A stretch of 64,000 nucleotides of DNA from an uncultured Actinomycetes bacterium (GTDB taxonomy: Bacteria > Actinomycetota > Actinomycetes > Mycobacteriales > SCTD01), in assembly GCA_963784675.1 (NCBI GenBank), contig CAWASE010000001.1:28449-92448 (forward strand). The letters are read 5' to 3'. A program made the position numbers and the translations under genes. The notes under the pieces are model-generated. The model searched no databases. It was not told the DNA's origin and saw nothing but the letters and a program-made list of their open reading frames with translations. Below are positions 1-64,000 of this stretch, in pieces. The first letter of the stretch is position 1. Each line of letters starts with the position of its first letter.

Positions 1-1423
1 ACCGCAGCACCCCGGTCGTGGTCCAGTCCGCGCCCGCCCGGGTACGCGGCTCCGGCGTGCGCCACGACGGCTCCCGCGGCTCGAGGTCCGGGTGCGCGGC
101 CAGCGCGATGGCCCCCAGCAGGGAGGCGACGGCGCGCTCCACCAGGTGCAGCTCTTCGACGATGTCGTCGACACCGCCGGCCCGCTCGGCCAACCTCGCG
201 AGGCGGTCGGCGCTCTCGCGCAGGACGAGCAGCGCCGGGGCGGTGGCGCTGTCCAGGTGCGAGAGGGCCTTCGTCGTCTGCCGGGCGACGTCGGCCCGGC
301 CCGGCGCCTCCCTCGTCCGCGGGGTCGAGGGAGCGCCGGACAGCCACGCCTCGGCCTGGGCCACCAGCAGCGCGGCCAGCCGTCGCTCGGCAGGGTCGAA
401 GGACGGCGAGCGCACCCCTCGCCGGGCGCGCAGCACCGCCGCGGGGTCGTCGGGGTCGCCGAGCACGGCCACCAGGTGGGGGCCCTGCTCGTCCCGCCCG
501 TAGGCGAGCCCGCGGCTGCCGAGCGCAGAGCGCACCCAGGGCTCGTCGAACACGTCCGGCCCGACGCGTCGACGCTGCGGCGCACCGCGCGCGTCCCCCC
601 GGTAGACCACCGGACCGTCCGCGGCCAGCAGGACCAGATCGACGTCGGCGTCGCCCAGCAGCCGGGCCGCAGCTGTGACCACCACCTGCGCGGAGACGTC
701 GCGAGAGCGTCCGCCCTCCCGCTCCTGGCCGCGGGCGAGCTCGGCGAACAGCCGGACCTCGGACGCGGCGCGTCCCTGCTGGTCGGCGGAGGACCGCAGC
801 AGCGCCAGGGGCACGACGAGGGCGAGCAGGGCTGCGGGTGCCGTGACGGCGAGATGGGCGGCGAGCAGCCCGAACGACGCGCCGCCAGCGGTGTGCAGCG
901 CCGCCCGTGCAACGTCCGCGGTGCCCGCCGTCGCCGGGGGACGACCCGGCAGCAGCGGCAGCGCATCGAGCAGGTTCCGCGCGGTCCAGAAGGCCAGCAT
1001 GCCGACGCACGCGGCCGCGGCACCACCGCCCGCGGACGCGGCGAGCTGCTGGCCCACGGCCGCCGCGAGCACGAGCTGGACGACCCTGCCGACGCGCGCC
1101 GGACCGGGCGCCGCCCGCACGGCCTGCGCGAGCGCGGCGCCGGCGCCGACCGCGACGACGACCCAGGCTCCGGTGGCCAGCGCCAGCGCCGCTGCGAGTG
1201 CGACCTCCGTGAACGACAGGTTCCAGCGCTGGCGGCTCGACGCCAGCCGCACCGCTGCCAGCTCGCCGCCGGCGACCGCAGTCGCCAGGCTCGGCGCAGC
1301 CCACCAGGCGACGCCACCCCAGCCCCCGAGGGCGCAGAGCCACCCGGTCAGCGCCAGGGCCGCGCCGCCGGTCAGCAGCACGCGGACGGACGGCCCGCTC
1401 CGGAGCGGCGCGGTCAGGGTCAC
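1..1423 (-). CDS. Membrane sensor-like protein (multi-TM N-terminus plus soluble GAF-like region); C-terminal part lies outside the window
   Basis: Absent from the ORF track because its stop lies left of the window. Reverse-strand GTG at 1423 is preceded by GGAGAGGAG (1429-1437). The translation VTLTAPLRSGPSVRVLLTGGAALALTGWLCALGG... stays open to position 1 with GC-rich third positions. About five hydrophobic segments are followed by a soluble region. Divergent from a LuxR-type regulator. Confidence 0.55.
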   Translation of the reverse strand, partial: MTLTAPLRSGPSVRVLLTGGAALALTGWLCALGGWGGVAWWAAPSLATAVAGGELAAVRLASSRQRWNLSFTEVALAAALALATGAWVVVAVGAGAALAQAVRAAPGPARVGRVVQLVLAAAVGQQLAASAGGGAAAACVGMLAFWTARNLLDALPLLPGRPPATAGTADVARAALHTAGGASFGLLAAHLAVTAPAALLALVVPLALLRSSADQQGRAASEVRLFAELARGQEREGGRSRDVSAQVVVTAAARLLGDADVDLVLLAADGPVVYRGDARGAPQRRRVGPDVFDEPWVRSALGSRGLAYGRDEQGPHLVAVLGDPDDPAAVLRARRGVRSPSFDPAERRLAALLVAQAEAWLSGAPSTPRTREAPGRADVARQTTKALSHLDSATAPALLVLRESADRLARLAERAGGVDDIVEELHLVERAVASLLGAIALAAHPDLEPREPSWRTPEPRTRAGADWTTTGVLR

Positions 1424-1761
1424 GTCGCTCCTCTCCTGCGGTTGCGGCAGCACGTGGCTCGGTCCGTCCTTCTCTTCGGCCCGCCGGACCTGCCGCTGCA
1501 GGATGCAACGGGGGGATCGCCCATTCGGGCTAGCCGCGGGCCCTGCGGCTGGACGCCTGGATCAAGTCTGCGGACGCAAGCTCCTTCAGCCATCCGGTCG
1601 CTCGGCCGATGAAGGTCGCGACGGAGGGTCGAACCGCGACCGCCGAGGGGCACCATGTCCCGACACGACAGGTGGAGGACACGGTGGCAACCGGTCTCGA
1701 GCACGCGCTGGACGGCATCCCGGCCCAGGCGGCGAGCGGGGAGTCCCACGGCTTCTCCGCG

Positions 1762-2379
1762 ATGGTCGTGGACGATCACCCGCTGGTCCGCGAGTCGATG
1801 GTGGCCCGCCTGCGTCAGATGGGGGCGCGCGAGGTGGTCGAGGCCGCCACGGTCGGCGAGGCCCGGGCCCGCGCGCACGCGTCCGGTCCCCGCGAGCTCT
1901 GCGTGCTGGACCTCGGTCTGCCCGACGGTTCCGGCCTGGACCTGCTGGCCGAGCTGCGCTCTGCCGGATGGGCCCGGCTGGTCGTGCTCTCGGCGGCCGA
2001 CGACCCCTACTCGGTGCGCGCCGCCTTCGTCGCCGGCGCCCAGGGATACCTGCTCAAGTCCGCCTCGCCGCTGGTGGTCTCCGACGGCGTCCGGCGCGTG
2101 CTCGACGGCGGGGTCTACGCCGACCCGTCCGTCGCCTCCCTGCTGGCCGCGGGCCTGCGCGGAGGCCCGGTCGACTCCGGGGTGTCCGAGCTCTCCGGCC
2201 GGGAGATCGAGGTGCTGCGGCAGGTGGCCGACGGCCAGTCCAACAAGCAGATCGGCGAGCTGCTGGGCCTGTCCTCGCTCACCGTCAAGAGCCACCTGGC
2301 CCGGATCGCCCGCAAGCTCGGCACCGGTGACCGCGCCGAGATGGTGGCGATGGCCATGCGCGCGGGTGTCGTCCGCTAG
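1762..2379 (+). CDS. NarL/LuxR-family two-component response regulator
   Basis: Receiver motifs MVVDDHPLVRE...LDLGLPDGSG, and a C-terminal LuxR HTH (LSGREIEVLRQVADGQSNKQIGELLGLSSLTVKSHLARIARKLG). The ORF track starts at 1609, but the receiver domain begins at ATG 1762. Confidence 0.85.
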   Translation: MVVDDHPLVRESMVARLRQMGAREVVEAATVGEARARAHASGPRELCVLDLGLPDGSGLDLLAELRSAGWARLVVLSAADDPYSVRAAFVAGAQGYLLKSASPLVVSDGVRRVLDGGVYADPSVASLLAAGLRGGPVDSGVSELSGREIEVLRQVADGQSNKQIGELLGLSSLTVKSHLARIARKLGTGDRAEMVAMAMRAGVVR

Positions 2380-2469
2380 CAGTCTCCTCGGCGGTAGCGC
2401 GACATCGGTCCTGCCCCGTCCGCGCGCCCCCGCAGGCCGAGGCCGCCCACAGGCGTAGCCTCACGCACT

Positions 2470-3768
2470 GTGACGACGACCCTGCCGGGTCACGAGGAGG
2501 GCGTGAACGGCGACGCGACCCCCACCGACGTGGACCCGGTCACGCCTCTGCTCACCCCTCGCGACGGCGTGCCGCCGGTCGTCACGACCGGTCCTGCGCT
2601 GGCCGAGCTGGTCGCGCGCTTCGCCGCCGGCACGGGTCCGGTCGCCGTCGACGCCGAGCGCGCCTCGGGCTACCGCTACTCCCAGCGCGCGTACCTGGTG
2701 CAGCTGCGTCGCGCCGGGGCCGGCTCTGCCCTGATCGACCCGATCGGCTGCCCGGACCTGTCGCCGCTGTCGGACGTCCTGCAGGACGACCCCTGGATCC
2801 TGCACGCCGCCAACCAGGACCTCGCGTGCCTGGCCGAGGTCGGGCTGGTGCCGCCCAGGGTGTTCGACACCGAGCTGGCCGGGCGGCTGGCCGGCTTCGA
2901 GCGGGTCGGGCTCGGAGCCATGGTCGAGAACGTGCTGGGCCTGCGGCTGGAGAAGGGCCACTCTGCCGCCGACTGGTCGACCCGACCGCTGCCGGAGTCG
3001 TGGCTGGTCTATGCCGCGCTCGACGTGGAGGTGCTGCTCGAGCTGCACGCCGCGCTGGAGCAGGAGCTGCGCAGCCAGGGCAAGCTCGAGCTGGCCCTGG
3101 AGGAGTTCGAGGCCGTCCGCCTCGCTCCCCCGCCCCCGCCGCGGGTCGAGCCCTGGCGGCGCACCTCCGGCATCCACCGGATGCGTCAGCCCCGACAGCT
3201 CGCCGCCGTGCGGGCCCTGTGGGAGGTCCGCGACGCGATGGCGCGGCGGCGCGACATCGCTCCGGGACGGATCCTGCCGGACTCGGCGATCGTCGCTGCC
3301 GTCATCGCAGCGCCGACCAGCCCGCAGGCGATGCTCGAGCTGCCGGTGTTCGGAGGCCGCGCGACCCGGCGCCACGTCGACACCTGGTTCGGCGCGCTGC
3401 AGGCGGCAGCGGCCCTGCCGGAGCAGGATCTGCCCGCGCCTGCCGCCCCCGGGGACGCACCCCCCGCCGCCAACCGGTGGGCCGAGCGCGACCCGGTGGC
3501 GGCCAAGCGGCTGGCCCGCGCCCGGGGCGTCGTCGGCGCGCTCGCCGAGCAGCTGCGGATGCCGCCGGAGAACCTCGTCCAGCCGGAGGCGGTACGCCGG
3601 CTGACGTGGCACCCGCCGGATGAACCGACCGTGCAGGCCGTCGCGGCGGCGCTGGTCGCCGCCGGCGCGCGGAGCTGGCAGGTGCAGATCGTCGCCGCGC
3701 CGCTGGCCGAGGTGCTTCCCGACCCGGTGCCCGACGCCGTCGCGGAACCGGACGGAGACGCGCCCTGA
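2470..3768 (+). CDS. rnd: Ribonuclease D (3'-5' exonuclease plus HRDC domain)
   Basis: DEDD exonuclease motifs: VAVDAERASGYRYSQRAYLVQL, HAANQDLACL, ADWSTRPLPESWLVYAALDVEVLLEL. Position next to dxs as in other actinobacteria. Confidence 0.85.
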   Translation: MTTTLPGHEEGVNGDATPTDVDPVTPLLTPRDGVPPVVTTGPALAELVARFAAGTGPVAVDAERASGYRYSQRAYLVQLRRAGAGSALIDPIGCPDLSPLSDVLQDDPWILHAANQDLACLAEVGLVPPRVFDTELAGRLAGFERVGLGAMVENVLGLRLEKGHSAADWSTRPLPESWLVYAALDVEVLLELHAALEQELRSQGKLELALEEFEAVRLAPPPPPRVEPWRRTSGIHRMRQPRQLAAVRALWEVRDAMARRRDIAPGRILPDSAIVAAVIAAPTSPQAMLELPVFGGRATRRHVDTWFGALQAAAALPEQDLPAPAAPGDAPPAANRWAERDPVAAKRLARARGVVGALAEQLRMPPENLVQPEAVRRLTWHPPDEPTVQAVAAALVAAGARSWQVQIVAAPLAEVLPDPVPDAVAEPDGDAP

Positions 3769-3794
3769 CCGGAGTCCTGCGCACCGAGCGGCTG

Positions 3795-4277
3795 GTGCTC
3801 CGGCCGTTGACCGCGGAGCTCGCGGCGGCACTGCTCGCGGGCACCTCCTCGACGCCGGCTGCCCCTGGCTTTCCCACCGACGACGACGCCAGCGTGCTCG
3901 CGCTGGTAGCCGGCGGCGACGGTGGGCAGACCTATGTGATCGAGCACGACGGCCACAGCAGCGGGACGCTCGGCGTCGCCGGGGCCGTCGATCCGGACGG
4001 CGCCCAGGAGATCGGCTACGGCCTGGTCGCCGGCGCGCGCGGCAAGGGCCTCGGCACCGAGGCGGTCGCCGCGCTGTGCAGCGTCCTGGAGCGTCGTCCC
4101 GGCACCCGGCTGCTCACGGCGCAGGCGCTCGTCAGCAACGAGGCGTCCCTGCGGCTGCTCGCCCGGCTCGGCTTCGTCGAGATCGGTGAGGCCGCCGAGG
4201 GACACCGTCGGCTGGCTCGCGCCTGTCCGGGCTCGCCGGCCCCCCGAGCCCGTCTGCGCGGCCGCCACGTCTGCTGA
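3795..4277 (+). CDS. GNAT family N-acetyltransferase
   Basis: RimJ/RimL-like N-terminus (TERLVLRPLT) and acetyl-CoA site (GARGKGLGTEAV...NEASLRLLARLGF). The conserved LRTERL residues lie upstream of the first canonical start (GTG 3795), so the true start may be non-canonical (CTG 3777). Confidence 0.7.
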   Translation: MLRPLTAELAAALLAGTSSTPAAPGFPTDDDASVLALVAGGDGGQTYVIEHDGHSSGTLGVAGAVDPDGAQEIGYGLVAGARGKGLGTEAVAALCSVLERRPGTRLLTAQALVSNEASLRLLARLGFVEIGEAAEGHRRLARACPGSPAPRARLRGRHVC

Positions 4278-4302
4278 GGGCGCAGTCGCGTCCCGTTCAT
4301 GA

Positions 4303-5490
4303 CTAGGGCAGGTGGTCCGCGGCGACGGGCAGGTCGACGGTGACGGTGAGGCCTCCGCCGGGCCTCGCTGCGGCCACCGCGGTGCCTCCGTGCACCTCGG
4401 CGACGGCCCGCACGATGGCCAGGCCCAGGCCGGCACCGCGACGGGCGGTACGCGCGACCCCGTGCCGTCGGAACGGCTCGAACAGCGTCCCGACCTGTTC
4501 CGGCGGCACGACCGGTCCGGAGCTGGACACCTCCAGCCGGGCCCGGTCGCCGACGGTGCCGGTGTCGACCCGGATCCAGCCCCCGTGGTGGTTGTGCCGG
4601 GCCGCGTTCTCGACCAGGTTGCCGGCCAGCCGCTCCAGCAGGCCGCGGTCGCCGAGCACGGTGGCGGCGGCGTAGGAGGTCGCGACCTGCAGGTGCTGCT
4701 CGGACACTTCGGACGCGACGGCCGTCACTGCCTGGCGGGCGATCTCGGACAGCCCGACGGCCTCGCGCAGCGGCAGCCCGTCGAGCTGCAGGCGGTCGCT
4801 GCGTGCCAGCAGCAGCAGGCTGTCCACGAGCCGGTCCGCGCGGATGCTGGCGTCCCGCACCACCTCGGCGGCGGTGCGCAGGTCGTGCGCCGAGGCGTCC
4901 GGATCGGCCAGGGCCACCTCGATCTCGGTACGCATGACCGCCAGCGGCGTCCGCAGCTCGTGGCTGGCATCGGCCACGAACCGTCGTTGCCCTTCGAAGG
5001 ACGCCTGCAGCCGCCCGAGCATGTCGTCGAAGGTGTCGGCCAGCCGCTTGAGCTCGTCCTGGGGACCGGCGAGATCGATCCGGGCGTCCAGCCGCTCCGC
5101 CGACAGCCGCTGCGCCGCGGCGGTGATGTCCTGCAGCGGTCGCAGCACGCGTCCGGCGAGCAGGTAGGCGACGACCACCCCGCCGGCGCCGAGCAGCAGC
5201 AGCGCGAGCAGCCCTTGCCGCAGCACGCGTCCCATCGCCTCGGCACGCAGCTGGTCCTGGAACTCGCCGAACGTGAGGATCTCCCCTGACGGCAGGCTCA
5301 CCCCGACCGTGCGGCTGTTGCTGAAGTCGACCGACAGCGCCCGCTGCACCAGCACCAGCGACAGCACGAGCAGCAGCAGCCCGACGGCGATCGAGACGGC
5401 GCCGTAGACGATCGTCAGACGCCAGCGCAGGGTCGTGCGGGACGCGTTGGTGACCACGCTCGGTCCCGGTGGCGCCTCGGCGGCGCTCAC
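4303..5490 (-). CDS. Sensor histidine kinase (2 TM, HAMP, HisKA, HATPase_c)
   Basis: H-box FVADASHELRTPL, N-box NLVENAARHN, G-boxes GAGLGLAIV. GTG 5490 overlaps the stop of the upstream regulator (GTGA). Confidence 0.85.
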   Translation of the reverse strand: MSAAEAPPGPSVVTNASRTTLRWRLTIVYGAVSIAVGLLLLVLSLVLVQRALSVDFSNSRTVGVSLPSGEILTFGEFQDQLRAEAMGRVLRQGLLALLLLGAGGVVVAYLLAGRVLRPLQDITAAAQRLSAERLDARIDLAGPQDELKRLADTFDDMLGRLQASFEGQRRFVADASHELRTPLAVMRTEIEVALADPDASAHDLRTAAEVVRDASIRADRLVDSLLLLARSDRLQLDGLPLREAVGLSEIARQAVTAVASEVSEQHLQVATSYAAATVLGDRGLLERLAGNLVENAARHNHHGGWIRVDTGTVGDRARLEVSSSGPVVPPEQVGTLFEPFRRHGVARTARRGAGLGLAIVRAVAEVHGGTAVAAARPGGGLTVTVDLPVAADHLP

Positions 5491-6152
5491 CGGTCGCCGA
5501 GCCGGTAACCGGAGCCGACGACCGTGTGCACCACCCGCGGCTCCCCGAGCTTCTTGCGCAACGTCATGACGGTGACCCGGACGGTGGTGGTGAACGGGTC
5601 GGCGAACTCGTCCCAGACCCGCTCGAGCAGCTCCTCCCCCGACACGACCGCGCCCTCGGCCTGCAGCAGGACCTCCAGCACCCCCAGCTCCTTCTTGGTC
5701 AGCTGGAGGTCGGCGCCGTGCCGGTGCGCGCTGCGCCGCGCCGGGTCGACGACGATGCCGTCGGGACCGTGCAGCACCGGGGGCTGGGCCGGGGTGGCGC
5801 GGCGTCCGAGCGCCCGCACCCGGGCGACCAGCTCGGTGAACGCGAAGGGCTTGCCGAGGTAGTCGTCGGCACCGAGCTCCAGCCCGGCGACGCGGTCCTC
5901 CAGCGTGCCGGCCGCCGTGAGCATCAGGACGCGGGTGAGCGAGCCTTCGCGGGCGAGCCGTCGGCAGATGTCGTCCCCGGAACGCCCGGGAAGGTCCCGG
6001 TCCAGGACCAGCACGTCGTAGCGGGTGACCATCGCCTTCTCCAGGCCCAGCTCGCCGTCGTAGGCGATGTCGACCGCCATGCCTTCGCGCCGCAGCCCCC
6101 GGGCCACCGCATCGGCCAGCGGCACCTCGTCCTCGACCACCAGAACCCGCAT
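5487..6152 (-). CDS. OmpR/PhoB-family response regulator
   Basis: MRVLVVEDEVPLA...VLVLDRDLPGRSGDD receiver, and a winged-helix C-terminus (LTKKELGVLEVLL...VVGSGYRL). ATG 6152 chosen; the ORF track extension to 6242 is not receiver-like. Confidence 0.85.
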   Translation of the reverse strand: MRVLVVEDEVPLADAVARGLRREGMAVDIAYDGELGLEKAMVTRYDVLVLDRDLPGRSGDDICRRLAREGSLTRVLMLTAAGTLEDRVAGLELGADDYLGKPFAFTELVARVRALGRRATPAQPPVLHGPDGIVVDPARRSAHRHGADLQLTKKELGVLEVLLQAEGAVVSGEELLERVWDEFADPFTTTVRVTVMTLRKKLGEPRVVHTVVGSGYRLGDR

Positions 6153-6232
6153 CACGCCGACGCTAGAGCACGACGCAGCATCACCCTGCTGGCCGAGCGC
6201 CAGCGCCGGTCCACCGGGGTACGGTCCGTCTC

Positions 6233-7078
6233 GTGACGCCACCCTCGCTCTTGGAACTGCGTCGCGCGACCCTTGCGGTCTCGGTCCTGTCCGACGTCGA
6301 CCTCGAGCCGGCCGACGACGGGGTGCTGCTCACCGGCCAGCCTCAGGTCTGGGTGTCGTGGACGGAATGCCGTCGCGCGCTGGCCGGGCACGTCCCGGAG
6401 AGCGCCGACGGACGCGCCCGCCTGACCGACTGGTTGATGGTGCGCCGGTGGTGCGCCGATGCCGGGCCGGCGGTGGTCGCGGCCTCGCTGCGTCCGGTCG
6501 GGCTGCCCGTCGACCACGTCAGCCACCCTGGGCTCGACTGGGTGCGCGAGCGGGTCCTCGGCGATGCGCTCGACCTCGGCCTCGGTGCCGTCGGCCTCGA
6601 CCCGGAGGAAGCGGACCGCGTCGTCCTGCTGCCCACCTCGGCGCTGGACGCGATGGGTCTGGACGCCGACGTGCTGTGGCTCGCGGTGCGCGAGCGGCTC
6701 GAGGACCTCGGCGCGATGGCCGCCGAGCGCGCGCTGCGTGACCCCAAGGGCGTCCTGCGCACCTTCGGCGACTGCGACGCCCTGACGCTGCTCGGGGCCC
6801 GCAGCCTCCGGACTGCGCTCGCGCAGGAGGCTGGTGGTCTGGCGGCGGCGGTCGTCCCGATGCGCAGTCGCGGCTGGACGCGGCTGGCCCAGATCGACCC
6901 GGCCTTCGGACCTGCGGCGGCAGCAGCCACGGTGGCTGCCGACCGCGGCTTCACACGTCCGCTGCTGCTCACGGCGGACGAGGTCTCGCTCGTGCCGGCC
7001 GGCGGACGCGCGCAGCAGGTCGTCCTGCGCGATCCGGTGCCGGCCACCCCGTGGCTGCGGGACGTCCTCTACCGCTGA
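6233..7078 (+). CDS. Conserved hypothetical protein
   Basis: 281-aa ORF with balanced Asp/Glu/Leu/Val composition and GC-rich third positions. The competing reverse ORF (6343-7047) is Ser/Arg/Thr-rich and looks like a high-GC artefact. No recognisable motif. Confidence 0.55.
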   Translation: MTPPSLLELRRATLAVSVLSDVDLEPADDGVLLTGQPQVWVSWTECRRALAGHVPESADGRARLTDWLMVRRWCADAGPAVVAASLRPVGLPVDHVSHPGLDWVRERVLGDALDLGLGAVGLDPEEADRVVLLPTSALDAMGLDADVLWLAVRERLEDLGAMAAERALRDPKGVLRTFGDCDALTLLGARSLRTALAQEAGGLAAAVVPMRSRGWTRLAQIDPAFGPAAAAATVAADRGFTRPLLLTADEVSLVPAGGRAQQVVLRDPVPATPWLRDVLYR

Positions 7079-7334
7079 CGGCGGTCGGGCTCCTGCGTCG
7101 TCGCTGAGTGCGGCGTGTCCCCGTGCCTTGCACTCACGAGGCCGCGGACGGCGCCGAACGCTACAGGCCGGCTCGGGCTGCGCGTCCCGTCTGACGCGGC
7201 TCCTGCTCCGGCTGCCGGGGCGGGATTGGCTGTTGCGTGGGATGCGCCCAGGCCTCCGCCCGTGAGCGCAGGACGGTGTCGTGGTCCTTGCTTCAGTCCC
7301 GCGGTGGACGACCGATCTTGTCGGTGGCCGGTTC

Positions 7335-7340
7335 TAGGTT
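7335..7340 (+). promoter_or_regulatory. Putative -10 element (TAGGTT) placed for a leaderless transcript starting at ATG 7347
   Basis: TAGGTT, then a 6-nt spacer, then ATG. No Shine-Dalgarno sequence lies between them. The second DUF222 gene (53536) has the same geometry. Confidence 0.3.
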
Positions 7341-7346
7341 GGCGTC

Positions 7347-9176
7347 ATGGGAGCAGGCGGGCGCCGGTTGGATGTTGCGGCGTTGGATGCTGCGTTGTCG
7401 GCGTTGGAGCGGTCGGGGTTGGATCGGCATGCGCTGCATGCGCGGACGTTGCGGGAGGTGCTGGAGCTGCATCGGGTGCATGTGGCGGCGGGGTGGGAGA
7501 TCGTCACGACGTCGCAGCTCGCGATGGCTCGGCAGGTGTCGGAGGATGTCGCGGCGGAGCTGTTGGGGCAGGCGCTGCTGCTGTCGTCGCTGGAGGCGGG
7601 GTTGGACTCGTTGGCCTGCGGGGTGGTGACGACGGAGCAGGCGGGGGTGCTGGCGCGGGCGTTGCTGGGCTTGGACGCTGGCGTGCAGGCGGGGGTGTGG
7701 GTGAAGGTCCTGGGCCGGTTGCGGGCGGCGCGGGTGTCGGGGGAGGTGGTGTCGCCGGCGCGGTTGGCGGCGCTGGTGGCGGGGTGGGTGATCGAGGCGG
7801 ATCCGGTGGAGGCGGAGCAGCGCCGGCAGCGGGCCGAGCAGGCGGCGCAGGTGCAGTACCGCCGGCGGCAGGACGGTTTGGTGGACTTGTTCGCGTTGGG
7901 GATCTCGGGGGTGAACGGGCGGGCGGTGCTGAGCCGGATCCGCCAGCGGTCGCAGCCGTGGGGTGCTGGCGATGACCGTCCTGTGGGCAGGCGCAGGTTG
8001 GACGCTCTCGTTGATCTGCTGCTGGGTCGGGATCAGCTGCCGCTGGACGGGGAGACCGGGGGCAGCTGCTGTCCGTGCCGGCTGACAGGAGTACCCCGGC
8101 AGGCAGCCGCGTGCGGGTGCTTGCCGGGTTCGCCGGCGCCGTGCGGGGTGCAGGTGAGCGTCCTGGTGCCGATCGGCGCCGGGCTCGGCACGACGGACGA
8201 GCTCGCGATGCTCGTCGGGCACGGTCCGTTGGACCGTGGACAGCTGCTGGACGTCCTGGCGAGCGCACCGGTGCTGCGGAGCGTGTGGGTCGACGAGCAC
8301 GGCACTCCCGTCAGTGAAGGCCGGGTGGAGCGTCCTGGCCGGGGGGATCTCGCCGGTGTCCGGCAGGCGCTGCTGCGCCTGCAGGATGCGACGCCGCCGG
8401 ACCGGCGGGAGCCGCGTCATCCGCTGGACCACCCACCCCCTCCGACCGCACCTCCACGTCGACCGCGGCAGAGGGACGTTGCGGAGCAGAACGAGCAGGA
8501 GGCGGCCGCTGGGCGTCCGCGAACACGCCTGCGCCGTCGCCGACGGTCAGAGCCGCCTGCTAGCGCTCATCCGCCGGACACGCCGGGGCCCTATCGGGTC
8601 GGGGCGGGTTTGCGACGCCTGCTGGAGGTTCGGGCGCCGCGGTGTGAGTGGCCGGCGTGCGGCGCCGCCTCGTCCAGGTGCGATGTGGATCATGATGTGG
8701 CGTGGCCGATCGGGGCGACGTGCGGCTGCAACCTCGGGCCGTTGTGCCGCCGTCATCATCGGCTCAAGCACCTGCTGCTCCACGGCCAGCCGCTCATGCG
8801 CAAGCAACGCCTGCCGGGCAACAAAGTCCGCTGGACCGACCCGACCGGCCGGGTCTTCACCTGCCCGAGCCAGCACCCGCCGCCCGCCGACACGCTGCGG
8901 CCACCGCCGCCCCTCCAGGCGCCGGTACCGGGCGACTGCACGCTCAGCGACGAAGACCTCGCCGAACAGCTGTGGCTGCTGGACCACGACGGCCAGGACC
9001 ACGACGGCCAGGACCGCACCGCCGACGGGCTCCCGTGGATGCCTACGACCCCGGACCCGCTGGACCAACCGCGAACCGACCAGGACGCGCTCGGCGAGCG
9101 CCTCCTGCTCGACCAGCGCTGGGGCTACGAGCTCGACAACCCCTACCTCTGGCTCCCGACGCCCGCCGCTGGCTGA
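7347..9176 (+). CDS. DUF222 / HNH endonuclease family protein (13E12-repeat type)
   Basis: HNH signature RCEWPACGAASSRCDVDHDVAWPIGATCGCNLGPLCRRHHRLKH near the C-terminus, with a long helical DUF222-like N-terminal region. Codon usage differs from neighbouring genes. Confidence 0.8.
   Translation: MGAGGRRLDVAALDAALSALERSGLDRHALHARTLREVLELHRVHVAAGWEIVTTSQLAMARQVSEDVAAELLGQALLLSSLEAGLDSLACGVVTTEQAGVLARALLGLDAGVQAGVWVKVLGRLRAARVSGEVVSPARLAALVAGWVIEADPVEAEQRRQRAEQAAQVQYRRRQDGLVDLFALGISGVNGRAVLSRIRQRSQPWGAGDDRPVGRRRLDALVDLLLGRDQLPLDGETGGSCCPCRLTGVPRQAAACGCLPGSPAPCGVQVSVLVPIGAGLGTTDELAMLVGHGPLDRGQLLDVLASAPVLRSVWVDEHGTPVSEGRVERPGRGDLAGVRQALLRLQDATPPDRREPRHPLDHPPPPTAPPRRPRQRDVAEQNEQEAAAGRPRTRLRRRRRSEPPASAHPPDTPGPYRVGAGLRRLLEVRAPRCEWPACGAASSRCDVDHDVAWPIGATCGCNLGPLCRRHHRLKHLLLHGQPLMRKQRLPGNKVRWTDPTGRVFTCPSQHPPPADTLRPPPPLQAPVPGDCTLSDEDLAEQLWLLDHDGQDHDGQDRTADGLPWMPTTPDPLDQPRTDQDALGERLLLDQRWGYELDNPYLWLPTPAAG
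8982..9011 (+). repeat. Perfect 15-bp x2 in-frame tandem duplication (HDGQD HDGQD)
   Basis: gaccacgacggccag occurs twice back to back inside the C-terminal tail of the HNH gene. Confidence 0.9.
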
Positions 9177-9207
9177 ACCGGCGCATAAGGGTTCGGGCAG
9201 CGTCCCG

Positions 9208-11223
9208 TCAGCTGCTGCGGTCGGCCTCCGACGTCTGCGGGACGACCTGGGCCTGGGCCTCGGCACGCCCGGCCTGAGCGCGCCCGGCCTGAGCCCGCTC
9301 GACATCGGCGTGTTCGGCGTCGGCGTGTTCGGCCCCGGCCTGATCGGCCCGGCCGTCCAGGCGCGCGACGGTCTCGACGACGCGGCGCGCGACCTCCTGC
9401 GCCGTCAGGCCGATCTCGGCCAGCAGCTGGGCTCGGGTGGCGTGGTCCAGGAAGCGCTGCGGAATCCCGAGATCGCGTACGGGGACGTCGATGTCGAGGT
9501 CACGCAGCGCCTGCGACAGCTGTGAGCCGACACCACCGGTCCGTCCGCCGTCCTCGACCGTGACGACCAGCCGGTAGCCGCGCGCAAGCTCGAGCAGCTC
9601 GGCCGAGACCGGCGAGACCCAGCGCGGGTCGACGACGGTGACGCCGATGCCCTGATCGGCGGCGCGGGTGGCGACCTCCAGACCCAGCCGCGCGAACGCG
9701 CCGACGGCGACGAGCAGCACGTCGTCTCCGGGAGCCCGGCGCAGGACGTCGACCGGACCGAGCCGCTCGAGGGCCGGGACGTCGTCTCCGACCGCTCCCT
9801 TCGGGAAGCGCAGCGCCGTCGGACCGTCGTCGACGGCCAGGGCCTCGCGCAGCAGCTCGCGCAGGCTGCCGCCGTCGCGAGGTGCGGCCAGGCGCAGGCC
9901 GGGCACGAGCTGCAGCAGCGACAGGTCCCACATGCCGTTGTGGCTGGCGCCGTCCTCGCCGGTGACCCCGGCCCGGTCGAGCACGAAGGTCACCGGCAGG
10001 CGGTGCAGCGCGACGTCCATCAAGGTCTGGTCGAACGCGCGGTTGAGGAAGGTGGCATACAGGCAGACGACCGGGTGCAGACCCCCCATGGCCAGTCCCG
10101 CAGCGCTGGTGACGGCGTGCTGCTCCGCGATGCCGACGTCGAAGGTGCGGTCGGGATAGGCCTGGCTGAAGGCCAGCAGACCCACCGGCTGCAGCATCGC
10201 GGCGGTGAGGGCGACGACGTCCGGACGGTCGGCGCCGACCGCCACCATCTCCTCGGCGAGCACGCCCGTCCAGCCACGGGCGCTGGCGTTGATCGGCTTG
10301 CCCGTGAGCGGGTCGGTGACCGGCGCGACGCTGTGCAGGCAGTCCGCCTCGTCGTCGACGGCGGGCTGGTAGCCGAAGCCCTTCACGGTGACGGCGTGCA
10401 CGATGACCGGTCCGCCGAACGCCTTGGCGCGACGCAGCGCTGCCTCCATGGCGGCGCTGTCGTGGCCGTCGACCGGCCCGACGTACTTCAGTCCGAGGTC
10501 CTCGAACATCACCTGCGGCTGCAGCAGGTCCTTGATGCCACGCTTGATGCCGTGCAGGGCGGTGTAGACCGGTGACCCGACGACCGGGGTGCGGGCCAGC
10601 GTCGTCTTGACGGTGTCCAGCGCCCGTTCGTAGTGCTGGGTGGTGCGCAGCGTGGCCAGGTGCTCGGCCAGCCCACCGATCGTCGGTGAGTAGGAGCGGC
10701 CGTTGTCGTTCACGACGATGACGACCGGGTTGTCGGTGGCGGCGATGTTGTTCAGCGCCTCCCAGCACATGCCGCCGGTGAGGGCGCCGTCGCCCACCAC
10801 CGCGACGACGTGCCGCCGTTCGCCGCGCAGGCGGTAGGCCTTCGCCAGCCCGTCGGCATAGGAGAGCGCGGTGGAGGCGTGGCTGTTCTCGACCAGGTCG
10901 TGCTCGGACTCGGCCGAGCTCGGGTACCCGGACAGCCCACCCTGCTTGCGCAGCGTGTCGAAGCGGTCGCGCCGACCGGTCACGAGCTTGTGCACGTACG
11001 ACTGGTGGCCGGTGTCCCACACCACCTTGTCGCGCGGGGAGTCGAAGACGCGGTGGATCGCCAGCGTCAGCTCGACGACCCCCAGGCTCGGGCCGAGGTG
11101 ACCGCCGGTCCGCGAGACCGTGTCGACCATGACGTCGCGCAGCTCGGCAGCCAGCAGCGGCAGCTGTTCGGGCGTGAGGCGCTTGAGGTCGGCGGGGCCC
11201 GTGATGCTGTCCAGCAGGCTCAC
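9208..11223 (-). CDS. dxs: 1-deoxy-D-xylulose-5-phosphate synthase
   Basis: [36 protein letters not shown], and the TPP motif [21 protein letters not shown] 11223 is chosen because GAGGAG lies 6 nt upstream and the protein then begins SLLDSITGP. The ORF track start is 11295. Confidence 0.9.
9266..9334 (-). repeat. Two adjacent 15-bp x2 in-frame tandem duplications in the dxs 3' tail
   Basis: cgcccggcctgagcg/cgcccggcctgagcc (9266-9295) and tcggcgtgttcggcg/tcggcgtgttcggcc (9305-9334). They encode [10 protein letters not shown] and [10 protein letters not shown] in a low-complexity C-terminal extension. Confidence 0.85.
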
Positions 11224-11296
11224 GGAGCGGCTCCTCGCCTCGGGGTCAGGGACTCGATCGACACGCCGAAGTCTACGGCGCGACCCCTCGCTCAAC

Positions 11297-11312
11297 GCCC
11301 GGCCCGCCGGGC
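11297..11312 (-). terminator. Possible stem-loop terminator after the 11326-11697 gene
   Basis: GCCCGG-CCCG-CCGGGC hairpin 14 nt downstream of the stop. No U-tract follows. Confidence 0.25.
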
Positions 11313-11325
11313 TTGTGCCCGATCC

Positions 11326-11697
11326 TCACAACCTCGGCACATGTCTTTCACCACGCAGCGCGGCGTCGACGAGGGTGACCTGCCGGCCGGCCGCCACCAA
11401 CCGTCGACCCTCGCGCTCGTAGGCCGCGATCGCCGCTTCCACGACGTCCGGGCCGACCAGGCCCCGCATCTCGGCGCGCACCGTACGGATGCCGTGACGG
11501 GCCGCCTCCACGCACGCCTCGACGTGCCCGGCCGCGAACCGGGCCAGCAGCACCGGATGGCGGCGGAGCACCTCGTGCGCGCGGTAGTCGGGCGGGCACA
11601 GGTCGTACAGCCAGGCGACGGCGCTGCGCTCCCAGTCCGGCGCTTGCGGCGGCAGGACCTCCGGCGGCCAGCCGGGCGGCACGAGGTCACGACTCAC
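11326..11697 (-). CDS. Conserved hypothetical protein
   Basis: GTG 11697 is preceded by GGACGGAG. The translation VSRDLVPPGWPPEVLPPQAPDWERSAVAWLYDLCPPDYRAHEVLRRHP... looks like a real protein. The upstream part of the ORF track (to 11928) is Ala/Arg/Ser-rich and overlaps the next gene. Confidence 0.5.
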   Translation of the reverse strand: MSRDLVPPGWPPEVLPPQAPDWERSAVAWLYDLCPPDYRAHEVLRRHPVLLARFAAGHVEACVEAARHGIRTVRAEMRGLVGPDVVEAAIAAYEREGRRLVAAGRQVTLVDAALRGERHVPRL

Positions 11698-11749
11698 ACG
11701 TTGCTCCGTCCGGATCAAGAAGTAGGGCCGGGACGCCGACGATCTGGAG

Positions 11750-12346
11750 GTGACCCAACCGGAGGTCGACCCGGCGCAGCGGCTGCGCGCTGCCGTCCAG
11801 GCTCTCAGAGCGCCGCAGGCGGCCAAGCGTGCCCCCGCGCCCACCTCGTCGGTGTTCGGTCGCGCCGCCGCAGCCGTGGCCATGGACGCCCACGAGCCGG
11901 CTCCTCGCTCGGTGCTCGGTGCACGCATCCGCAGCGTGGAGACCAGCGCCCTGCTGCCCGGGACGACTCTCGCCCTGCTCGTCGTGACGCACCCGCGGCG
12001 GTACGAGGAGCTGGTCCCCAGCTGTCGTCAGCTCGTCGCCGGCGGTGCCACCGTGGTCGTGCTCGGTCCCGACCTGCCCCGCCAGGTCGCCGACCGGACG
12101 CAGCCGATGCTCGTGCCGCTGCGCAAGGACGACTCGCTCGCGGGGGAGATGGGCTTCCTGGCCTGCGGTCCGGCGCGCCGCGTCGCCTTCCTCGCCCGGC
12201 ACGAGCCGGGGACGACCGACGACTGGCGCTGGCTGGTCACCCGAGACGCCGTGGCGGTGCACCGGGCCGGGACCGCGATCCTGGAGCGGGTGCCGTTCCT
12301 GCACCTGCGCGTGCCGGCTCTCGGGGCGCCGCCGCAGCGTCGCTGA
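11750..12346 (+). CDS. Hypothetical protein, possibly DICT-like sensory domain
   Basis: 198-aa ORF. The segment LLVVTHPRRYEELVPSCRQLVAGGATVVVLGPDLP...GEMGFLACGPARRVAFLAR weakly resembles DICT domains as I recall them. The last 110 nt overlap the glpD 3' end. Confidence 0.4.
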   Translation: MTQPEVDPAQRLRAAVQALRAPQAAKRAPAPTSSVFGRAAAAVAMDAHEPAPRSVLGARIRSVETSALLPGTTLALLVVTHPRRYEELVPSCRQLVAGGATVVVLGPDLPRQVADRTQPMLVPLRKDDSLAGEMGFLACGPARRVAFLARHEPGTTDDWRWLVTRDAVAVHRAGTAILERVPFLHLRVPALGAPPQRR

Positions 12347-13832
12347 GGATCTGCTCGGCAGCCTCCCGCGCGGCCTCGTGCCAGCGGTCGACGAGCGACA
12401 GGCGCGTGCGCCGCTCCAGCAGGTCAGCGGGCGTGAGGGCGCCCTCGGCATGCACCCCCCACGCCAGCTCGACGCCCAGCACGGGCACCCCGGGTGCGAC
12501 CGGTTCGAGCAGACCGGGATCACGGTCGGCCAGCGCTGCGACGTCGGCGGCCTCTGCGCCGTAGCGGCGGACCAGCCGGGCCGGCAGCTGCGAGCGGGCT
12601 GCGGGCCCGACGGCCCCGACCAGCGGCAACGTCGTCGTGCGACAGGGTGCGTCGGTCAGCAGGTCGACCGCGTCCTGCGCCATCCGCCGGTAGGTGGTCA
12701 GCTTTCCGCCCAGCACGGTCAGCAGGCCGTCGTCGTCGCGCGTGACGGCATGCCGGCGCGAGAGGTCGGCGCTACGACCCGCAGCACCGGCGACCAGCGG
12801 ACGCACCCCGGCGAACGAGCCCACGACGTCGGAACGCGACAGCGGCAGCTCCAGGCCGCGGCTCAGAGTGGCGAGCAGAAAGGCGATCTCGCCCTCGTCG
12901 GCGGTCGGCACGTCGGGCAGCGGGCCGTCGAGGGGGTCGTCGGTGAGGCCGACGTAGACCAGTCCGTCCGGGTGCGGCAGGGCGAACACGTAGCGGTTGC
13001 TCTCCCCCGGTACCGGCACGGTCAGCGACGCCGCCGGGTGGCCGAGCCGCGCAGCCGGCAGCACCACGTGCACCCCCTTGCTCGGCTGCAGCCGGGTGGT
13101 GTCGCTGAGCGTGCCGGCCCACGCGCCCGTGGCGTTGACGACGTGGCGGGCCCGCACCCGCAGCGAGCTGCCGGTACGGGCGTCGCGCACGGTGGCGCCG
13201 TCGCCGTCGGCCGTCAGCGCCTCGGCGTACGTGAGGATCCGGGCCCCGTAGGAGGCGGCCGTGCGGGCCAGGGTGACGACCAGCCGGGCGTCGTCCTCGA
13301 GCTGGCCGTCCCAGTTCACGATCGCGCCGCGCAATCCCTGCCGGCGCACGGCCGGCAGCAGCCGCAGCGTCTCGGCGACGCCGAGGCGGCGCGGTGCCGG
13401 CAGCACCGAGCGCGGGGTGCGTGCGAGCAGCCGCAGCCCGTCGGCCACCCGGTGCCCGGCGTCGACCAGCAGGCCGTCGCGCGGGCTGACGTCGCGCGAG
13501 AGGGGGACGACCATCGGCAGGGGGCGGACCAGGTGCGGCGCGGTGGTGCGCATGAGCACGCCTCGCTCGCGGGCACTCTCGTAGGCCAGCCCGACGTCGC
13601 CGGTGGCCAGGTAGCGCAGTCCGCCGTGGACGAGCTTGCTGGACCAGCGGCTCGTGCCGAAGGCGAGGTCGACCTTCTCCACGAGCGCGACGCTGAGCCC
13701 GCGCGAGGCGGCGTCCAGGGCCACCCCGCAGCCGGTGACGCCGCCGCCGAGCACCAGGACGTCGACGGGCGTGCCGGACAGCTCGTCGAGCTCACGGGCG
13801 CGGCGGGCCGCCGACAGCTGCGGGCCGCTCAT
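12237..13832 (-). CDS. glpD: FAD-dependent glycerol-3-phosphate dehydrogenase
   Basis: N-terminal dinucleotide fold DVLVLGGGVTGCGVALDAASRGLSVALVEK, then GTSRWSSKLVHGGLRYL. ATG 13832 overlaps the TetR stop (ATGA). The 819-aa ORF in the track is an upstream run-on. Confidence 0.85.
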   Translation of the reverse strand: MSGPQLSAARRARELDELSGTPVDVLVLGGGVTGCGVALDAASRGLSVALVEKVDLAFGTSRWSSKLVHGGLRYLATGDVGLAYESARERGVLMRTTAPHLVRPLPMVVPLSRDVSPRDGLLVDAGHRVADGLRLLARTPRSVLPAPRRLGVAETLRLLPAVRRQGLRGAIVNWDGQLEDDARLVVTLARTAASYGARILTYAEALTADGDGATVRDARTGSSLRVRARHVVNATGAWAGTLSDTTRLQPSKGVHVVLPAARLGHPAASLTVPVPGESNRYVFALPHPDGLVYVGLTDDPLDGPLPDVPTADEGEIAFLLATLSRGLELPLSRSDVVGSFAGVRPLVAGAAGRSADLSRRHAVTRDDDGLLTVLGGKLTTYRRMAQDAVDLLTDAPCRTTTLPLVGAVGPAARSQLPARLVRRYGAEAADVAALADRDPGLLEPVAPGVPVLGVELAWGVHAEGALTPADLLERRTRLSLVDRWHEAAREAAEQILSDAAAAPREPARAGAGTAPAPGSRSRPGAPPRRLG

Positions 13833-14422
13833 GCGCGCAGGTAGGCGTCGAGCAGGCGACGCAGCTCGGGGCCGGTGTCGAGGTCGGTCACGACCCGGGC
13901 AGAGAACACGAACGACTGCGCGGTCAGCACCAGGCACGTCGCGAGCAGCCGGGGGTCGCCCTCTCGGACCGACCCGTCGGCCTGTCCCTGGCCCACCTGC
14001 TCGGCAACCAGCGCGACCGCGGCCTGCTGCGTCGAACCGAAGCGGTCGACCACCAGGGGCAGCATCAGCTCGGGGTCGAGCTCGAGCACCCGCTGCCACA
14101 GCGGGTGGGTGTGCAGCCGGTCGACCACGAGCACGCCCGCCTCGGCCAGCCGCTCCCGGGCGGTCGGCAGGTGCTCCACCTCGCGGCCCGCCGCGCCGAT
14201 CAGGCCGGTCAGCTCGTGGTGCAGCAACGCCGAGACGATGTGCGACAGGTCGCCGTACTGGCGGTAGACGGTCATCCGGCTGAGCTTGGCGCGGCGCGCG
14301 ATCTCCGACATGGTGGTGCGGCGAAGGCCGACGTCGAGCCAGGACGCGCGCGCCGCGGCCAGGATCGGCTCCAGCCCGACGACGTCCGACGGCACCAACG
14401 CGATGTGACGGTGTGACTGCAT
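13829..14422 (-). CDS. TetR-family transcriptional regulator
   Basis: HTH segment TTMSEIARRAKLSRMTVYRQYGD. Located upstream of, and coupled to, glpD. Confidence 0.85.
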   Translation of the reverse strand: MQSHRHIALVPSDVVGLEPILAAARASWLDVGLRRTTMSEIARRAKLSRMTVYRQYGDLSHIVSALLHHELTGLIGAAGREVEHLPTARERLAEAGVLVVDRLHTHPLWQRVLELDPELMLPLVVDRFGSTQQAAVALVAEQVGQGQADGSVREGDPRLLATCLVLTAQSFVFSARVVTDLDTGPELRRLLDAYLRA

Positions 14423-14431
14423 GTGTCACAC
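14411..14431. promoter_or_regulatory. Inverted repeat GTGTGAC-N7-GTCACAC spanning the TetR start codon (candidate TetR operator)
   Basis: Perfect 7-bp arms at 14411-14417 and 14425-14431, in the 17-bp gap between the divergent TetR (start 14422) and FAD oxidase (GTG 14440). Confidence 0.35.
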
Positions 14432-14439
14432 TGTACGCC

Positions 14440-16104
14440 GTGACCCCGACCCCCGCACCCGCCCCTGCGCAGCTGTCCCCGACCGGGTGGGGCGACCCGA
14501 ACCGCCGCAGCGGCCTGCCTGCCCACGCGGGCGCCTGGTTGCGGGACACGGTCGGTGCGGCCGTCCCCCGCACCCCCGGAGCCCCCGCGCCGGTCGCCGC
14601 CGCCGTCGATGCCCCGTCCCTGCTCGCGGCGCTCCTCGAGGTGGTCGGCGCCGACCACGTGCTGCGCGACGACGACGCCCGGCGCGCCCGGGCCACCGGC
14701 CGCAGCTATCTGGACCTGCTGGCGCTGCGGGGCGCCGCGCCCGTGGCCGCCCCCGACCTGGTCGTGCTGCCGGCCGACGCCGCCCAGGTCGCCGCGGTGC
14801 TGACCGTGTGCGTGCGGCACGGCGCCACCGTCGTGCCGTTCGGCGGCGGCACCAGCGTGGTCGGCGGGGTGTCCCCCGTGGGCGACGCACCCGTCGTCAG
14901 CCTGGACCTGCAACGCCTGGACCGCCTGGTGTCGGTCGACGAGCAGTCGCTGACCGCGGTGTTCGAGCCGGGGGTGCGCGGTCCGGCCGCCGAGGCCCTG
15001 CTGGCTCCGCACGGGCTGACCCTCGGCCACTTCCCGCAGTCGTTCGAGTACGCCAGCCTGGGCGGCTACGCCGCCACCCGCAGCGCCGGTCAGGCCTCCA
15101 CCGGCTACGGCCGCTTCGACGACCTCGTCACCGCCCTCACGGTGCAGACGCCCGCCGGCGAGCTGCGGCTGGGGCGCGGCGCGGCCACCGCTGCCGGCCC
15201 CGACCTGCTCGGCCTGCTGCTCGGCAGCGAGGGAGCGTTCGGGGTGGTGACGTCGATGACGCTGAAGGTGCGACGCCTGCCGGCGGTCCGGCGGTACGAA
15301 GGCGTCTTCTTCCGCACCTGGGAGCAGGGCTGCGCGGCGCTGCGCGAGCTCGAGCAGGAGGGCGTCGCGCCCGACGTCGCGCGGCTGTCGGACCCGGACG
15401 AGACCGGCGTCCAGCTGGCCCTGGCCGGTTCGGGAGGGGTCAAGGGTCGGTTCGGTCGGCTGGTGCTCCGCGCCCGCGGCTACGGCGGCGGCTGTCTGGC
15501 GGTCCTCGGCTGGGAGGGCAGCGAAGCCGGGGTGCAGGCGCGCCGGTCCGCCTCGATGACGGTGGTCAGGCGGCACGCGGGCTTCGCCGTCGGCACCTCG
15601 GTCGGGGACCGCTGGGAGCACGGGCGCTACGACGGGCCGTACCTGCGCGACGACCTGCTCGACGCCGGCTACCTGGTCGAGACGCTGGAGACCTCCGCGA
15701 CCTGGTCGCAGCTGGACCGCACCCGCGGGGCCGTCCGCGCGGCACTGACAGGGGCGCTCGGTGCTCCGGTGATCATGTGCCACGTCTCGCACCTGTACCC
15801 GCACGGCGCCTCGCTGTACTTCACCGTCCTGTCCACGCGCGACGACGTCGACGCCGTCGGCCAGTGGCAGCGGGCGAAGGACGCCGCGTGCGCGGCCCTG
15901 GTCGCCACGGGCGCGACGATCACGCACCACCACGCCGTCGGTACCGACCACCGCGCCTACCTGCACGCCGAGGTGGGCGAGCTGGGCGTCGCCGTGCTGA
16001 GGGCGGTCAAGGCGACGCTGGACCCCACCGGCACACTGAACCCGGGCAAGCTGATCCCGGACAGGCTGATCCCGGACGCCGCGTCCGCCGAGCCGAAGGA
16101 CTGA
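14440..16104 (+). CDS. FAD-binding oxidase, alkyl-dihydroxyacetonephosphate-synthase-like
   Basis: PCMH-type FAD-binding domain (VVLPADAAQVAAVLTVCVRHGATVVPFGGGTSVVGG ... GPDLLGLLLGSEGAFGVVT). ORF track start is 14413; GTG 14440 also fits. Confidence 0.8.
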   Translation: MTPTPAPAPAQLSPTGWGDPNRRSGLPAHAGAWLRDTVGAAVPRTPGAPAPVAAAVDAPSLLAALLEVVGADHVLRDDDARRARATGRSYLDLLALRGAAPVAAPDLVVLPADAAQVAAVLTVCVRHGATVVPFGGGTSVVGGVSPVGDAPVVSLDLQRLDRLVSVDEQSLTAVFEPGVRGPAAEALLAPHGLTLGHFPQSFEYASLGGYAATRSAGQASTGYGRFDDLVTALTVQTPAGELRLGRGAATAAGPDLLGLLLGSEGAFGVVTSMTLKVRRLPAVRRYEGVFFRTWEQGCAALRELEQEGVAPDVARLSDPDETGVQLALAGSGGVKGRFGRLVLRARGYGGGCLAVLGWEGSEAGVQARRSASMTVVRRHAGFAVGTSVGDRWEHGRYDGPYLRDDLLDAGYLVETLETSATWSQLDRTRGAVRAALTGALGAPVIMCHVSHLYPHGASLYFTVLSTRDDVDAVGQWQRAKDAACAALVATGATITHHHAVGTDHRAYLHAEVGELGVAVLRAVKATLDPTGTLNPGKLIPDRLIPDAASAEPKD

Positions 16105-16106
16105 CT

Positions 16107-16995
16107 GTGCAGCGTCGACTGCAGCTGGTGGTCAACCCGGCCGCCGGACGAGGGCGGGCCAGCGCGCTGCTGTCCACCGTCGAGGCCGCCCTGCGCAGCG
16201 CCGGCCACGACCTCGTCGTGACGCCGACCCGCTCGCTGGAGCACGCCGAGGAGCTGGCCGCGGGTGGCCGCCGCCGACGACCGCGTCGCCGTGGCGATGG
16301 GCGGGGACGGCATCGTCGGGCGCGTCGCCGGCGCGGTCGCCGAGACCGGCGGCGTCATGGGCGTCGTGCCCGGTGGACGCGGCAACGACTTCTGCCGGGC
16401 GACCGGCATCCCGTCCGACGCCGTGCAGGCGTGCGCCGTGCTGTCCTCCGGCAGCGAGCAGGCCGTCGATCTCGGCGTCGTCACGAGCGCCGACGGTGCT
16501 ACCTGCTTCCTGGGCATCGCCTCGATCGGCTTCGACAGCGACGTGCAGGAGCTGACGCTCAGCACCCGGCTGCGGCTCGGACAGCTGGTCTACGCCTACG
16601 GCACGGTGCGCACGATCGCCGGCTGGAAGCACGCCCGGTTCACCGTGACGGTGGACGGCACCCCCGCCACCCTGCGGGGCTGGTCCGTGGCCGCGGCGAA
16701 CTCGGGCGTGTACGGCGGCGGTATGCGGCTGGCCCCGGAGGCCTCGTTGCACGACGGGCTGCTCGACCTCGTCACGACCTCGGCCACCGGCAGGCTGCGC
16801 TTCCTGCGCTCGTTCCCGAAGGTGTTCCAGGGCACGCACGTCACGCGCCCGTCGGTCACCGTCACCCGTGCCCGCGAGGTCAGGCTGGACGCCGACCGGC
16901 CGTTCCGCGTGTTCGCCGACGGCGATCCCGTCGGTGTGCTGCCGTGCACGGTGAGCGTGCGTCCCGGCGCCGTCCGGATGCTGCTGCCAGGCTGA
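16107..16995 (+). pseudogene. dagK: Diacylglycerol/lipid kinase (DagK/LCB5 family), interrupted by a +1 frameshift near 16263
   Basis: The N-terminus VQRRLQLVVNPAAGRGRA...HAEELAA reads in frame 0 from GTG 16107. The remainder, VAAADDRVAVAMGGDGIVGRV...VPGGRGNDF..., reads in frame +1 from 16264. One extra G in the GGG run at 16262-16264. Total length is 889 nt (3n+1). Confidence 0.75.
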
Positions 16996-17028
16996 GCATC
17001 AGCCCCGGGGCGACTGTCCAGGTACGGA

Positions 17029-17925
17029 CTACTTCTTGTCGCCCAGCTGCTTCACCGCACCACCGAGCATGCCGGCGATGTCGGTGGGCACGAACCAGAT
17101 CTTGTTCGCGTCGCCCTCGGCGAGCCGGGGCAGCAGCTGCTGGCGCTGGTAGGCCAGCACGGTCTCGTCGATGTCGGCCTTCTTGATGGCGGCGACGACC
17201 AGCGCGATCGCCTCGGCCTCCGCCGACGCCCGCAGCAGGATGGCTTCGCGGTCGGCCTCGGCGCGCAGGATCGTGGCCTGCCGGTCGGCCTCGGCGTTCA
17301 GCACCGCGGAGGTCTTGCCGCCCTCCGCCGTCAGCACCGCGGACTGGCGCTGACCCTCGGCGGTGAGGATCGCCGCCCGCTTGCCCCGGTCGGCACGCAT
17401 CGCCTGCTCCATCGCGTCGCGGATCGTCGCGGGCGGCTCGATGCCGCGGATCTCGATCCGGTTGACCTTCACGCCCCACTTGCCGGTGGCCTCGTCCAGC
17501 ACGGTCGCGAGCCGCTCGTTGATGTGGTCGCGCCCGGTCAGCGCCTCCTCCAGCTGCATCCCGCCGACCACGTTGCGCAACGTCGTGACGGCGAGCTGCT
17601 CGATCGCCGCGACGACGTCCTCGATGCGGTACTGCGCGGCGGCCGGGTCGGTGATGGAGTAGTAGATGACCGAGTCGATCCCGACGACGAGGTTGTCGCG
17701 GGTGATGACGGCCTGCGGCGGGAAGCTGACCACCTGCTCGCGGATGTCGGTCTTGACCCGGACCTTGTCCAGGACGGGCATCAGCAGGTGGATGCCCGGT
17801 TCCAGGGTGCGGCTGTACTTGCCGAGCCGCTCGATGACGAACACCGACGCCTGCGGCACGATCCGGACCGTCTTGGCCAGGCCGACCACGAGGAGCACGA
17901 CCAGGAGAAAGATGACGACTTCCAC
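17029..17925 (-). CDS. SPFH/Band 7 (stomatin-like) family protein
   Basis: N-terminal TM segment, then VRIVPQASVFVIERLGKYSRTLEPGIHLLMP...RDNLVVGIDSVIYY and a coiled AEG/AEA repeat region. Confidence 0.9.
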   Translation of the reverse strand: MEVVIFLLVVLLVVGLAKTVRIVPQASVFVIERLGKYSRTLEPGIHLLMPVLDKVRVKTDIREQVVSFPPQAVITRDNLVVGIDSVIYYSITDPAAAQYRIEDVVAAIEQLAVTTLRNVVGGMQLEEALTGRDHINERLATVLDEATGKWGVKVNRIEIRGIEPPATIRDAMEQAMRADRGKRAAILTAEGQRQSAVLTAEGGKTSAVLNAEADRQATILRAEADREAILLRASAEAEAIALVVAAIKKADIDETVLAYQRQQLLPRLAEGDANKIWFVPTDIAGMLGGAVKQLGDKK

Positions 17926-17947
17926 GACGACTCCTTGCAGGAATGGA

Positions 17948-18388
17948 TCACGCGAGGTCGGTTGAGTAGACCAGCAAGGTGGCTCCGTCGACCGATGCCA
18001 CGCTCACCACGGTGCCCACGGGTAGGTCCGGTCCGCCGGCATAGGGCCTGGCCCGCCACAGCTCGCCGTGCAGCCGCACCTGTCCGGTGGACTCCGACAC
18101 CGCCTCGATGACGGTGCCCTGTGCCGCGCCCATCAGCCGGGCGTCGGTGCGGTCGGTGCTGCCCCCGCGGTCCAGCGCGTTGCGCAGCGGTGGACGGACC
18201 ACGACGAGCATCGCCGTGCTGGCCACGGCGAACACGGCCAGCTGTCCGACCAGACCGACTCCGGCGAAGGCCAGCCCGGCGGCCGCGAGGGCGCCCACCG
18301 CGAAGAAGCCGAGCACCAGGGTCAGGCTGACGACCTCCGCGACGACGAGCCCGCCGGCGGCGAGCAACCAGAGCAGGTCGGCATCCAC
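17948..18388 (-). CDS. NfeD-family membrane protein
   Basis: Hydrophobic N-terminal half and a C-terminal OB-like segment (GTVIEAVSESTGQVRLHGELWRARP). Sits immediately upstream of the SPFH gene, the classic NfeD-SPFH pair. Confidence 0.8.
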   Translation of the reverse strand: MDADLLWLLAAGGLVVAEVVSLTLVLGFFAVGALAAAGLAFAGVGLVGQLAVFAVASTAMLVVVRPPLRNALDRGGSTDRTDARLMGAAQGTVIEAVSESTGQVRLHGELWRARPYAGGPDLPVGTVVSVASVDGATLLVYSTDLA

Positions 18389-18419
18389 AAGCGCACCCTA
18401 GGGGCTTGCCTCCTACCGT

Positions 18420-19124
18420 GTGCGGGTGCAGCGTGGTGATCCTCTCCAGACCTACAAGGCCCGTCGACGGACCACCGCTGGTCAGGCCGAGGCGATCGAG
18501 CGGCTGCTGCCCGCCCTCGGGGTGACCCTGCCGTTCGACCCGGCCGCGGTGTTCGGTCGGGTGGCGCCCCTGGTGCTCGAGATCGGCTCGGGGATGGGCG
18601 AGGCCACCGCGGCCATGGCGGCGGCCGACCCCGACCGCGACGTGGTCGCCGTCGAGGTGCACACCCCAGGTGTCGGGGCGCTGCTGCGCCGGCTGGAGGC
18701 CGCCGCCCTGACCAACGTCCGGGTCGCCGAGCTCGACGGTCGCGACGTGCTGGACGCGTTCGGCACCGGCAGCCTGGACGAGGTCCGGGTCTATTTCCCC
18801 GACCCGTGGCCCAAAGCGCGCCACCACAAGCGCCGGCTCGTGACGCCGGCCTTCGCTGCCGCCGTGGCCGACCGGCTGCGGGACGGCGGGCGGCTGCACG
18901 TGGCCACGGACTGGCCCGACTACGCCGACCAGGTGCTGACGGTGCTCGCCGGCTGCGGCGGCCTGCAGGTGGTCGGCAGCGAGCGCGGCGCCCGACCGGT
19001 CACGCGTTTCGAGGCCCGGGGCGTCGCCGCCGGCCGGCCGCCGCACGACCTCGTCGCCGTCCGGCTGCCTCGCCTGACGCACCAGGGACGGCCCGGCTCA
19101 GCAGCTGGCGAGCATCGTCCGTAG
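18420..19124 (+). CDS. trmB: tRNA (guanine-N7)-methyltransferase
   Basis: LEIGSGMGEAT SAM motif and the hallmark VYFPDPWPKARHHKRRL. Confidence 0.85.
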   Translation: MRVQRGDPLQTYKARRRTTAGQAEAIERLLPALGVTLPFDPAAVFGRVAPLVLEIGSGMGEATAAMAAADPDRDVVAVEVHTPGVGALLRRLEAAALTNVRVAELDGRDVLDAFGTGSLDEVRVYFPDPWPKARHHKRRLVTPAFAAAVADRLRDGGRLHVATDWPDYADQVLTVLAGCGGLQVVGSERGARPVTRFEARGVAAGRPPHDLVAVRLPRLTHQGRPGSAAGEHRP

Positions 19125-20918
19125 GGCGTCGAGCTCGGCCTGCGTCACCGAGAGGTCCCAGCGCGTCTTCACCCCGGCCCACGCCCGCGCGTAGCCGCAC
19201 ACCGCACTGTCCAGGCGGGGGCGCCAGTCCTCGGGGGCGCGGCCTGCCCGCGCGTCGACGACGTCCTGCGCGACGACGGCGAGGTGCTCGGGGTGCTCGA
19301 GGTCGTTCGCGAAGGCCGCGCGTCTGGCGGCGTCCCACCCGGCAGCGCCGGAGACCGTGGCGTTCTGGAAGCTCACGGCCGGCTCGACGGCGGCCGTGTC
19401 GCCCGCGAACAGGTTCGCGCCCGTCCAGGCGTCCTTCCACAGCCCCTGCGTGACGGCGCAGCCGTCGTCGGACAGGGTGGCGTCGTACACCGAGCGCGCG
19501 AGGAGCACCTCGGTCGCGGTGTCCTGGCAGTCGCCGTCGGCGTCCAGCGACGGCCAGGCCGCGGGGTCGTAGGCGTCGGCCGTCCGGGGCGCGACGCGCA
19601 GGCCGGCGAGCTCGGCCGGCACCGGACCGGAACCCGCGTCGCCGCTGGTGAACCAGCCCGCGACGTCGGCCAGCAGGTGCGCCGCGTGCAGCGTGTAGAG
19701 CGTGACGCGCCCACCGTCCCCGAGGGTGGCGAGCGCGGCGTTGGCGATCGTCTGGCCCGGGCGCTCCAGGTTCAGGTTGGAGGACGAGCCGACCGTGCCC
19801 TGACCCTCGGGCAGCACCTGGACGAAGCCGCCCGCCGCCGGCAGCGTCGCCGTGACGTTCAGCACGACGCTGCTGACGCCCGAGCTCGGGATGCCCGCCT
19901 GACCCAGCGGCGCGACGGCGACGCGGGCGCCGTCGACCGGCCGGCTGCCGCTGCGGGTGTCGACCAGGCGGGTCGGCGCCACCGGGACGAACAACCCGGT
20001 CCCGGACGGCGCGGTGGTGTCGTCGGTGAACCAGCCGGCGACGTCGGCCAGCACGTGCGTACCGCTGGAGGAGTAGACGTCGACGGCGCCGCTGTCGCCG
20101 ACCGGCACGACGACGAGGTTGGCGACGGTCTGTCCGGCGGTGTGGTTGAGGTTGGACGACGCCCCGGCAGCGGTGCCGCCGGCAGAGGGGACCACCTGCA
20201 CGAACCCGCCCGAACGCGAGCCGGTCGAGGTGACGTTCAGGGCGACGGCGGAGACTCCCGAGGAGGGCACGCCGCCGCGTCCGGTGAGCTGCAGCGTGAG
20301 CGCGGACCCCTTGACCAGCGCGCCCTTGGCGCCGCTGGGCACCCCCTCGCCGGTGCGCGTGTCGAGCACCCGGGCGGGGGTCAGCGGGCGGTAGCGGCCG
20401 GCGGCCGTCTCGCCGGAGGTGACGAAGTAGCCCTGCAGGTCGGCCAGCAGGTGCCCGCCGCCGTGGGTGTACAGCGTGACGCGGCCGCCGTCGCCGACAG
20501 GGGCGACCACCAGCACCGGCACGGTCCTGCCCACGCCCTGCACGTTCAGGTTGGACGAGGCCCCCTCGGCGGCCCGGCCGGTCGGGTACACCTGCACGAA
20601 GCCCGACCCGGTGGAGGCCGTGAGCGTCACGTTCAGCACCACCGCGGTGACCCCGCTGGCGGGCACGCCGTCGCGGCCGGTCACCTGCAGCACGACCGAG
20701 CCCTTCGGCGGCACGACCCCCCTGGCCGTGCCGGTCCCGTCTCGGGTGTCGAGCACCCGGGCCGGAGCCAGCGGCACGAAGCGCGAGGTCGTCGGGGCAG
20801 ACGCGGCGGCCCCCTCCCCCGCGGCAGCCCTCGCGGGGGCGGCCTGCGCCGGGGTGGCGAACGCCCCCGCGGCGAGCAGGCAGACGGACAGGACGAGGGC
20901 ACGACGGGAGCGGGTCAC
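19098..20918 (-). CDS. Secreted protein: three tandem ~130-aa repeats plus a C-terminal DUF1524-like (GmrSD-C type) domain
   Basis: Signal peptide MTRSRRALVLSVCLLAAGAFATPAQA. Three repeats each contain RVLDTR...GVPxSGVxAVxLNVT...GGFVQVxP...SSNLN...LLADxxGxF. The C-terminal ~165 aa align by eye to secreted DUF1524 nucleases (GDCQDT...FANDL...C..W...KTRW.L.V...E...L...L..C). Confidence 0.7.
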   Translation of the reverse strand: MTRSRRALVLSVCLLAAGAFATPAQAAPARAAAGEGAAASAPTTSRFVPLAPARVLDTRDGTGTARGVVPPKGSVVLQVTGRDGVPASGVTAVVLNVTLTASTGSGFVQVYPTGRAAEGASSNLNVQGVGRTVPVLVVAPVGDGGRVTLYTHGGGHLLADLQGYFVTSGETAAGRYRPLTPARVLDTRTGEGVPSGAKGALVKGSALTLQLTGRGGVPSSGVSAVALNVTSTGSRSGGFVQVVPSAGGTAAGASSNLNHTAGQTVANLVVVPVGDSGAVDVYSSSGTHVLADVAGWFTDDTTAPSGTGLFVPVAPTRLVDTRSGSRPVDGARVAVAPLGQAGIPSSGVSSVVLNVTATLPAAGGFVQVLPEGQGTVGSSSNLNLERPGQTIANAALATLGDGGRVTLYTLHAAHLLADVAGWFTSGDAGSGPVPAELAGLRVAPRTADAYDPAAWPSLDADGDCQDTATEVLLARSVYDATLSDDGCAVTQGLWKDAWTGANLFAGDTAAVEPAVSFQNATVSGAAGWDAARRAAFANDLEHPEHLAVVAQDVVDARAGRAPEDWRPRLDSAVCGYARAWAGVKTRWDLSVTQAELDALRTMLASC

Positions 20919-21035
20919 CCCGTGCTCATCGGCACGGACCGCCCCTGACCGCAGCGACCGAGCCGTGGACGACCCGACCGGGTGAGTCCCACCGGGAGTC
21001 TGCCGTCCGGAGCAGGCGCTCGGCCGACCCAGCCC

Positions 21036-22272
21036 TCAGACCACCGGCGGGGTGAGCACCGCGACGAGCTCGACGTGCTCGGTCATCGGGAACAGGTCGA
21101 ACGCGCGCAACGAGGCGAGCTCCCAGCCGACCTCGAGGAGCACCCCCAGGTCACGGGCGAACGAGGCCGGGTCGCAGGCGACGTAGACCAGCCGGCGGGG
21201 CCGCAGCCCCGCGAGCGCCCGGGTCACGGCCAACCCCGCGCCGGTGCGGGGCGGATCGAGCACGACGAGGTCAGGAGCGCCGGCGCGGGCCAGCACGGCG
21301 GCGTCGACCTCAGCGGTGCGGACCTTCACCTGCGGGAGGTCGTCGGTGTTGCGCGCGGCGTCGGCGCACGCCCGGGGCTCGGACTCGACCGCCAGGACGG
21401 CGCCGGCCGACCCCACCCGCTCGCCGATCAGCGCGGCGAACAGGCCGACGCCGGCGTACAGGTCCAGCGCCCGCTCCCCCGGCTGCGGGTCCAGGCCGTC
21501 GAGCACCGCCTGCGCCAGGACGGTCGCCGCCCCCGGATGCACCTGCCAGAAGCCCCCGGCCGAGGCCTCGAAGCGCCGGCCGAGCACCGTGTGCGCGATC
21601 CCGTGCGGCACCTGGCGGGCCCGACCGTCGACCACGACGCCCGCCCCGACGTCGGGCACCGGGGCGCCACGACCGCGGGAGGACACCGACAGCACGCGCT
21701 GGGCACCCTCGGCCGCGACCTCGACCCCCTGCACCCCGGGCCAGCGCAGCGCCTCCACACCGACCGCCTCGACGTCGGCGCTCGCGAGCAGACAGCGCTC
21801 GATGGGCTCGAGCTCGTGCGAGCGGTGCCGGTGCAGGCCGACCCGGCCGTCGGCCGCGACCGCGAACTGCACCCTCGTGCGCCAGCCGAGCCCGGCGGTG
21901 TCGCCCGGCACGGGCTCGACCTGCCACGGCCAGCTCCAGGCCGGCCAGCCGGCGCAGCTGCTCGGCGACCAGGTCCGCCTTCAACCTCCGCTGCGCGGGC
22001 AGCGAGACGTGCTGGAAGTCGCAGCCACCGCACCGGCCCGGACCGGCGTAGGCGCACGGCGGCTCGACCCGGTCCGCGGACGGCTCGAGCACCGCGACGG
22101 CGTCCGCGCGCAGGAAGCTGGTCGTCGCCGAGGTCACGACCGCCCGCACGCGCTCACCCGGCAGGCTGTGCCGGACGAACACGACCCGGCCGTCGTCGGC
22201 CCGCGCCACGCAGCCGCCCCCGGCCGCGACCGGCCCGACGGTCAGCTCGAGGGCGTCCCCGACGACCGTCAC
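21036..22272 (-). pseudogene. TRAM/RumA-type 23S rRNA (uracil-5-)-methyltransferase, +1 frameshift near 21920
   Basis: The N-terminal part (VTVVGDALELTVGPVAAGGGCVAR...PPCAYAGPGRCGGCDFQH...LRRLAGLELAVA) is in one frame from GTG 22272. The remainder (VEPVPGDTAGLGWRTRVQF...LDLYAGVGLF...DPPRTG...VYVACDP) is in the next frame. One extra G at 21920/21921. Length is 1237 nt (3n+1). The start overlaps the permease stop (GTGA). Confidence 0.75.
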
Positions 22273-24263
22273 TCCGCCGGCCGACGGGCGGCACCGGGTG
22301 CGGAGCCGGTGGCCTGGTCGTCGTCCTGCAGCCGTTCCGACGACCGGAGCTGATAGGCCACGCTGGTCACCATGACCCCGGGCTGGAACAGCAGCCGGGC
22401 CTTCAGCCGCAGGGCGCTCTGGTTGTGCAGCAGCTGTTCCCACCAGTGCCCGACGACGTACTCGGGGATGAACACCGTGACGACGTCGCGGGGGCTGGCC
22501 AGCCGCACGTTGCGCACGTAGTCGAGCACCGGACGGGTGATCTCCCGGTAGGGCGAGTCGATGACCGTGAGCGGCACCGGCAGGTTGCGCCGGTCCCAGG
22601 CCTCCTGCAGCGCCTTGGACTCCTCGCGGTCGACGGCCACGGTGAGCGCGGTGAGGTCGTGCGGGCGGGTGGCCCGCGCATAGGCGAGCGCGCGCAGCGT
22701 CGGGTTGTGCACCTTGGACACCAGCACGATCGCGTGGTTGCGGCTCGGCAGTGGGGTGGCCTCGTCATCGGGCGTGAGCTCGACGGCCACCCGCGAGTAG
22801 TGGCTGTTGATCGCGCGCATCAGCACGTACAGGATCGGCATGGCGATCAGCACGATGTAGGCGCCGCGGGTGAACTTGGTGATCGTGACGATGATCAGCA
22901 CCGTGCCGGTCAGCGAGCAGCCGGTGGCGTTGATGATCCGGCTCTTCAGCACCTGCTTGCGACGGTCTGCCGTCAGGGCGCCCTTGCGCAGCAGCGCGTT
23001 CCAGTGCCGCACCATGCCCGCCTGCCCGAAGGTGAAGGAGGTGAACACGCCGATGATGTACAGCTGGATCAGCCGGGTCACGTCGGCCTGGAAGGCGACG
23101 ATCAGCAGCCCGGCGAAGGCGGCCAGCAGCAGCACGCCGTTGCTGTAGACCAGCCGGTCGCCGCGGGTGTGCAGCTGGCGCGGCAGATAGCGGTCCTGCG
23201 CCAGGATCGAACCCAGCAGCGGGAAGCCGTTGTAGGCGGTGTTGGCCGCCAGCACCAGGATGCCCGCGGTCATCGCCTGGATGTAGAAGAACGGCACCGA
23301 TCCGTCGCCGAACACCGCCGAGGCCACCTGGGCGATGACGCTGCGCTGCACCCCGTCGGAGGCGAAGCCGATGATCTGCCGGGCCGGCTCCTCGACGTAG
23401 CGCACGTGCGTCACCAGCGCCAGCGCCGTGATGCCGACGAACATGGTCATCGCCAGCCCGCCCATGAGCACCAGCGTCGTGGCGGCGTTGCGGCTCTTGG
23501 GCGGCCGGAAGGCCGGGACGCCGTTGGCGATCGCCTCGACCCCGGTCAGCGCCGTGCAGCCCGAGGCGAAGGCCCGCAGCACGAAGAACGCGAGCGCCAG
23601 CCCGATGAGCGCCGTGTGCTTCTCCTCGGCCACCAGCTGGTAGCCCGCGCTCTCGGCCTGCGGGGCGTCGCCGAAGGCGGCCTGGCCCAGGCCGTAGACG
23701 ATCATCGTGACGATGCCGAGCACGAAGCCGTAGGTCGGGACGGCGAACGCCTTGCCCGACTCCTTCACCCCGCGCAGGTTCATCGCGGTCAGGAACGCCA
23801 CGAAGCCCAGCGCGAGGATCACGCGGTGGTCGTCCAGCCCCTGGAACGCCGAGATGATGTTGTCGACGCCGGCGCTGACCGAGACCGCCACCGTGAGCAC
23901 GTAGTCGACCAGCAGCGCGCTCGCGACGACCACCCCGCTCTTGGGGCCGAGGTTCTTGCTCGCCACCTCGTAGTCGCCGCCGCCGCTGGGATACGCGTGC
24001 ACCAGCTGGCGGTAGGACAGCACCACGACGGTCAGCAGGACGACGACGGCGGCCGCCAGGAACGGCGTCAGGTACAGGTAGGCGACCCCGCCGAGCGTCA
24101 GGACGACCAGCACCTCCTGCGTGGCGTAGGCCACGCTGGACAGCGGGTCGCTGGCGAAGATCGGCAGCGCCAGGTACTTGGGCAGCTCCTGCTCGCTCTG
24201 CCGGTCGCTGCGCAGGGCGCGACCGAGGACTACCCGCTTGAGGACATCACCGGCACTGGGCAC
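22269..24263 (-). CDS. APC-superfamily amino-acid/cation permease with a C-terminal cytoplasmic domain
   Basis: About 12 TM segments (PIFASDPLSSVAYATQEVL...), a GTG 24263 start (VPSAGDVLKRVVLGRAL), and a conserved position next to trkA genes. The upstream 260 codons of the 926-aa ORF are antisense to trkA and were rejected. Confidence 0.8.
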   Translation of the reverse strand: MPSAGDVLKRVVLGRALRSDRQSEQELPKYLALPIFASDPLSSVAYATQEVLVVLTLGGVAYLYLTPFLAAAVVVLLTVVVLSYRQLVHAYPSGGGDYEVASKNLGPKSGVVVASALLVDYVLTVAVSVSAGVDNIISAFQGLDDHRVILALGFVAFLTAMNLRGVKESGKAFAVPTYGFVLGIVTMIVYGLGQAAFGDAPQAESAGYQLVAEEKHTALIGLALAFFVLRAFASGCTALTGVEAIANGVPAFRPPKSRNAATTLVLMGGLAMTMFVGITALALVTHVRYVEEPARQIIGFASDGVQRSVIAQVASAVFGDGSVPFFYIQAMTAGILVLAANTAYNGFPLLGSILAQDRYLPRQLHTRGDRLVYSNGVLLLAAFAGLLIVAFQADVTRLIQLYIIGVFTSFTFGQAGMVRHWNALLRKGALTADRRKQVLKSRIINATGCSLTGTVLIIVTITKFTRGAYIVLIAMPILYVLMRAINSHYSRVAVELTPDDEATPLPSRNHAIVLVSKVHNPTLRALAYARATRPHDLTALTVAVDREESKALQEAWDRRNLPVPLTVIDSPYREITRPVLDYVRNVRLASPRDVVTVFIPEYVVGHWWEQLLHNQSALRLKARLLFQPGVMVTSVAYQLRSSERLQDDDQATGSAPGAARRPAE

Positions 24264-24377
24264 GACCGGGAAGCGTACGGCTGTCGGCGCAGGGCGACGC
24301 ACGGGCCGCGTGTAGCGTCTGCGCCGGTCTGCGGTAGCTCCCGCGGGGCGTCCGGAGATCGTCGAGGAAGGACCGCC

Positions 24378-25052
24378 GTGCACGTCGTGATCATGGGGTG
24401 CGGCCGCGTCGGCTCGGCCCTGGCCAAGGGGCTGGAAGCCCTGGACCACTCGGTGTCGGTCATCGACCGCGACGCCGCCGCGTTCCGGCGGCTGTCGGCC
24501 GACTTCCGGGGCAACAAGATCACCGGGATCGGCTTCGACCGCGACACCCTGCTCGAGGCCGGGATCGAGGACGCCTACGCGTTCGCGGCGGTCAGCAGCG
24601 GCGACAACTCCAACATCATCGCGGCCCGGGTGGCTCGCGAGACGTTCGGCCTGGAGAACGTCGTCGCCCGCATCTACGACGCCCGGCGCGCCGCCGTCTA
24701 CCAGAAGCTCGGCATCCCGACCGTCGCCACGGTCCGCTGGACCGCCGACCAGGTCATCCGGCGGATGCTGCCCGAGGGGATCGCCTCGGAGTGGCGCGAT
24801 CCCAGCGGCAAGGTCGTGCTGGCCGAGGTCGCCTACGCCCCCACCTGGATCGGCGAGCGGGTCACCCGGCTGGAGGCCGCCGCCCGCGCCCGCGTCGCGC
24901 TCATCACCCGGCTCGGCGAGGGCTTCCTGCCGCACGCCGACTCGCTCGTCCAGCAGGGCGACCTGCTGCACGTGACGATGGCCTCGGCCCGGACCGACGA
25001 GGTCTCCGCGATCCTGGCCGCCGGGCCGCAGGCCGGGGAGGGAGAGCACTGA
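24378..25052 (+). CDS. trkA: TrkA-family potassium uptake protein (RCK N and C domains)
   Basis: VHVVIMGCGRVGSALAKGLEALDHSVSVID Rossmann motif. GTG 24378 follows GAGGAAGGA. Confidence 0.85.
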   Translation: MHVVIMGCGRVGSALAKGLEALDHSVSVIDRDAAAFRRLSADFRGNKITGIGFDRDTLLEAGIEDAYAFAAVSSGDNSNIIAARVARETFGLENVVARIYDARRAAVYQKLGIPTVATVRWTADQVIRRMLPEGIASEWRDPSGKVVLAEVAYAPTWIGERVTRLEAAARARVALITRLGEGFLPHADSLVQQGDLLHVTMASARTDEVSAILAAGPQAGEGEH

Positions 25053-25724
25053 TGCGCGTAGCGATCGCGGGTGCAGGAAACGTCGGGCGGTCCATCGCGC
25101 TCGAGCTGTTGGGCAACGGGCACGAGGTGCTGCTCATCGAGCGCGAGCCGAGGTCGATGAAGGTCGACAGCGTCGAGGGCGCCGAGTGGTTGCTCGCCGA
25201 CGCCTGCGAGCTCGAGACGCTGGTGCAGGCGCGCGTGCAGACGTGCCAGGTCGTCGTCGCGGCCACCGGCGACGACAAGGTGAACCTCGTCGTGTCGCTG
25301 CTGGCCAAGACCGAGTTCGGGGTCGATCGCGTCGTCGCCCGCGTGAACCACCCGAAGAACGAGTGGCTGTTCAACGAGTCGTGGGGTGTCGACGTCTCGG
25401 TCTCCTCGCCGCGGCTGCTGGCGGCGGTGGCGAACGAGGCCGTCTCGGTCGGCGACCTGGTCCGGCTGCTCACCTTCAAGCAGGGCGAGGCGAACCTGGT
25501 CGAGCTGACCCTGGCCGCCGACGCACCGCTGGTGGGCAAGCTGGTCGGGCTCGGTGGCCTGGCCGTCGGACTCCGCCCTGGTCGCGATCCTGCGCGACGG
25601 CCGCGTCATCGTGCCCTCGCCCGACGCCGCGATGGAGGGCGGCGACGAGCTGCTGCTCGTGGCCACCGCCGAGGTCGAGGCCGAGCTGAACGAGCTGCTC
25701 GGCGGGCACGCACGGCCCCGGTGA
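25052..25724 (+). pseudogene. trkA: Second TrkA-family potassium uptake protein, +1 frameshift at 25556-25559
   Basis: MRVAIAGAGNVGRSIALELLGNGHEVLLIE... reads to ...PLVGKLVGLGG. The expected C-terminus, WPSDSALVAILRDGRVIVPSPDAAMEGGDELLLVATAEVEAELNELLGG, continues in the next frame to TGA 25722-25724. Length is 673 nt (3n+1). Confidence 0.75.
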
Positions 25725-25752
25725 GCCTGCGTCCGGCCGCGTCGATCCTGCG

Positions 25753-26445
25753 TCAGGCAGCGTCGAGCCCGACGTCCGGCTCGTCGAGGTCGTCGCTGTA
25801 GCCCGAACGGCGGACCAGCACGACGGTGAGCAGCGCGGCGCCGGCGATCAGCGGCCACTTCACGGCGTTGATGACCAGCAGCAGCAGACCGTCGCTGTCG
25901 CCGGGCAGGGAGTAGACGTAGGCCGCGACGCCGGCGCGGACGAAGAAGGTGAGCGCCCAGAAGGCCGTCGCGAGCGTGACGGCCCGACGCAGCCCGGCGT
26001 GCTCGCGATAGCCGGCGTACTTCGCGTCGTAGGCCGCCAGCGCCAGCCCCACGGCCGGCCGGCGGACCACCAGCGAGACGACGAACCCGACCCCCGTCAG
26101 CGCGGTGGTGATGATGCCCGGCAGGAAGAAGCCCTTGCCGGTGCCGGTGGCCCGCGCCACCAGGACGGCGATCAGCAGACCGAAGAAGCCGCTGCCGACC
26201 TGCTGCAGCGGCTCGCCCCGCAGGCGGCGCAGGACCAGCAGGCCGACGCCGAGGGCGAGGGCGACGACCAGGGCGGTGTTCAGGCTCTCGGTGACCAGCC
26301 GGACCAGCACGAAGGCGACGCCCGGTACGGCACTGTCCAGCAGCCCACGCACGCCGCCGAAGGCCTGCACGAACGTGGTCGCCGGGACCGCGTCGTCGAC
26401 GTCCTCAGGTGCGGGACTGACCTGCTCGGGTTGCTGCTCAGCCAC
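25753..26445 (-). CDS. DUF3159-like integral membrane protein
   Basis: 230-aa polytopic protein in the conserved dut...trkA block. Family assignment is by synteny and composition, from memory. Confidence 0.7.
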   Translation of the reverse strand: MAEQQPEQVSPAPEDVDDAVPATTFVQAFGGVRGLLDSAVPGVAFVLVRLVTESLNTALVVALALGVGLLVLRRLRGEPLQQVGSGFFGLLIAVLVARATGTGKGFFLPGIITTALTGVGFVVSLVVRRPAVGLALAAYDAKYAGYREHAGLRRAVTLATAFWALTFFVRAGVAAYVYSLPGDSDGLLLLVINAVKWPLIAGAALLTVVLVRRSGYSDDLDEPDVGLDAA

Positions 26446-26806
26446 CCGAGGGCCGCAGCTCGTAGTCGGCGTTGTAGATCGTCGGGCGGCCGTCGTGCTC
26501 GGTCAGCCGGCCGCGCGCGACCAGCGACCGGCCGCACTCGATGCCACCGATGCGCCGGCGCCCGAGCCAGATGAGGGTGATCGTGCCGGTGCCGTCGTCG
26601 AGCTCGGCCTCCAGCGTCGGCGCCCCCGCACGCGGGCGAAGGGTCACCGAGCGCAGGGCACCGGCGACGCACACCGGCTCACCGCGCGAGCACGAGGTGA
26701 CCGCCGTGGCCCCGGCCTGCGCGGACTCCAGACGCAGCTCGTGCCGCTCCAGGTCGTGCGGGTCAGCGGTGAGCCTTGCGACGGCCTTGCGGAAGCGTCC
26801 TGACAC
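26438..26806 (-). CDS. OB-fold nucleic-acid-binding domain protein
   Basis: 122 aa containing ...VCVAGALRSVTLRPRAGAPTLEAELDDGTGTITLIWLGRRRIGGIECG..., typical of the small OB-fold protein in this syntenic block. Confidence 0.65.
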   Translation of the reverse strand: MSGRFRKAVARLTADPHDLERHELRLESAQAGATAVTSCSRGEPVCVAGALRSVTLRPRAGAPTLEAELDDGTGTITLIWLGRRRIGGIECGRSLVARGRLTEHDGRPTIYNADYELRPSGG

Positions 26807-26844
26807 CGCCTCAGGGTACGCCCGGCGCTGGTGCCGGACCGTCG

Positions 26845-27576
26845 TCAGCGGGTCTCGGTGATCTCCGGTCCGCGCGCAGGCATCTCCAGCGACGGGTCCG
26901 GCTCGGCCGTCGCCGCCGCCTGGGCCTCGGCGGCCTGCTCGGCGACTCCCTGGGGCAGCGCGAGCGGCAGGATGTTGCGGACCGCCATGGCCTCGTTGCC
27001 GCGCACCACGACGACGTCGCGCAGCCCGGCCAGCAGCGGCGCGGCCGCGCTCTCGTCGGTGGCGGCGGGGCCGGTGAGCAGCGCCCGCAGGAACCAGCGC
27101 GGCCCGTCGACCCCGACGAAGCGGGCTGCGGCCAGAGCGCCGCCCTCGGTCGGCACGCCCGCACGGAGCTCACCGCCCCAGGGCCCCTCCGCCTCGTCGG
27201 CCCGACCGCTGCTCTCGCGCAGGGTCACGGCGATCTCCTCGCGCACCTCGTCCCAGATCCCGGTCGTGCGGGGCGCGGCGAAGGCGTTGATCTGCATGGC
27301 GCTGGTGCCCTGGATCATCGTCGCGGCGACGATGGCGCCGGACTCCTCGACCTCGACCCGCACCTCGGTGTCCGGGGGGATGGGGATCCGCAGCCCACCG
27401 AGGTCCAGCCGCTCGAGCCCGTCGTCCGGGGCGTCCTGGACGTCCCAGGGTCCCTGCGGGCGGGGCGGGGGCGGCGCAGGCTGCTGCTCCGGCGCCTGCT
27501 CGTGGTCCAGCTCGGCGGCGTCGAGCTCCTCGACGTCCTCGTCTCGGCGCTTGCCCTTGCGTCGGAACACGCTCAT
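26845..27576 (-). CDS. DUF3710-like protein
   Basis: ATG 27576 ([19 protein letters not shown]...) overlaps the dut stop. Acidic N-terminus followed by [24 protein letters not shown]. Conserved partner of dut in actinobacteria. Confidence 0.7.
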
Positions 27577-28067
27577 CCTTCCTGTGCTGCGGCCGGCGGC
27601 CGCACCTGGTGCTGCTCGTCGGTGCCCGCGAGACCACCGGTGGAGCCGTGGCCGCCGGTGCCGCGGACGGAGTCCGGCAGCGGCTCGGTCTGCTCGCGCC
27701 ACGCCACCTGCTCCACCCGCTGCACGACGAGCTGCGCGATCCGGTCCAGCCGGCGCAGCCGGAGTGTCTCGCGGGGGTCGTGGTTGACCAGCACCACCAT
27801 GATCTCGCCGCGGTAGCCCGCGTCGACCGTGCCCGGCGCGTTGACGATGCTCACGCCGTGGTGCGCCGCCAGCCCGGAACGGGGGTGGACGAAGGCGGCA
27901 TGGCCCTGCGGCAGCGCAACGGAGATCCCGGTCGGCAGCAGCGCGCGCTCGCCCGGTGCGAGCTCGACGTCGCGGGTGGTGACCAGGTCGCAGCCGGCGT
28001 CGCCGGGGTGCGCGTAGGCGGGCAGCGGCACCTCGGGATCGAGCCGACGTACGGCCACCTCGAGCAC
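27573..28067 (-). CDS. dut: dUTP diphosphatase
   Basis: Motifs [30 protein letters not shown] and the C-terminal [10 protein letters not shown]. Confidence 0.9.
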
Positions 28068-28193
28068 CGCACCGTCCTCTCCTGGGCACCGTCCGGTTCC
28101 TGCCGGGGCGTGGGCGACCCTACCCGCGCCGTCCCGTCCGGACCGTCGGCTCTACGGTCAGGAGCCGCACCGTCAGCCCGAGGAGACCCGTCC

Positions 28194-29060
28194 GTGAGTC
28201 GAGCCGTCGTCGTGACCGGCGCCAACAGCGGCATCGGACTGGTCACCGCCCTCGAGCTCGCCGGTGCGGGCTATGACGTCTGGGGCACCGTGCGCAGCGC
28301 GGAGAAGGCCGAGCTGGTCGCGCGGGCCAGCGTCGACCGCGGCGTGAGCGTGCGGACCGTCGAGCTCGACGTCGACGACGCCGACAGCTGCGCGCACGGG
28401 CTGGCGCAGGTGGCCGCCGCCACCGACGGCGGCCCCTGGGGGCTGGTGAACAACGCCGGCTTCGTCCGCTCCGGCGCCGTCGAGGACGTCGACGACGACG
28501 AGGTCCGTGCCCAGCTGGAGACCAACCTGCTGGCCCCGATGCGGCTGGCCCGGCTGGTGCTGCCACGCATGCGCGAGCGCGGAGAGGGCCGGATCGTGAA
28601 CATCAGCTCGGTCGTCGGCCGGCTGTCGGTGCCGCTGCTGGGGTGGTACTGCGCGTCCAAGCACGCGCTGGAGGCGATCACCGACGCCCTGCGGATGGAG
28701 GTGCACGGCGACGGGGTGCGCGTCAGCCTGGTGGAGCCGGGCATGTTCGGCACCGACATCTGGTCCGCGGCGCAGCAGGGCGGGTTCCCCGCGACCGGCT
28801 CCGCCCGCTACAGCGCTGCCTACGCCCGCTCGGAGGCGCTGGGCGCGCGCAGCCACCGCCTGCCGGACCCCGTGTGGGTGGCCCGCGCGGTGCGGCTGGC
28901 CCTGGCCAACCCCGTCCCGCTGGCGCGCTACGTGGTCGGCGCCGACGCCGTCGGCGGCATCCTGACCGAGAAGCTGACGCCGACCACCGTCACCGACTAC
29001 GTCAAGACGCTCACGACCGGCCTGCGGGCCCGGCCGTTCCGCCGGAAGCCGTCCCGATGA
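28194..29060 (+). CDS. Short-chain dehydrogenase/reductase (SDR)
   Basis: VVVTGANSGIGL, NNAG and YCASKHAL motifs. GTG 28194 follows AGGAG (28181-28185). Confidence 0.85.
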   Translation: MSRAVVVTGANSGIGLVTALELAGAGYDVWGTVRSAEKAELVARASVDRGVSVRTVELDVDDADSCAHGLAQVAAATDGGPWGLVNNAGFVRSGAVEDVDDDEVRAQLETNLLAPMRLARLVLPRMRERGEGRIVNISSVVGRLSVPLLGWYCASKHALEAITDALRMEVHGDGVRVSLVEPGMFGTDIWSAAQQGGFPATGSARYSAAYARSEALGARSHRLPDPVWVARAVRLALANPVPLARYVVGADAVGGILTEKLTPTTVTDYVKTLTTGLRARPFRRKPSR

Positions 29061-29584
29061 CCGGTCCAGCGCCCGACGGCGACGCTCCCGACCACGACGC
29101 CGCCGACCGAGACGCTCCCGACGTAGTACCGGGCGGGGCGTCGGAGCCGGCCTACCGCGAGCGGCTGGTGGTGCCCGCCGGCCTGTGGGCGCTCGTGCTG
29201 GTCGTCGCGCTGGTCGTGGCGGCGACGCTGCACGGCGGCGCCGGCGGGGCGCGCGCCGTCGTGCCCTACCTGCTGGTGCTGCCGCTGACGGTGGTCCTGC
29301 TGCTGTTCGCCTCGCGGCACGAGGTGGTGGTGGCCGACGGCGTCCTGGCGGTGCCCGGAGCCCGGATCGGCCTGAGCCAGATCGGGGGCGTCACCCCGCT
29401 GGACCGCGACGGCACCCGTCGCCTGCGCGGACCCTTGGCGCAGCCACGGGCGTTCGTCGCCGTGCGCAGCTGGCAGAGCCGCTCGGTGCGCATCCAGATC
29501 GAGGACCCGGACGACGACACGCCCTACTGGCTGGTGGGGACACGGAACCCGGACGCGCTGGTCGCGGCGCTGCACCGCGGCTGA
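29057..29584 (+). CDS. DUF3093-like membrane protein
   Basis: ATG 29057 overlaps the SDR stop (ATGA). Two TM segments, then a GARIGLSQIGGVTPLD... PH-like tail. Confidence 0.65.
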   Translation: MTGPAPDGDAPDHDAADRDAPDVVPGGASEPAYRERLVVPAGLWALVLVVALVVAATLHGGAGGARAVVPYLLVLPLTVVLLLFASRHEVVVADGVLAVPGARIGLSQIGGVTPLDRDGTRRLRGPLAQPRAFVAVRSWQSRSVRIQIEDPDDDTPYWLVGTRNPDALVAALHRG

Positions 29585-29591
29585 ACCACCG

Positions 29592-29798
29592 TCAGGTCTG
29601 CTCGAGGGCGTCCGGCTTGTGCACGGCGTCCTTGCCGCTCTTGTCGCTGCGGACGAGGTACTGGGGGTCGTCCGGCGCGGCTCGCACGGTCCGCCCGGCC
29701 GCCTCGGTGTCGGCAGTGATCTTCTTCTGGACCGTGCCCTCGGTCGTGGTGCCGTGCGTCTTCCAGCGGACGTGGTCGCCCTTGTGCGGCTCAGCCAT
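29592..29798 (-). CDS. DUF2945-like small protein
   Basis: 68 aa: MAEPHKGDHVRWKTHGTTTEGTVQKKI.... Small Tudor/SH3-like pattern, recalled from DUF2945. Confidence 0.6.
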   Translation of the reverse strand: MAEPHKGDHVRWKTHGTTTEGTVQKKITADTEAAGRTVRAAPDDPQYLVRSDKSGKDAVHKPDALEQT

Positions 29799-29899
29799 CG
29801 GTTGCTCCTGCTCGGTGCGGCGGACTGCTCGGCATGGACGCTGCCGTGCTTCCCGGGCCGCGCCGGTTCACGCCTTCGACGGCGGGGCAGGAGCCGACC

Positions 29900-30190
29900 A
29901 TGGCTGCTGTCGAGAAGGTGCTGTGGAAGGTCGTCGGGGTCACGTCGGGGCTGGTGGCCGCGAAGGTCGGTCGGTCGGCCCTGGACAAGACGTGGGCGAA
30001 GACCAAGGGCGGTGAGCCGCCGCGCAACCCTGCCTCGCGGGACACCACCTGGACCGAGGCCGTGCAGTGGGCGATCGCCAGCGGGGTGGCCGTCGCCGTG
30101 GCGCGGCTGATCGCGACGCGGGGGGCGGCCTCGGCCTGGCAGAAGACCACCGGGCACCTGCCGCCCGGCCTGGAAGAGGTCGGCAACTAG
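29900..30190 (+). CDS. DUF4235-like protein
   Basis: MAAVEKVLWKVVGVTSGLVAAKVGRSALDKTW...WTEAVQWAIASGVAVAVARLIATRGA. ATG 29900 chosen over the ORF track start at 29834. Confidence 0.6.
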   Translation: MAAVEKVLWKVVGVTSGLVAAKVGRSALDKTWAKTKGGEPPRNPASRDTTWTEAVQWAIASGVAVAVARLIATRGAASAWQKTTGHLPPGLEEVGN

Positions 30191-31570
30191 GTGTCGACCG
30201 CCGCCACGATCGACCCTGAGGACCTGGCCTACGCCGGGGCGGTCGGGCAGCTGGAGCTGCTGCGCTCCGGTCGGGTCAACGCCGTCGAGCTGCTCGAGGT
30301 GTGCCTGGCGCGCATCGACCGCTTCGACGGCGACCTGAACGCCTTCCGCACCGTGTTCCGCGACGCTGCCCGGGCCCAGGCGCAGGCCGCCGACGCCGAG
30401 CGGGCAGCGGGCGGCGAGCGGACCCTGCTGGGGCTGCCCGTTGCGGTGAAGGACAACGTGCACGTGCAGGGGCACCGTCCGTCGATGGGCACCGGCTCGG
30501 TCGAACCGCCCGCGCCGCGCGACGCCGAGCAGGTCCGCCGGCTGCGGGCCGCCGGGGCCGTCGTCGTCGGGACGACCCATCTGCCCGAGCTGGCGCTGTG
30601 GCCCTTCACCGAGTCGCAGACGTGGGGGGTCACCCGCAACCCCTGGAACCGTGCCCACTCGGTCGGCGGCTCCTCCGGGGGCTCGGCCGCGGCGGTGGCG
30701 GCGGGCCTAGTGGCGGCGGCGACCGCGTCCGACGGCGGCGGCTCGATCCGCATCCCGGCGGCGCACTGCGGCCTGGTCGGGTTGAAGCCGCAGCGTGGAC
30801 GGGTACCGCTGGGCGATCCCGGAGACGAGCACGCCGAGCACTGGTACGGGTTGTCGGTCGCCGGCGTCCTCACCCGCTCGGTCGCCGACCAGGCGCTGCT
30901 GCTGTCCGTGCTGACCGACGGCGCGGTGACCCTCGGCCCGGAGCCGTCCGCGCTGCGCATCGCGTGGAGCGTGCGCCCGCCGATCCCGGCGCCGGTCTCC
31001 GCCGAGCAGCAGGACGCGCTGCAGGCCACCTGCGACGTGCTCCGCTCGCTCGGCCACACCGTCGTCCAGGCCGATCCCGACCACGGACGGACCCCGCAGG
31101 CCTTCGTCCCGCTGTACCTGCGGGGCGCACGCCAGGACCTCGCCGCACTGGCCGACCCGGCCGCCACCGAACCCCGGACCCGGCTCGCCGCCGCAGCCGG
31201 CCGTCTCGTGCCGGACGCGCTCCTGGCCCGGGCCCGGGCGCAAGGCGCGCGCGAGGCGCAGCGGCTCGCGGTGCTGCCCGGTGGCGCCGACGTGCTGCTC
31301 ACCCCCGTGCTCGCCGGCCCGCCGCCGCGGACCGGCACGCTCACCGGCCGCCGCACGCTGGCGCTGGCCGGCCGCGTGGCTCCCTTCACCCCCGCGTGGA
31401 ACGTGACGGGACAGCCGGCCCTCTCCGTCCCCGCCGGCCGCACGGCCGGCGGGCTGCCGCTGGCCGTCCAGCTGGTCGGACGTCCGGACGAGGAGGCGCT
31501 GCTGCTGGCCGTCGCCGCTCAGCTCGAGGCCGCGACGTCCTTCACGCACGACCGACCCGATCTGCGGTGA
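30191..31570 (+). CDS. Amidase (amidase-signature family)
   Basis: AS signature GGSSGGSAAAVAAGLVAAATASDGGGSIRIPAA, with the upstream catalytic Lys context PVAVKDN. Confidence 0.85.
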   Translation: MSTAATIDPEDLAYAGAVGQLELLRSGRVNAVELLEVCLARIDRFDGDLNAFRTVFRDAARAQAQAADAERAAGGERTLLGLPVAVKDNVHVQGHRPSMGTGSVEPPAPRDAEQVRRLRAAGAVVVGTTHLPELALWPFTESQTWGVTRNPWNRAHSVGGSSGGSAAAVAAGLVAAATASDGGGSIRIPAAHCGLVGLKPQRGRVPLGDPGDEHAEHWYGLSVAGVLTRSVADQALLLSVLTDGAVTLGPEPSALRIAWSVRPPIPAPVSAEQQDALQATCDVLRSLGHTVVQADPDHGRTPQAFVPLYLRGARQDLAALADPAATEPRTRLAAAAGRLVPDALLARARAQGAREAQRLAVLPGGADVLLTPVLAGPPPRTGTLTGRRTLALAGRVAPFTPAWNVTGQPALSVPAGRTAGGLPLAVQLVGRPDEEALLLAVAAQLEAATSFTHDRPDLR

Positions 31571-31608
31571 ACGACACCGTCCGGTCACACCCCGTAACAT
31601 CAGCACCC

Positions 31609-32844
31609 GTGACGCCCGTAGCACCGCAGGCCGGTGGTGACCTCGACCTGCTGCTGCGCAGCCGCTTCCGGCCGGGTCTGCAGGGCACCGTGCTCGCGCA
31701 CCGGCGGGCGACGATCGTGTTCGACGCCGCCGACTCCGGGGTCTGGACGGTCGAGCTGGCCGACGGCCGCGCACGCGCCCGCCGCGGCGCCGCCGCCGAG
31801 CCCACCCTCGTGGTCCACTCCAGCGCGGGAGTGCTCGCGGGCGTGGTGTCCGGGCGCACCTCGGGCGTCCAGGCCTTTCTCGACGGCGCCCTGACGGTGC
31901 GCGGCGACCTCGCCCTGTCGCTGCAGCTGGACGGCCTGTTCAGCGCCGACCCCGACCGCGACCCGCACCTGCCCCGGGCGCTGGAGGTCGACGCCATGGG
32001 CGTCCGCACGCTGTACCTGGAGGCCGGGCCGCCGGACGCTCCGCCGGTGCTGCTGCTGCACGGTCTCGGCGCGACCAACGCCAGCATGCTGCCGGTGCTG
32101 GCCGACCTGGCCCGCGACCACCGGGTGCTCGCACCTGACTCCCCCGGCTTCGGAGCCAGCGACGCCCCGCGCAGCCCCTACAACCCCGCCTGGTTCGCGG
32201 CCTGGGTCGAGGAGTTCCAGCGGCGCACCGACAGTCGCGGCGCCGTCCTGGTCGGCAACAGCCTCGGCGGACGGGTGGCGCTGGAGGCCGGCATGACGCA
32301 TCCCGGCTCGGTGCGGGCCCTGGTCCTCATCACGCCGTCGCCGGCCTTCCGACGGCTGCGCCAGTACGTCCCGCTGGTGCGCCGCGTCCCGCCCGAGCTC
32401 GCCCGCATCCCGCTGCCCCGGAGCCACCGGCTGGTGGTCGAGGGCATCCGCACGATGTTCGCCGACCCCGACCGCCTGCCGCGCGAGTGGTACGACGCCG
32501 CCGCCGACGAGGCGGTCCGCGTGCTCGCCAGCCGCGACCACCGCATCGCCTTCTTCGCGTGCGCCCGGCAGATCTACCTCGAGGACGCCTACGGCAAGAA
32601 CGGCTTCTGGCAGCGGCTGCCCGGGCTGCTGCCGCCGGCGCTGTTCCTGTGGGGCGAGAAGGACCGCCTCGTGCCCTCCTCGTTCGCCCGGCACGTCGCC
32701 GACGCGCTGCCCAGCGCGGGCTCCATCGTCATCGAGGACTGTGGCCACGTGCCGCAGTTCGAGCACCCGCTCGAGACCATGGCCATGATCCGCGGCTTCA
32801 TCGAGAACCTGGACGACGGCGACCGGCGGCGTCCCGCGCGCTGA
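31609..32844 (+). CDS. SCP2 sterol-binding domain fused to an alpha/beta hydrolase
   Basis: The N-terminal ~115 aa contain SSAGVLAGVVSGRTSGVQAFLDGALTVRGDLALSLQLDGLF (SCP2-like). This is followed by LLLHGLGAT...GNSLGG (nucleophile elbow)...DCGHVPQFE. Confidence 0.7.
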   Translation: MTPVAPQAGGDLDLLLRSRFRPGLQGTVLAHRRATIVFDAADSGVWTVELADGRARARRGAAAEPTLVVHSSAGVLAGVVSGRTSGVQAFLDGALTVRGDLALSLQLDGLFSADPDRDPHLPRALEVDAMGVRTLYLEAGPPDAPPVLLLHGLGATNASMLPVLADLARDHRVLAPDSPGFGASDAPRSPYNPAWFAAWVEEFQRRTDSRGAVLVGNSLGGRVALEAGMTHPGSVRALVLITPSPAFRRLRQYVPLVRRVPPELARIPLPRSHRLVVEGIRTMFADPDRLPREWYDAAADEAVRVLASRDHRIAFFACARQIYLEDAYGKNGFWQRLPGLLPPALFLWGEKDRLVPSSFARHVADALPSAGSIVIEDCGHVPQFEHPLETMAMIRGFIENLDDGDRRRPAR

Positions 32845-32886
32845 TCCGGCGCGCGCCTGTCGGCGGACGCGGCTAGCGTCGCCGGC

Positions 32887-34672
32887 GTGACCAGCACGCC
32901 ACCCGGCTCCCCCTCGCCCTCCGCCGGACCGGGCGAGCCCGTCCGTCCCGGGTCCGCCACCGGCGAGGCGGCGGCGCGGGGTGACGGTGACGGTGCCGCG
33001 GCAGACCCTGCGCGCCCGGCCCGACCGTTCCTGGTGCTCGGGATCGTGCTGACGTCGGTCTTCGTCCAGCTGCTCGACATCTCCATCGTCAACGTCGCCA
33101 TCCCGTCGATTCAGCGCGACCTCGGCGCGGGCACGGCAGCGATCCAGCTCGTCATCGCCGGCTATCAGCTCGCCTTCGCGTGCACGTTGATCAGCGCGGC
33201 CCGGCTCGGCGACATCCGCGGCCGTCGCACGCTGTTCGTCAGCGGCATGGCGGTCTTCACCGTCGCCTCGCTGCTGTGCGGGCTGGCGCCGGACCCGACG
33301 ACGCTGGTGCTGGCGCGGGCGCTGCAGGGCCTCGGATCGGGGCTGATGTTCCCGCAGGTGCTGTCGGTCATCCAGGTCACCTTCCTGCCCGAGGAGCGCG
33401 GCCGGGCCTTCGGCATCTTCGGCGCCACGATCGGGTTGGCCACCATCTGCGGTCCGCTGTTCGGCGGTCTGCTGCTCAAGGCCGACGTGTTCGGCACCGA
33501 CTGGCGCGCCATCTTCCTGGTGAACGTGCCGATGGGCATCGCAGCCATCGTGCTGGCGCTGCGCGAGATGCCCGACAGCGTCGCCCCCGGCGCTCCGCGG
33601 CTGGACCTGCCCGGGGTCGGCCTGATCGCCGTCGGCCTGTTCCTGCTGGTCTTCCCGCTGACCGAGGGCCGCCAGCGCGGGCTGGCCCTGGTGGATCTAC
33701 CTCATGCTGGCGGCCAGCGCCCCCGTGCTCGCCGCGTTCGTCGCGGCTGCAGCGCCGCAAGACGCGCCGAGAACGACGACCCGCTCGTGCTGCTCAGCCT
33801 GTTCGGCGACCCCGTCTTCCGTTCCGGAGCGATCGCTGTCGGCCGTGTTCTTCCTCGGGATCGCGCCGTTCTTCTTCGCCTTCTCGCTGTACCTGCAGGT
33901 GGGGCTGGGCTTCAGCCCGCTGCACTCCGGGCTCACCACGCTCCCGTTCGCCTTCGGCTCGGCCTTCGCCTCCGCCCGCTCGGAGAAGGTGGCAGCCCGG
34001 GTAGGGAGCAGCGTGCTCACGCTCGGCGCCGGGCTGGTCTGCGTCGGCATGCTCGGCCTGATCGCCACTCTGCATGCTGAAGGCCCCGCTCTGACCTCCT
34101 GGCACCTGGCCCCGGTCCTGCTGGTGTGCGGCCTCGGGCTGGGCCTGTTCATCGCGCCTCTCAGCAACATCGTCCTGGCGGGGGTCAGCGGGCGCGAGAC
34201 CGGCAGCGCCTCCGGCCTGCTCTCCACCGTGCAGCAGGTCGGCGGTGCGCTCGGCGTCGCCGTCATCGGCCTGTCCTGTTCGGGCTGCTCGGCGCGACGG
34301 CGCCGCGTCGGCGGGCAGGCCGGCGCCGGCCTGCGCGCCGCGCTCGGTGTCCGCCGGCCTGCCGGCGCAGGCGGTCGAGCCGGCGGTGGCCGGTTTCACC
34401 GACTGCTTCCAGCGACCGCGCGCAGCAGCGACCCCTCGACGAGCCGCCTGCCGGAGGTGCTGGAGCGCCCGACCCGGCCCCGGCGCGCAGGCTTTCGCGG
34501 CCGCTGCGTCGCGGGCCACCGCCACCGACTACCAGTGGGCGATCACGCACGCGCTGACCCTGCTGTTCGAGGTGCTGGTCTTCGCCGGGCGCCGGCCTGC
34601 TCAGCCGCGCGCGTCACCCGGAGCACCGCCGCACGGCCGAGCCCGGTGCCCGTCGCCGCAGGCGAGCCGTAG
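32887..34672 (+). pseudogene. MFS (DHA2/EmrB-type, 14-TM) transporter with multiple frameshifts
   Basis: Intact to ...FPLTEGRQRG (33681). The recognisable sequence then hops frames: WPWWIYLMLAASAPVLAAFVA / LQRRKTR / ENDDPLVLLSLFGDPVFRSGAIA / SAVFFLGIAPFFFAFSLYLQVGLGF...GVAVIG / VLFGLLGA / ...SAGLPAQAVEPAVAGFTDCFQ.... The 3' end is uncertain (34672 or 34693). Confidence 0.7.
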
Positions 34673-34699
34673 CGGCAGGTGCCGCCTGGCCCTGAGCGG

Positions 34700-35539
34700 T
34701 CAGCGGCGGCGTCCCCAGCGGCGCGCGGGCGGCACCGTGCGGTCCAGGTCGGCCAGCAGCGCCTCACCGAGGCTGCGGGTCTCCCGGCGGTTGAGCTCGG
34801 CCCCGGCCACCGCGCCGGCCAGGAAGGGCGCCATCGTCGACAGGTTGCGGCCGAGTCGGCGCGCCACCCGTCGTCGCAGCTGCTGGCGCGCGGCGGCGCC
34901 CAGCACCGTGGCCAGCCCCGGGACCGGTGCTGCCGGGTCGACGGCCGTCCGCGACGCCCACGAGGTGAGGTAGGCGGTCGCGACCTGCGGCGCGGAGGCC
35001 AGCGGTGCGCGGTCCCGCAGCACGTGCAGCTCGGCGACCAGCTTCAGCTCGATGGCCACGACGGCCAACGTCTCCGCCCCGAGCTGCAGCGGCGCGGCCA
35101 GCAGCGTCGGCGGCGCAGCCAGCTGTACGGCCGTCAGCGTGCCGCCGGCCGCGCCGACGGCGGCGGTCGCCCGGGACGCCGACCGGATCAGCGCCGCGGC
35201 CAGGTCGTCACCGGTGAGGCCGTCGTGGTGGGCGGACATCGTCGGCAGGTCGCGCACCGGGACGTGCGGCGCCAGCTCGGCGACCAGGTCCGCCAACCAC
35301 CTGCCGGTGACGGCCGCTCGCGCACCGGCCGCGCGGGCCGAGCCCGCCAGCGAACCGGTCAGCTGGCCCAGCAGCTTCCCCCGCTCGCGGGCGTCCAGCT
35401 CGTCGCCGGACAACCGGCCGACGAGCTCCGCCAGCTGGGCGGACGGCGCGAGCCCGGCAGCGGGGTCGTCGGCACGGGGCTGCGGTCCGGGAGCCGGAGG
35501 GTCGGTGGTGTCCGGGCCGTCCGCGCCGGCAGCGCTCAC
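34700..35539 (-). CDS. Conserved hypothetical Ala-rich protein
   Basis: GTG 35539 lies just downstream of the DUF4193 stop. Strong GC3 periodicity; no motif recognised. Confidence 0.5.
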   Translation of the reverse strand: MSAAGADGPDTTDPPAPGPQPRADDPAAGLAPSAQLAELVGRLSGDELDARERGKLLGQLTGSLAGSARAAGARAAVTGRWLADLVAELAPHVPVRDLPTMSAHHDGLTGDDLAAALIRSASRATAAVGAAGGTLTAVQLAAPPTLLAAPLQLGAETLAVVAIELKLVAELHVLRDRAPLASAPQVATAYLTSWASRTAVDPAAPVPGLATVLGAAARQQLRRRVARRLGRNLSTMAPFLAGAVAGAELNRRETRSLGEALLADLDRTVPPARRWGRRR

Positions 35540-35555
35540 GACGGCACCCGGGCGG

Positions 35556-35852
35556 TCAGTCGCACTCCTTGCAGATGAGCCGTCCGCCCTTGTCGGAGGC
35601 GAGCTGGCTGCGGTGGTGCACCAGGAAGCAGCTGCTGCAGGTGAACTCGTCACTCTGCTTCGGCAGCACGCGGACCGTCAGCTCCTCGCCGGACAGGTCG
35701 GCGCCGGGAAGCTCGATGGCCTCGTTCAGGTCGGTCTCGTCGACGTCGACGCTGCTGGACTGCGCCTCCGCCCGACGTGCCTTGAGCTCCTCCAGGCTGT
35801 CCTCGGGCTCGTCGGCATCAGACCGTCGCGGCTGGTCGTAGTCGGTAGCCAT
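35556..35852 (-). CDS. DUF4193-like protein
   Basis: MATDYDQPRRSDADEPEDSLEELK...FTCSSCFLVHHRSQLASDKGGRLICKECD (acidic N-terminus plus a Cys4 C-terminus). AAGGAGC RBS upstream of ATG 35852. Confidence 0.75.
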   Translation of the reverse strand: MATDYDQPRRSDADEPEDSLEELKARRAEAQSSSVDVDETDLNEAIELPGADLSGEELTVRVLPKQSDEFTCSSCFLVHHRSQLASDKGGRLICKECD

Positions 35853-35972
35853 GCTGGGGTGCTCCTTCGTCGTGATGCGCCGGGACAAGCCTCGCCCGTT
35901 CGGGCCCGGCGCGGGGGACAACGCGCGAGGCGGCCCAGTTGTGCCCGACGGTGTCGGGCCCGCCCGGGGGTC

Positions 35973-35997
35973 GGGAGCGCCAGAGGCTAGCGCTCCC
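35973..35997 (-). terminator. Possible stem-loop terminator downstream of the esterase gene
   Basis: GGGAGCGC-N9-GCGCTCCC (8-bp stem), followed on the coding strand by a second hairpin GCCCGAC-N3-GTCGGGC (35943-35959). No U-tract. Confidence 0.25.
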
Positions 35998-36076
35998 CCT
36001 GCGCGACCGACAGCACGTTCGGTGAGTCGTCCATCACCCTGCGTCCGATCCCGGGTGGGCCCGCTCAGCCGGCACC

Positions 36077-36886
36077 TCAGCGCGGCTGCGCCATCCGCGC
36101 GAACGTCCAGAACTCCTGGGTCGCGTCGACGGCGTCGCCCGGCTGCGTCCAGCGGTGCGGGAAGCCGAGCAGCTTGCGGATCGTGATGTCGCTGCCCGGC
36201 GCGGCGGCCTTGATGGTCGGCACGGCGCGCAGGAAAGCGCTGAGCCGCTCGGAGTACTCGGCCCCGTCGAAGGGCACCGCGGTGTCCTTCTCGCCGTGCA
36301 GGTGCAGAGCCCTGATCCGGCCGACGCAGCGCGGGATCTCCAGCGTCCCGCTCATGACCCCGACGGTGTCGACGAGGTCCGGCCGCGCGCACCCGAACCG
36401 GTAGGCCATCATCGCGCCGTTGCTGAACCCGACGACCGAGATCCGGCCGACCCCCCGTGAGCGCAGGCTGGCGACGACGTCGGACAGGAAGCGGACGTCG
36501 TCGACCTGCTGCAGGACCGCCTCCCCGCAGCACAGGCCGGCGTTGAAGGAGCGACGGACGCCCTCGGGGTAGGCCACGAGCACCCCGTCGCGGTCGGACA
36601 GCACGTCGAACCCGGTGCTCTTCGCGGCGTCCGGAGGGTCGGACTCCAGGCCGTGCAGCACGACCATCGCCGGCTTCCCGGCGGCGCGGCCCGGGTCCAG
36701 GCGGAGCGCCGCGGGCACGTGCAGGACGTAGCCGCGTCCGCTGTCGAGCACGACCCGCTCGTCGGAGGAGCCCTGGACCGGGTCCAGCGCGCCCGCCAGC
36801 GGCGCCGCGGTCGAGACCCCCACGACGAGCAGCACCAGCAGCCCGAGGACGAGCCGCCGGCGGGTCAGGCGAAGGCGGGGTGGCAC
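36077..36886 (-). CDS. Secreted esterase, polyhydroxybutyrate-depolymerase (LpqC-like) family
   Basis: Signal VPPRLRLTRRRLVLGLLVLLVVGVSTAAP, then MVVLHGLESD...NAGLCCG...VVGFSNGAMMAY (GxSxG). Confidence 0.65.
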   Translation of the reverse strand: MPPRLRLTRRRLVLGLLVLLVVGVSTAAPLAGALDPVQGSSDERVVLDSGRGYVLHVPAALRLDPGRAAGKPAMVVLHGLESDPPDAAKSTGFDVLSDRDGVLVAYPEGVRRSFNAGLCCGEAVLQQVDDVRFLSDVVASLRSRGVGRISVVGFSNGAMMAYRFGCARPDLVDTVGVMSGTLEIPRCVGRIRALHLHGEKDTAVPFDGAEYSERLSAFLRAVPTIKAAAPGSDITIRKLLGFPHRWTQPGDAVDATQEFWTFARMAQPR

Positions 36887-36915
36887 GGCACCAGTGTCCC
36901 ACGGCACCGCTGCCC

Positions 36916-37506
36916 TCAGGCCCGGGCGTACGCCCCGAACAGCAGGTCCGCGAGCTCGCGGCACAAGGCGTCCCGGTCGCCGTCGCGGGTCGCCAGCCAC
37001 CAGTCGCCGGCTGCCTGCACCATGCCGACGACGCCGTGCGCCCAGACCTGCGAGCGCCAGGCGTCGACCCCGGTCTCGGCCACCATGCCCTCTGCCAGCC
37101 GCGCCGCCAGGGCGCGGGTGAACGACCGCACCCGGGTCTGGGCACCGGTCGACTCCTCGGAGTGCAGCAGGAAGCGATAGGCCTGCGGGTCGCGCTCGAT
37201 CGCGGCCAGGTAGGCGCCGACGGTGCGCTCGACGCGGTCGCGCCGGTCGGTGCCGGCGCGCAGGCCGTCCAGCAGGTCGGCGAGCAGGCGGTCGGTGTAG
37301 CGGTCGGCCAGGGCGGCGCACAGCCCGTCCCGGTCGCCGAAGTGCCGGTAGAGGATCGGCTTGGTGATGCCCGCCTCGGCCGCCATCGCCGCCATCGAGG
37401 CGGCCGGCCCGTCGCGCTGCACGACGCGGTCCGCGGCGTCGAGCAGCTGCGCGCGCCGGGTGGTGCGGTCCGGGCCCGCGACGGGGACGCGCGAAGGCGC
37501 GCTCAC
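36916..37506 (-). CDS. TetR-family transcriptional regulator
   Basis: HTH segment ASMAAMAAEAGITKPILYRHFGDRDGL. The start directly abuts the acyl-CoA dehydrogenase stop (37507). Confidence 0.85.
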   Translation of the reverse strand: MSAPSRVPVAGPDRTTRRAQLLDAADRVVQRDGPAASMAAMAAEAGITKPILYRHFGDRDGLCAALADRYTDRLLADLLDGLRAGTDRRDRVERTVGAYLAAIERDPQAYRFLLHSEESTGAQTRVRSFTRALAARLAEGMVAETGVDAWRSQVWAHGVVGMVQAAGDWWLATRDGDRDALCRELADLLFGAYARA

Positions 37507-38766
37507 CTAGGGGATCTGGTGGCCGGAGATGGCCCGGCTGATGATCAGTCGCTGGATCTCGCTGGTGCCCTCGAAGATGGTGTAGATCTTCGCGTCGCGG
37601 TGCCAGCGCTCGACGGGGTACTCGCGCGTGTAGCCGTTGCCGCCCAGGATCTGGATGGCCTTCTCGGTCACGTCGACGGCGGTCTCCCCGGCGAACAGCT
37701 TGCACATCGAGCCCTCGCCCGCGGTGAACGGGATGTTGTTCTTGCCCATCCACGCCGCGCGCCAGACCAGCAGGCGGCTGGCGTCCAGCTTGGTCTTCAT
37801 GTCGGCGAGCATGAAGGCGATGCCCTGGTTCTCCACGATCGGACGGCCGAACTGCTCGCGGGTCTTGGCGTAGTCGAGCGCGTACTCGTAGGCGGCACGC
37901 GCGATGCCCACGGCCTGCGCCCCGACGGCCGGACGCGAGGCCTCGAAGGTGGCCATCGCAGCCTGGCCACCCTTCTGCCGCTTGCTCTGCACCTGCTCGC
38001 CGCGGGCCAGGGCGGCCGCGCGCTCGCGGGCGCGGGCCAGGCGCTCGTCGAGCTTGTCCTTGTCCCCGAGCAGGGCGCTGCCGGGAAGGCGCAGATCGTC
38101 CAGGATCACCTCGCTGGTGTGGCTGGCGCGGATGCCGTGCTTCTTGAACTTCTGGCCCTGCGCGAGCCCCTTGCCCTTGAACTCCGGACCGACCACGAAC
38201 GAGGCCTGCCCACGGGCCTTCAGGGCGGGGTCGACGGCAGCGACGACCACGTGCACGTCGGCGATCCCGCCGTTGGTGATCCAGGTTTTCACCCCGTTCA
38301 GCACCCACTCGTCGTTCGCCTGGTCGTAGACGGCGGTCGTCTTCATGCTCGACACGTCCGAGCCGGCGTTGGGCTCGGACACGGCCAGCGCCGCCAGCTT
38401 CACGTCGTCCTCGGTGCCGAAGCACTGCGGCACCCACTCCCCGATCTGGTCCAGGGTGCCGTTGCTGAGGATGCCGGCGACGCCCAGGGTCGTGCCGACG
38501 ATGGACAGGCCGATGCCGGCGTCGCCCCAGAACAGCTCCTCCATGGTGATCGGCAGGCTGATGCCCGACTCGTCACCCCACGCGCTGGCGAAGAAGTCCA
38601 GGCTGTAGATGCCGGCCTTGGCCGCCTCCTGGATCACCGGCCACGGCGTCTCCTCGCGCTCGTCCCACTCCGAGGCCGCCGGGCGGATGACGTCGGCCGA
38701 GAACTCGTGCAACCACTTCTGCAGGGTGGTCTGGTCCTCGGTCAGCTCGAGGGTGAAGCCGGTCAT
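37507..38766 (-). CDS. Acyl-CoA dehydrogenase
   Basis: ATG 38766 ([12 protein letters not shown]...). ACAD motifs [16 protein letters not shown], and C-terminal [18 protein letters not shown]. Confidence 0.9.
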
Positions 38767-38809
38767 GGGCGCTCCTGGCGTGGTCGGGGTCCGCCGGGGG
38801 CGGCGGTCT

Positions 38810-38840
38810 GGACTGCTGTTACCGACGGTAACAGCAGTCC
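38810..38840. promoter_or_regulatory. Perfect 15-bp-arm palindrome, candidate TetR operator
   Basis: GGACTGCTGTTACCG-A-CGGTAACAGCAGTCC in the 150-bp divergent region between the ACAD-TetR operon and the alpha/beta hydrolase gene. Confidence 0.5.
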
Positions 38841-38887
38841 CGCGCGGCGTCGAGGCGACGCCTGTCACACCCGCCGGGCCTTGACCA

Positions 38888-38908
38888 GGTGTTACCTGCC
38901 GTAACACC
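38888..38908. promoter_or_regulatory. Second palindrome sharing the TGTTAC...GTAACA core, overlapping the hydrolase promoter
   Basis: GGTGTTAC-CTGCC-GTAACACC, with TTGACC (38881-38886) immediately upstream and ATG 38917 8 nt downstream. Confidence 0.45.
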
Positions 38909-38916
38909 ATGTCGGC

Positions 38917-39861
38917 ATGGCTGACGTGACCTTGAACGAGCTGCTGGTGCACGGCAACGCGGTGTCCTACGCCGAGGCAGGAGCCGGCACCGGGGAGAAG
39001 GACCGCCCCGTCGTCGTGCTCGTGCACGGCATCGCCTCCCGGGCGGCGCAGTGGGAGCAGGTCATGCAGGTTCTCGGCGAGAGCTGCCACGTGATCGCCC
39101 CGGACCTGCTCGGCCACGGTCAGTCGGCCAAGCCACGCGGCGACTACTCCCTGGGCGCCCACGCCTGCGGTATCCGCGACCTGCTCGCCGGGCTCGGCCA
39201 CGACCGCGTCTCCCTGGTCGGCCACTCGCTGGGCGGCGGCGTCGCGATGCAGTTCGCCTACCAGTTCCCGGAGCGGGTCGAGCGGATGGCCCTGGTCGAC
39301 GCCGGTGGCCTCGGCAAGGAGGTCAGCATCTTCCTGCGCGCCGCGACCCTGCCCGGCGCCGAGCTGGTCATCCCTGTGCTGGCGTCGTCCTGGGTGCGCA
39401 AGGGCGCCGGCAGGCTCGGCCAGCTGCTGGGCAAGGTCAACCTGTCGGTCCCTGAGGGGCTCGCCGAGTGCCTGGTGGGAGTCGGCTCCATGTCGGACCC
39501 CGGCACCCGCAACGCGTTCCTGCACACCGCGCGCGGCGTGCTGGACCCGGCCGGCCAGCGCGTGGACGCGCGCGACCGGCTGTACCTGGCCGCGGACCTG
39601 CCGCTGTTCGTCATCTGGGGTCGCCGCGACGCCATCATCCCGGTGGCGCACGGCGAGGCGCTGGCGCGCACGGTGCCGAACACGACGCTGGAGGTGTTCG
39701 AGCAGTCCGGCCACTTCCCGCACCTCACCGAGCCCGGGCGGCTCGCCCGCACGCTGGCGGACTGGCTGGTCCGCACCCCGCCGGTGCAGCTGGACCCGAA
39801 CGCCCTCACCGCCCGCATCCGCGACCCGCGCTCCGCGCTCACGGTGACGCAGCCCGGCTGA
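38917..39861 (+). CDS. Alpha/beta hydrolase
   Basis: VVLVHGIAS...[12 protein letters not shown]...GHFPHLTEP catalytic-triad context. Confidence 0.8.
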
Positions 39862-39868
39862 ACGCCGC

Positions 39869-40534
39869 TCAGGGACCCGCCGCTGCCAGGGCCGCCCGGG
39901 CCGCCGCGGGCGGGGTCCCGTTCGCGCAGTCCGCGCCCTGCTCGCGCCCCTGGTCACCGCCGGCGTACGCCGTCAGGAACTGCGCCAGCCGCGGGTCCCG
40001 GGCGTCCTGGACGACGAGCTGCGCACCCCACGCCGTCGCGACCACCGGACCGCGCTGGTCCTCGTACGGCGAGACGAGCGCGTACTCCGGCCGGTCGGAC
40101 GCCAGGGCGGTCAGCGCGTCGACGAGGTCGCCGTCCGAGCCGGGCAGGTAGGTGAACCAGACGGCTCCGTGCTCCAGCGAGTGCAGCGCGAACTCTTCCG
40201 GCAGCGGCTCGGTGTAGACGCCGCACCGCAGCCAGCCGAGCACGCCCCCGGCCTGCGGCGGCCAGTGCGAGCCCTGCAGCGGTGGCCGAGCGTCGTAGCT
40301 GAGGTCACGGGCGACGTGCTCGGGCGCCTGGTACTCCTGCGTGCGGACACCCTCGATGCGCGCGCCGGCTGCCTGGTCCGGCGACGGTCGGGTGCGGACG
40401 CCCGGAGCGGCGGTGCCCCCCGGCGAGCCGGCCGACGGGCCGGCGGCGCCGCTGTCGTCGACCCCCGCCGCGCAGCCGGCCAGCAGCACGGCGCACAGTC
40501 CCGCAGCGCCGGCGACCAGCCGGCGGTCAGTCAC
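39869..40534 (-). CDS. DUF3105-like lipoprotein
   Basis: GTG 40534 gives [21 protein letters not shown] (lipobox LAGC). [12 protein letters not shown]...ATAWGAQL are typical DUF3105 motifs. The start overlaps the glgC stop by 8 nt. Confidence 0.65.
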
Positions 40535-41765
40535 GGACGTGCAGCCCCTTGCCGACCACGACGCGACCCCCGTCCGTGACGGTGAAGCCGCGCGCGCGGT
40601 CCGCCGCGTGGTCGACACCGACGGAGGCTCCCGGCCAGACGACGACGTTCTTGTCCAGGATGGCGTCCTTGACGACGGCGCCGCGCCCGACGTCGACGTT
40701 GTGCAGCAGCACGCTGCCGTTGACCTCGCTGCCGGAGTGCACCCGCACCCCGGGCGACACGATGGAGCGACGGACGCGCCCGCCCGAGATGATGACGCCC
40801 TGCGACACCAGCGAGTCGACCGCCTGCCCGACCCGGCCCTGCTCCTCGAAGACGAACTTCGCCGGGGGCAGCGCCGGCGAGGTGGTCAGGATCGGCCACT
40901 GCCGGTTGTAGAGGTTGAACACCGGGTGGATCGAGACCAGGTCCATGTGCGCGTCGTAGTAGCTGTCCAGGGTCCCGACGTCGCGCCAGTAGCCGTGATC
41001 GCGCTCGGTGGCGCCCGGGACGTCGTTGTCGGAGAAGTCGTAGACCTCGGCCGACTGCTTGCCGACCATCATCGGGATGATGTCGCCGCCCATGTCGTGG
41101 ACCGAGCCCTCGTCGCCGGCGTCCAGCTTCACGGCCTCGAGCAGCGCCTCGGTGGAGAAGACGTAGTTGCCCATCGAGGCGTAGACCATGGACGGGTCGT
41201 CGGGGAGCCCGGGGGGATCCGCCGGCTTCTCCAGGAACGCCTCGATGCTCCGCCCGTCCGGCCCGGTCTGGATGACCCCGAAACCGTGCGCCTCCTCGCG
41301 CGGGATCCGGATGCCGGCGACGGTGACGCCGGCGCCGGAGGCGATGTGCTGCTCGACCATCTGCCGCGGGTCCATCCGGTAGACGTGGTCGGCGCCGAAC
41401 ACGACCACGTGGTCCGGCTGCTCGTCGTAGACGAGGTTCAGGCTCTGATGGATCGCGTCCGCCGAGCCGCGGAACCACTGCGGACCGAGCCGCTGCTGGG
41501 CGGGCACCGGCGTCACGTAGTTGCCCAGCAGGGTCGACATCCGCCACGTCGTGGTGATGTGCCGGTCCAGCGAGTGCGACTTGTACTGCGTCAGCACGAC
41601 GATCCGCAGGTAGCCGGCATTCACCAGATTCGACAGCACGAAGTCGACGAGCCGGTAGATGCCGCCGAAGGGGACGGCCGGTTTGGCCCGGTCCGCCGTC
41701 AACGGTGCCAGCCGCTTGCCCTCGCCGCCGGCGAGAACGATGCCCAGTACCCGGGGGGAGCGCAT
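40527..41765 (-). CDS. glgC: Glucose-1-phosphate adenylyltransferase
   Basis: [46 protein letters not shown]... and a left-handed beta-helix C-terminus. ATG 41765 chosen (ORF track start 41783). Confidence 0.9.
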
Positions 41766-41795
41766 GCCTGCAGTGTGTCCCACTAGCGTTCAGCC

Positions 41796-42947
41796 ATGCG
41801 CATCGGTGTCCTCACCCGTGAATGGCCGCCCGAGGTCTACGGCGGTGCCGGCGTCCACGTCGAGTACCTCGTGGCGGCGCTGCGCCGCGCGGGAGCGGTT
41901 CCGGAGGTGCACTCCTTCGGGGGTACCGCGGACGGCGCCGTCGCCCACGCCCCCGACCCGCGACTGGCCTCGGCCAACGCCGCGCTGCAGGTCCTGAGCA
42001 CCGACCTGTCGATCGCCGCGGCCGTCGGAGGCTGCGAGGTCGTGCACTCCCACACCTGGTACGCCGACCTGGCCGGGCACCTGGCGGCCCTGCTGCACGG
42101 CATCCCGCACGTCGTGACCACGCACTCGCTCGAGCCGCACCGTCCGTGGAAGGCCGAGCAGCTCGGCGGGGGGTACGCCCTCTCGTCGTGGGCCGAGCGC
42201 ACCGCCGTGCTGGCCGCCGACGCCGTCATCGCCGTGAGCCGCGGGATGGCCCGCGACGTGCTCGCGTCCTATCCCGAGCTGGACCCCGCGCGCGTCCACG
42301 TCGTCTACAACGGCATCGACGCCGAGCAGTACGCACCGACGCCGGCCACCGACGTGCTGGAGCGGCACGGCGTCGACCCTGCCGTGCCCTACGCGCTGTT
42401 CGTGGGACGCGTGACGCGGCAGAAGGGACTGGCCCACCTGCTCCGGGCCGCCCGCGACCTCCCCGGACAGCTGGTCCTGTGCGCCGGCGCCCCCGACACG
42501 CCGGAGATCGCCGCCGAGACCGAAGCCCTGATCGCCGAGCTGCGCAGCACCCGCTCCGGCGTGGTGCTGATCAGCGAGATGCTGCCCAAGACCGACGTGA
42601 TCCAGCTGCTCTCGCACGCGACGGTCTTCGCGTGCCCCTCGGTGTACGAGCCGCTGGGCATCGTGAACCTGGAGGCGATGGCGTGCGGCACGGCCGTGGT
42701 GGCCTCGGACGTCGGCGGCATCCCCGAGGTGGTGGTCGACGGCCGGACCGGGGTGCTCGTCCACTACGACGAGGCCGACCCGGCCGGCTTCGAGGCCGGC
42801 CTCGCCACCGCCCTGACGGAGGTCCTGCAGGATCCCGACCGCGCCGCCGGGCTGGGGCGTGCCGGTCGGGAGCGGGCGGTGGCGGAGTTCGGCTGGGACG
42901 CGATCGCCCGGCAGACCCTCGAGCTCTACCGCGCCGTCAGCCAGTAG
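41796..42947 (+). CDS. glgA: Glycogen synthase / alpha-glucan glycosyltransferase (GT4, actinobacterial GlgA type)
   Basis: MRIGVLTREWPPEVYGGAGVHVEYL...GRVTRQKG...EPLGIVNLEAMACGTAVVAS. Divergent from glgC with only a 30-bp gap. Confidence 0.85.
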   Translation: MRIGVLTREWPPEVYGGAGVHVEYLVAALRRAGAVPEVHSFGGTADGAVAHAPDPRLASANAALQVLSTDLSIAAAVGGCEVVHSHTWYADLAGHLAALLHGIPHVVTTHSLEPHRPWKAEQLGGGYALSSWAERTAVLAADAVIAVSRGMARDVLASYPELDPARVHVVYNGIDAEQYAPTPATDVLERHGVDPAVPYALFVGRVTRQKGLAHLLRAARDLPGQLVLCAGAPDTPEIAAETEALIAELRSTRSGVVLISEMLPKTDVIQLLSHATVFACPSVYEPLGIVNLEAMACGTAVVASDVGGIPEVVVDGRTGVLVHYDEADPAGFEAGLATALTEVLQDPDRAAGLGRAGRERAVAEFGWDAIARQTLELYRAVSQ

Positions 42948-42987
42948 CCGGTCGCCGTCCGTCCGGGCCTCCGACGCAGGCGACCGG
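42948..42987 (+). terminator. Possible long imperfect hairpin after glgA
   Basis: CCGGTCGCC ... GGCGACCGG (9-bp outer stem, with inner CGTC/GACG pairing) directly after the glgA stop. No U-tract. Confidence 0.25.
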
Positions 42988-43027
42988 AAAGCGCACTCCG
43001 CGCTGCCGGCTGTGCCAGAGTCGGCAG

Positions 43028-43723
43028 GTGCGCTCCCGATCCGCGCGTCCCGCGCTCGTGCCGGCAGGCCTGCCCGGCAGGCTTCTCGTCAAGCTGCTCG
43101 CGTGCCTGGTGGTGGCGCTCGGGCTCGTACCCGTGACGGCAGGGGCGTCCTGGGCCTGCTCCTGCCGGCCGGACGACCGCCCCGAGCAGGTCCGGTACGC
43201 CGAGACCGCCCGCGCCGCCGACGTCGCCTACGTCGGCGTCGTCACGAGCCGGACCACGCCACCACCGTCGGTGGACGGTCAGATCAGCAGCGCCCAGCAG
43301 AGCGTGACGTACACGATCCGCGCCGACCGGAGCCTGCGCGGCGCGGTGCTCGGCACCCGCAGCGTCACCGTCTCCAGCGCGGAGTCCGCCTGCGGGGTCA
43401 CCCTCCCGGAGCGGGCCCGCGTCCTGGTCACGGCCGAGCCCTTCGGGCTGTGCGGCGGCGTCACCACCGACCGGGTGCAGGAACGGGCAGCGCTCATCGC
43501 GAGCGCCTTGGCCCGCCCGCCGACCCGGCACGTCGTCCTCGCCTGCGAGGACCTCAGCAGCATCGCCCGGTCCGAGCTCGCACTGCAGGGGGTCGGCGCA
43601 CCGGCCGCCACGCAGCTAGCCTACGCGCGGCGGGCGATCGGCGCGGCCAACCGCAAGGTGCTCGGCCCGAGCCGGTCCCGGGTGCGGACAGGGACGAGCC
43701 TGACCGTCCCCCGACTGGTGTGA
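43028..43723 (+). CDS. Secreted protein with mature N-terminal Cys-Ser-Cys (TIMP/NTR-like OB pattern) and a LysM-like C-terminus
   Basis: Only the last ~230 codons of the 633-aa track ORF look real. Signal ...LLVKLLACLVVALGLVPVTAGASWA, then CSCRPDD...AADVAYVGVVTS...YTIRADRSLRG...CGVTLPERARVLVTA. The tail is HVVLACEDLSSIARSE...VRTGTSLTVP. The start (GTG 43028 or 43058) is uncertain. Confidence 0.5.
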   Translation: MRSRSARPALVPAGLPGRLLVKLLACLVVALGLVPVTAGASWACSCRPDDRPEQVRYAETARAADVAYVGVVTSRTTPPPSVDGQISSAQQSVTYTIRADRSLRGAVLGTRSVTVSSAESACGVTLPERARVLVTAEPFGLCGGVTTDRVQERAALIASALARPPTRHVVLACEDLSSIARSELALQGVGAPAATQLAYARRAIGAANRKVLGPSRSRVRTGTSLTVPRLV

Positions 43724-46224
43724 GACCGGTCCGGACCGGGCTGCTGGTCGCGGCGGCGCTGGTGGCCGCGCTGCTGGTGCCGACGCCGGCGCAGGCGGCT
43801 GCGCCGGACGTCGTGGTCAGCGCGCACCGCGGCGGTGCGGCGTATGCCCCGGAGAACACGATGGCGGCCTTCCGGAACGCCGTCGCGCTCGGGGTGGACC
43901 AGCTGGAGGCCGACGTGCAGCTGACGGCGGACGGTCGGCTGGTGGTGCTGCACGACGACACCCTGGACCGCACCACGGACTGCACCGGGACGGCGATCAG
44001 CGCGACCTTCGCCCAGATCCAGCGCTGCGACGCCGGCTTCTGGTGGAGCCCGGGCCCCTCGCTGACGGTGCGCACGACGCAGGCACCCCACCCCCTCCGC
44101 GGCACCGGCGTGCGGGTGCCGGCGGTGGAAGAGCTGCTCGCGCTCGGCCGCAGCAGCCCGCGGCAGAGCCTGTCCATCGAGGTGAAGAACATCCCCGGGG
44201 AGGCCAACTTCGACCCGACCGGCGTCCGCGTCGCCACGGCGCTCGTCGCCGCCGTCGACGCGAGCGGCATCGACAAGGAGCGGGTGCTCGTGCAGTCGTT
44301 CTTCCCGACCAGCCTGGAGGCCGTCAAGCGGCTGGACCCGACGCTGCGGACCCAGTTCCTGACCTCCTCGGGCACCGGGCAGACGGCCGCGCAGAACCTG
44401 TCGTACGCGACCGCCCGGGGGATCGACGTCGTCGCGCCGGACGATGCCGCGCCGGACCTGAACCCCGCCCTGGTGCAGGCAGCGCGCGCCGCCGGGCGCG
44501 CAGTGTTCCTCTACACGCCCGACCGGCGGGCGGCGCTGCAGCGCGGGCTCGGCCTGGGCGTCGACGGCCTGATCACCGACCGGCCCGCCTGCCTGCTCGC
44601 GCTGCTCGGCCGCCCGGTGCCGCCCGGCCGCACGGGGGGCGTCGCGGCCTGCGAGTCCGAGCGGGTCGGGGCCGGCCCGGTCGACCGGCCTGCACCGGAG
44701 ACCTGCACGGCCCTGCGGCCGCCCCGCTGGGCGCCCACCGTCGCCGCGCCGGACCCCCGCGGCGACCTGCGCGTCGTCGGGCTGCAGTACAAGCAGGACG
44801 TCGACAACGTCACCGACTACGCGGCCTTCCGCACCGCGATGCGGTGCCTGGTCGAGGACCACGTCGCGGGCCTGCGCGACGGACGCCCCGTGCTCGCGGT
44901 CTTCAACGAGGATGTCGGGCTCATGACGGTGGCGACCGGCTCGCGAGGTGCCAGCGTGCGGGCGCAGGCGGCGTCACCGGCCCGGGCGCCGGCCGGCACC
45001 GCCGCACCGGTCGGCGCCGCCGCTGCGCTGGGACAGCTCAACGCCGCCTACGCGCCGCAGGCCGCGGCCTACCAGGCCCGGTTCGGACCGGTCGACCCGC
45101 GCAAGCAGGTGCTGCTGGCCGCCACCGACACCTTCGCCCGGGCCTTCAGCGAGACCTTCAGCGGGATCGCCCGCGACTACGGCATCTACGTCGTCGCCGG
45201 CAACAACCAGCCCCGCTTCCGCAGCTCGACCGACCCCGCCGAGATCGCGCTGTTCGCCGACCCTGACCTGCCCAGCCCGCAGCAGGCGTACGTCGCCGTC
45301 GACGGCCGGGTGCCCAACACCGCCTACGTCTGGGGCCCGACCGACGTCGACCCGACCGCGGTCGCCCCCGAGCGCAACCTGCTGCACCGCAACGAGAAGG
45401 TGCCGCTCACCCAGACCGAGCTCGACCTGCTCGCCCTGGACGCCGGACCCTCCACCGGTCCCGCCGCGGTCGCCAACCTGCGTGGGCCGGTCGTCGCCGG
45501 GCACCGGCTGGGCATCGCGACGTCGCTGCCGGCGTTCGTCTACGGCCACGGCTTCGGCGGGCGTCCCGCGGCGGACCCGTGCGCCGACACCTCGCTCACC
45601 TACATGGCCTGCCTGGACGCGCTCGGCACCGACGTCGTCGTGCAGGACGAAGCCAACCCGGGCCCGTGGGCGGCCTACAACCCGGGCGGCTGGCAGCCGC
45701 TGGAGTGGATGAGCTCGACCTGGCGCGCGGTCGCCGACCCCAGCGTGCACTTCCGCTACAACATCACCCCGCACCTGGTCGGCAACCTGCTGGACCTGCC
45801 CTTCGACGGTCAGTCCGCCATCACCGCGCGCGCGGCCGGGCAGCCCTCGCGGCACTACGTCGGCACCACCGAACGCCTCGATGCACGGGATCCCGCCGAG
45901 TACCAGGTGTACGCCGGCGGCAAGCCGCACTTCCTCGCGCTGGCACCGTGGGTGGTCCCCGACGCCCCTCGCACCGACCTGGAAGCGGTGGCCCGGCGGC
46001 TGGCCGGGGGCAGCGGCGACCCGATCGAGGACGGATACCTGCAGACCGCCGTCGCCGCCGACCTGCTGCCCGTCCCCGCTGCGGTCCGGACTCCCACGGC
46101 TCCGTCCGGCGCCGCACCCCCTGCTTCCCCCGGCCGGCTGCCAGCCACCGGCGGTCAGGCACCCTGGGCCGCGCTGCTGCTGCTCGTCCTGCTGGCCCGA
46201 CGAAGGAACCGACGATGGACCTGA
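43720..46224 (+). CDS. Cell-wall-anchored glycerophosphodiester phosphodiesterase fused to a ~530-aa domain of uncertain (carbon-nitrogen-hydrolase-like?) type; LPATG sorting signal
   Basis: GTG 43720 overlaps the upstream stop (GTGA). Sec signal VRPVRTGLLVAAALVAALLVPTPAQA. GDPD motifs VSAHRGGAAYAPENTMAAF, EADVQLTADGRLVVLHDDTLDRTT. C-terminus is LPATG + GQAPWAALLLLVLLA + RRRNRRWT. Confidence 0.7.
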   Translation: MRPVRTGLLVAAALVAALLVPTPAQAAAPDVVVSAHRGGAAYAPENTMAAFRNAVALGVDQLEADVQLTADGRLVVLHDDTLDRTTDCTGTAISATFAQIQRCDAGFWWSPGPSLTVRTTQAPHPLRGTGVRVPAVEELLALGRSSPRQSLSIEVKNIPGEANFDPTGVRVATALVAAVDASGIDKERVLVQSFFPTSLEAVKRLDPTLRTQFLTSSGTGQTAAQNLSYATARGIDVVAPDDAAPDLNPALVQAARAAGRAVFLYTPDRRAALQRGLGLGVDGLITDRPACLLALLGRPVPPGRTGGVAACESERVGAGPVDRPAPETCTALRPPRWAPTVAAPDPRGDLRVVGLQYKQDVDNVTDYAAFRTAMRCLVEDHVAGLRDGRPVLAVFNEDVGLMTVATGSRGASVRAQAASPARAPAGTAAPVGAAAALGQLNAAYAPQAAAYQARFGPVDPRKQVLLAATDTFARAFSETFSGIARDYGIYVVAGNNQPRFRSSTDPAEIALFADPDLPSPQQAYVAVDGRVPNTAYVWGPTDVDPTAVAPERNLLHRNEKVPLTQTELDLLALDAGPSTGPAAVANLRGPVVAGHRLGIATSLPAFVYGHGFGGRPAADPCADTSLTYMACLDALGTDVVVQDEANPGPWAAYNPGGWQPLEWMSSTWRAVADPSVHFRYNITPHLVGNLLDLPFDGQSAITARAAGQPSRHYVGTTERLDARDPAEYQVYAGGKPHFLALAPWVVPDAPRTDLEAVARRLAGGSGDPIEDGYLQTAVAADLLPVPAAVRTPTAPSGAAPPASPGRLPATGGQAPWAALLLLVLLARRRNRRWT

Positions 46225-47949
46225 ACCTCACCCGCCGTCGCCTGCTCGGCGGAGCCGCCGCGCTCGGTGCGGCCACGCTGCTGCCTGCCGAACCCGTCTG
46301 GGCGGCTCCCGCCCGCGGGCGGCTGAGCACGCAGGTCGTGGTCGTGGGCGCCGGCATGGCCGGGCTGACCGCCGCCCGCGACCTGCTCGACCAGGGCGTC
46401 GACGTGCTGCTGCTGGAGGCCCGCGACCGGGTCGGCGGCCGCCTGCTCAACCACGACATCGGTGGTGGTCACGTCGTCGAGGTCGGCGGCCAGTGGCTCG
46501 GTCCGGCGGACGACGTGCCGGCGGCCGACCCCACGCAGGGCGACGTGCGGGGGCAGTCGGCGGCCGAGGCGGTGCTGCAGCGCGTCGGTCTGCGCCGCTT
46601 CCCCACCTACAACGACGGCGCCTACGTCGACTACCGCAGCGACCTGCCGGTCCAGCGCTCGACCTACACCGGGCGCATCCCCACCTCCGACCCGGCAGGT
46701 GTCGCCGAGGCGGCGAAGGTGCTCGCCCAGCTGGACGCGATGTGCAAGACGGTGCCGCTGGACGCCCCGTGGACGGCGCCGCGCGCGTTCGCCTGGGACG
46801 GCATGACCGTCCAGTCGTTCCTGGACTTCGGCGACACCGCGCTGGACGAGAACCGGCTGCCGGGCACCTTCGGCAACGGGGTGCTCTCGCCGGGCGGGCG
46901 GCACCTGGTGTCGCTGGCGATCGAGTCGGTCTTCTCGGTCGAGCCGCGCGACCTGTCGCTGCTGCACGCGCTGTTCTACCTGCACGCCGCCGGCAGCATC
47001 GAGTCGCTCATCAACACCGCCGGGGGCGCGCAGCAGGACCGCGTCGTCGGCGGCACGCAGCTGCTCGCGATCCGCACGGCGGCGGCGCTGGGCGACCGGG
47101 TCCGGCTCTCCTCGCCGGTGCGCCGGGTGGACCAGACCGGCTCGCGCGTGGTCGTCTCCGGTGACGGCTTCGAGGTCACTGCCGACCGGCTCGTCATGGC
47201 GCTCCCGCCGACGCTGTGCGGGCGCATCGACTGGGTGCCCGCGATGCCGGCACTGCGCGACCAGCTGACCCAGCGGATGCCGATGGGCACGGTGCTGAAG
47301 GTGCAGTGCGTCTACGACGAGCCGTTCTGGCGCGCCGACGGGCTCGCCGGGCAGACCACCAGCGACACCGGCCCGGTGAAGCTGACCTTCGACAACAGCC
47401 CGCCGGACGGCTCGGTGGGAGTGCTGATGGGCTTCATCGAGGCCTCCGACGGACGCGCCGCGCTGCGCCTGTCGGCGACCGACCGACGCCAGGGCGTCGT
47501 CGACTCCTTCGCCCGCTACTTCGGCGGGAAGGCCCGTGCCGTCGAGCAGTACGTCGAGATGTCGCTGGTCGGCCGAGCCGTACAGCCGCGGGTGCTACGC
47601 GGGTGTGTTCGGGCCGGGGGCGTGGAGCGACTACGGGCCCGAGCTGCGCGCGCCGGTCGGGCGCGTCCACTGGGCCGGCACCGAGACCGCCACGGTGTGG
47701 AACGGCTACATCGACGGCGCCATCCGCTCGGGACAGCGGGCGGCCGCTGAGGTCGTGGCTGCGCGGGGCAAGGGGTCGGCGCCGGTCGCGGCGCCCGCGG
47801 TGACCGGTCCGGTCGTGTCCGGACCCGCCGATCCCCCAGGCGGTGCGCTGGCCGCCACCGGCGCCAGCACCGCGGTCGAGGTCGCCGGCGCTGCCGCGCT
47901 GACCGCTGCCGCCGGCCTGGCCCACCGGCGCCGCAGCGCCCGCGACTGA
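46215..47949 (+). pseudogene. Tat-exported flavin-containing amine oxidase with an LAATG sorting signal; +1 frameshift at 47565
   Basis: MDLNLTRRRLLGGAAALGAATLL (twin-arginine) and VVVVGAGMAGLTAARDLLDQGVDVLLLEARDRVGGR (FAD fold). Reads to ...EQYVEMS, then the conserved WSAEPYSRGCYAGVFGPGAW...VHWAGTETATVWNGYIDGAIRSG continues in the next frame to 47949. Length is 1735 nt (3n+1). The tail is LAATG + hydrophobic stretch + HRRRSARD. Confidence 0.75.
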
Positions 47950-47976
47950 CCCGGCCCCCGACCGGGCGGGCGCCGG

Positions 47977-49139
47977 CTACCGGCTGAGCACCTGCGCCAC
48001 GGCCTCGCCCAGGGTCCGGTGGCCGGCCGGCGACAGGTGCAACCCGTCGCCGTGGTCGTAGCCGGGCCGCAGCCGCTCGGCGTCCGACGGGTCGCGCAGC
48101 ACGACGTCGGCGTCGACGACGTCCCCGCTGGCGCGGATCCAGGCGTTCACCTGCTCGCGGGCCGCTGCTGCGCCGGGCGTGCGGCGCGAGGCCGGCGGGA
48201 TCGTCAGCAGCACCACCCGCAGGCCCTTCGCCCGGGCCTGTCGCACCAGGGCGGACAGCTCGGCGACGAGCCGGTCGGCCGACAGCTCGCGCGCGAGGTC
48301 GTTGGTGCCGGCCAGCACGACGAGAGTGCCGATGCCCTCGCGGGCGAGCACGTCACGCCCGAAGCGCTGACGCAGCGTCGGACCGTAACCGCCGTCGACG
48401 ACGACGCGGTTGCCGGCGATCGCCGCATTCAGCACGGGCGTGCCGGGCAGTCGTGCCGCGAGAGCGTCGGTCCACCGCGGGAAGGTGTCGGCCGGCAACG
48501 GCGCGTCGGTGAGGGAGTCGCCGACGGCCAGCACCGACGCCCGGTCGCGGGTCAGCACCTGCACCTCCTCGACGACCAGGCCCTCGCGGTCAGCGAGCAC
48601 GAACGGGCCGGCGTCGGCGCGGCGGGTCAGGTCACCGCTGCCAGGCACGCTGCACCAGCCCGTCGCCGCGCCTTCGCGGTGCACCGACAGCTCGGCGCGG
48701 CCGGCGACGGCGAAGGTGACGACGACGTCGTCGCCGGCACGCACGGCCAGAGCCACCTCGTCGGTGCGCACCGTGGTCCCGGCCGCGATCGTCACGGCTC
48801 GTGCGCCGTCGACCGTGACGTCGCGGACGGTCTCCGGGCGGACGGCAGCGCCCTGCGCGCGCAGGCCCACCGTCACGGCGGACAGTCGGACGTCGCTCGG
48901 GCTGACGGCGTCGGACAGCGTGAGCCGCAGGGTGGGGCCGCCGGCGCCGACCCGGAGCGACCTGACGGCACGTCTGGTCGCGGGTCGGTTCGTGCCGCAC
49001 CGCGACCATCGCCTGGACGGCCGCCGAACGCCAGACGGCGCCGCTGGGCGGCCGGGCCCCTCCACGCCCCGTCTGCGGTGCCCACCAGGGTGGCCGCGCC
49101 GAGCAGCCCGATGCCGCCGAGCGCCAGCAGCCGTCTCAC
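47977..49139 (-). pseudogene. Secreted SGNH/GDSL-family hydrolase with two +1 frameshifts in the N-terminal region
   Basis: The body is intact (LAVGDSLTD...GTNDL...DGLHLSPAGH). The signal peptide VRRLLALGGIGLLGAATLVGTADGA (GTG 49139) and the segment WRSAAVQAMVAVRHEPTRDQTCRQVA are each in different frames from the body (RVGAGGPTLRLTLSD...). Length is 1163 nt (3n+2). Confidence 0.65.
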
Positions 49140-49918
49140 GACAGCGGATCCGCGTCCGCGTCCAGTGCGACGAGCAGGTCGTGCAGCGCGCCGAAGACGC
49201 CGGGGGCGGCGGCCACCACCATCGGGTAGCCGGGCTGCGCGCCCCGCAGCCCGCCGACCCGCGCGCCGGCCTCGGTGGCCACGAGCAGCCCGGCCGACAT
49301 GTCCCAGGGCGACAGCCCCTGCTCGTAGTAGGCGTCCACCCGCCCGCAGGCCACCGCGCACAGGTCCAGCGCGCCCGCGCCGAGCCGCCGCAGGTCGCGC
49401 ACCGTCGGCAGGAGCGCGGGCAGCAGCGCGGCCTGCGCCGCCCGCCGGCGGGCGTCGTAGCCGAAACCGGTCGCGACCAGCGCCTGGCCGAGGTCGACCG
49501 CGGCCGAGCACCGCAGCGGTGCGCCGTTCAGGAACGCCCCGCCGCCGAGCGTCGCCGTGAACGTCTCGCCCTTGGCCGGGTCGTGCACGACGCCCGCGCG
49601 CCGGACCCCGTCGATCTCGACGCCGATGGACACCGCCCACTGCGGCAGGCCGTACAGGTAGTTGACGGTGCCGTCGATCGGGTCGATGACCCAGCGCACT
49701 CCGGAGGTGCCGGTGGCGTCGGCTCCTTCCTCGCCCAGGATGCCGTCGTCGGGTCGGGCGGCGCGGATGCCGTCGGCGAGCAACGTCTCGCTGGCCCGGT
49801 CGGCGGCCGTGACGACGTCGGTCGGCGAGGACTTGGTGTCCGGCGCCCCCAGGCCCGCCTGCATGTCCAGCGCGAGCGCCCCGGCCCGGACGGCGAGGTC
49901 GACGGCGAGGGCCAGCAA
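49136..49918 (-). CDS. Inositol monophosphatase family protein
   Basis: Motifs GILGEEG, WVIDPIDGTVNY, WDMSAG. The stop overlaps the SGNH start (GTGA). Start is TTG 49918 per the ORF track. Confidence 0.85.
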   Translation of the reverse strand: MLALAVDLAVRAGALALDMQAGLGAPDTKSSPTDVVTAADRASETLLADGIRAARPDDGILGEEGADATGTSGVRWVIDPIDGTVNYLYGLPQWAVSIGVEIDGVRRAGVVHDPAKGETFTATLGGGAFLNGAPLRCSAAVDLGQALVATGFGYDARRRAAQAALLPALLPTVRDLRRLGAGALDLCAVACGRVDAYYEQGLSPWDMSAGLLVATEAGARVGGLRGAQPGYPMVVAAAPGVFGALHDLLVALDADADPLS

Positions 49919-50048
49919 CGATCGGGGTCGGCTCGGCTCACCCGCGCAGTCTGCCTGCTGACCCCGCCCCCGGGTGGCAGGACGGTCGCGCTTACGCTAG
50001 AACGACGTTCGGTTTCTACCCCGCTCCCCGATCGAGAGGACCGCCACC

Positions 50049-51242
50049 GTGGACCTGCGCCACTCCGAGCAGGACGAGGAGTTCCGTCGCGAGCTCCGCT
50101 CCTGGCTGGACAGCAACCTCCCCCAGGAGATGCGCGAGCCCGCGTTCTGGGCCGGCATGACCGACGACGAGTCGTTCGAGAAGCGCCGCGAGTGGGAGGC
50201 CGGGAAGGCCGCCGCCGGCTTCTGCGGCATCCAGTGGCCGACCGAGTACGGCGGTCGCGGCGGAACACCGACGATGAAGGCGATCTACGACGAGGAGATG
50301 GCGCTGGCCAACGCGCCGGCGACGGTCAACGCGCTCGGTCTGGCCTTCCTCGGCCCGACCGTCATGGCGATCGGCACCGACGAGCAGAAGCGCGACATCA
50401 TCAAGCCGCTGCTGCACTGCGAGACCATCTGGTGCCAGGGCTTCTCCGAGCCGGGAGCCGGCTCCGACCTCGCCGCGTTGCAGATGAAGGCCGAGCTGCA
50501 CGGTGAGGAGTACCTCATCAACGGCCAGAAGATCTGGACCACCAACGCCATGCACGGCGACAAGATCTTCACCATGGCGCGCACGTCCACCCCCGAGGGC
50601 GGCAAGCGCCACGCCGGCATCTCGATGCTCCTGGTCGACATGCACCAGAGTGGCGTCGAGGCCCGTCCGCTGAAGCAGATGACCGGCGCCAGCGAGTTCG
50701 GCGAGGTCTTCTTCACCGACGCCACCTGCCCGCAGAGCGAGATCCTCGGCGGCGAGGGCAACGGCTGGGCCACCGCCATGCTGCTGCTGTCTTTCGAGCG
50801 GGGCAGCTCCGCGATCGGCCAGTACACCGAGTTCCGCAAGCAGTGGGAGTCGATCGTCGCCGTCGCCGGGCAGGTCGAGCGCGACGGCCGTCCCGCCTCG
50901 CAGGACCCCGTGCTGCGCCAGCAGCTCGCTGCGGCCCTCGTCGAGCTCGAGTGCCTGAAGTACCACTCCTGGCACGTGCTCACCCAGACCTCGCAGGGCA
51001 AGGACCTGGGGTTCGAGGCGTCGATGACCAAGATCATGTGGTCGGAGACGTTCCGGCGCGTGAGCGACGCCTACGAGGCCGTGCTCGGCCAGGGCTTCGT
51101 CGTGCCCGAGCCCCGCGCCGACCTGTCGTTGGAGGAGCTCACGACCGCCGCGATGTGGTCCCGCTCCTGCACGATCTGGGGCGGTTCCCAGCAGGTTCAG
51201 CGCACCGTCGTCGCCGAGCGCGTGCTCGGCCTTCCCCGCTAA
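50049..51242 (+). CDS. Acyl-CoA dehydrogenase (FadE-like, first of a pair)
   Basis: IWCQGFSEPGAGSDLAAL, KIWTTNA and a C-terminal WGGSQQVQRTVVAERVLGLP helix. Confidence 0.85.
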   Translation: MDLRHSEQDEEFRRELRSWLDSNLPQEMREPAFWAGMTDDESFEKRREWEAGKAAAGFCGIQWPTEYGGRGGTPTMKAIYDEEMALANAPATVNALGLAFLGPTVMAIGTDEQKRDIIKPLLHCETIWCQGFSEPGAGSDLAALQMKAELHGEEYLINGQKIWTTNAMHGDKIFTMARTSTPEGGKRHAGISMLLVDMHQSGVEARPLKQMTGASEFGEVFFTDATCPQSEILGGEGNGWATAMLLLSFERGSSAIGQYTEFRKQWESIVAVAGQVERDGRPASQDPVLRQQLAAALVELECLKYHSWHVLTQTSQGKDLGFEASMTKIMWSETFRRVSDAYEAVLGQGFVVPEPRADLSLEELTTAAMWSRSCTIWGGSQQVQRTVVAERVLGLPR

Positions 51243-51258
51243 AGGAGCCCGGACCCTC

Positions 51259-52437
51259 ATGCAGTTCCAGCTGACCGACGAGCAGCGCGCCCTCCAGGAC
51301 GCGGTGCGCTCCTACCTCCGCGACCGCTTCGGACCCCAGCAGGTCCGCGCCTTCTACGAGGACGAGACCTCCGACGGCATCCCGTCCGACCTGTGGAAGG
51401 CCCTTGGCGAGCAGGGCTGGCTCGCCGTCCTCGTGCCCGAGGAGCACGACGGCATCGGCCTCGGCCTGCTCGACGCCGCCGTCCTCGCCCGCGCGTTCGG
51501 GGCCGCGACCGTGCCGGGCCCGTGGCTCGGGACGATCCTGGCCGGTGAGGCGGTGCGGCTGGCCGGCTCCGCCGAGCAGCAGGCTGCGCGGCTGCCCGGC
51601 ATCGCCGCCGGCCAGACCAAGGGGGCCGTCGCCCTGCTCAAGCCCGGTTCCACCCCGACCCCGGCGGGCGCACCCGCCACGGTGTCCGACGGTGCGCTGT
51701 CGGGCACGCTGCAGTTCGTCGAGTATGCCGAGGCGGCCGACGTCCTGGTCGTGCTCGCCGACGACGGCGTGCTGTACCTGGTCGATCCGAAGGGTGCCGG
51801 CGTCACCGTCACCGCGCTGAGCTCGCTGGACCGCACGACCCGGCTGTCGACCGTCGCGCTCGACGGCGCCGCCGGTGAGGCCCTGGCCGGCTCCACGCCA
51901 CAGGTGGTGCAGGAGCTGCTCGACCGCGCCGCCGTGCTCGTCGCCAACGATCTCGTGGGCATCGCCCGCAAGGCGATCACCGACACCGTCGAGTACGACA
52001 AGACCCGTGTGCAGTTCGGCAAGCCGGTCGGCTCCTTCCAGGCGATCAAGCACGACCTGGCCGACCTGCACATCGCGGTCACCTTCGCCGAGCACGCGGC
52101 CACCTATGCCGCACACGCCGTCGACGTCGCGGCCCCCGACGCTCCCCTCGCGGCCTCGGTCGCCAAGAGCAAGGCGGCCGACTCCTGCGACGCGGCGACC
52201 GGCGCGATGATCCAGTACCACGGCGGCATCGGCTACACGTGGGAGCACGACACGCACTTCTACTTCAAGCGCTGCAAGCGGCTGGCCGCCTCCTACGGAG
52301 ACGTCGCCCAGCACCGCGAACGCATCGCGACGCTGCTGATCGACACGGCGCCGCAGGCGTCGCTGTCGGGCGTCACCGCCGGCGGCTCGTCCGACATGCA
52401 GGGGGCCGGTGTCGCGTCGGGCGCCGCGGGCGCGTGA
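51259..52437 (+). CDS. Acyl-CoA dehydrogenase family protein (second of a pair)
   Basis: MQFQLTDEQRALQDAVRSYL...TVEYDKTRVQFGKPVGSFQAIKHDLADL...IQYHGGIGYTWEHDTHFYFKR. Lies 16 nt after the first ACAD. Confidence 0.8.
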   Translation: MQFQLTDEQRALQDAVRSYLRDRFGPQQVRAFYEDETSDGIPSDLWKALGEQGWLAVLVPEEHDGIGLGLLDAAVLARAFGAATVPGPWLGTILAGEAVRLAGSAEQQAARLPGIAAGQTKGAVALLKPGSTPTPAGAPATVSDGALSGTLQFVEYAEAADVLVVLADDGVLYLVDPKGAGVTVTALSSLDRTTRLSTVALDGAAGEALAGSTPQVVQELLDRAAVLVANDLVGIARKAITDTVEYDKTRVQFGKPVGSFQAIKHDLADLHIAVTFAEHAATYAAHAVDVAAPDAPLAASVAKSKAADSCDAATGAMIQYHGGIGYTWEHDTHFYFKRCKRLAASYGDVAQHRERIATLLIDTAPQASLSGVTAGGSSDMQGAGVASGAAGA

Positions 52438-52468
52438 GCCCGCTGCGGATGGCACGCGAGGGCGGGCG

Positions 52469-53269
52469 ATGAGCACCGCGCTCGTCACCGGCGGCGCCTC
52501 CGGCTTCGGCGCGGAGGTCGCCCGCCGGCTGGTGCGCCGCGGCGACGACGTCGTGCTCTGCGACATCGACGAGGCCGGCGGCCAGGCCGTCGCCGACGAG
52601 ATCGGCGCCACGTTCCTGCGCTGCGACGTCAGCGACTTCGACGACGTCGTCGCCGTCACCGCGGCCGCCGAGAAGGCCCTGGGCGGGCTGGACCTGGTCT
52701 TCCTCAACGCCGGCATCTCCACCGGGTGCGGCATCGCCGAGGACTTCGACCTGGCCCGCTACCGGCTGGCGAACGGCGTGAACCTGGACGGCGTCGTGTT
52801 CGGCGTGCACGCAGCCCTGCCGGCACTGCGCCGGCGCGGCGGCGGCTCGATCGTCGCCACCGCCTCGATGGCGGGCCTCACCGGCACCCCGTTCGACCCG
52901 GTGTACGGCGCCAACAAGCACGCGGTCGTGGGGCTCGTGCGCGCGCTCGGGCCGGCGCTCGCTCCGCAGGGCATCCGGATCAACGCGTTCTGCCCCGGGT
53001 TCGCGGAGACGAAGATCATCACTGACATCCGCTCGACGCTGGTGGGTTCCGGCGTGCCGATCATCCCGGTGGAGGTCGCCGGCGAGGCGGTGCTGCAGGC
53101 CTTCGACTCCGCCGAGACCGGTCAGGCCTGGCTGCTGCAGGCCGGCCGCGACGTCATGATCTACCGCTTCCGCGGCATCCCGGGGCCGTTGCAGGACGAC
53201 GGCAGCCCGGCCACCCCGGCCGAGCCCACGGGCATCCCCACCGGCATGGCCGAGCCCCCGGCGGTCTGA
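52469..53269 (+). CDS. Short-chain dehydrogenase/reductase (SDR)
   Basis: ALVTGGASGFG, LNAG, YGANKHAV. ATG 52469 chosen over the ORF track start at 52409. Confidence 0.85.
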   Translation: MSTALVTGGASGFGAEVARRLVRRGDDVVLCDIDEAGGQAVADEIGATFLRCDVSDFDDVVAVTAAAEKALGGLDLVFLNAGISTGCGIAEDFDLARYRLANGVNLDGVVFGVHAALPALRRRGGGSIVATASMAGLTGTPFDPVYGANKHAVVGLVRALGPALAPQGIRINAFCPGFAETKIITDIRSTLVGSGVPIIPVEVAGEAVLQAFDSAETGQAWLLQAGRDVMIYRFRGIPGPLQDDGSPATPAEPTGIPTGMAEPPAV

Positions 53270-53535
53270 CGGGCACCGCGGTCACCGGACCGGTCGGGCT
53301 GGGCTGAGCTGAACCGATCTTCTGACCTGTGGCTGTGGAGCGGGTGGCCTGGCTGTGAAGGCAGCCAGACACCGGTATCGATCTCGTCGCCACCGACAGG
53401 CTCACCGGTGGATGTCGACGGCCTGCCCGCCCTCGACATCCGGCCGGACCTGCACCCCTTGCGGCGGGCGCCGGCGGTTCGTCGTCATCGACCCGCACCT
53501 GCCTCGTGGCTGTTGCGGAGCCCACCCTTTGCGGC

Positions 53536-53556
53536 TAGAATCGAACACATGTTCGA
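53536..53556 (+). promoter_or_regulatory. -10 element TAGAAT overlapping a perfect LexA SOS box TCGAAC-ACAT-GTTCGA
   Basis: TAGAAT at 53536-53541. TCGAACACATGTTCGA at 53541-53556 is an exact match to the actinobacterial/mycobacterial SOS box consensus TCGAAC-N4-GTTCGA. The box centre contains ATG 53549-53551, 7 nt after the -10 element. Confidence 0.6.
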
Positions 53557-53589
53557 ACATCCCTGACCGTCGATGAGCTGGGCACCTGG

Positions 53590-54876
53590 GTGACCCAGCT
53601 GGCCGAGCTGGCACGCGACGTCACAGACGAAGAGCGGGTCGACCGGCTCCGCGTCCTGGAGCAGGTCTCCTGCGCCGTCGCTGCCGCGCAGGCTCGCGAG
53701 GCCGTCCGGCTGGACGCCTCGCGTCGAGCCGCCCGGGCGGCCGCAGGCGTGCCGGCTGCCCGGCAGGGCGAAGGGGTCGCCGCCGAGATCGGGCTGGCCC
53801 GGCGGGTGTCCCCGCACCGGGGCGCCCGGCTGCTAGGCATGGCCAAGATCCTGACGGCCGAGATGCCGCACACGCTGGCGCTGATGACCGCCGGGGCGCT
53901 CACCGAGTGGCGCGCCACCCTGCTGGTACGGGAGACCGCGTGTCTCGAGCTCGCCGACCGGCAGACCGTCGACGCCCAGCTGTGCGGCGGCCGACGACCC
54001 GATGGCGGCCGGCCTCGGCGACGCCGGGACTGGTCGCCGAGATCCGCGGGCTGGCCGCCGGCTCTGGACGCCCGTGCAGTGGCCGCCCGCGCCGCGAAGG
54101 CCGCCGCCGACCGGCACGTCAGCATCCGCCCGGCTCCGGACACGATGGCGTGGGTGTCCGCGCTGCTGCCGGTCTCCGACGGCGTCGCTGTCTACGCCGC
54201 GCTCCGCCAGGCAGCCGATACCGCCCGCAGCGACGGCGACAGGCGCAGCCGCGGGCAGGTCATGGCCGACACCCTGGTCGCTCGGGCCACCGGCCGAGAC
54301 CCGCTCGAACGTTCGGTCGACCTCGACGTCCGGGTGGTGCTGTCCGACGCCACGCTGCTCGACGGCGACGACGAACCGGCCCAGGTGTCCGGGTACGGAC
54401 CGGTCCCCGGCCCGTGGGTGCGGCGGCTGATCGCCGACGCCGCGGCAGACCCCGACGTCAACGTCTGGGTACGGCAGCTCTACGCCGCGCCGCACGGCGG
54501 CCTGACCGCCACCGCGTCCCGCTCCCGCCTGGCCCCGGCCGGCCTGGCCGAGCTGATCGCCCTCCGCGACCGGAGGTGCCGCACCCCCTGGTGCGACGCG
54601 CCTATCCGGCAGACCGACCACATCACCCCGTGGGCCGACGACGGCGCCACCGAGGCCGCCAACCTGCAGGGGCTCTGCGAACGGTGCAACCTCGCCCGCC
54701 AGGCCCCCGGCTGGCATGCCGCCGCTCCCCCGGGCCTCGGCCGTCATACCGTCGTCATCACCAGCCCCACCAGGCACACCTACGTCCCCACCGCGCCCTC
54801 GCCGCCTGGCCACCGGACCGGCCGACCCGACTTCTGTCTCGAGGCCGGCCTGCGCCGCCTGCTCTCCGCGGCCTGA
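53590..54876 (+). CDS. DUF222 / HNH endonuclease family protein (possibly frameshifted; ancestral start probably ATG 53549)
   Basis: MPHTLALMTAGALTEWRATLLVRETACL..., RPAPDTMAWVSALLPVSDGVAVYAAL, RSRGQVMADTLV, and the HNH motif RCRTPWCDAPIRQTDHITPWADDGATEAANLQGLCERCN. An internal 27-codon stretch is out of the family frame (see findings). Confidence 0.75.
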   Translation: MTQLAELARDVTDEERVDRLRVLEQVSCAVAAAQAREAVRLDASRRAARAAAGVPAARQGEGVAAEIGLARRVSPHRGARLLGMAKILTAEMPHTLALMTAGALTEWRATLLVRETACLELADRQTVDAQLCGGRRPDGGRPRRRRDWSPRSAGWPPALDARAVAARAAKAAADRHVSIRPAPDTMAWVSALLPVSDGVAVYAALRQAADTARSDGDRRSRGQVMADTLVARATGRDPLERSVDLDVRVVLSDATLLDGDDEPAQVSGYGPVPGPWVRRLIADAAADPDVNVWVRQLYAAPHGGLTATASRSRLAPAGLAELIALRDRRCRTPWCDAPIRQTDHITPWADDGATEAANLQGLCERCNLARQAPGWHAAAPPGLGRHTVVITSPTRHTYVPTAPSPPGHRTGRPDFCLEAGLRRLLSAA

Positions 54877-54974
54877 CGCTTTCGGTCACCTGGCCGGGCC
54901 ACCTCGCGGGGAACGCGACGGCTCCGGGCAACGTGCGCTGGCGGGCGTCGTCGCGCGCCGTGACGCCAGGATCC

Positions 54975-56153
54975 TTACCCAGGCGGACCGGTACGACCGG
55001 TACGCACCACCGACTCGCTCGACAGCTCGGCGGTGCTCGCGTGCCCTGCCAGGCCGGCCTGGAGGTCCAGGTCGGCCAGGAAGCAGCGCAGGACGTGCTC
55101 GACGCCCTCCTGGCCTGCCAGTGCCAGCCCGTGCACCCACGGACGGCCGAGCAGCACGGCCGCGGCGCCCAGTGCCAGGGCCTTGCAGGCGTCGGCGCCG
55201 GTGCGCACGCCGCTGTCGAACAGCACCGGCAGCTCTCCGGCGGCCTCGACGACGCCGGGCAGCGCGTCCAGCGAGCCGACGGCACCGTCGACCTGGCGCC
55301 CGCCGTGGTTGCTGCAGACGATCCCCTGCACCCCGGCGTCGAGCGCGCGGCGGGCGTCGTCGGGGTGCTGGACACCCTTGAGCACGATCGGCAGGTCGGT
55401 CTGCTCGCGCAGCCAGGCGAGGTCGTCCCAGGTGAGGGTGGGGTTGTTGAACAGACCGACGAACTTCAGCACCGCAGCGTTCTGGTCGCCCGCCGGCAGC
55501 CCCTGCTGGAACACCGGGTCGGAGAAGTAGTTCGCGACGCCCTCGGCCTGCAGGAAGGGCAGGTAGGCGGCAGACAGGTCGCGGGGTCGCCAGCCGAGCT
55601 GCCAGGTGTCCAGCGTGACGACGAGGGCGCCGTACCCCGCCCTGCCGGCCCGCTCGACGAAGGAGGCCGCCAGGTCGCGGTCCGCCGGCCAGTACAGCTG
55701 GTACCAGCGGGAGGCGTCCGGGGCGCTGGCGGCGACGTCCTCCATCGTCGTGGACGACGCGGTCGAGACGACCATCGTCAGAGCCAGCGCCGCGGCGGCG
55801 CGAGCAACGGCGCGCTCGGCGTCCGGGTGCACGATCGACAGGACGCCGACCGGGGCCAGCAGCACCGGCGCGGGCATCGTGGTGCCGAGCAGCGTCGTCT
55901 CGTGCGAGCGCTTGGCCGGGATGCCGCGCAGCATCCGCGGGACCAGGCGCCAGCGGTCGAACGCCTCCCGGTTGGCGCGCATCGTCTCCTCGCCCCCGGC
56001 GCCCCCGGCGACGTAGCCGAGCGCACCCGGGGTCATCACCGCGTGCGCGGCAGCCTCGGTCTCGCGCCAGCCGAACGGCAGGGTCGGTTGCTCACCGAAC
56101 AGGCCCTTCAGGTAGACCTCGTTCTGGAACTCGGCGAACGGCCCTGTGCTCAT
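54975..56153 (-). CDS. FMN-dependent alpha-hydroxy-acid oxidase family, lactate 2-monooxygenase-like
   Basis: GYVAGGAGGEETMRANREAF, WYQLYWP, VLKGV, VCSNHGGRQVDG, DSGVRTGAD. Confidence 0.8.
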   Translation of the reverse strand: MSTGPFAEFQNEVYLKGLFGEQPTLPFGWRETEAAAHAVMTPGALGYVAGGAGGEETMRANREAFDRWRLVPRMLRGIPAKRSHETTLLGTTMPAPVLLAPVGVLSIVHPDAERAVARAAAALALTMVVSTASSTTMEDVAASAPDASRWYQLYWPADRDLAASFVERAGRAGYGALVVTLDTWQLGWRPRDLSAAYLPFLQAEGVANYFSDPVFQQGLPAGDQNAAVLKFVGLFNNPTLTWDDLAWLREQTDLPIVLKGVQHPDDARRALDAGVQGIVCSNHGGRQVDGAVGSLDALPGVVEAAGELPVLFDSGVRTGADACKALALGAAAVLLGRPWVHGLALAGQEGVEHVLRCFLADLDLQAGLAGHASTAELSSESVVRTGRTGPPG

Positions 56154-56181
56154 GGACCGTTCCTACCCCACGGAGGACAGC

Positions 56182-56553
56182 ATGGCCGTCGACCCACGCG
56201 GAGCAGACCTCAAGCGCTACCTCGCCGAGGACCCCGGCGGGCCCGTCGTCATGCTGAACCTGCTGCGCTTCGAGCCCGACGGCGGACGCGCCGGCTACCA
56301 GCGGTACGCCGACCACTTCCGGGCGACGGCAACACGCTTCGGCGCCGAGATCCTCTACGTCGGCGACGGGTCGACCGCACTGGTCGCCGAGCAGGGTCAG
56401 GCCTGGGACGCCGTGCTGCTGGTGCGCTACCCGAGCCGGCAGGCCTTCTCGGACATGGTGCGCGACCCGGAGTACGGCAAGGGCACCCACCTGCGTACGC
56501 AGGCGCTGACCGAGGCGGTGCTGCAGGCCACGACGCCCTGGCCGGACGTCTGA
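56182..56553 (+). CDS. DUF1330-like protein
   Basis: MAVDPRGADLKRYLAEDPGGPVVMLNLLRF...WDAVLLVRYPSRQAFSDMVRDPEY. ATG 56182 chosen. Confidence 0.65.
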   Translation: MAVDPRGADLKRYLAEDPGGPVVMLNLLRFEPDGGRAGYQRYADHFRATATRFGAEILYVGDGSTALVAEQGQAWDAVLLVRYPSRQAFSDMVRDPEYGKGTHLRTQALTEAVLQATTPWPDV

Positions 56554-56682
56554 CGGGGGTGGCGCCCGCGCACGGGGGCAGGATCTGACCATCACCTGAC
56601 CGCTCGCGGCCGAGGGGCACGTGCCCGCACCCCTCGGCGTTGCGCAGGTGTCCGACCCCCCGACCCTCAGGAGCAGACCCTC

Positions 56683-57732
56683 GTGCGTGCGCTCGCCGTC
56701 ACCCCCGGTACCCAGGACTCGCTGACGCTCGTCGACCTGCCGGAGCCGGACGAGGCCGACGGCCCCGTGCTCGTCGAGGCCCTCGCCGTCGGCCTGTGCG
56801 GCACCGACCACGAGATCGTCAGCGGTGCCTACGGGCAGGCTCCCGACGGCTCGGACGTGCTGGTGCTCGGACACGAGAATCTCGGCCGGGTGCTGCAGGC
56901 CCCGGACGACAGCGGCCTGCGGGCAGGAGATCTCGTCGTCGGCATCGTCCGCCGGCCGGACCCGGTGCCGTGCAAGGCGTGTGCGGCCGACGAGTGGGAC
57001 ATGTGCCGCAACGGCCGCTACACCGAGCACGGCATCAAGGGCCTGCACGGCTTCGCCCGCGAGCGCTGGCGGGCGCAGGCCGACGCCGTGGTGCGGCTGG
57101 ACCCCGGCCTCGGTCCGCTCGGGGTGCTGCTGGAACCCACGACCATCGTGGCCAAGGCGTGGGAGCAGGTCGAGCGCATCGCCGCGCGGGCCTTCCACGA
57201 CCTGCGCGTCGTCGCGGTCACCGGAGCCGGGCCGGTCGGGCTGCTGGCGGCGCTGCTCGGTGTCCAGCGCGGGCTGGAGGTGCACGTGTACGACCAGGTG
57301 ACCGACGGACCCAAGCCCGGCCTGGTCCGCAGCCTGGGCGCCACCTACCACCACGACACGCTCACCGAGTCCGGCCTGGAGCCCGACGTGACGATCGAGT
57401 GCACCGGCGTGGCCTCGGTGGTCGTCGAGGCGATCAGCACCGGTGCGCCGGACTCGGTCACCTGCCTGACGGGGGTCTCCCCCGCCGGCACGACCCGACA
57501 GGTCGACATCGGGAGCTGGAACCGCGACACCGTCCTGGACAACGCGGTGGTGTTCGGCACGGTGAACGCCAACCGTCGGCACTACGAGGCCGCCGCCGCG
57601 TGCCTGGTCGCCGCCGACCAGGCGTGGCTGTCCCGGCTGGTGTCGCGCCGCGTGCCGTTGGCGGACTTCGCGACCGCCTTCGCCAAGCACGACGGCGACG
57701 TCAAGGTCGTCCTCGAGATCGCTCCGTCCTGA
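56683..57732 (+). CDS. Zinc-dependent glucose 1-dehydrogenase (MDR family, archaeal/actinobacterial type)
   Basis: MRALAVTPG...VGLCGTDHEIVSGAYG...LVLGHENLGRV...CKACAADEWDMCRNG...VTGAGPVGLLAA. Confidence 0.75.
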   Translation: MRALAVTPGTQDSLTLVDLPEPDEADGPVLVEALAVGLCGTDHEIVSGAYGQAPDGSDVLVLGHENLGRVLQAPDDSGLRAGDLVVGIVRRPDPVPCKACAADEWDMCRNGRYTEHGIKGLHGFARERWRAQADAVVRLDPGLGPLGVLLEPTTIVAKAWEQVERIAARAFHDLRVVAVTGAGPVGLLAALLGVQRGLEVHVYDQVTDGPKPGLVRSLGATYHHDTLTESGLEPDVTIECTGVASVVVEAISTGAPDSVTCLTGVSPAGTTRQVDIGSWNRDTVLDNAVVFGTVNANRRHYEAAAACLVAADQAWLSRLVSRRVPLADFATAFAKHDGDVKVVLEIAPS

Positions 57733-57734
57733 GC

Positions 57735-59504
57735 ATGTCCCGCATCGAGGACTACGGCCTGATCGGCGATCTGCACACCGCGGCCCTGGTGGGTACGGAC
57801 GGCTCCGTCGACTGGATGTGCATGCCGCACTTCGACTCGCCGGCGTGCTTCGCCGCGCTGCTGGACACCCCGGACGCCGGCTGCTGGTCGGTGGCACCGA
57901 CGGCGGGCGGAGTCTGCAGCTCGCGCCGCTACGTCGGCGAGACGCTCGTGCTGGAGAGCACCTGGGAGAACACGGACGGCGCTGTCCGGGTGCTCGACTT
58001 CATGCCGCCGCGCGGACACGAGGCCGACGTCGTCCGGATCGTCGAAGGCGTGCGGGGCCGGGTGGAGATGACCAGCCGGCTGCGGCTGCGGTTCGACTAC
58101 GGCCACGTCGTCCCGTGGGTGCGCCAGGACGGGCACGGGGGCATCGTCGCGGTGGCCGGTCCCGACTCGGCCTATCTGACGACGCCGGTCGAGCTCACCG
58201 GTCAGGAGATGGCGACCGTCGCGACGTTCGCGGTGCACGCCGGGGAGCGGGTGCCCTTCGTGCTGACCTGGGCGCCCAGCCACCATCCGCGGCCCGAGCC
58301 GGTCGACCCTGAGCAGGCGCTCGCGGACACCCTCGCGTTCTGGCAGGAGTGGTCGGGCCGCAGCACCGTCACCGGCCCGTACCGCGAGGCGGTGCAGCGC
58401 TCGCTCATCACCCTCAAGGCGCTGACGTACGCCCCGACCGGCGGCATCGTCGCCGCGGCAACGACCTCGTTGCCGGAGCAGCTCGGTGGCGTACGCAACT
58501 GGGACTACCGCTACTGCTGGCTGCGCGACGCGGCCCTGACGCTGGAGGCCCTGCTCGGCGCCGGCTACCGGGACGAGGCCGTGGCGTGGCGGGACTGGCT
58601 GCTGCGGGCTGTCGCCGGTGACCCCGCAGACCTGCAGATCATGTACGGCCTCGACGGTTCGCGGCGGCTGCCCGAGTACGAGCTGCCCTGGCTGGCGGGC
58701 TACGAGGGGTCCTCCCCGGTCCGGATCGGCAACGCGGCGGCGGACCAGCTGCAGCTCGACGTCTGGGGCGAGACGCTGGACGCCCTCGCGCTCACCCGCC
58801 GGGCGCTGGACCATGCCCCGGAGAGCAGCTGGGACCTGCAGACCGCGCTGATGGAGCACCTGGAGACCGTCTGGCAGCAGCCGGACAACGGGTTGTGGGA
58901 GATGCGCGGCGAGCCGCAGCACTTCACCTACTCCAAGGTGATGGCGTGGGTCGCGGCCGACCGGATGGTCAACGGCGTCGAGCAGTTCGGCCTGCCCGGT
59001 CCGGTCGACCGGTGGCGCGCACTCCGCGACACCGTGCACGCCGAGGTCATGGAGCAGGCGTGGGACGAGCGGGCCGGGACGTTCACGGCTGCCTACGGGG
59101 GCACCACGCTGGACGCCTCGCTGCTGCTGCTCGGGCGCGTCGGCTTCCTGCCCCCGGACCACCCGCGCATCGTCGCGACGGTCCGCGCGGTGCAGCGCGA
59201 GCTCGTTCGGGACGGGCTCGTCCTGCGGTACCGCACCGAGGCCGGCCACGACGGCCTGCCCGGCGACGAGGGAGCGTTCCTGGCGTGCTCGTTCTGGCTG
59301 GTGGAGGCGCTGCACGCCGCGGGTGAGACCGCCGAGGCCACCGCCCTGTTCGAGCACCTGCTGACGCTGCGCAACGACCTGGGGCTGCTCTCGGAGGAGT
59401 ACGACCCGGTCGCCGGCCGGGCGCTGGGCAACACCCCACAGGCGTTCAGCCACTTTCCCCTGGTCACCAGCGCCCTCGCACTGGGCGGCGTGCCGGCGCC
59501 CTGA
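57735..59504 (+). CDS. Glycoside hydrolase family 15 (glucoamylase/trehalase-like)
   Basis: MSRIEDYGLIGDLHTAALVGTDGSVDWMCMPHFDSPACFAALL..., SLPEQLGGVRNWDYRYCWLRDA, CSFWLVEAL. Starts 3 nt after the dehydrogenase stop. Confidence 0.85.
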   Translation: MSRIEDYGLIGDLHTAALVGTDGSVDWMCMPHFDSPACFAALLDTPDAGCWSVAPTAGGVCSSRRYVGETLVLESTWENTDGAVRVLDFMPPRGHEADVVRIVEGVRGRVEMTSRLRLRFDYGHVVPWVRQDGHGGIVAVAGPDSAYLTTPVELTGQEMATVATFAVHAGERVPFVLTWAPSHHPRPEPVDPEQALADTLAFWQEWSGRSTVTGPYREAVQRSLITLKALTYAPTGGIVAAATTSLPEQLGGVRNWDYRYCWLRDAALTLEALLGAGYRDEAVAWRDWLLRAVAGDPADLQIMYGLDGSRRLPEYELPWLAGYEGSSPVRIGNAAADQLQLDVWGETLDALALTRRALDHAPESSWDLQTALMEHLETVWQQPDNGLWEMRGEPQHFTYSKVMAWVAADRMVNGVEQFGLPGPVDRWRALRDTVHAEVMEQAWDERAGTFTAAYGGTTLDASLLLLGRVGFLPPDHPRIVATVRAVQRELVRDGLVLRYRTEAGHDGLPGDEGAFLACSFWLVEALHAAGETAEATALFEHLLTLRNDLGLLSEEYDPVAGRALGNTPQAFSHFPLVTSALALGGVPAP

Positions 59505-59522
59505 GCAGCCGAGCCGCCGGGC

Positions 59523-59759
59523 TCAGTCCTCGGGCAGCGCGGCGAAAGCCTTCTTGGTGCTGCGGTACCAGCCCATGCCCTTGATCGGGTGCTTCCACCG
59601 GCCGGCCATCTGGTCGGCGGCCTCCCGGTGCGCCTGGTCGCCGGTCGCGACAGCGTCCTTCAGGTGCCGGTCCTGCTGCGTGATGACGTCGTCGGCGGAC
59701 TCGCCGCGGAGTGCGAGGTCGCAGGCGCCGCCGAGCTGGGAGCAGGTCATCGTCTTCAT
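59523..59759 (-). CDS. DUF1059-like small protein
   Basis: 78 aa beginning MKTMTCSQLGGACDLALRGESADDVITQQDRHLKD.... Confidence 0.6.
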   Translation of the reverse strand: MKTMTCSQLGGACDLALRGESADDVITQQDRHLKDAVATGDQAHREAADQMAGRWKHPIKGMGWYRSTKKAFAALPED

Positions 59760-59789
59760 CGGTGCGTACCTCTTTCAGGTCGGTCGGGG

Positions 59790-60248
59790 TCAGGCCTGGG
59801 CGATGCGGACGAGGTTGCCCGACGGGTCACGGAACGCGCAGTCGCGCGCACCCCAGGGTTGCGAGACCGGTTCCTGCAGCACCTCGGCGCCGGTGGCCCG
59901 GACCCGCTCGAAGGTGGCGTCCAGGTCCTCGGTCCGGAAGATGGCCGCCTGCAGGGCACCCTGGGTCACCAGCGTGAGCAGAGCGTCGCCCTCGGCCGGC
60001 GAGCGGCCGCCGTGCGGCGGGAACAGGACGATGTCGAGCGCCTGCCCAGGACTGCCGACGGTGACCCAGCGCAGACCCCCGACGCCGACGTCGTTGCGCA
60101 CCTCCAGGCCCAACGCGTCGCGGTAGAAGCCGAGCGCCTCGTCCGGGTCGTGCACGGGGATGAACATCGCGGAGACGGTGACCGCGGAGTGGGTGATCGC
60201 GGAGTCGGTGGTCGCGGAGTCGGTGGTCGCGGAGTCGGTGACAGCCAT
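59790..60248 (-). CDS. VOC (glyoxalase/bleomycin-resistance) family protein with a repeat-encoded N-terminal extension
   Basis: MFIPVHDPDEALGFYRDALGLEV...AIFRTEDLDATFERVRATGAEVLQEP...FRDPSGNLVRI. An alternative start, ATG 60167, would exclude the repeat. Confidence 0.75.
   Translation of the reverse strand: MAVTDSATTDSATTDSAITHSAVTVSAMFIPVHDPDEALGFYRDALGLEVRNDVGVGGLRWVTVGSPGQALDIVLFPPHGGRSPAEGDALLTLVTQGALQAAIFRTEDLDATFERVRATGAEVLQEPVSQPWGARDCAFRDPSGNLVRIAQA
60168..60242 (-). repeat. 15-bp x5 in-frame tandem repeat (xTxSA pentapeptides)
   Basis: Units cgcggagacggtgac / cgcggagtgggtgat / cgcggagtcggtggt / cgcggagtcggtggt / cgcggagtcggtgac. They encode VTDSA TTDSA TTDSA ITHSA VTVSA on the reverse strand. 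Confidence 0.9.
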
Positions 60249-60319
60249 GCGGCGACCCTACGAGCAGCGGGACCTGCGGCGCTTGTCCGATCCTGCTCGA
60301 TCCGGGGCCGGTCGCCGGC

Positions 60320-60730
60320 TCAGCCGCGCGCGGCGGAGCGCTGCGGTCGCGTCGCCGCCTTGCTCACGCAGGCCGGCAGCACCTGCTGGTCGCGGTGGTC
60401 GCGGGCGCGGTAGCGCGAGGGCGCCTCGCCCACGATCTCGGAGAACCGCGCGCTGAACGAGCCCAGCGAGGTGCAGCCGACGGCGGTGCACGCGTCGGTC
60501 ACCGACACGCCCTGTCGCAGCAGGGCCATCGCGCGCTCGATGCGACGGGTCATCAGATAGCTGTACGGCGTCTCGCCGTAGGTCGCCCGGAAGCGGCGTG
60601 AGAAGTGCGCGGGCGACATGAGCGCGGTGCGGGCCATCCTGGGCACGTCCAGCGGCTCGGCGTAGGCACGGTCCATCAGGTCGCGGGCCCGACGCAGGTG
60701 CGCCAGGTCGGCGAGCTGCTCGGGCGTCAC
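60320..60730 (-). CDS. AraC-family transcriptional regulator (HTH-only, small)
   Basis: GTG 60730. LDVPRMARTALMSPAHFSRRFRATYGETPYSYLMTRRIERAMALL...VTDACTAVGCTSLGSFSARF. Confidence 0.8.
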   Translation of the reverse strand: MTPEQLADLAHLRRARDLMDRAYAEPLDVPRMARTALMSPAHFSRRFRATYGETPYSYLMTRRIERAMALLRQGVSVTDACTAVGCTSLGSFSARFSEIVGEAPSRYRARDHRDQQVLPACVSKAATRPQRSAARG

Positions 60731-60734
60731 GGCG

Positions 60735-61904
60735 CTACCGGTACTGCGCCGACAGCGCGAGGACCTGCTGGACGTAGGAGTCGAGGTGGTTGTAGGCGTA
60801 GACGGCCGAGTACAGCTGGTCCGGGCCCTTGTTCGCGCCGAACCGGCACAGGTAGGCCGCCGCGCTCGGGATCGCGTCGAACGGGTCGTTGATGTCGGCG
60901 TCGCCGTCGCGGTCGCCGTCCAGGCCGTAGGCGGCCCAGGTGCTGGGCAGGAACTGCATCGGCCCGAGGGCGCCGGCGCTGGACGGGCCGTTGTTGCGTC
61001 CGTGACCGCTCTCGACCTGGCCGATGGCGGCGAGCACCGTCCAGGAGAGTCCCGGGCAGTAGCGCGCGGAGTCGATGTAGAGCTCGCGATAGGTCCGGGG
61101 CCTGCCCTCGGGCGCCGCCGTGACCTCGGGTCGGAGCACGTCGACGATCGCGTCGCGGCCGACGACCTCGCGCACCGCCCGCCGCAGCGCCGCGATGCCA
61201 CGGTCGGGCGCGCTGACCAGCACCGCGCTGGACGGCACCACGCCGAGCCGGCGCGTGGTGGCACGGTCGGTGACCATCTCGATCCCCGGCAGCCCGAAAG
61301 AGGCGACGGCGCCGATGCGGCTGGGCACCTGCGTGGCCCCGCCGACGACGACATCGCTGCCTAGCGCGAGCGCGCGGGACCGCGCGAGCAGGTAGTCGGG
61401 GGCGACCTCACCGCGCGCCACCACCTGCCACAGCGCATCGGAGGAGGCCGTCTCCTGGGGGGTGAAGGAGCGGAAGGTCGAGGGGTCGACGCCGACGATC
61501 CGCACGCCGCGTCCGCCGACCTGGACGGTGCCGACGTCGACCACGCTGATCGCCGTGACCTTGCGGACCTGCTGCAGCGCCTGGACCTGCGCGGGCGTCA
61601 GGGGCTTCCGGACCGTGACCAGCAGGTCTGCCGCGCGCAGCGTCGCCAACGGCTGAACGACGACGGGCGACGGCGAGGCGGCCGGAGCGGCCGGCGCGCT
61701 GGGCAGCGGGGCGGCCGCCAGCGAGGCCGGCGGAAGGGCTCCGGGGTTGAGCGCTGCGACGTGGGCCGTCCGTCCGGTCGCACCCGTGACTGCCTTCGCC
61801 AGCCCCTGGCCCCCCAGCGCCGACGCGCCGACACCGGCGGCCAGCAGCATCGCGAGGGCGACCGGGAGCACGCGGCCGGGGCTACCGAGCCGGCCGAGTC
61901 GCAC
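60735..61904 (-). CDS. Secreted lytic transglycosylase domain protein
   Basis: GTG 61904 follows GGAAGGGAG. Signal VRLGRLGSPGRVLPVALAMLLAAGVGASA. C-terminal SLT-like motifs VLAAIGQVESGHG...GPMQFLPSTW...YAYNH. Confidence 0.75.
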   Translation of the reverse strand: MRLGRLGSPGRVLPVALAMLLAAGVGASALGGQGLAKAVTGATGRTAHVAALNPGALPPASLAAAPLPSAPAAPAASPSPVVVQPLATLRAADLLVTVRKPLTPAQVQALQQVRKVTAISVVDVGTVQVGGRGVRIVGVDPSTFRSFTPQETASSDALWQVVARGEVAPDYLLARSRALALGSDVVVGGATQVPSRIGAVASFGLPGIEMVTDRATTRRLGVVPSSAVLVSAPDRGIAALRRAVREVVGRDAIVDVLRPEVTAAPEGRPRTYRELYIDSARYCPGLSWTVLAAIGQVESGHGRNNGPSSAGALGPMQFLPSTWAAYGLDGDRDGDADINDPFDAIPSAAAYLCRFGANKGPDQLYSAVYAYNHLDSYVQQVLALSAQYR

Positions 61905-62033
61905 GGACGCTCCCTTCCTCCGACGCACCGCTGGGTCCACCCGGGCAGGGCGGTGCGACCATCCTGCCGTGGACAGCCCCCGACCGCAGGCGACTACGCG
62001 AGCCAACGACGCGGTGCCCGGGAAGGCAACGGC

Positions 62034-63203
62034 GTGGAGCTGACCCGTTGGGACGTCGCCGTCGTCGGCGCGGGACCTGCAGGTGCCGCCGCCGCGCTCT
62101 CCGCGGCCCGCGCCGGCGCGCGGACGCTGCTGCTGGAGCGCGAGCCGCTCCCCCGTTACAAGCGCTGCGGCGGCGGGCTGATCGGCGCCTCGCAGGCCGC
62201 CGTCGCCGCGGTGGGGCTCGACCTGGGCCCGTTGGCCCTGGACACCGTCGGCCGCCTGTCCTTCACCTACCGCGGGCGGGCCGGCTTCGAGCGGCGGACC
62301 GAGCCGTTCCTGCCGATGATCCTGCGCAGCAGCCTGGACCAGGCGCTGGTCGCGCTGGCGCTGGAGGCGGGCGTCGAGCTGCGTACGACCACCGTCACGG
62401 GCTACGAGCAGGACGCTGCCGGGGTCAGGCTGAGCACGCGGGACGGTGTCCTGCACGCCGGTGCCGTCGTCGGCGCAGACGGGTCCGGCAGCCGGGCGGC
62501 GACCCATGTCGGCGTCGTCTGCGACCAGGTCGACCTCGGCATGGAGGCCGAGCTGCCCACCCCCGCAGGCGCGGACTGGGCCGGGCACGTGCGCCTGGAC
62601 TGGGGCCCGGTCCCGGGCTCCTACGGCTGGGTGTTCCCCAAGGGCGACACGCTCACCGTCGGCGTCATCGGCGCGCGCGACCACGGCGCCGCGGTGAAGG
62701 AGTACTACCGCTCGTTCGTGGCCTCGCTCGGGCTGGACCGGCGCACCGCGCACCACGACGGCGGGCACCTGACCCGGGTCCGGGCCGCGGGCTCGCCGCT
62801 GTCCCGCGGCCGGGTGCTGGTCGCCGGTGACGCCGCCGGGCTGCTGGAACCCTGGACCAGGGAAGGCATCTCGTTCGCGCTGCGGTCCGGTGCGCTGGCG
62901 GGGGCCGCCGCGGCCGGCGACCTCGCCGGCTATCCGGCGGCGGTCGAGCGGGTGCTCGGACCGGAGATGGCCGGCGGGCGGCGCGCCCTGGCGGCGTTCA
63001 CCGCACACCCGCGCGCCGTGCACGAGGTGCTGCGCCGCGCGCCGGGCTGGGTGCGCGGCCGCCGCGGCGCGCAGCACCCGGGCGACCGGCAGCGCTACGC
63101 GATGTGGGACCTGTTCGTCCGGCTCGTCGGTGGCGAGACCACGCTCGCCGAGCAGCTCGACCGGCGACGCGTGGACCTGCTGGTCCGCGCGCTCGGCGCC
63201 TGA
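62034..63203 (+). CDS. Geranylgeranyl reductase family FAD-dependent oxidoreductase
   Basis: WDVAVVGAGPAGAAAALSAARAGARTLLLERE...CGGGL...VVGADGSGS...VLVAGDAAGLLEPWTREGI. Confidence 0.75.
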   Translation: MELTRWDVAVVGAGPAGAAAALSAARAGARTLLLEREPLPRYKRCGGGLIGASQAAVAAVGLDLGPLALDTVGRLSFTYRGRAGFERRTEPFLPMILRSSLDQALVALALEAGVELRTTTVTGYEQDAAGVRLSTRDGVLHAGAVVGADGSGSRAATHVGVVCDQVDLGMEAELPTPAGADWAGHVRLDWGPVPGSYGWVFPKGDTLTVGVIGARDHGAAVKEYYRSFVASLGLDRRTAHHDGGHLTRVRAAGSPLSRGRVLVAGDAAGLLEPWTREGISFALRSGALAGAAAAGDLAGYPAAVERVLGPEMAGGRRALAAFTAHPRAVHEVLRRAPGWVRGRRGAQHPGDRQRYAMWDLFVRLVGGETTLAEQLDRRRVDLLVRALGA

Positions 63204-63242
63204 CCCCCGGACCGGCGCGCGGACGTCGACCGCTGCCGGCCT

Positions 63243-64000
63243 TCAGGCGCCGAACTCGGCACGGAGCGCAGGGCCGTGCTCGTCCAGCACGGGCGCGGCC
63301 GCCCGCTCGAGCGGGTCGGGATAGCCGCTGGCCTTGACCGGGTTGCCCGGACCCGGCAGGCCCCCCGCCTGGACCTTCATCCGCCGGACCGCCGTCTGCT
63401 CGCTGCCCACCGCCTCCGCGACGGTGCTGATCGGCCCGCAGGGCACCCCCGCCAGGTCGAGCTCGCCCAGCCAGTGGTCGGCCTCGCGCGTACGCAGGAC
63501 CGCTTCGAGCTCGTCCTTGAGCGCTGCCCTCGCCAGGTGCCGGTCGGAGTTCGTGCGGAACCGAGGGTCGGCGGCGAGCCCCGGGACGCCCAGGGCCGTG
63601 GCCAGCACCGCGAACAGGGTGTCGTTGGCCGCGCACACGGTGATCTCGCGGTCGGCGCAGGCGAAGGTGTCGAACGGCGCGATGGCGAAGTGGGCGTTGC
63701 CGATCGGGGCGGGGTCGACGCCGGTGGCGAGCCACGACAGCGCGGCGCCCTCCAGCAGGCTGACGGTCGCGTCGTACATGGCGATGTCCAGGTGGGTGCC
63801 GCGCCCGTGCGTGGCGCGGCCGAGCAGCGCGCTGGTGATGCCGCCGAACGCGTACAGCCCCGCGGCGAGGTCCGCGACCGGGATGCCGGGCTTGACGGCA
63901 CCTGTTGTGCCCTCGGCGCCGGTGACCGCCATGATCCCGCTCATCGACTGCACGACGGCGTCGTACGCGGGCCGCTGCGACCACGGGCCGGTGTGGCCGA
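63243..64000 (-). CDS. CaiB/BaiF-family CoA transferase (N-terminal part outside the window)
   Basis: ...PAYDAVVQSMSGIMAVTGAEG...PVADLAAGLYAFGGITSAL. The frame stays open to the window end. Confidence 0.8.
   Translation of the reverse strand, partial: GHTGPWSQRPAYDAVVQSMSGIMAVTGAEGTTGAVKPGIPVADLAAGLYAFGGITSALLGRATHGRGTHLDIAMYDATVSLLEGAALSWLATGVDPAPIGNAHFAIAPFDTFACADREITVCAANDTLFAVLATALGVPGLAADPRFRTNSDRHLARAALKDELEAVLRTREADHWLGELDLAGVPCGPISTVAEAVGSEQTAVRRMKVQAGGLPGPGNPVKASGYPDPLERAAAPVLDEHGPALRAEFGA

What the first reader, a model, noticed from the sequence alone, without database searches (positions are those of the whole stretch)
43028..47949. Translationally coupled three-gene module for surface-displayed proteins: CxC/LysM-like protein, LPATG-anchored GDPD fusion, LAATG-anchored Tat amine oxidase
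Seen in the sequence: GTG 43720 overlaps the stop of the upstream ORF (GTGA). ATG 46215 lies 10 nt inside the GDPD gene (stop 46222-46224), behind GAAGGAAC. All three products begin with export signals. The last two end in sortase-type sorting signals: LPATG-GQAPWAALLLLVLLA-RRRNRR, and LAATG-ASTAVEVAGAAALTAAAGLA-HRRRSARD.

Inference: this is a cell-wall-tethered two-step pathway. The phosphodiesterase would release an amino-alcohol or amine head group from glycerophosphodiesters. The flavin amine oxidase would then oxidise it at the cell surface, producing an aldehyde, NH3 and H2O2. I am not aware of a described sortase-anchored GDPD plus amine oxidase pair.
Basis: partly seen in the sequence, partly recalled or inferred. 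Interest (0 to 1): 0.7.

Follow-up and report, generated by a model that had tools for sequence, protein, structure and literature searches.

The report
Cell-surface phosphodiesterase–amidase-like protein plus amine oxidase
A soil actinobacterium encodes two neighbouring enzymes predicted to be anchored to the cell wall: a phosphodiesterase fused to an uncharacterised amidase-like domain that has serine where its superfamily has cysteine, and a flavin amine oxidase; the amidase-like domain and the oxidase sit side by side across several phyla, which points to an undescribed extracellular amine-releasing and amine-oxidising pathway.

Summary
The GTGA overlap at 43720, the 10-nt overlap at 46215, three export signals and two sortase-type sorting signals are all present. 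Pfam confirms GDPD (4e-48) and flavin amine oxidase (4e-45).

Two corrections are needed.
- The oxidase gene is not one ORF. A 1-nt insertion near 47560-47563 splits it, so the LAATG signal lies in another frame. This is probably an assembly indel, because a transporter gene in the window is also frameshifted.
- The unit is not a conserved three-gene module. The upstream CxC protein (NTR/TIMP-like fold plus a LysM-like tail) has only five homologues.

The main finding is the 463-aa C-terminal part of the GDPD protein. It has no Pfam or NCBIfam model. It folds as a nitrilase-superfamily (CN-hydrolase) domain with a conserved Glu-Lys-Glu set, but an invariant Ser replaces the catalytic Cys.

This domain, not GDPD, is the oxidase's conserved partner. 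The oxidase is adjacent in 44 of 69 informative loci across Actinomycetota, Nevskiales and Binatia: 30 of 38 loci without GDPD and 14 of 31 with it. GDPD is fused on either side of the domain.

Gram-positive versions carry LPXTG-type anchors and Gram-negative versions carry lipoboxes.

The likely function is stepwise surface breakdown of N-substituted amino-alcohol phosphodiesters. The substrate is unknown.

The parts
43058..43723 (+). p1: small secreted protein. The start is GTG 43058, or GTG 43028 as annotated in the source. Signal peptide ends ASWA; the mature N-terminus is Cys-Ser-Cys (Cys at 43157-43159). NTR/TIMP-like N-domain plus a LysM-like beta-alpha-alpha-beta C-terminal domain. Lineage-specific; probably not a functional part of the enzyme pair.
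   Evidence: Coding-like composition. No Pfam, NCBIfam or PDB sequence hit. Five homologues at 45-68% identity, with invariant ASWACSC and four invariant Cys. AF2 pLDDT 69. Foldseek finds NTR domains and TIMPs, best E 4e-5. Absent from the 82 loci compared. Precedes p2 on L083-L086.
43720..46224 (+). p2: 834-aa exported two-domain enzyme. It carries a Sec signal, a GDPD domain, a Ser-variant CN-hydrolase-like domain and an LPATG sorting signal.
   Evidence: ORF and translation. A 100% identical protein, P0001, is in the public collection. Full-length homologues at 54-78% identity.
43720..43797 (+). p2 Sec-type signal peptide VRPVRTGLLVAAALVAALLVPTPAQA. The GTG start overlaps the p1 stop (GTGA).
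   Evidence: Sequence. Homologues have equivalent signal peptides or lipoboxes.
43825..44589 (+). GDPD (glycerophosphodiester phosphodiesterase) domain, aa 36-290, with the HRGG...ENT...E-x-D...HD motifs.
   Evidence: PF03009 4e-48, 165 bits against a cut-off of 23.6. Best solved structures: 2pz0 1.7e-28, GlpQ 5t91, lysoplasmalogen PLD 7ymq.
44683..46071 (+). domX: 463-aa nitrilase-superfamily (CN-hydrolase) fold domain with no existing family model. Tetrad positions are Glu76 (44908-44910), Lys239 (45397-45399), Glu246 (45418-45420) and Ser281 in place of the catalytic Cys (45523-45525, motif GIATSLPAF).
   Evidence: No Pfam or NCBIfam hit. No PDB sequence hit. AF2 pLDDT 93, pTM 0.94. Foldseek: Nesterenkonia amidase 2e-10, and all top 50 hits are nitrilase-superfamily members. 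Residue conservation. Ser aligned to the catalytic Cys.
46138..46224 (+). p2 C-terminal sorting signal: LPATG, hydrophobic GQAPWAALLLLVLLA, then RRRNRRWT and the stop codon.
   Evidence: Sequence. LP/A-x-T-G signals are conserved in actinobacterial homologues and absent from Gram-negative ones.
46215..47563 (+). p3, part 1: Tat-signal flavin amine oxidase (MAO family), from ATG 46215 (10-nt overlap with p2, GAAGGA 7 nt upstream) up to the frameshift. As it stands, this frame runs on to a stop at 47750. Tat signal 46215-46304.
   Evidence: PF01593 4e-45 covering profile positions 1-367. PDB 8p84 'Monoamine oxidase' 9e-112, human MAO A/B about 1e-77, putrescine oxidase about 1e-72. The source annotates a 511-aa product, P0128.
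47560..47563 (+). Single-base insertion that breaks the oxidase reading frame (ATG TCG C TGG).
   Evidence: DNA alignment with seven relatives shows one extra base in the window only. The repaired product matches homologues.
47564..47949 (+). p3, part 2 (frame of ORF 47536-47949): the oxidase C-terminus, with the SRGCY motif, the GTETA...WNGYIDGA motif and the LAATG sorting signal (47848-47862) followed by a hydrophobic stretch and HRRRSARD.
   Evidence: PF01593 5.6e-15 covering profile positions 375-442. Sorting signal. LPxTG signals in the closest orthologues L004, L005 and L057.

Best explanation
Genes 43720-46224 and 46215-47949 are a co-transcribed, probably translationally coupled pair. 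Both products are predicted to be extracytoplasmic and covalently tethered to the cell wall.

The first protein is exported by Sec. It carries an ordinary GDPD phosphodiesterase domain. It also carries a previously unmodelled nitrilase-superfamily domain (domX) that keeps the Glu-Lys-Glu catalytic set but has Ser where every characterised member I know of has the nucleophilic Cys. The second protein is a Tat-exported flavin amine oxidase of the monoamine-oxidase type.

The evolutionarily conserved functional unit is domX plus the oxidase. GDPD is a recurrent add-on.

Inferred mechanism (not shown): domX hydrolyses a C-N bond (N-acyl or N-carbamoyl) and frees a primary amine. The oxidase converts that amine at the cell surface to an aldehyde, NH3 and H2O2. 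Where GDPD is present, the substrate would first be cut out of a glycerophosphodiester. The three activities together are what is needed to dismantle an N-acylated amino-alcohol phosphodiester, such as glycerophospho-N-acylethanolamine or ceramide-phosphoglycerol-type lipids, to scavenge N, P and C.

The break in the oxidase gene is most likely an assembly indel rather than biology. The upstream CxC/NTR-LysM-like gene is a lineage-specific neighbour.
For: Domain identities:
- GDPD and amine oxidase by Pfam.
- domX by AF2 (pLDDT 93) and Foldseek (nitrilase-superfamily amidases, probability 1.0).
- Distant domX relatives reach Pfam CN_hydrolase at 2e-7.

Active site of domX:
- Glu76, Lys239 and Glu246 are conserved in about 97-98% of 213-234 aligned family members. 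Ser281 is conserved in 208 of 226. Four distant members have Cys at exactly that column.
- phmmer aligns this Ser to the catalytic Cys of 6mg6, and to a Ser at the same column in 5h8k and 2e2k. From my own recollection those two entries are Cys-to-Ser mutants.

Linkage of domX to the oxidase:
- An oxidase gene is immediately adjacent in 44 of 69 informative loci from three phyla: 30 of 38 without GDPD and 14 of 31 with it.
- Start and stop codons overlap in the window (10 nt), L083 (10 nt) and L001 (4 nt); L002 has a 32-nt gap. A cruder start-codon scan also suggests 4-nt overlaps in L034, L037 and L068.

Linkage of GDPD to domX:
- Fusions occur in both orders: GDPD-domX, and domX-GDPD in P0259.
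- GDPD, domX and the oxidase are separate genes in one same-strand gene run in L079.

Surface location:
- Sec and Tat signals are present. LPXTG/LAXTG signals are conserved in actinobacterial orthologues of both proteins.
- Nevskiales orthologues have lipoboxes instead, including Tat signal plus lipobox on the oxidase.
- Four invariant Cys in domX lie outside the active site and could form disulfides.

Precedent: a secreted actinobacterial GDPD-family enzyme releases ethanolamine or choline from lysoplasmalogen (PMC5095149).

Assembly-error reading of the frameshift:
- A second frameshifted gene (an MFS transporter) lies at about 33.7 kb in the window.
- The nearest relatives are 'MFD' metagenome-assembled genomes. 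At least one of them also carries a truncated copy of this gene (P0076).
- The segment after the frameshift still matches the oxidase Pfam profile (5.6e-15) and keeps an intact sorting signal.
Against: - No substrate evidence of any kind. The pathway is inferred only from domain chemistry and gene association.
- In known nitrilase-superfamily enzymes, Cys-to-Ser mutants are used as inactive or trapped forms (PDB titles). A natural Ser form might therefore not be a hydrolase.
- 25 of 69 loci lack an adjacent oxidase. These include one close relative (L018) and most Solirubrobacterales GDPD fusions, so the pairing is not obligatory.
- Apart from a TetR regulator in Nevskiales, no other neighbouring gene cluster is shared beyond a single lineage, so no conserved aldehyde dehydrogenase or transporter was evident.
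- No sortase gene is in the window.
- As assembled, the oxidase gene is broken, and no intact 100%-identical copy exists in the public collection.
Confidence: 0.55

Rival explanations
1. GDPD releases an amino-alcohol head group such as ethanolamine from glycerophosphodiesters or lysolipids, and the oxidase oxidises it directly. The C-terminal domain of p2 would be incidental, for example a stalk or a binding module.
For: GDPD and the oxidase are in one overlapping gene pair. A secreted actinobacterial GDPD-family lysoplasmalogen PLD releases ethanolamine or choline. 7ymq is among the closer GDPD structures.
Against: The oxidase tracks domX, not GDPD. 30 of 38 loci without any GDPD have the oxidase adjacent. 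17 of 31 GDPD-fused loci have none adjacent. domX has a strongly conserved catalytic-type tetrad, which is not what a passive stalk would show.
Confidence: 0.15
2. domX is a non-catalytic pseudo-enzyme. It would be a nitrilase-fold module that has lost its Cys nucleophile and now binds a ligand, or serves as a partner or scaffold for the amine oxidase.
For: The catalytic Cys is replaced by Ser in 208 of 226 members. Cys-to-Ser and Cys-to-Ala variants of superfamily enzymes are deposited as substrate-trapping forms. domX has about 200 residues beyond the canonical core.
Against: Glu76, Lys239, Glu246 and Ser281 are all near-invariant across a family spanning roughly 50-80% identity and into a distant BNR-fused subfamily. 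Such conservation is typical of a working active site. Ser nucleophiles activated by Lys are chemically competent in other amidases (my own knowledge of the amidase-signature family).
Confidence: 0.15
3. The pair is mainly an H2O2 (or aldehyde) generator for antagonism or signalling at the cell surface, not a nutrient-scavenging pathway. This would resemble secreted L-amino-acid or lysine oxidases.
For: The flavin oxidase is tethered outside the cell. Oxidases of this family release H2O2 (established for MAO and putrescine oxidase; my own knowledge).
Against: Nothing here speaks for antagonism: the neighbours annotated in the window, L028 and L079 include no immunity, toxin or secretion genes. 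Some MAO-family Tat-exported enzymes are dehydrogenases rather than oxidases (NicA2; my own knowledge). A few orthologues appear cytoplasmic (L049-L056, L079, L081).
Confidence: 0.1
4. The oxidase gene really is a pseudogene in this organism and the module is decaying, so only p2 (and p1) are functional here.
For: A 1-nt insertion is present in the only available assembly, and the deposited annotation has a truncated 511-aa product.
Against: A second frameshift in an unrelated transporter within 64 kb suggests assembly indels. The 129 codons downstream still match the oxidase Pfam profile (5.6e-15) and keep an intact sorting signal. All relatives examined have intact genes.
Confidence: 0.2

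Closest known systems
Nitrilase superfamily (CN-hydrolase, PF00795) amidases, e.g. Nesterenkonia AN1 amidase (4izu/3hkx), N-carbamoylputrescine amidohydrolase (5h8k), formamidase AmiF, pantetheinase/vanin (4cyf)
   Same: Same fold: all top 50 Foldseek hits are superfamily members. The Glu-Lys-Glu positions and the strand-turn-helix 'nucleophile elbow' are aligned. Vanins are also extracellular, membrane-tethered amidases that release a primary amine (my own knowledge).
   Different: Ser replaces the catalytic Cys (GIATSLPAF against the usual G-x-x-I-C-x-D). No Pfam, NCBIfam or PDB sequence-level match for domX itself. About 200 extra residues. Secreted or lipoprotein forms. Fused to GDPD or BNR repeats. 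Substrate unknown.
Glycerophosphodiester phosphodiesterases (GlpQ/UgpQ type; ttGDPD 2pz0; B. subtilis GlpQ 5t91; Thermocrispum lysoplasmalogen PLD 7ymq)
   Same: A clear PF03009 domain with the catalytic motifs, and exported like GlpQ and LyPls-PLD.
   Different: Fused to a 463-aa CN-hydrolase-like domain and carrying a sortase signal. It scores below the equivalog cut-offs of every NCBIfam GDPD model, so its specificity is unassigned.
MAO-family flavin amine oxidases (bacterial 'monoamine oxidase' PDB 8p84; human MAO A/B; Rhodococcus putrescine oxidase; cyclohexylamine oxidase)
   Same: Full-length alignment to 8p84 (9e-112), with roughly half the aligned residues identical, and to MAO A/B at about 1e-77. 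It has GxGxxG, the SRGCY motif (Cys at the position of the flavin-linked Cys of human MAOs) and GTETA..W.GY (sequence; motif roles are my own knowledge).
   Different: It has a Tat signal and a C-terminal LAATG anchor. It is paired with domX. Its substrate is unknown. The gene is interrupted in this assembly.
NicA2-type Tat-exported MAO-family enzymes (5ttj/7kho)
   Same: A flavin amine oxidase-fold enzyme exported through Tat to the periplasm (my own knowledge). It is a distant hit at about 1e-22.
   Different: Much more distant than 8p84 or MAO. NicA2 is soluble and uses a cytochrome c as acceptor. No cytochrome gene was seen among the genes annotated next to this pair in the window.
Sortase (class E, LAXTG) substrates of Actinobacteria
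   Same: An LPATG/LAATG pentapeptide, a hydrophobic span and a positively charged tail at the C-terminus. LP/LA variants interchange among orthologues.
   Different: The cargo is catabolic enzymes. I know of no described sortase-anchored GDPD fusion or flavin amine oxidase, and the literature searches found none. The sortase itself was not seen.
NTR/TIMP module and LysM (for p1)
   Same: The mature N-terminus is Cys-x-Cys. Four invariant Cys have TIMP-like spacing. Foldseek finds PCOLCE, meteorin and agrin NTR domains and TIMP-1/-2. The C-terminal domain is predicted as beta-alpha-alpha-beta.
   Different: No HMM support. The model has only pLDDT 69. The family has six members in total. No evidence links it to a metalloprotease.

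Membership tests
GDPD (PF03009) | Profile HMM match above the curated gathering score | tested here: met
   165.1 bits against a cut-off of 23.6, profile positions 1-243 of 244.
GDPD (PF03009) | Catalytic and metal-binding motifs (H-R, E-x-D, H-D) aligned to a solved GDPD | tested here: met
   AHRGG, ENT, LEADV and VLHDDT align residue for residue with 2pz0. The roles of these motifs are from my own knowledge.
Nitrilase superfamily (CN-hydrolase) | Alpha-beta-beta-alpha sandwich fold | tested here: met
   AF2 model pLDDT 93. All top 50 Foldseek PDB hits are superfamily members, with probability 1.0 and target TM-scores up to 0.67.
Nitrilase superfamily (CN-hydrolase) | Conserved Glu, Lys and second Glu of the catalytic tetrad | tested here: met
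   Glu76, Lys239 and Glu246 are invariant in A1 and present in about 97-98% of aligned family members. They align to the FPE and RK-x-H-L motifs of PDB members through P0316.
Nitrilase superfamily (CN-hydrolase) | Catalytic cysteine nucleophile | tested here: not met
   Ser281 occupies the column in 208 of 226 members. Only four distant members have Cys. This Ser aligns to the catalytic Cys of 6mg6.
Nitrilase superfamily (CN-hydrolase) | PF00795 profile match | tested here: not met
   No hit for domX at E<=0.01 or for p2 at E<=1. Only distant BNR-fused relatives reach 2e-7, 31 bits.
Flavin amine oxidase (PF01593, MAO type) | Profile match and close similarity to solved MAO-family enzymes | tested here: met
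   155 bits plus 56 bits over the two frames. 8p84 9e-112, MAO A/B about 1e-77.
Flavin amine oxidase (PF01593, MAO type) | Intact open reading frame | tested here: not met
   A 1-nt insertion at about 47560-47563. Cause undecided: assembly error or pseudogene.
Tat substrate | Twin-arginine signal peptide | tested here: inconclusive
   TRRRLLGG followed by a hydrophobic region and VWA. Pfam TAT_signal scores 16.8 bits, below its cut-off of 22.7. By a simple motif check, many orthologues have an equivalent RR motif. No TatP-type predictor was available.
Sortase substrate (LPXTG/LAXTG cell-wall sorting signal) | Pentapeptide, hydrophobic span and basic tail at the C-terminus, conserved in orthologues | tested here: met
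   No NCBIfam LPXTG-anchor model appeared among the matches at E<=1.
Sortase substrate (LPXTG/LAXTG cell-wall sorting signal) | A sortase encoded in the genome, and cell-wall linkage of the protein | not testable with these tools
   No TLxTC-containing ORF in a coding frame within the 64 kb window. The rest of the genome is not available.
LysM (PF01476), p1 C-terminus | Profile match, or beta-alpha-alpha-beta fold | tested here: inconclusive
   No Pfam hit at E<=1. The predicted secondary structure is E166-169, H176-186, H194-207, E224-227, with pLDDT about 80-90 in that part.
NTR/TIMP module, p1 N-domain | OB-like NTR fold with an N-terminal Cys-x-Cys and conserved disulfide partners | tested here: inconclusive
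   Foldseek: PCOLCE NTR 4e-5, meteorin NTR, agrin NtA, TIMP-1/-2. The model averages only pLDDT 69. C44, C46, C122 and C142 are invariant. No TIMP HMM hit.

The most novel reading that the evidence does not exclude
domX founds an unrecognised extracytoplasmic clade of the nitrilase superfamily that works with a Ser instead of a Cys nucleophile. Together with a dedicated Tat-exported, surface-tethered MAO-type oxidase, and often a fused GDPD, it forms a new extracellular pathway in soil Actinomycetota and Nevskiales. The pathway would dismantle N-acylated amino-alcohol phosphodiester lipids, or other N-substituted amines.
Probability: 0.3. Interest if true: 0.75.

Novelty: new variant of a known kind. 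Interest (0 to 1): 0.55.

Why it matters
- As far as I know, the nitrilase superfamily is defined by a Glu-Lys-Glu-Cys tetrad. A natural, widely conserved Ser-for-Cys clade that is still catalytic would extend the chemistry of a textbook enzyme family. About 680 cluster representatives exist, all unannotated or labelled only 'GDPD family' or 'hypothetical'.
- The domain's tight pairing with a monoamine-oxidase-type enzyme gives a concrete handle on the function of bacterial MAO homologues, whose physiological substrates are, to my knowledge, mostly unknown. Both partners are tethered outside the cell by whichever anchor the lineage uses.
- It also points to an undescribed extracellular route for recycling amine-containing lipids or metabolites in soil.
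- Several cultured strains carry the pair (Fontimonas thermophila, Solimonas flava, Solimonas fluminis, Solimonas variicoloris, Stagnimonas aquatica, Hamadaea tsunoensis, Catellatospora), so the hypothesis can be tested directly.

Tried and rejected
- An exact-sequence look-up of p2 and of P0001 for genomic context found nothing. Context came from relatives instead.
- Sequence searches of domX and p1 against PDB chains gave only chance-level hits: Bcl-w and TetR, E about 0.3-0.6.
- Searches for PDB codes 8P84 and 9H5P in the paper library found no description of the closest oxidase structure, so its substrate stays unknown to me.
- Literature searches found nothing relevant on Ser-variant nitrilase-superfamily members, GDPD/CN-hydrolase fusions, sortase-anchored GDPD or amine oxidase, or Tat-exported MAO-type enzymes. 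The one useful paper was on lysoplasmalogen PLD.
- The first crude ORF caller picked wrong frames in this 75% GC DNA. It was replaced by a position-specific GC likelihood caller.
- The search for further conserved neighbours found only lineage-specific shared gene order, for example acyl-CoA dehydrogenase, glutathione peroxidase, TetR, tgt, queA and secD in Nevskiales, and moaA and modC in Solirubrobacterales. No cluster was shared beyond a single lineage, so no conserved aldehyde dehydrogenase, transporter or sortase was evident.
- The promoter and terminator consensus scan of 42700-48200 found nothing. That is uninformative for high-GC actinobacteria.
- An automatic estimate of stop-to-start distances was unreliable because of upstream read-through. 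Only the clear cases are used.
- I considered that Ser replaced Cys as an adaptation to export or to H2O2. The four Cys-retaining distant members also have lipoprotein signals, so export alone does not explain the change.
- Programmed frameshifting in the oxidase gene was considered and rejected. There is no slippery site at ATGTCGCTGG, and relatives have a single frame.


Full report
**Setting.** The window is about 75% G+C. Its closest relatives are metagenome-assembled genomes labelled Mycobacteriales, Frankiales or uncultured Actinomycetota, many with 'MFD' isolate names. A gene map based on position-specific GC content places the finding between the divergent glgC-like (40527-41765, minus strand) and glgA-like (41796-42947, plus strand) genes and a convergent GDSL lipase (47977-49065, minus strand). 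The lipase is followed by an inositol monophosphatase and acyl-CoA dehydrogenases. Two relatives, L001 and L002, share this gene order.

**The observation.**
- GTG 43720 overlaps the TGA 43721-43723 of the upstream ORF.
- ATG 46215 lies 10 nt inside the 834-aa gene, which stops at 46222-46224, and sits behind GAAGGA.
- p1 has a Sec-type signal ending ASWA, followed by Cys-Ser-Cys.
- p2 starts VRPVRTGLLVAAALVAALLVPTPAQA.
- p3 starts MDLNLTRRRLLGG....
- LPATG-GQAPWAALLLLVLLA-RRRNRRWT and LAATG-...-HRRRSARD are present. They are the only two C-terminal sorting-signal patterns in the six-frame translation of the window.
- Pfam gives GDPD 4e-48 (aa 36-290 of p2) and Amino_oxidase 4e-45.

The oxidase is not one ORF. 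The frame that opens at 46215 closes at 47750. Profile positions 375-442 of the oxidase and the LAATG signal are read in the frame of ORF 47536-47949. A DNA alignment with seven relatives shows one extra base in the window only, at ATG TCG C TGG, about 47560-47563. Deleting one base gives VEMSWSAEPYSRGCY, as in intact homologues of 558-585 aa.

The deposited assembly annotates the truncated 511-aa product (P0128), and no intact identical copy is in the public collection. A transporter gene at 32887-34672 is also split over two frames. A related MFD genome has a truncated copy of p2 (P0076). I therefore think an assembly indel is more likely than a pseudogene, but only the reads can settle it.

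**The C-terminal part of p2.** Residues 322-784 (DNA 44683-46071, here called domX) have no Pfam or NCBIfam match and no sequence-level relative among solved structures. An AlphaFold model built on 39 homologues is confident (pLDDT 93, pTM 0.94). All of its top 50 Foldseek matches are nitrilase-superfamily enzymes. They include Nesterenkonia amidase at 2e-10, beta-ureidopropionase, formamidase, Nit2, aliphatic amidase and the glutaminase domain of NAD synthetase.

The family has about 680 representatives among 1.84 billion clusters. Distant members fused to BNR repeats reach Pfam CN_hydrolase at 2e-7.

In domX, Glu76 (VFNEDVG), Lys239 (RNEKVPL) and Glu246 are invariant. They are kept in about 97-98% of 213-234 aligned family members. 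The nucleophile column holds Ser281 (GIATSLPAF) in 208 of 226 members. In the BNR-fused subfamily the motif is T-S-K-D-A-W. phmmer aligns that Ser to the catalytic Cys of 6mg6 and to a Ser at the same column in 5h8k and 2e2k, which I recall as Cys-to-Ser mutants. Four distant members have Cys in exactly this column (GIAICFDAF and similar).

domX is therefore a Ser-for-Cys offshoot of the nitrilase superfamily. I found no paper describing such a clade.

**What is conserved around it.** A scan of one genome per species found 302 loci encoding domX, and the best 80 were fetched. tblastn with the four parts of the finding gave the following.
- **p1:** no match in any locus.
- **Oxidase:** a homologue immediately next to domX or to the GDPD-domX fusion in 44 of 69 loci with enough flank. 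This is 30 of 38 loci in which domX stands alone with no GDPD nearby, and 14 of 31 in which GDPD is fused.
- **Taxa:** these loci come from Actinomycetota, gammaproteobacterial Nevskiales (Fontimonas, Solimonas, Stagnimonas, Sinimarinibacterium) and a Binatia genome.
- **Gene junctions:** where they could be read, they are overlaps or short gaps: 10 nt in the window and L083, 4 nt in L001, and a 32-nt gap in L002. A cruder start-codon scan also suggests 4-nt overlaps in L034, L037 and L068 and gaps of 9-30 nt in Nevskiales.
- **Other neighbours:** none is shared beyond lineage-specific gene order, apart from a divergent TetR regulator in Nevskiales.

GDPD is linked to domX in three ways.
- An N-terminal fusion, with GDPD 55-76% identical to the window's in Mycobacteriales, Nevskiales and Binatia but only 28-38% in Solirubrobacterales.
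- A C-terminal fusion in P0259.
- Separate genes in Homoserinibacter (L079). There a ROK regulator and an MFS_2 transporter are encoded divergently on the minus strand. domX (without a signal peptide), an Amidohydro_2 protein, a 623-aa protein, GDPD and the oxidase then run together on the plus strand.

The conserved core is therefore domX plus the oxidase, with GDPD a frequent third partner.

**Localisation.**
- Actinobacterial p2 homologues end in LP/A-x-T-G, a hydrophobic span and a basic tail. Variants seen are LPATG, LAATG, LPRTG, LPSTG, LASTG, LPDTG, LPTTG and LPVTG.
- Gram-negative homologues lack this tail and instead begin with lipoprotein signals.
- The oxidases of the closest relatives also carry LPxTG signals (L004, L005, L057).
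- Many other actinobacterial oxidases have a Tat signal only.
- Nevskiales oxidases combine a Tat motif with a lipobox, as in ...SRRRLLAGAAALG...LAGCG.
- A few lineages (Micromonosporaceae, a Streptomyces, Paraoerskovia, Homoserinibacter) appear to have cytoplasmic oxidases.
- Two different anchoring devices on the same pair of proteins argue that retention at the cell surface matters.
- No sortase is encoded in the window. The rest of the genome could not be examined.

**The oxidase.** The repaired protein aligns over its full catalytic length with PDB 8p84, 'Monoamine oxidase' (9e-112). About half the aligned residues are identical. It also aligns with human MAO A/B (about 1e-77), putrescine oxidase (about 1e-72) and cyclohexylamine oxidase. 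It keeps GxGxxG, the SRGCY motif and GTETA..WNGYIDGA. From my own knowledge, these correspond to the flavin-linked Cys and the aromatic-cage tyrosines of MAO. I could not find what 8p84 oxidises.

**p1.** It is a real gene. Its composition is coding-like. It has five homologues at 45-68% identity, with an invariant ASWACSC and four invariant Cys. In L083-L086 it precedes p2. It is confined to a very narrow clade, and unrelated small ORFs occupy its place in L001 and L002. The model (pLDDT 69) matches NTR modules and TIMPs (best E 4e-5) and has a beta-alpha-alpha-beta C-terminal domain like LysM. I treat p1 as a neighbour, not part of the enzyme system.

**Mechanism.**

*Shown:*
- two adjacent, overlapping genes;
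- the three domain identities;
- the Ser variant;
- the export and anchoring signals and their conservation;
- the domX-oxidase and GDPD-domX associations.

*Inferred:*
- domX cleaves a C-N bond and frees a primary amine.
- The oxidase turns that amine into an aldehyde, NH3 and H2O2 outside the cell.
- GDPD, where present, first releases the substrate from a glycerophosphodiester.

Molecules that need exactly these three steps include glycerophospho-N-acylethanolamines and ceramide-phosphoglycerol or -phosphoethanolamine lipids. N-carbamoyl- or N-acetyl-polyamines would fit the two-component form. A secreted actinobacterial GDPD-family enzyme that releases ethanolamine or choline from lysoplasmalogen is a precedent for the first step (PMC5095149). 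None of this has substrate evidence.

*Main rivals:*
- a non-catalytic domX, weakened by the conservation of the tetrad;
- an H2O2-generating role;
- genuine decay of the oxidase gene in this organism.

**Verdict.** The finding is real and more interesting than a routine operon, but for a reason other than the one given. The families are known. The Ser-variant CN-hydrolase-like domain, its conserved pairing with a Tat-exported MAO-type oxidase, and the sortase or lipoprotein tethering of both are, as far as I could find, undescribed. I rate it a new variant of a known kind, with interest 0.55.

Noticed in passing
window 32887-34672 (+): An MFS-type transporter gene is split over two overlapping frames (ORFs 32887-34080 and 33704-34672), with the frame switch at about 33.7-33.8 kb. 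It is a second apparent frameshift in the 64 kb window, which suggests assembly indel errors.
   Followed up: partly
window 43058-43723 (+): p1 is a secreted protein whose mature N-terminus is an invariant Cys-Ser-Cys. Its predicted fold is NTR/TIMP-like, with a LysM-like tail. That would suit a wall-bound TIMP-like inhibitor. Only six members are known.
   Followed up: partly
L079 7317-16527 (Homoserinibacter sp. GY 40078): A ROK regulator and an MFS_2 transporter are encoded divergently on the minus strand. On the plus strand, domX without a signal peptide, Amidohydro_2, a 623-aa protein with a weak GH125 match, a separate GDPD and an amine oxidase follow one another. This looks like a cytoplasmic version with the three activities as separate genes next to a glycoside-type transporter.
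   Followed up: partly
proteins P0316, P0329, P0306 (distant domX relatives; no genomic context): A subfamily of about 820-1170 aa fuses the Ser-variant CN-hydrolase-like domain (motif T-S-K-D-A-W) to BNR/sialidase-like repeats. Four other distant members (P0292, P0317, P0323, P0364) keep Cys at that position; the three of them with complete N-termini also have lipoprotein signals.
   Followed up: partly
window 46213-46224 and the C-termini of p2 homologues: Thirteen anchored p2 homologues end in Trp-Ser or Trp-Thr. That is what is expected if the A-TGG-nnC-TGA overlap with the oxidase ATG is conserved, so the overlap constrains the last residues of p2.
   Followed up: no
window 47977-49065 (-) and 53563-54876 (+): A GDSL-family lipase lies convergent to the oxidase and is also present in L083. 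An HNH-endonuclease-domain gene is also present. Both are absent from the corresponding positions in L001 and L002.
   Followed up: no
L009, L011, L012, L016, L017, L023, L028, L030, L035, L036, L039, L044, L061 (Nevskiales), about 150-300 nt upstream of domX on the opposite strand: A TetR-family regulator is divergently placed next to the domX-oxidase pair in 13 Nevskiales loci. It is a candidate local regulator whose ligand could reveal the substrate.
   Followed up: no

Follow-up and report, generated by a model that had tools for sequence, protein, structure and literature searches.

The question raised by this locus was whether a palindrome at the 5' end of an HNH endonuclease gene is an operator for LexA and, if so, what it controls. 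The window, which is the whole 64,000-nucleotide stretch of DNA that we analyzed, was part of contig C1 of a 4.04-Mb assembly (25 contigs, 73.2% GC). A first-pass annotation had described a perfect LexA box (SOS box) lying over the −10 element and the start codon of a DUF222/HNH endonuclease gene. We directly observed the anatomy of the sequence, a statistical excess of such boxes, conservation of the box in homologues, a LexA regulon in the same genome, and an insertion that carries the gene. The results indicated that the palindrome is very probably a LexA operator within the core promoter of a DUF222/HNH (13E12-type) endonuclease gene that was acquired horizontally. The features of the locus are listed in Table 1.

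Table 1. Coordinates of the features at and around the HNH endonuclease gene (window positions)
Feature	Position	Strand	Basis or remark
SDR (short-chain dehydrogenase) gene	52409-53269	+	Pfam; left flank
Cassette of about 1.73 kb (upstream spacer, promoter/operator, HNH gene, 3' tail)	53270-54996	+	Missing from the same site in eight congeners
Possible −35 hexamer TTGCGG	53513-53518	+	17 nt upstream of the −10 hexamer; read from the sequence
−10 hexamer TAGAAT (TAnnnT type)	53536-53541	+	Final T (T53541) doubles as base 1 of the SOS box
Predicted LexA operator (SOS box)	53541-53556	.	TCGAAC-ACAT-GTTCGA, 12/12; kept at homologous gene starts
Box-centre ATG, predicted leaderless start and +1	53549-53566	+	Assembled frame MFEHP-stop
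Frame-slip zone, net −1 or +2	53552-53571	+	Between the box ATG and conserved D-E-L-G-T-W-V
HNH endonuclease ORF, DUF222/13E12 type	53590-54876	+	428 aa from the first canonical start, GTG 53590
Scrambled stretch, three +1 frame steps (frames 1, 2, 0, 1)	53987-54066	+	Three-frame translation versus homologues
Box-like sequence with one mismatch, TCGAACGTTCGGTCGA	54305-54320	.	Inside the HNH coding region; codes LERSVDL
HNH catalytic and zinc-finger motif CRTPWC...DH...N...CERCN	54571-54699	+	Pfam, alignment
FMN-dependent dehydrogenase gene	54975-56153	-	Pfam; right flank, convergent with SDR

Positions 53541 to 53556 read TCGAACACATGTTCGA and agreed with the palindromic consensus TCGAAC-N4-GTTCGA at all 12 specified positions, as had been claimed; with the upstream hexamer included, positions 53536 to 53556 read TAGAA-T-CGAACACATGTTCGA. 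The further claim that this was the sole perfect box in the 64 kb also held, and no perfect box appeared in 100 dinucleotide shuffles of the window. Sites with two or fewer mismatches numbered four in the window versus 1.5 expected, so only the perfect site stood out. One box-like sequence, TCGAACGTTCGGTCGA, was located within the HNH coding region; the LERSVDL peptide that it encodes was kept in close homologues, and the match is probably coincidental. In a consensus scan of the whole 4.04-Mb genome, it was one of 11 perfect boxes, and 17 additional sites had one mismatch. In comparison, ten order-1 Markov genomes contained zero or one perfect box each (about 0.1 expected). The spacer ACAT, or its reverse complement ATGT, was the commonest spacer among the perfect boxes of the genome (6 of 11), and it is the spacer found in the box under study.

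Judged from its sequence, the genome has a working-looking LexA regulon that uses the TCGAAC-N4-GTTCGA consensus. The single lexA locus (C1:229236-229876) encoded a LexA DNA-binding domain (E 5e-28) and was accompanied by two 1-mismatch boxes and a divergent LysM gene, which is the same divergent arrangement as that of Rv2719c/lexA in Mycobacterium tuberculosis. A 1-mismatch box was located 164 nt upstream of recA (C19:300514-302670). A dnaE2-type polymerase gene and a DUF6504 gene each had a perfect box upstream, and in at least six further perfect boxes an ATG or GTG opened a long ORF straight after a TAnnnT hexamer. Three of these belonged to the DUF222 paralogues at C18:14154, C2:26205, and C13:66311, in which a perfect box held the ATG or GTG after TAGTAT or TAGATT, and TTGACA or TTGACC was located 16 nt upstream. 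Each member of a second paralogue family (C12:29706, C14:214624, and C6:36891), which had no Pfam match, also had a perfect SOS box, and a beta-lactamase-fold gene had a perfect box on its GTG. These findings indicated that placing the operator on a leaderless start is the standard SOS design in this organism.

Two side observations were made on these genes. The predicted RecA protein was 718 amino acids long and contained an insert of about 370 amino acids with Cys and His-Asn/Ser splice-junction residues, as judged by eye; it is probable that recA contains an intein. Proteins of the second paralogue family started with MFDYYD... or MFDYTC... and had the motif CPWE-L-P-x-W-x-A-D-L in common. 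The C6:36891 and C14:214624 genes of this family looked frame-broken, and the break in the former was in the first few codons past the box ATG.

To place the box in its gene family, we compared it with 80 homologous loci, including loci from Nocardioides, Mycobacterium, Mycolicibacterium, Georgenia, Rhodococcus, Williamsia, Sanguibacter, and uncultured Actinomycetales. A box with two or fewer mismatches was present at the gene start in 44 of the 80 loci (20 perfect, 14 with one mismatch, and 10 with two mismatches), and in 33 of these 44 loci an ATG or GTG was found at box positions 9 to 11, in frame and with the frame open. The copies in Arthrobacter and Paenarthrobacter were mostly without a box. 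The homologous proteins mostly began with MFE or MFD, followed by about 8 to 10 variable residues and then W-V-x-x-L-A, which corresponds to W-V-T-Q-L-A when our gene is read in frame 1. The right half of the box (ATG TTC GAx) codes for Met-Phe-Glu/Asp in the homologues, and because the homologues begin with MFE or MFD from this half-site, the box ATG is predicted to be the ancestral leaderless start of the family. In the closest relative, locus L001, the hexamer was TACAAT, the box was degenerate, and the position corresponding to the box ATG was occupied by a GTG that was in frame. Only two of the box-bearing loci, L044 and L074, had an out-of-frame box ATG, and both looked like isolated breaks.

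To avoid circularity, a second set of 29 loci was chosen solely by an in-frame ATGTTCGA or GTGTTCGA. In this set, positions −8 to −3, which form the left half of the box and are non-coding, read exactly TCGAAC in 19 of the 29 loci and differed from it at no more than one base in 25. Counted from the A of the ATG, there was a T at −13 in 27 loci, an A at −12 in 28 loci, and a T at −8 in all 29. The last T of the TAnnnT hexamer was the first T of the box across the set, with fixed spacing, and the information content dropped to background on either side of the hexamer and box. When the upstream DNA of the window was compared with that of the homologous loci, similarity was confined to positions 53530 to 53557, which correspond to the −10 hexamer and the box. 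The fusion of operator, −10 hexamer, and leaderless start was family-wide and extended over several actinobacterial orders.

The predicted core promoter was largely as the first-pass annotation had described it. The TAGAAT hexamer and the box have T53541 in common, and the ATG at the box centre (53549-53551) starts after a 7-nt gap from the hexamer. A TAnnnT hexamer 6 to 8 nt before an ATG or GTG, with no Shine-Dalgarno sequence, is a leaderless-type arrangement, and this is the arrangement that was found. The candidate −35 hexamer was weak and agreed with the consensus at three of six positions; the other SOS-box promoters in the genome had TTGACA or TTGACC 16 nt before TAnnnT. A generic scan for promoters and terminators called nothing, because its −35 criterion was too strict for a 3/6 hexamer such as TTGCGG. 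We also noted a direct repeat, CACCC(C/T)TTGCGGC, at 53453-53465 and 53523-53535; the two copies are 70 nt apart, and the second copy adjoins TAGAAT.

The RecA-NDp motif, TGTC(A/G)GTG placed 8 nt before TAnnnT, was absent from this promoter, in which positions −29 to −22 read GCCCACCC. A genome scan identified six RecA-NDp motifs, all of them elsewhere. Since the motif is missing from this copy, the HNH gene at 53590-54876 is predicted to be controlled by LexA alone. In most of the Mycobacterium and Nocardioides homologues, TGTCGGTG was found 8 nt before the hexamer. The other HNH gene of the window had a RecA-NDp-type sequence, TGTCGGTG-N8-TAGGTT, 6 nt before its ATG (7319-7349), and near-identical promoter/start arrangements were located at C19:114759 and C19:804183. 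A weaker RecA-NDp-like sequence, TGTCGGCG-N8-TAGCGT followed by GTG, was located at window position 32858.

The claim that the gene is of the DUF222/HNH type stood in part. The protein matched the Pfam HNH model (PF01844) at residues 358 to 386 with an E value of 5e-7, but the Pfam DUF222 model (PF02720) gave no match to it even at an E value of 1 or less. The scrambled stretch at 53987-54066 falls within the DUF222-model region. A full-length homology search yielded 2,594 matches, the best of which was 64% identical over 96% of the query (E 3e-154), and most of the top homologues contained both PF02720 and PF01844 and were named DUF222 or HNH endonucleases. The DUF222 label was kept because of this full-length homology to proteins with PF02720 and PF01844. 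In an alignment of 17 sequences, C347, C352, H361, N375, C380, C383, and N384 were invariant; thus, the four zinc cysteines and the catalytic His and Asn were all present. The HNH frame had no in-frame stops. A sequence search of the PDB with the HNH protein returned no related solved structure, the only NCBIfam match was a weak one to IscB in the HNH region that was far below the cut-off (neither result was informative), and tblastn against the genome itself revealed no close paralogue of the HNH gene.

The first-pass annotation had called the gene a selfish nuclease, and its genomic setting fits that description, with the cassette missing from the syntenic site in eight congeners. In these eight genomes, the site between the flanking genes was empty, with 39 to 721 nt between them, and homology to the window ended at 53226-53271 and resumed at 54997-55038 (n = 8). 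No homologue at an E value of 1e-40 or less was found in 17 of 18 congeners; the remaining one had a 49% identical copy elsewhere in its genome. The cassette was present in a single copy in its own genome. A search of both ends of the cassette for terminal repeats, inverted or direct, and for a duplicated target yielded nothing convincing, and the junction alignment was too divergent for breakpoints to be placed at the level of single bases. At the syntenic site, congeners G002 (C18:2579-4796) and G006 (C6:141561-145793) contained other inserts of about 2.2 and 4.2 kb, respectively, which suggests that the intergenic site between the SDR and FMN-dependent dehydrogenase genes is a recurrent insertion spot.

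One claim failed in the assembled sequence, namely, that the HNH gene has the box ATG as its start codon. As assembled, this ATG is followed by TTC GAA CAT CCC TGA, which encodes MFEHP and then a stop (TGA 53564). The HNH frame is one base apart from the frame of the box ATG; it is open from 53539, just past a TAG at 53536-53538, to 54876, and its first ATG, GTG, or TTG is GTG 53590. The proposed leaderless geometry was right in its spacing, which was the same in the 29 homologous loci, but the ATG is out of the HNH frame as assembled. The distance from the ATG to GTG 53590 was 41 nt, versus 39 nt in the nearest homologues (Trp at residue 13), and it is because of this difference that we place a net shift of −1 or +2 between 53552 and 53571. 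Because only five codons can be read from this ATG, it may be that the full protein is not produced from this copy. A second disturbance was found at 53987-54066, through which the homologous peptide runs as LCGG, DDPMAAGLGD, GLVAEIRGLAA, and LDARAV in successive frames, with the frame restored in sum.

Similar breaks were observed in conserved genes of this assembly. The only lexA gene (C1:229236-229876) contained two single-base shifts and was spread over three reading frames; this frameshift, if real, would mean that there is no repressor. The rpoC (C15:92088-94035), dnaE1 (near C19:449023), and polA (C19:882297-882537) genes each ran over two frames. The three shifts whose site could be identified, among them the rpoC shift and the second lexA shift, were each a single inserted C. 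The uvrA, gyrA, gyrA paralogue, secA, leuS, and recA genes were intact; rpoB was not found in the assembly and gave no frameshift control. In total, at least five uncompensated indels were present in about 23 kb of conserved genes (about one per 4 to 5 kb), two of them in essential genes, and at least four indels were present in the 1.3 kb of the HNH gene. These data point to systematic indel errors in the assembly. Because the frameshifts in rpoC, dnaE1, lexA, and polA cannot all be real, we rated the 5' break of the HNH gene as likely to be an assembly indel; otherwise, it would be a real inactivating mutation. The congeners had no near-identical orthologue with which to compare the frame, the best database relative being 64% identical. 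Because essential genes of this assembly carry frameshift errors, caution is needed before a gene that looks like a pseudogene in it is called one.

The broken frame nevertheless had to be weighed as a biological feature. If the operator is genuine and the gene is a real pseudogene, the target of LexA would be no more than a 5-codon peptide or a transcript without function. We consider this alternative unlikely. In its favour, indels are denser in the HNH gene than in the conserved genes that were examined, the inserted cassette is dispensable, two other SOS-box genes (C6:36891 and C14:214624) also look frame-broken, and M. tuberculosis has several 13E12 copies with a partial annotation. However, the occurrence of similar indels (single-base insertions where identifiable) in the essential genes rpoC and dnaE1, and in lexA, implies that such indels arise as artefacts here and tend to cluster. 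Moreover, all of the HNH zinc and catalytic residues are intact, the frame has no in-frame stops, and the three internal shifts, each of +1, add up to a return to the original frame. The break might also be functional, with MFEHP-stop and a mini-ORF throttling a toxic nuclease via termination and reinitiation. The sequence would permit this, since TGA 53564 is followed by ATG 53573 (MSWAPG-stop), and the TGA of this mini-ORF overlaps GTG 53590 as GTGA (53590-53593). However, GTG 53590 lacks a preceding Shine-Dalgarno sequence, L001 as the closest relative has a GTG that is in frame, 33 of the 44 box-bearing loci have their box ATG or GTG in register with the whole protein, and the sole out-of-frame cases (L044 and L074) look like isolated breaks. 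In addition, assembly indels are demonstrable elsewhere in the genome. This functional break struck us as extremely improbable, and the programmed frameshift or mini-ORF reading was set aside for the reason that the arrangement was not conserved in homologous loci. A wider version combines a real frame break, in which the 5-codon leaderless ORF and the mini-ORF act as a brake on a toxic, damage-induced mobile nuclease, with the more general idea of a portable SOS operator that fixes Met-Phe-Glu/Asp and borrows the LexA of any actinobacterial host; as a joint reading, it is very doubtful.

An objection of a different kind concerns the palindrome itself, which could have been kept for a reason other than LexA, for example, as a recognition or recombination site of the HNH element itself or for its coding of Met-Phe-Glu. 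The palindrome does travel with the gene family, and its right half is also coding. However, the left half is conserved though it is non-coding, the same 12-base consensus is found at recA, lexA, dnaE2, and unrelated genes in the same genome, and ChIP-seq in M. tuberculosis shows LexA on 13E12 promoters (PMC3381160). We therefore regard this objection as having scarcely any chance of being correct and return to the LexA operator as the preferred reading.

The LexA operator reading leads to the following model. The promoter would consist of TTGCGG, a 17-nt spacer, and TAGAAT, with +1 at A53549, the A of the box-centre ATG, and the predicted operator covers positions −8 to +8 around this predicted transcription start. 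The mRNA of the family would be leaderless, and the right half-site would double as codons 1 to 3 (Met-Phe-Glu/Asp). In undamaged cells, a LexA dimer bound to −8 to +8 would block RNA polymerase and prevent open-complex formation. After DNA damage, RecA-stimulated self-cleavage of LexA would free the promoter and allow synthesis of the leaderless nuclease message. In this model, we infer LexA binding, the transcription start, and damage induction at the HNH gene. The first-pass annotation had proposed that LexA occludes both the promoter and the start codon. The operator does lie over the predicted start, but occlusion of the start codon is not a second mechanism; because LexA binds DNA, it merely restates that the operator covers the leaderless +1.

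The locus is a clean case, with solid statistics, of a predicted LexA operator fused to the −10 hexamer and the leaderless start of a 13E12-type gene outside mycobacteria, and the discrete cassette insertion fits the view of 13E12-type genes as selfish, damage-timed nucleases. It is a clear but ordinary new example of a published arrangement and raises no fresh question: that LexA controls 13E12/DUF222 genes, with the start inside the box, is already known in M. tuberculosis from work published from 2002 to 2012. Smollett et al. (2012; PMC3381160) reported the consensus TCGAAC(N4)GTTCGA and six LexA ChIP-seq peaks at 13E12 genes (Rv0515, Rv0336, Rv1702c, Rv2100, Rv1588c, and Rv0095c), and the first-pass annotation was correct in placing several M. 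tuberculosis 13E12 genes in the LexA regulon. Other members of the 13E12 family contain RecA_NDp (PMC3381160). In the case of Rv2100, transcription starts inside a functional SOS box, and translation probably starts from there (PMC3381160). According to a 2026 paper (PMC13157036), DNA damage and the LexA SOS response induce 13E12 proteins.

The closest known system is thus the 13E12 family of M. tuberculosis (REP13E12, DUF222/HNH; Smollett et al. 2012, PMC3381160; Davis et al. 2002), especially Rv2100, which has the same operator consensus. The HNH protein belongs to the same family by full-length homology, and the M. avium homologue is 55% identical. As in Rv2100, where the operator lies over the transcription start and translation is thought to begin there, the operator is predicted to cover the start here. 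The M. tuberculosis genes are multi-copy and sporadically distributed, a pattern to which our gene family bears a likeness, although the copy described here is single in its genome. REP13E12 elements also serve as phiRv1 attachment sites. The two systems differ in that the present host is from another actinobacterial lineage (73% GC, 4.0 Mb, uncultured-type assembly), and our copy is frame-broken in the assembly. It also lacks the RecA-NDp motif, in contrast to the many mycobacterial and Nocardioides copies that add TGTCGGTG-N8-TAnnnT. The RecA-NDp (PafBC/ClpR-linked) promoters of actinobacteria, which occur at many homologues and at the other HNH gene of the window (7319-7340), have the TAnnnT hexamer and leaderless start in common with 53536-53556, but they carry TGTCGGTG where GCCCACCC is found here at −29 to −22. 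Finally, the mycobacterial Rv3395c/imuA' and Rv1378c genes encode products unrelated to the HNH protein, but in both the operator covers +1 and the mRNA is leaderless or nearly so, as is predicted for the gene described here.
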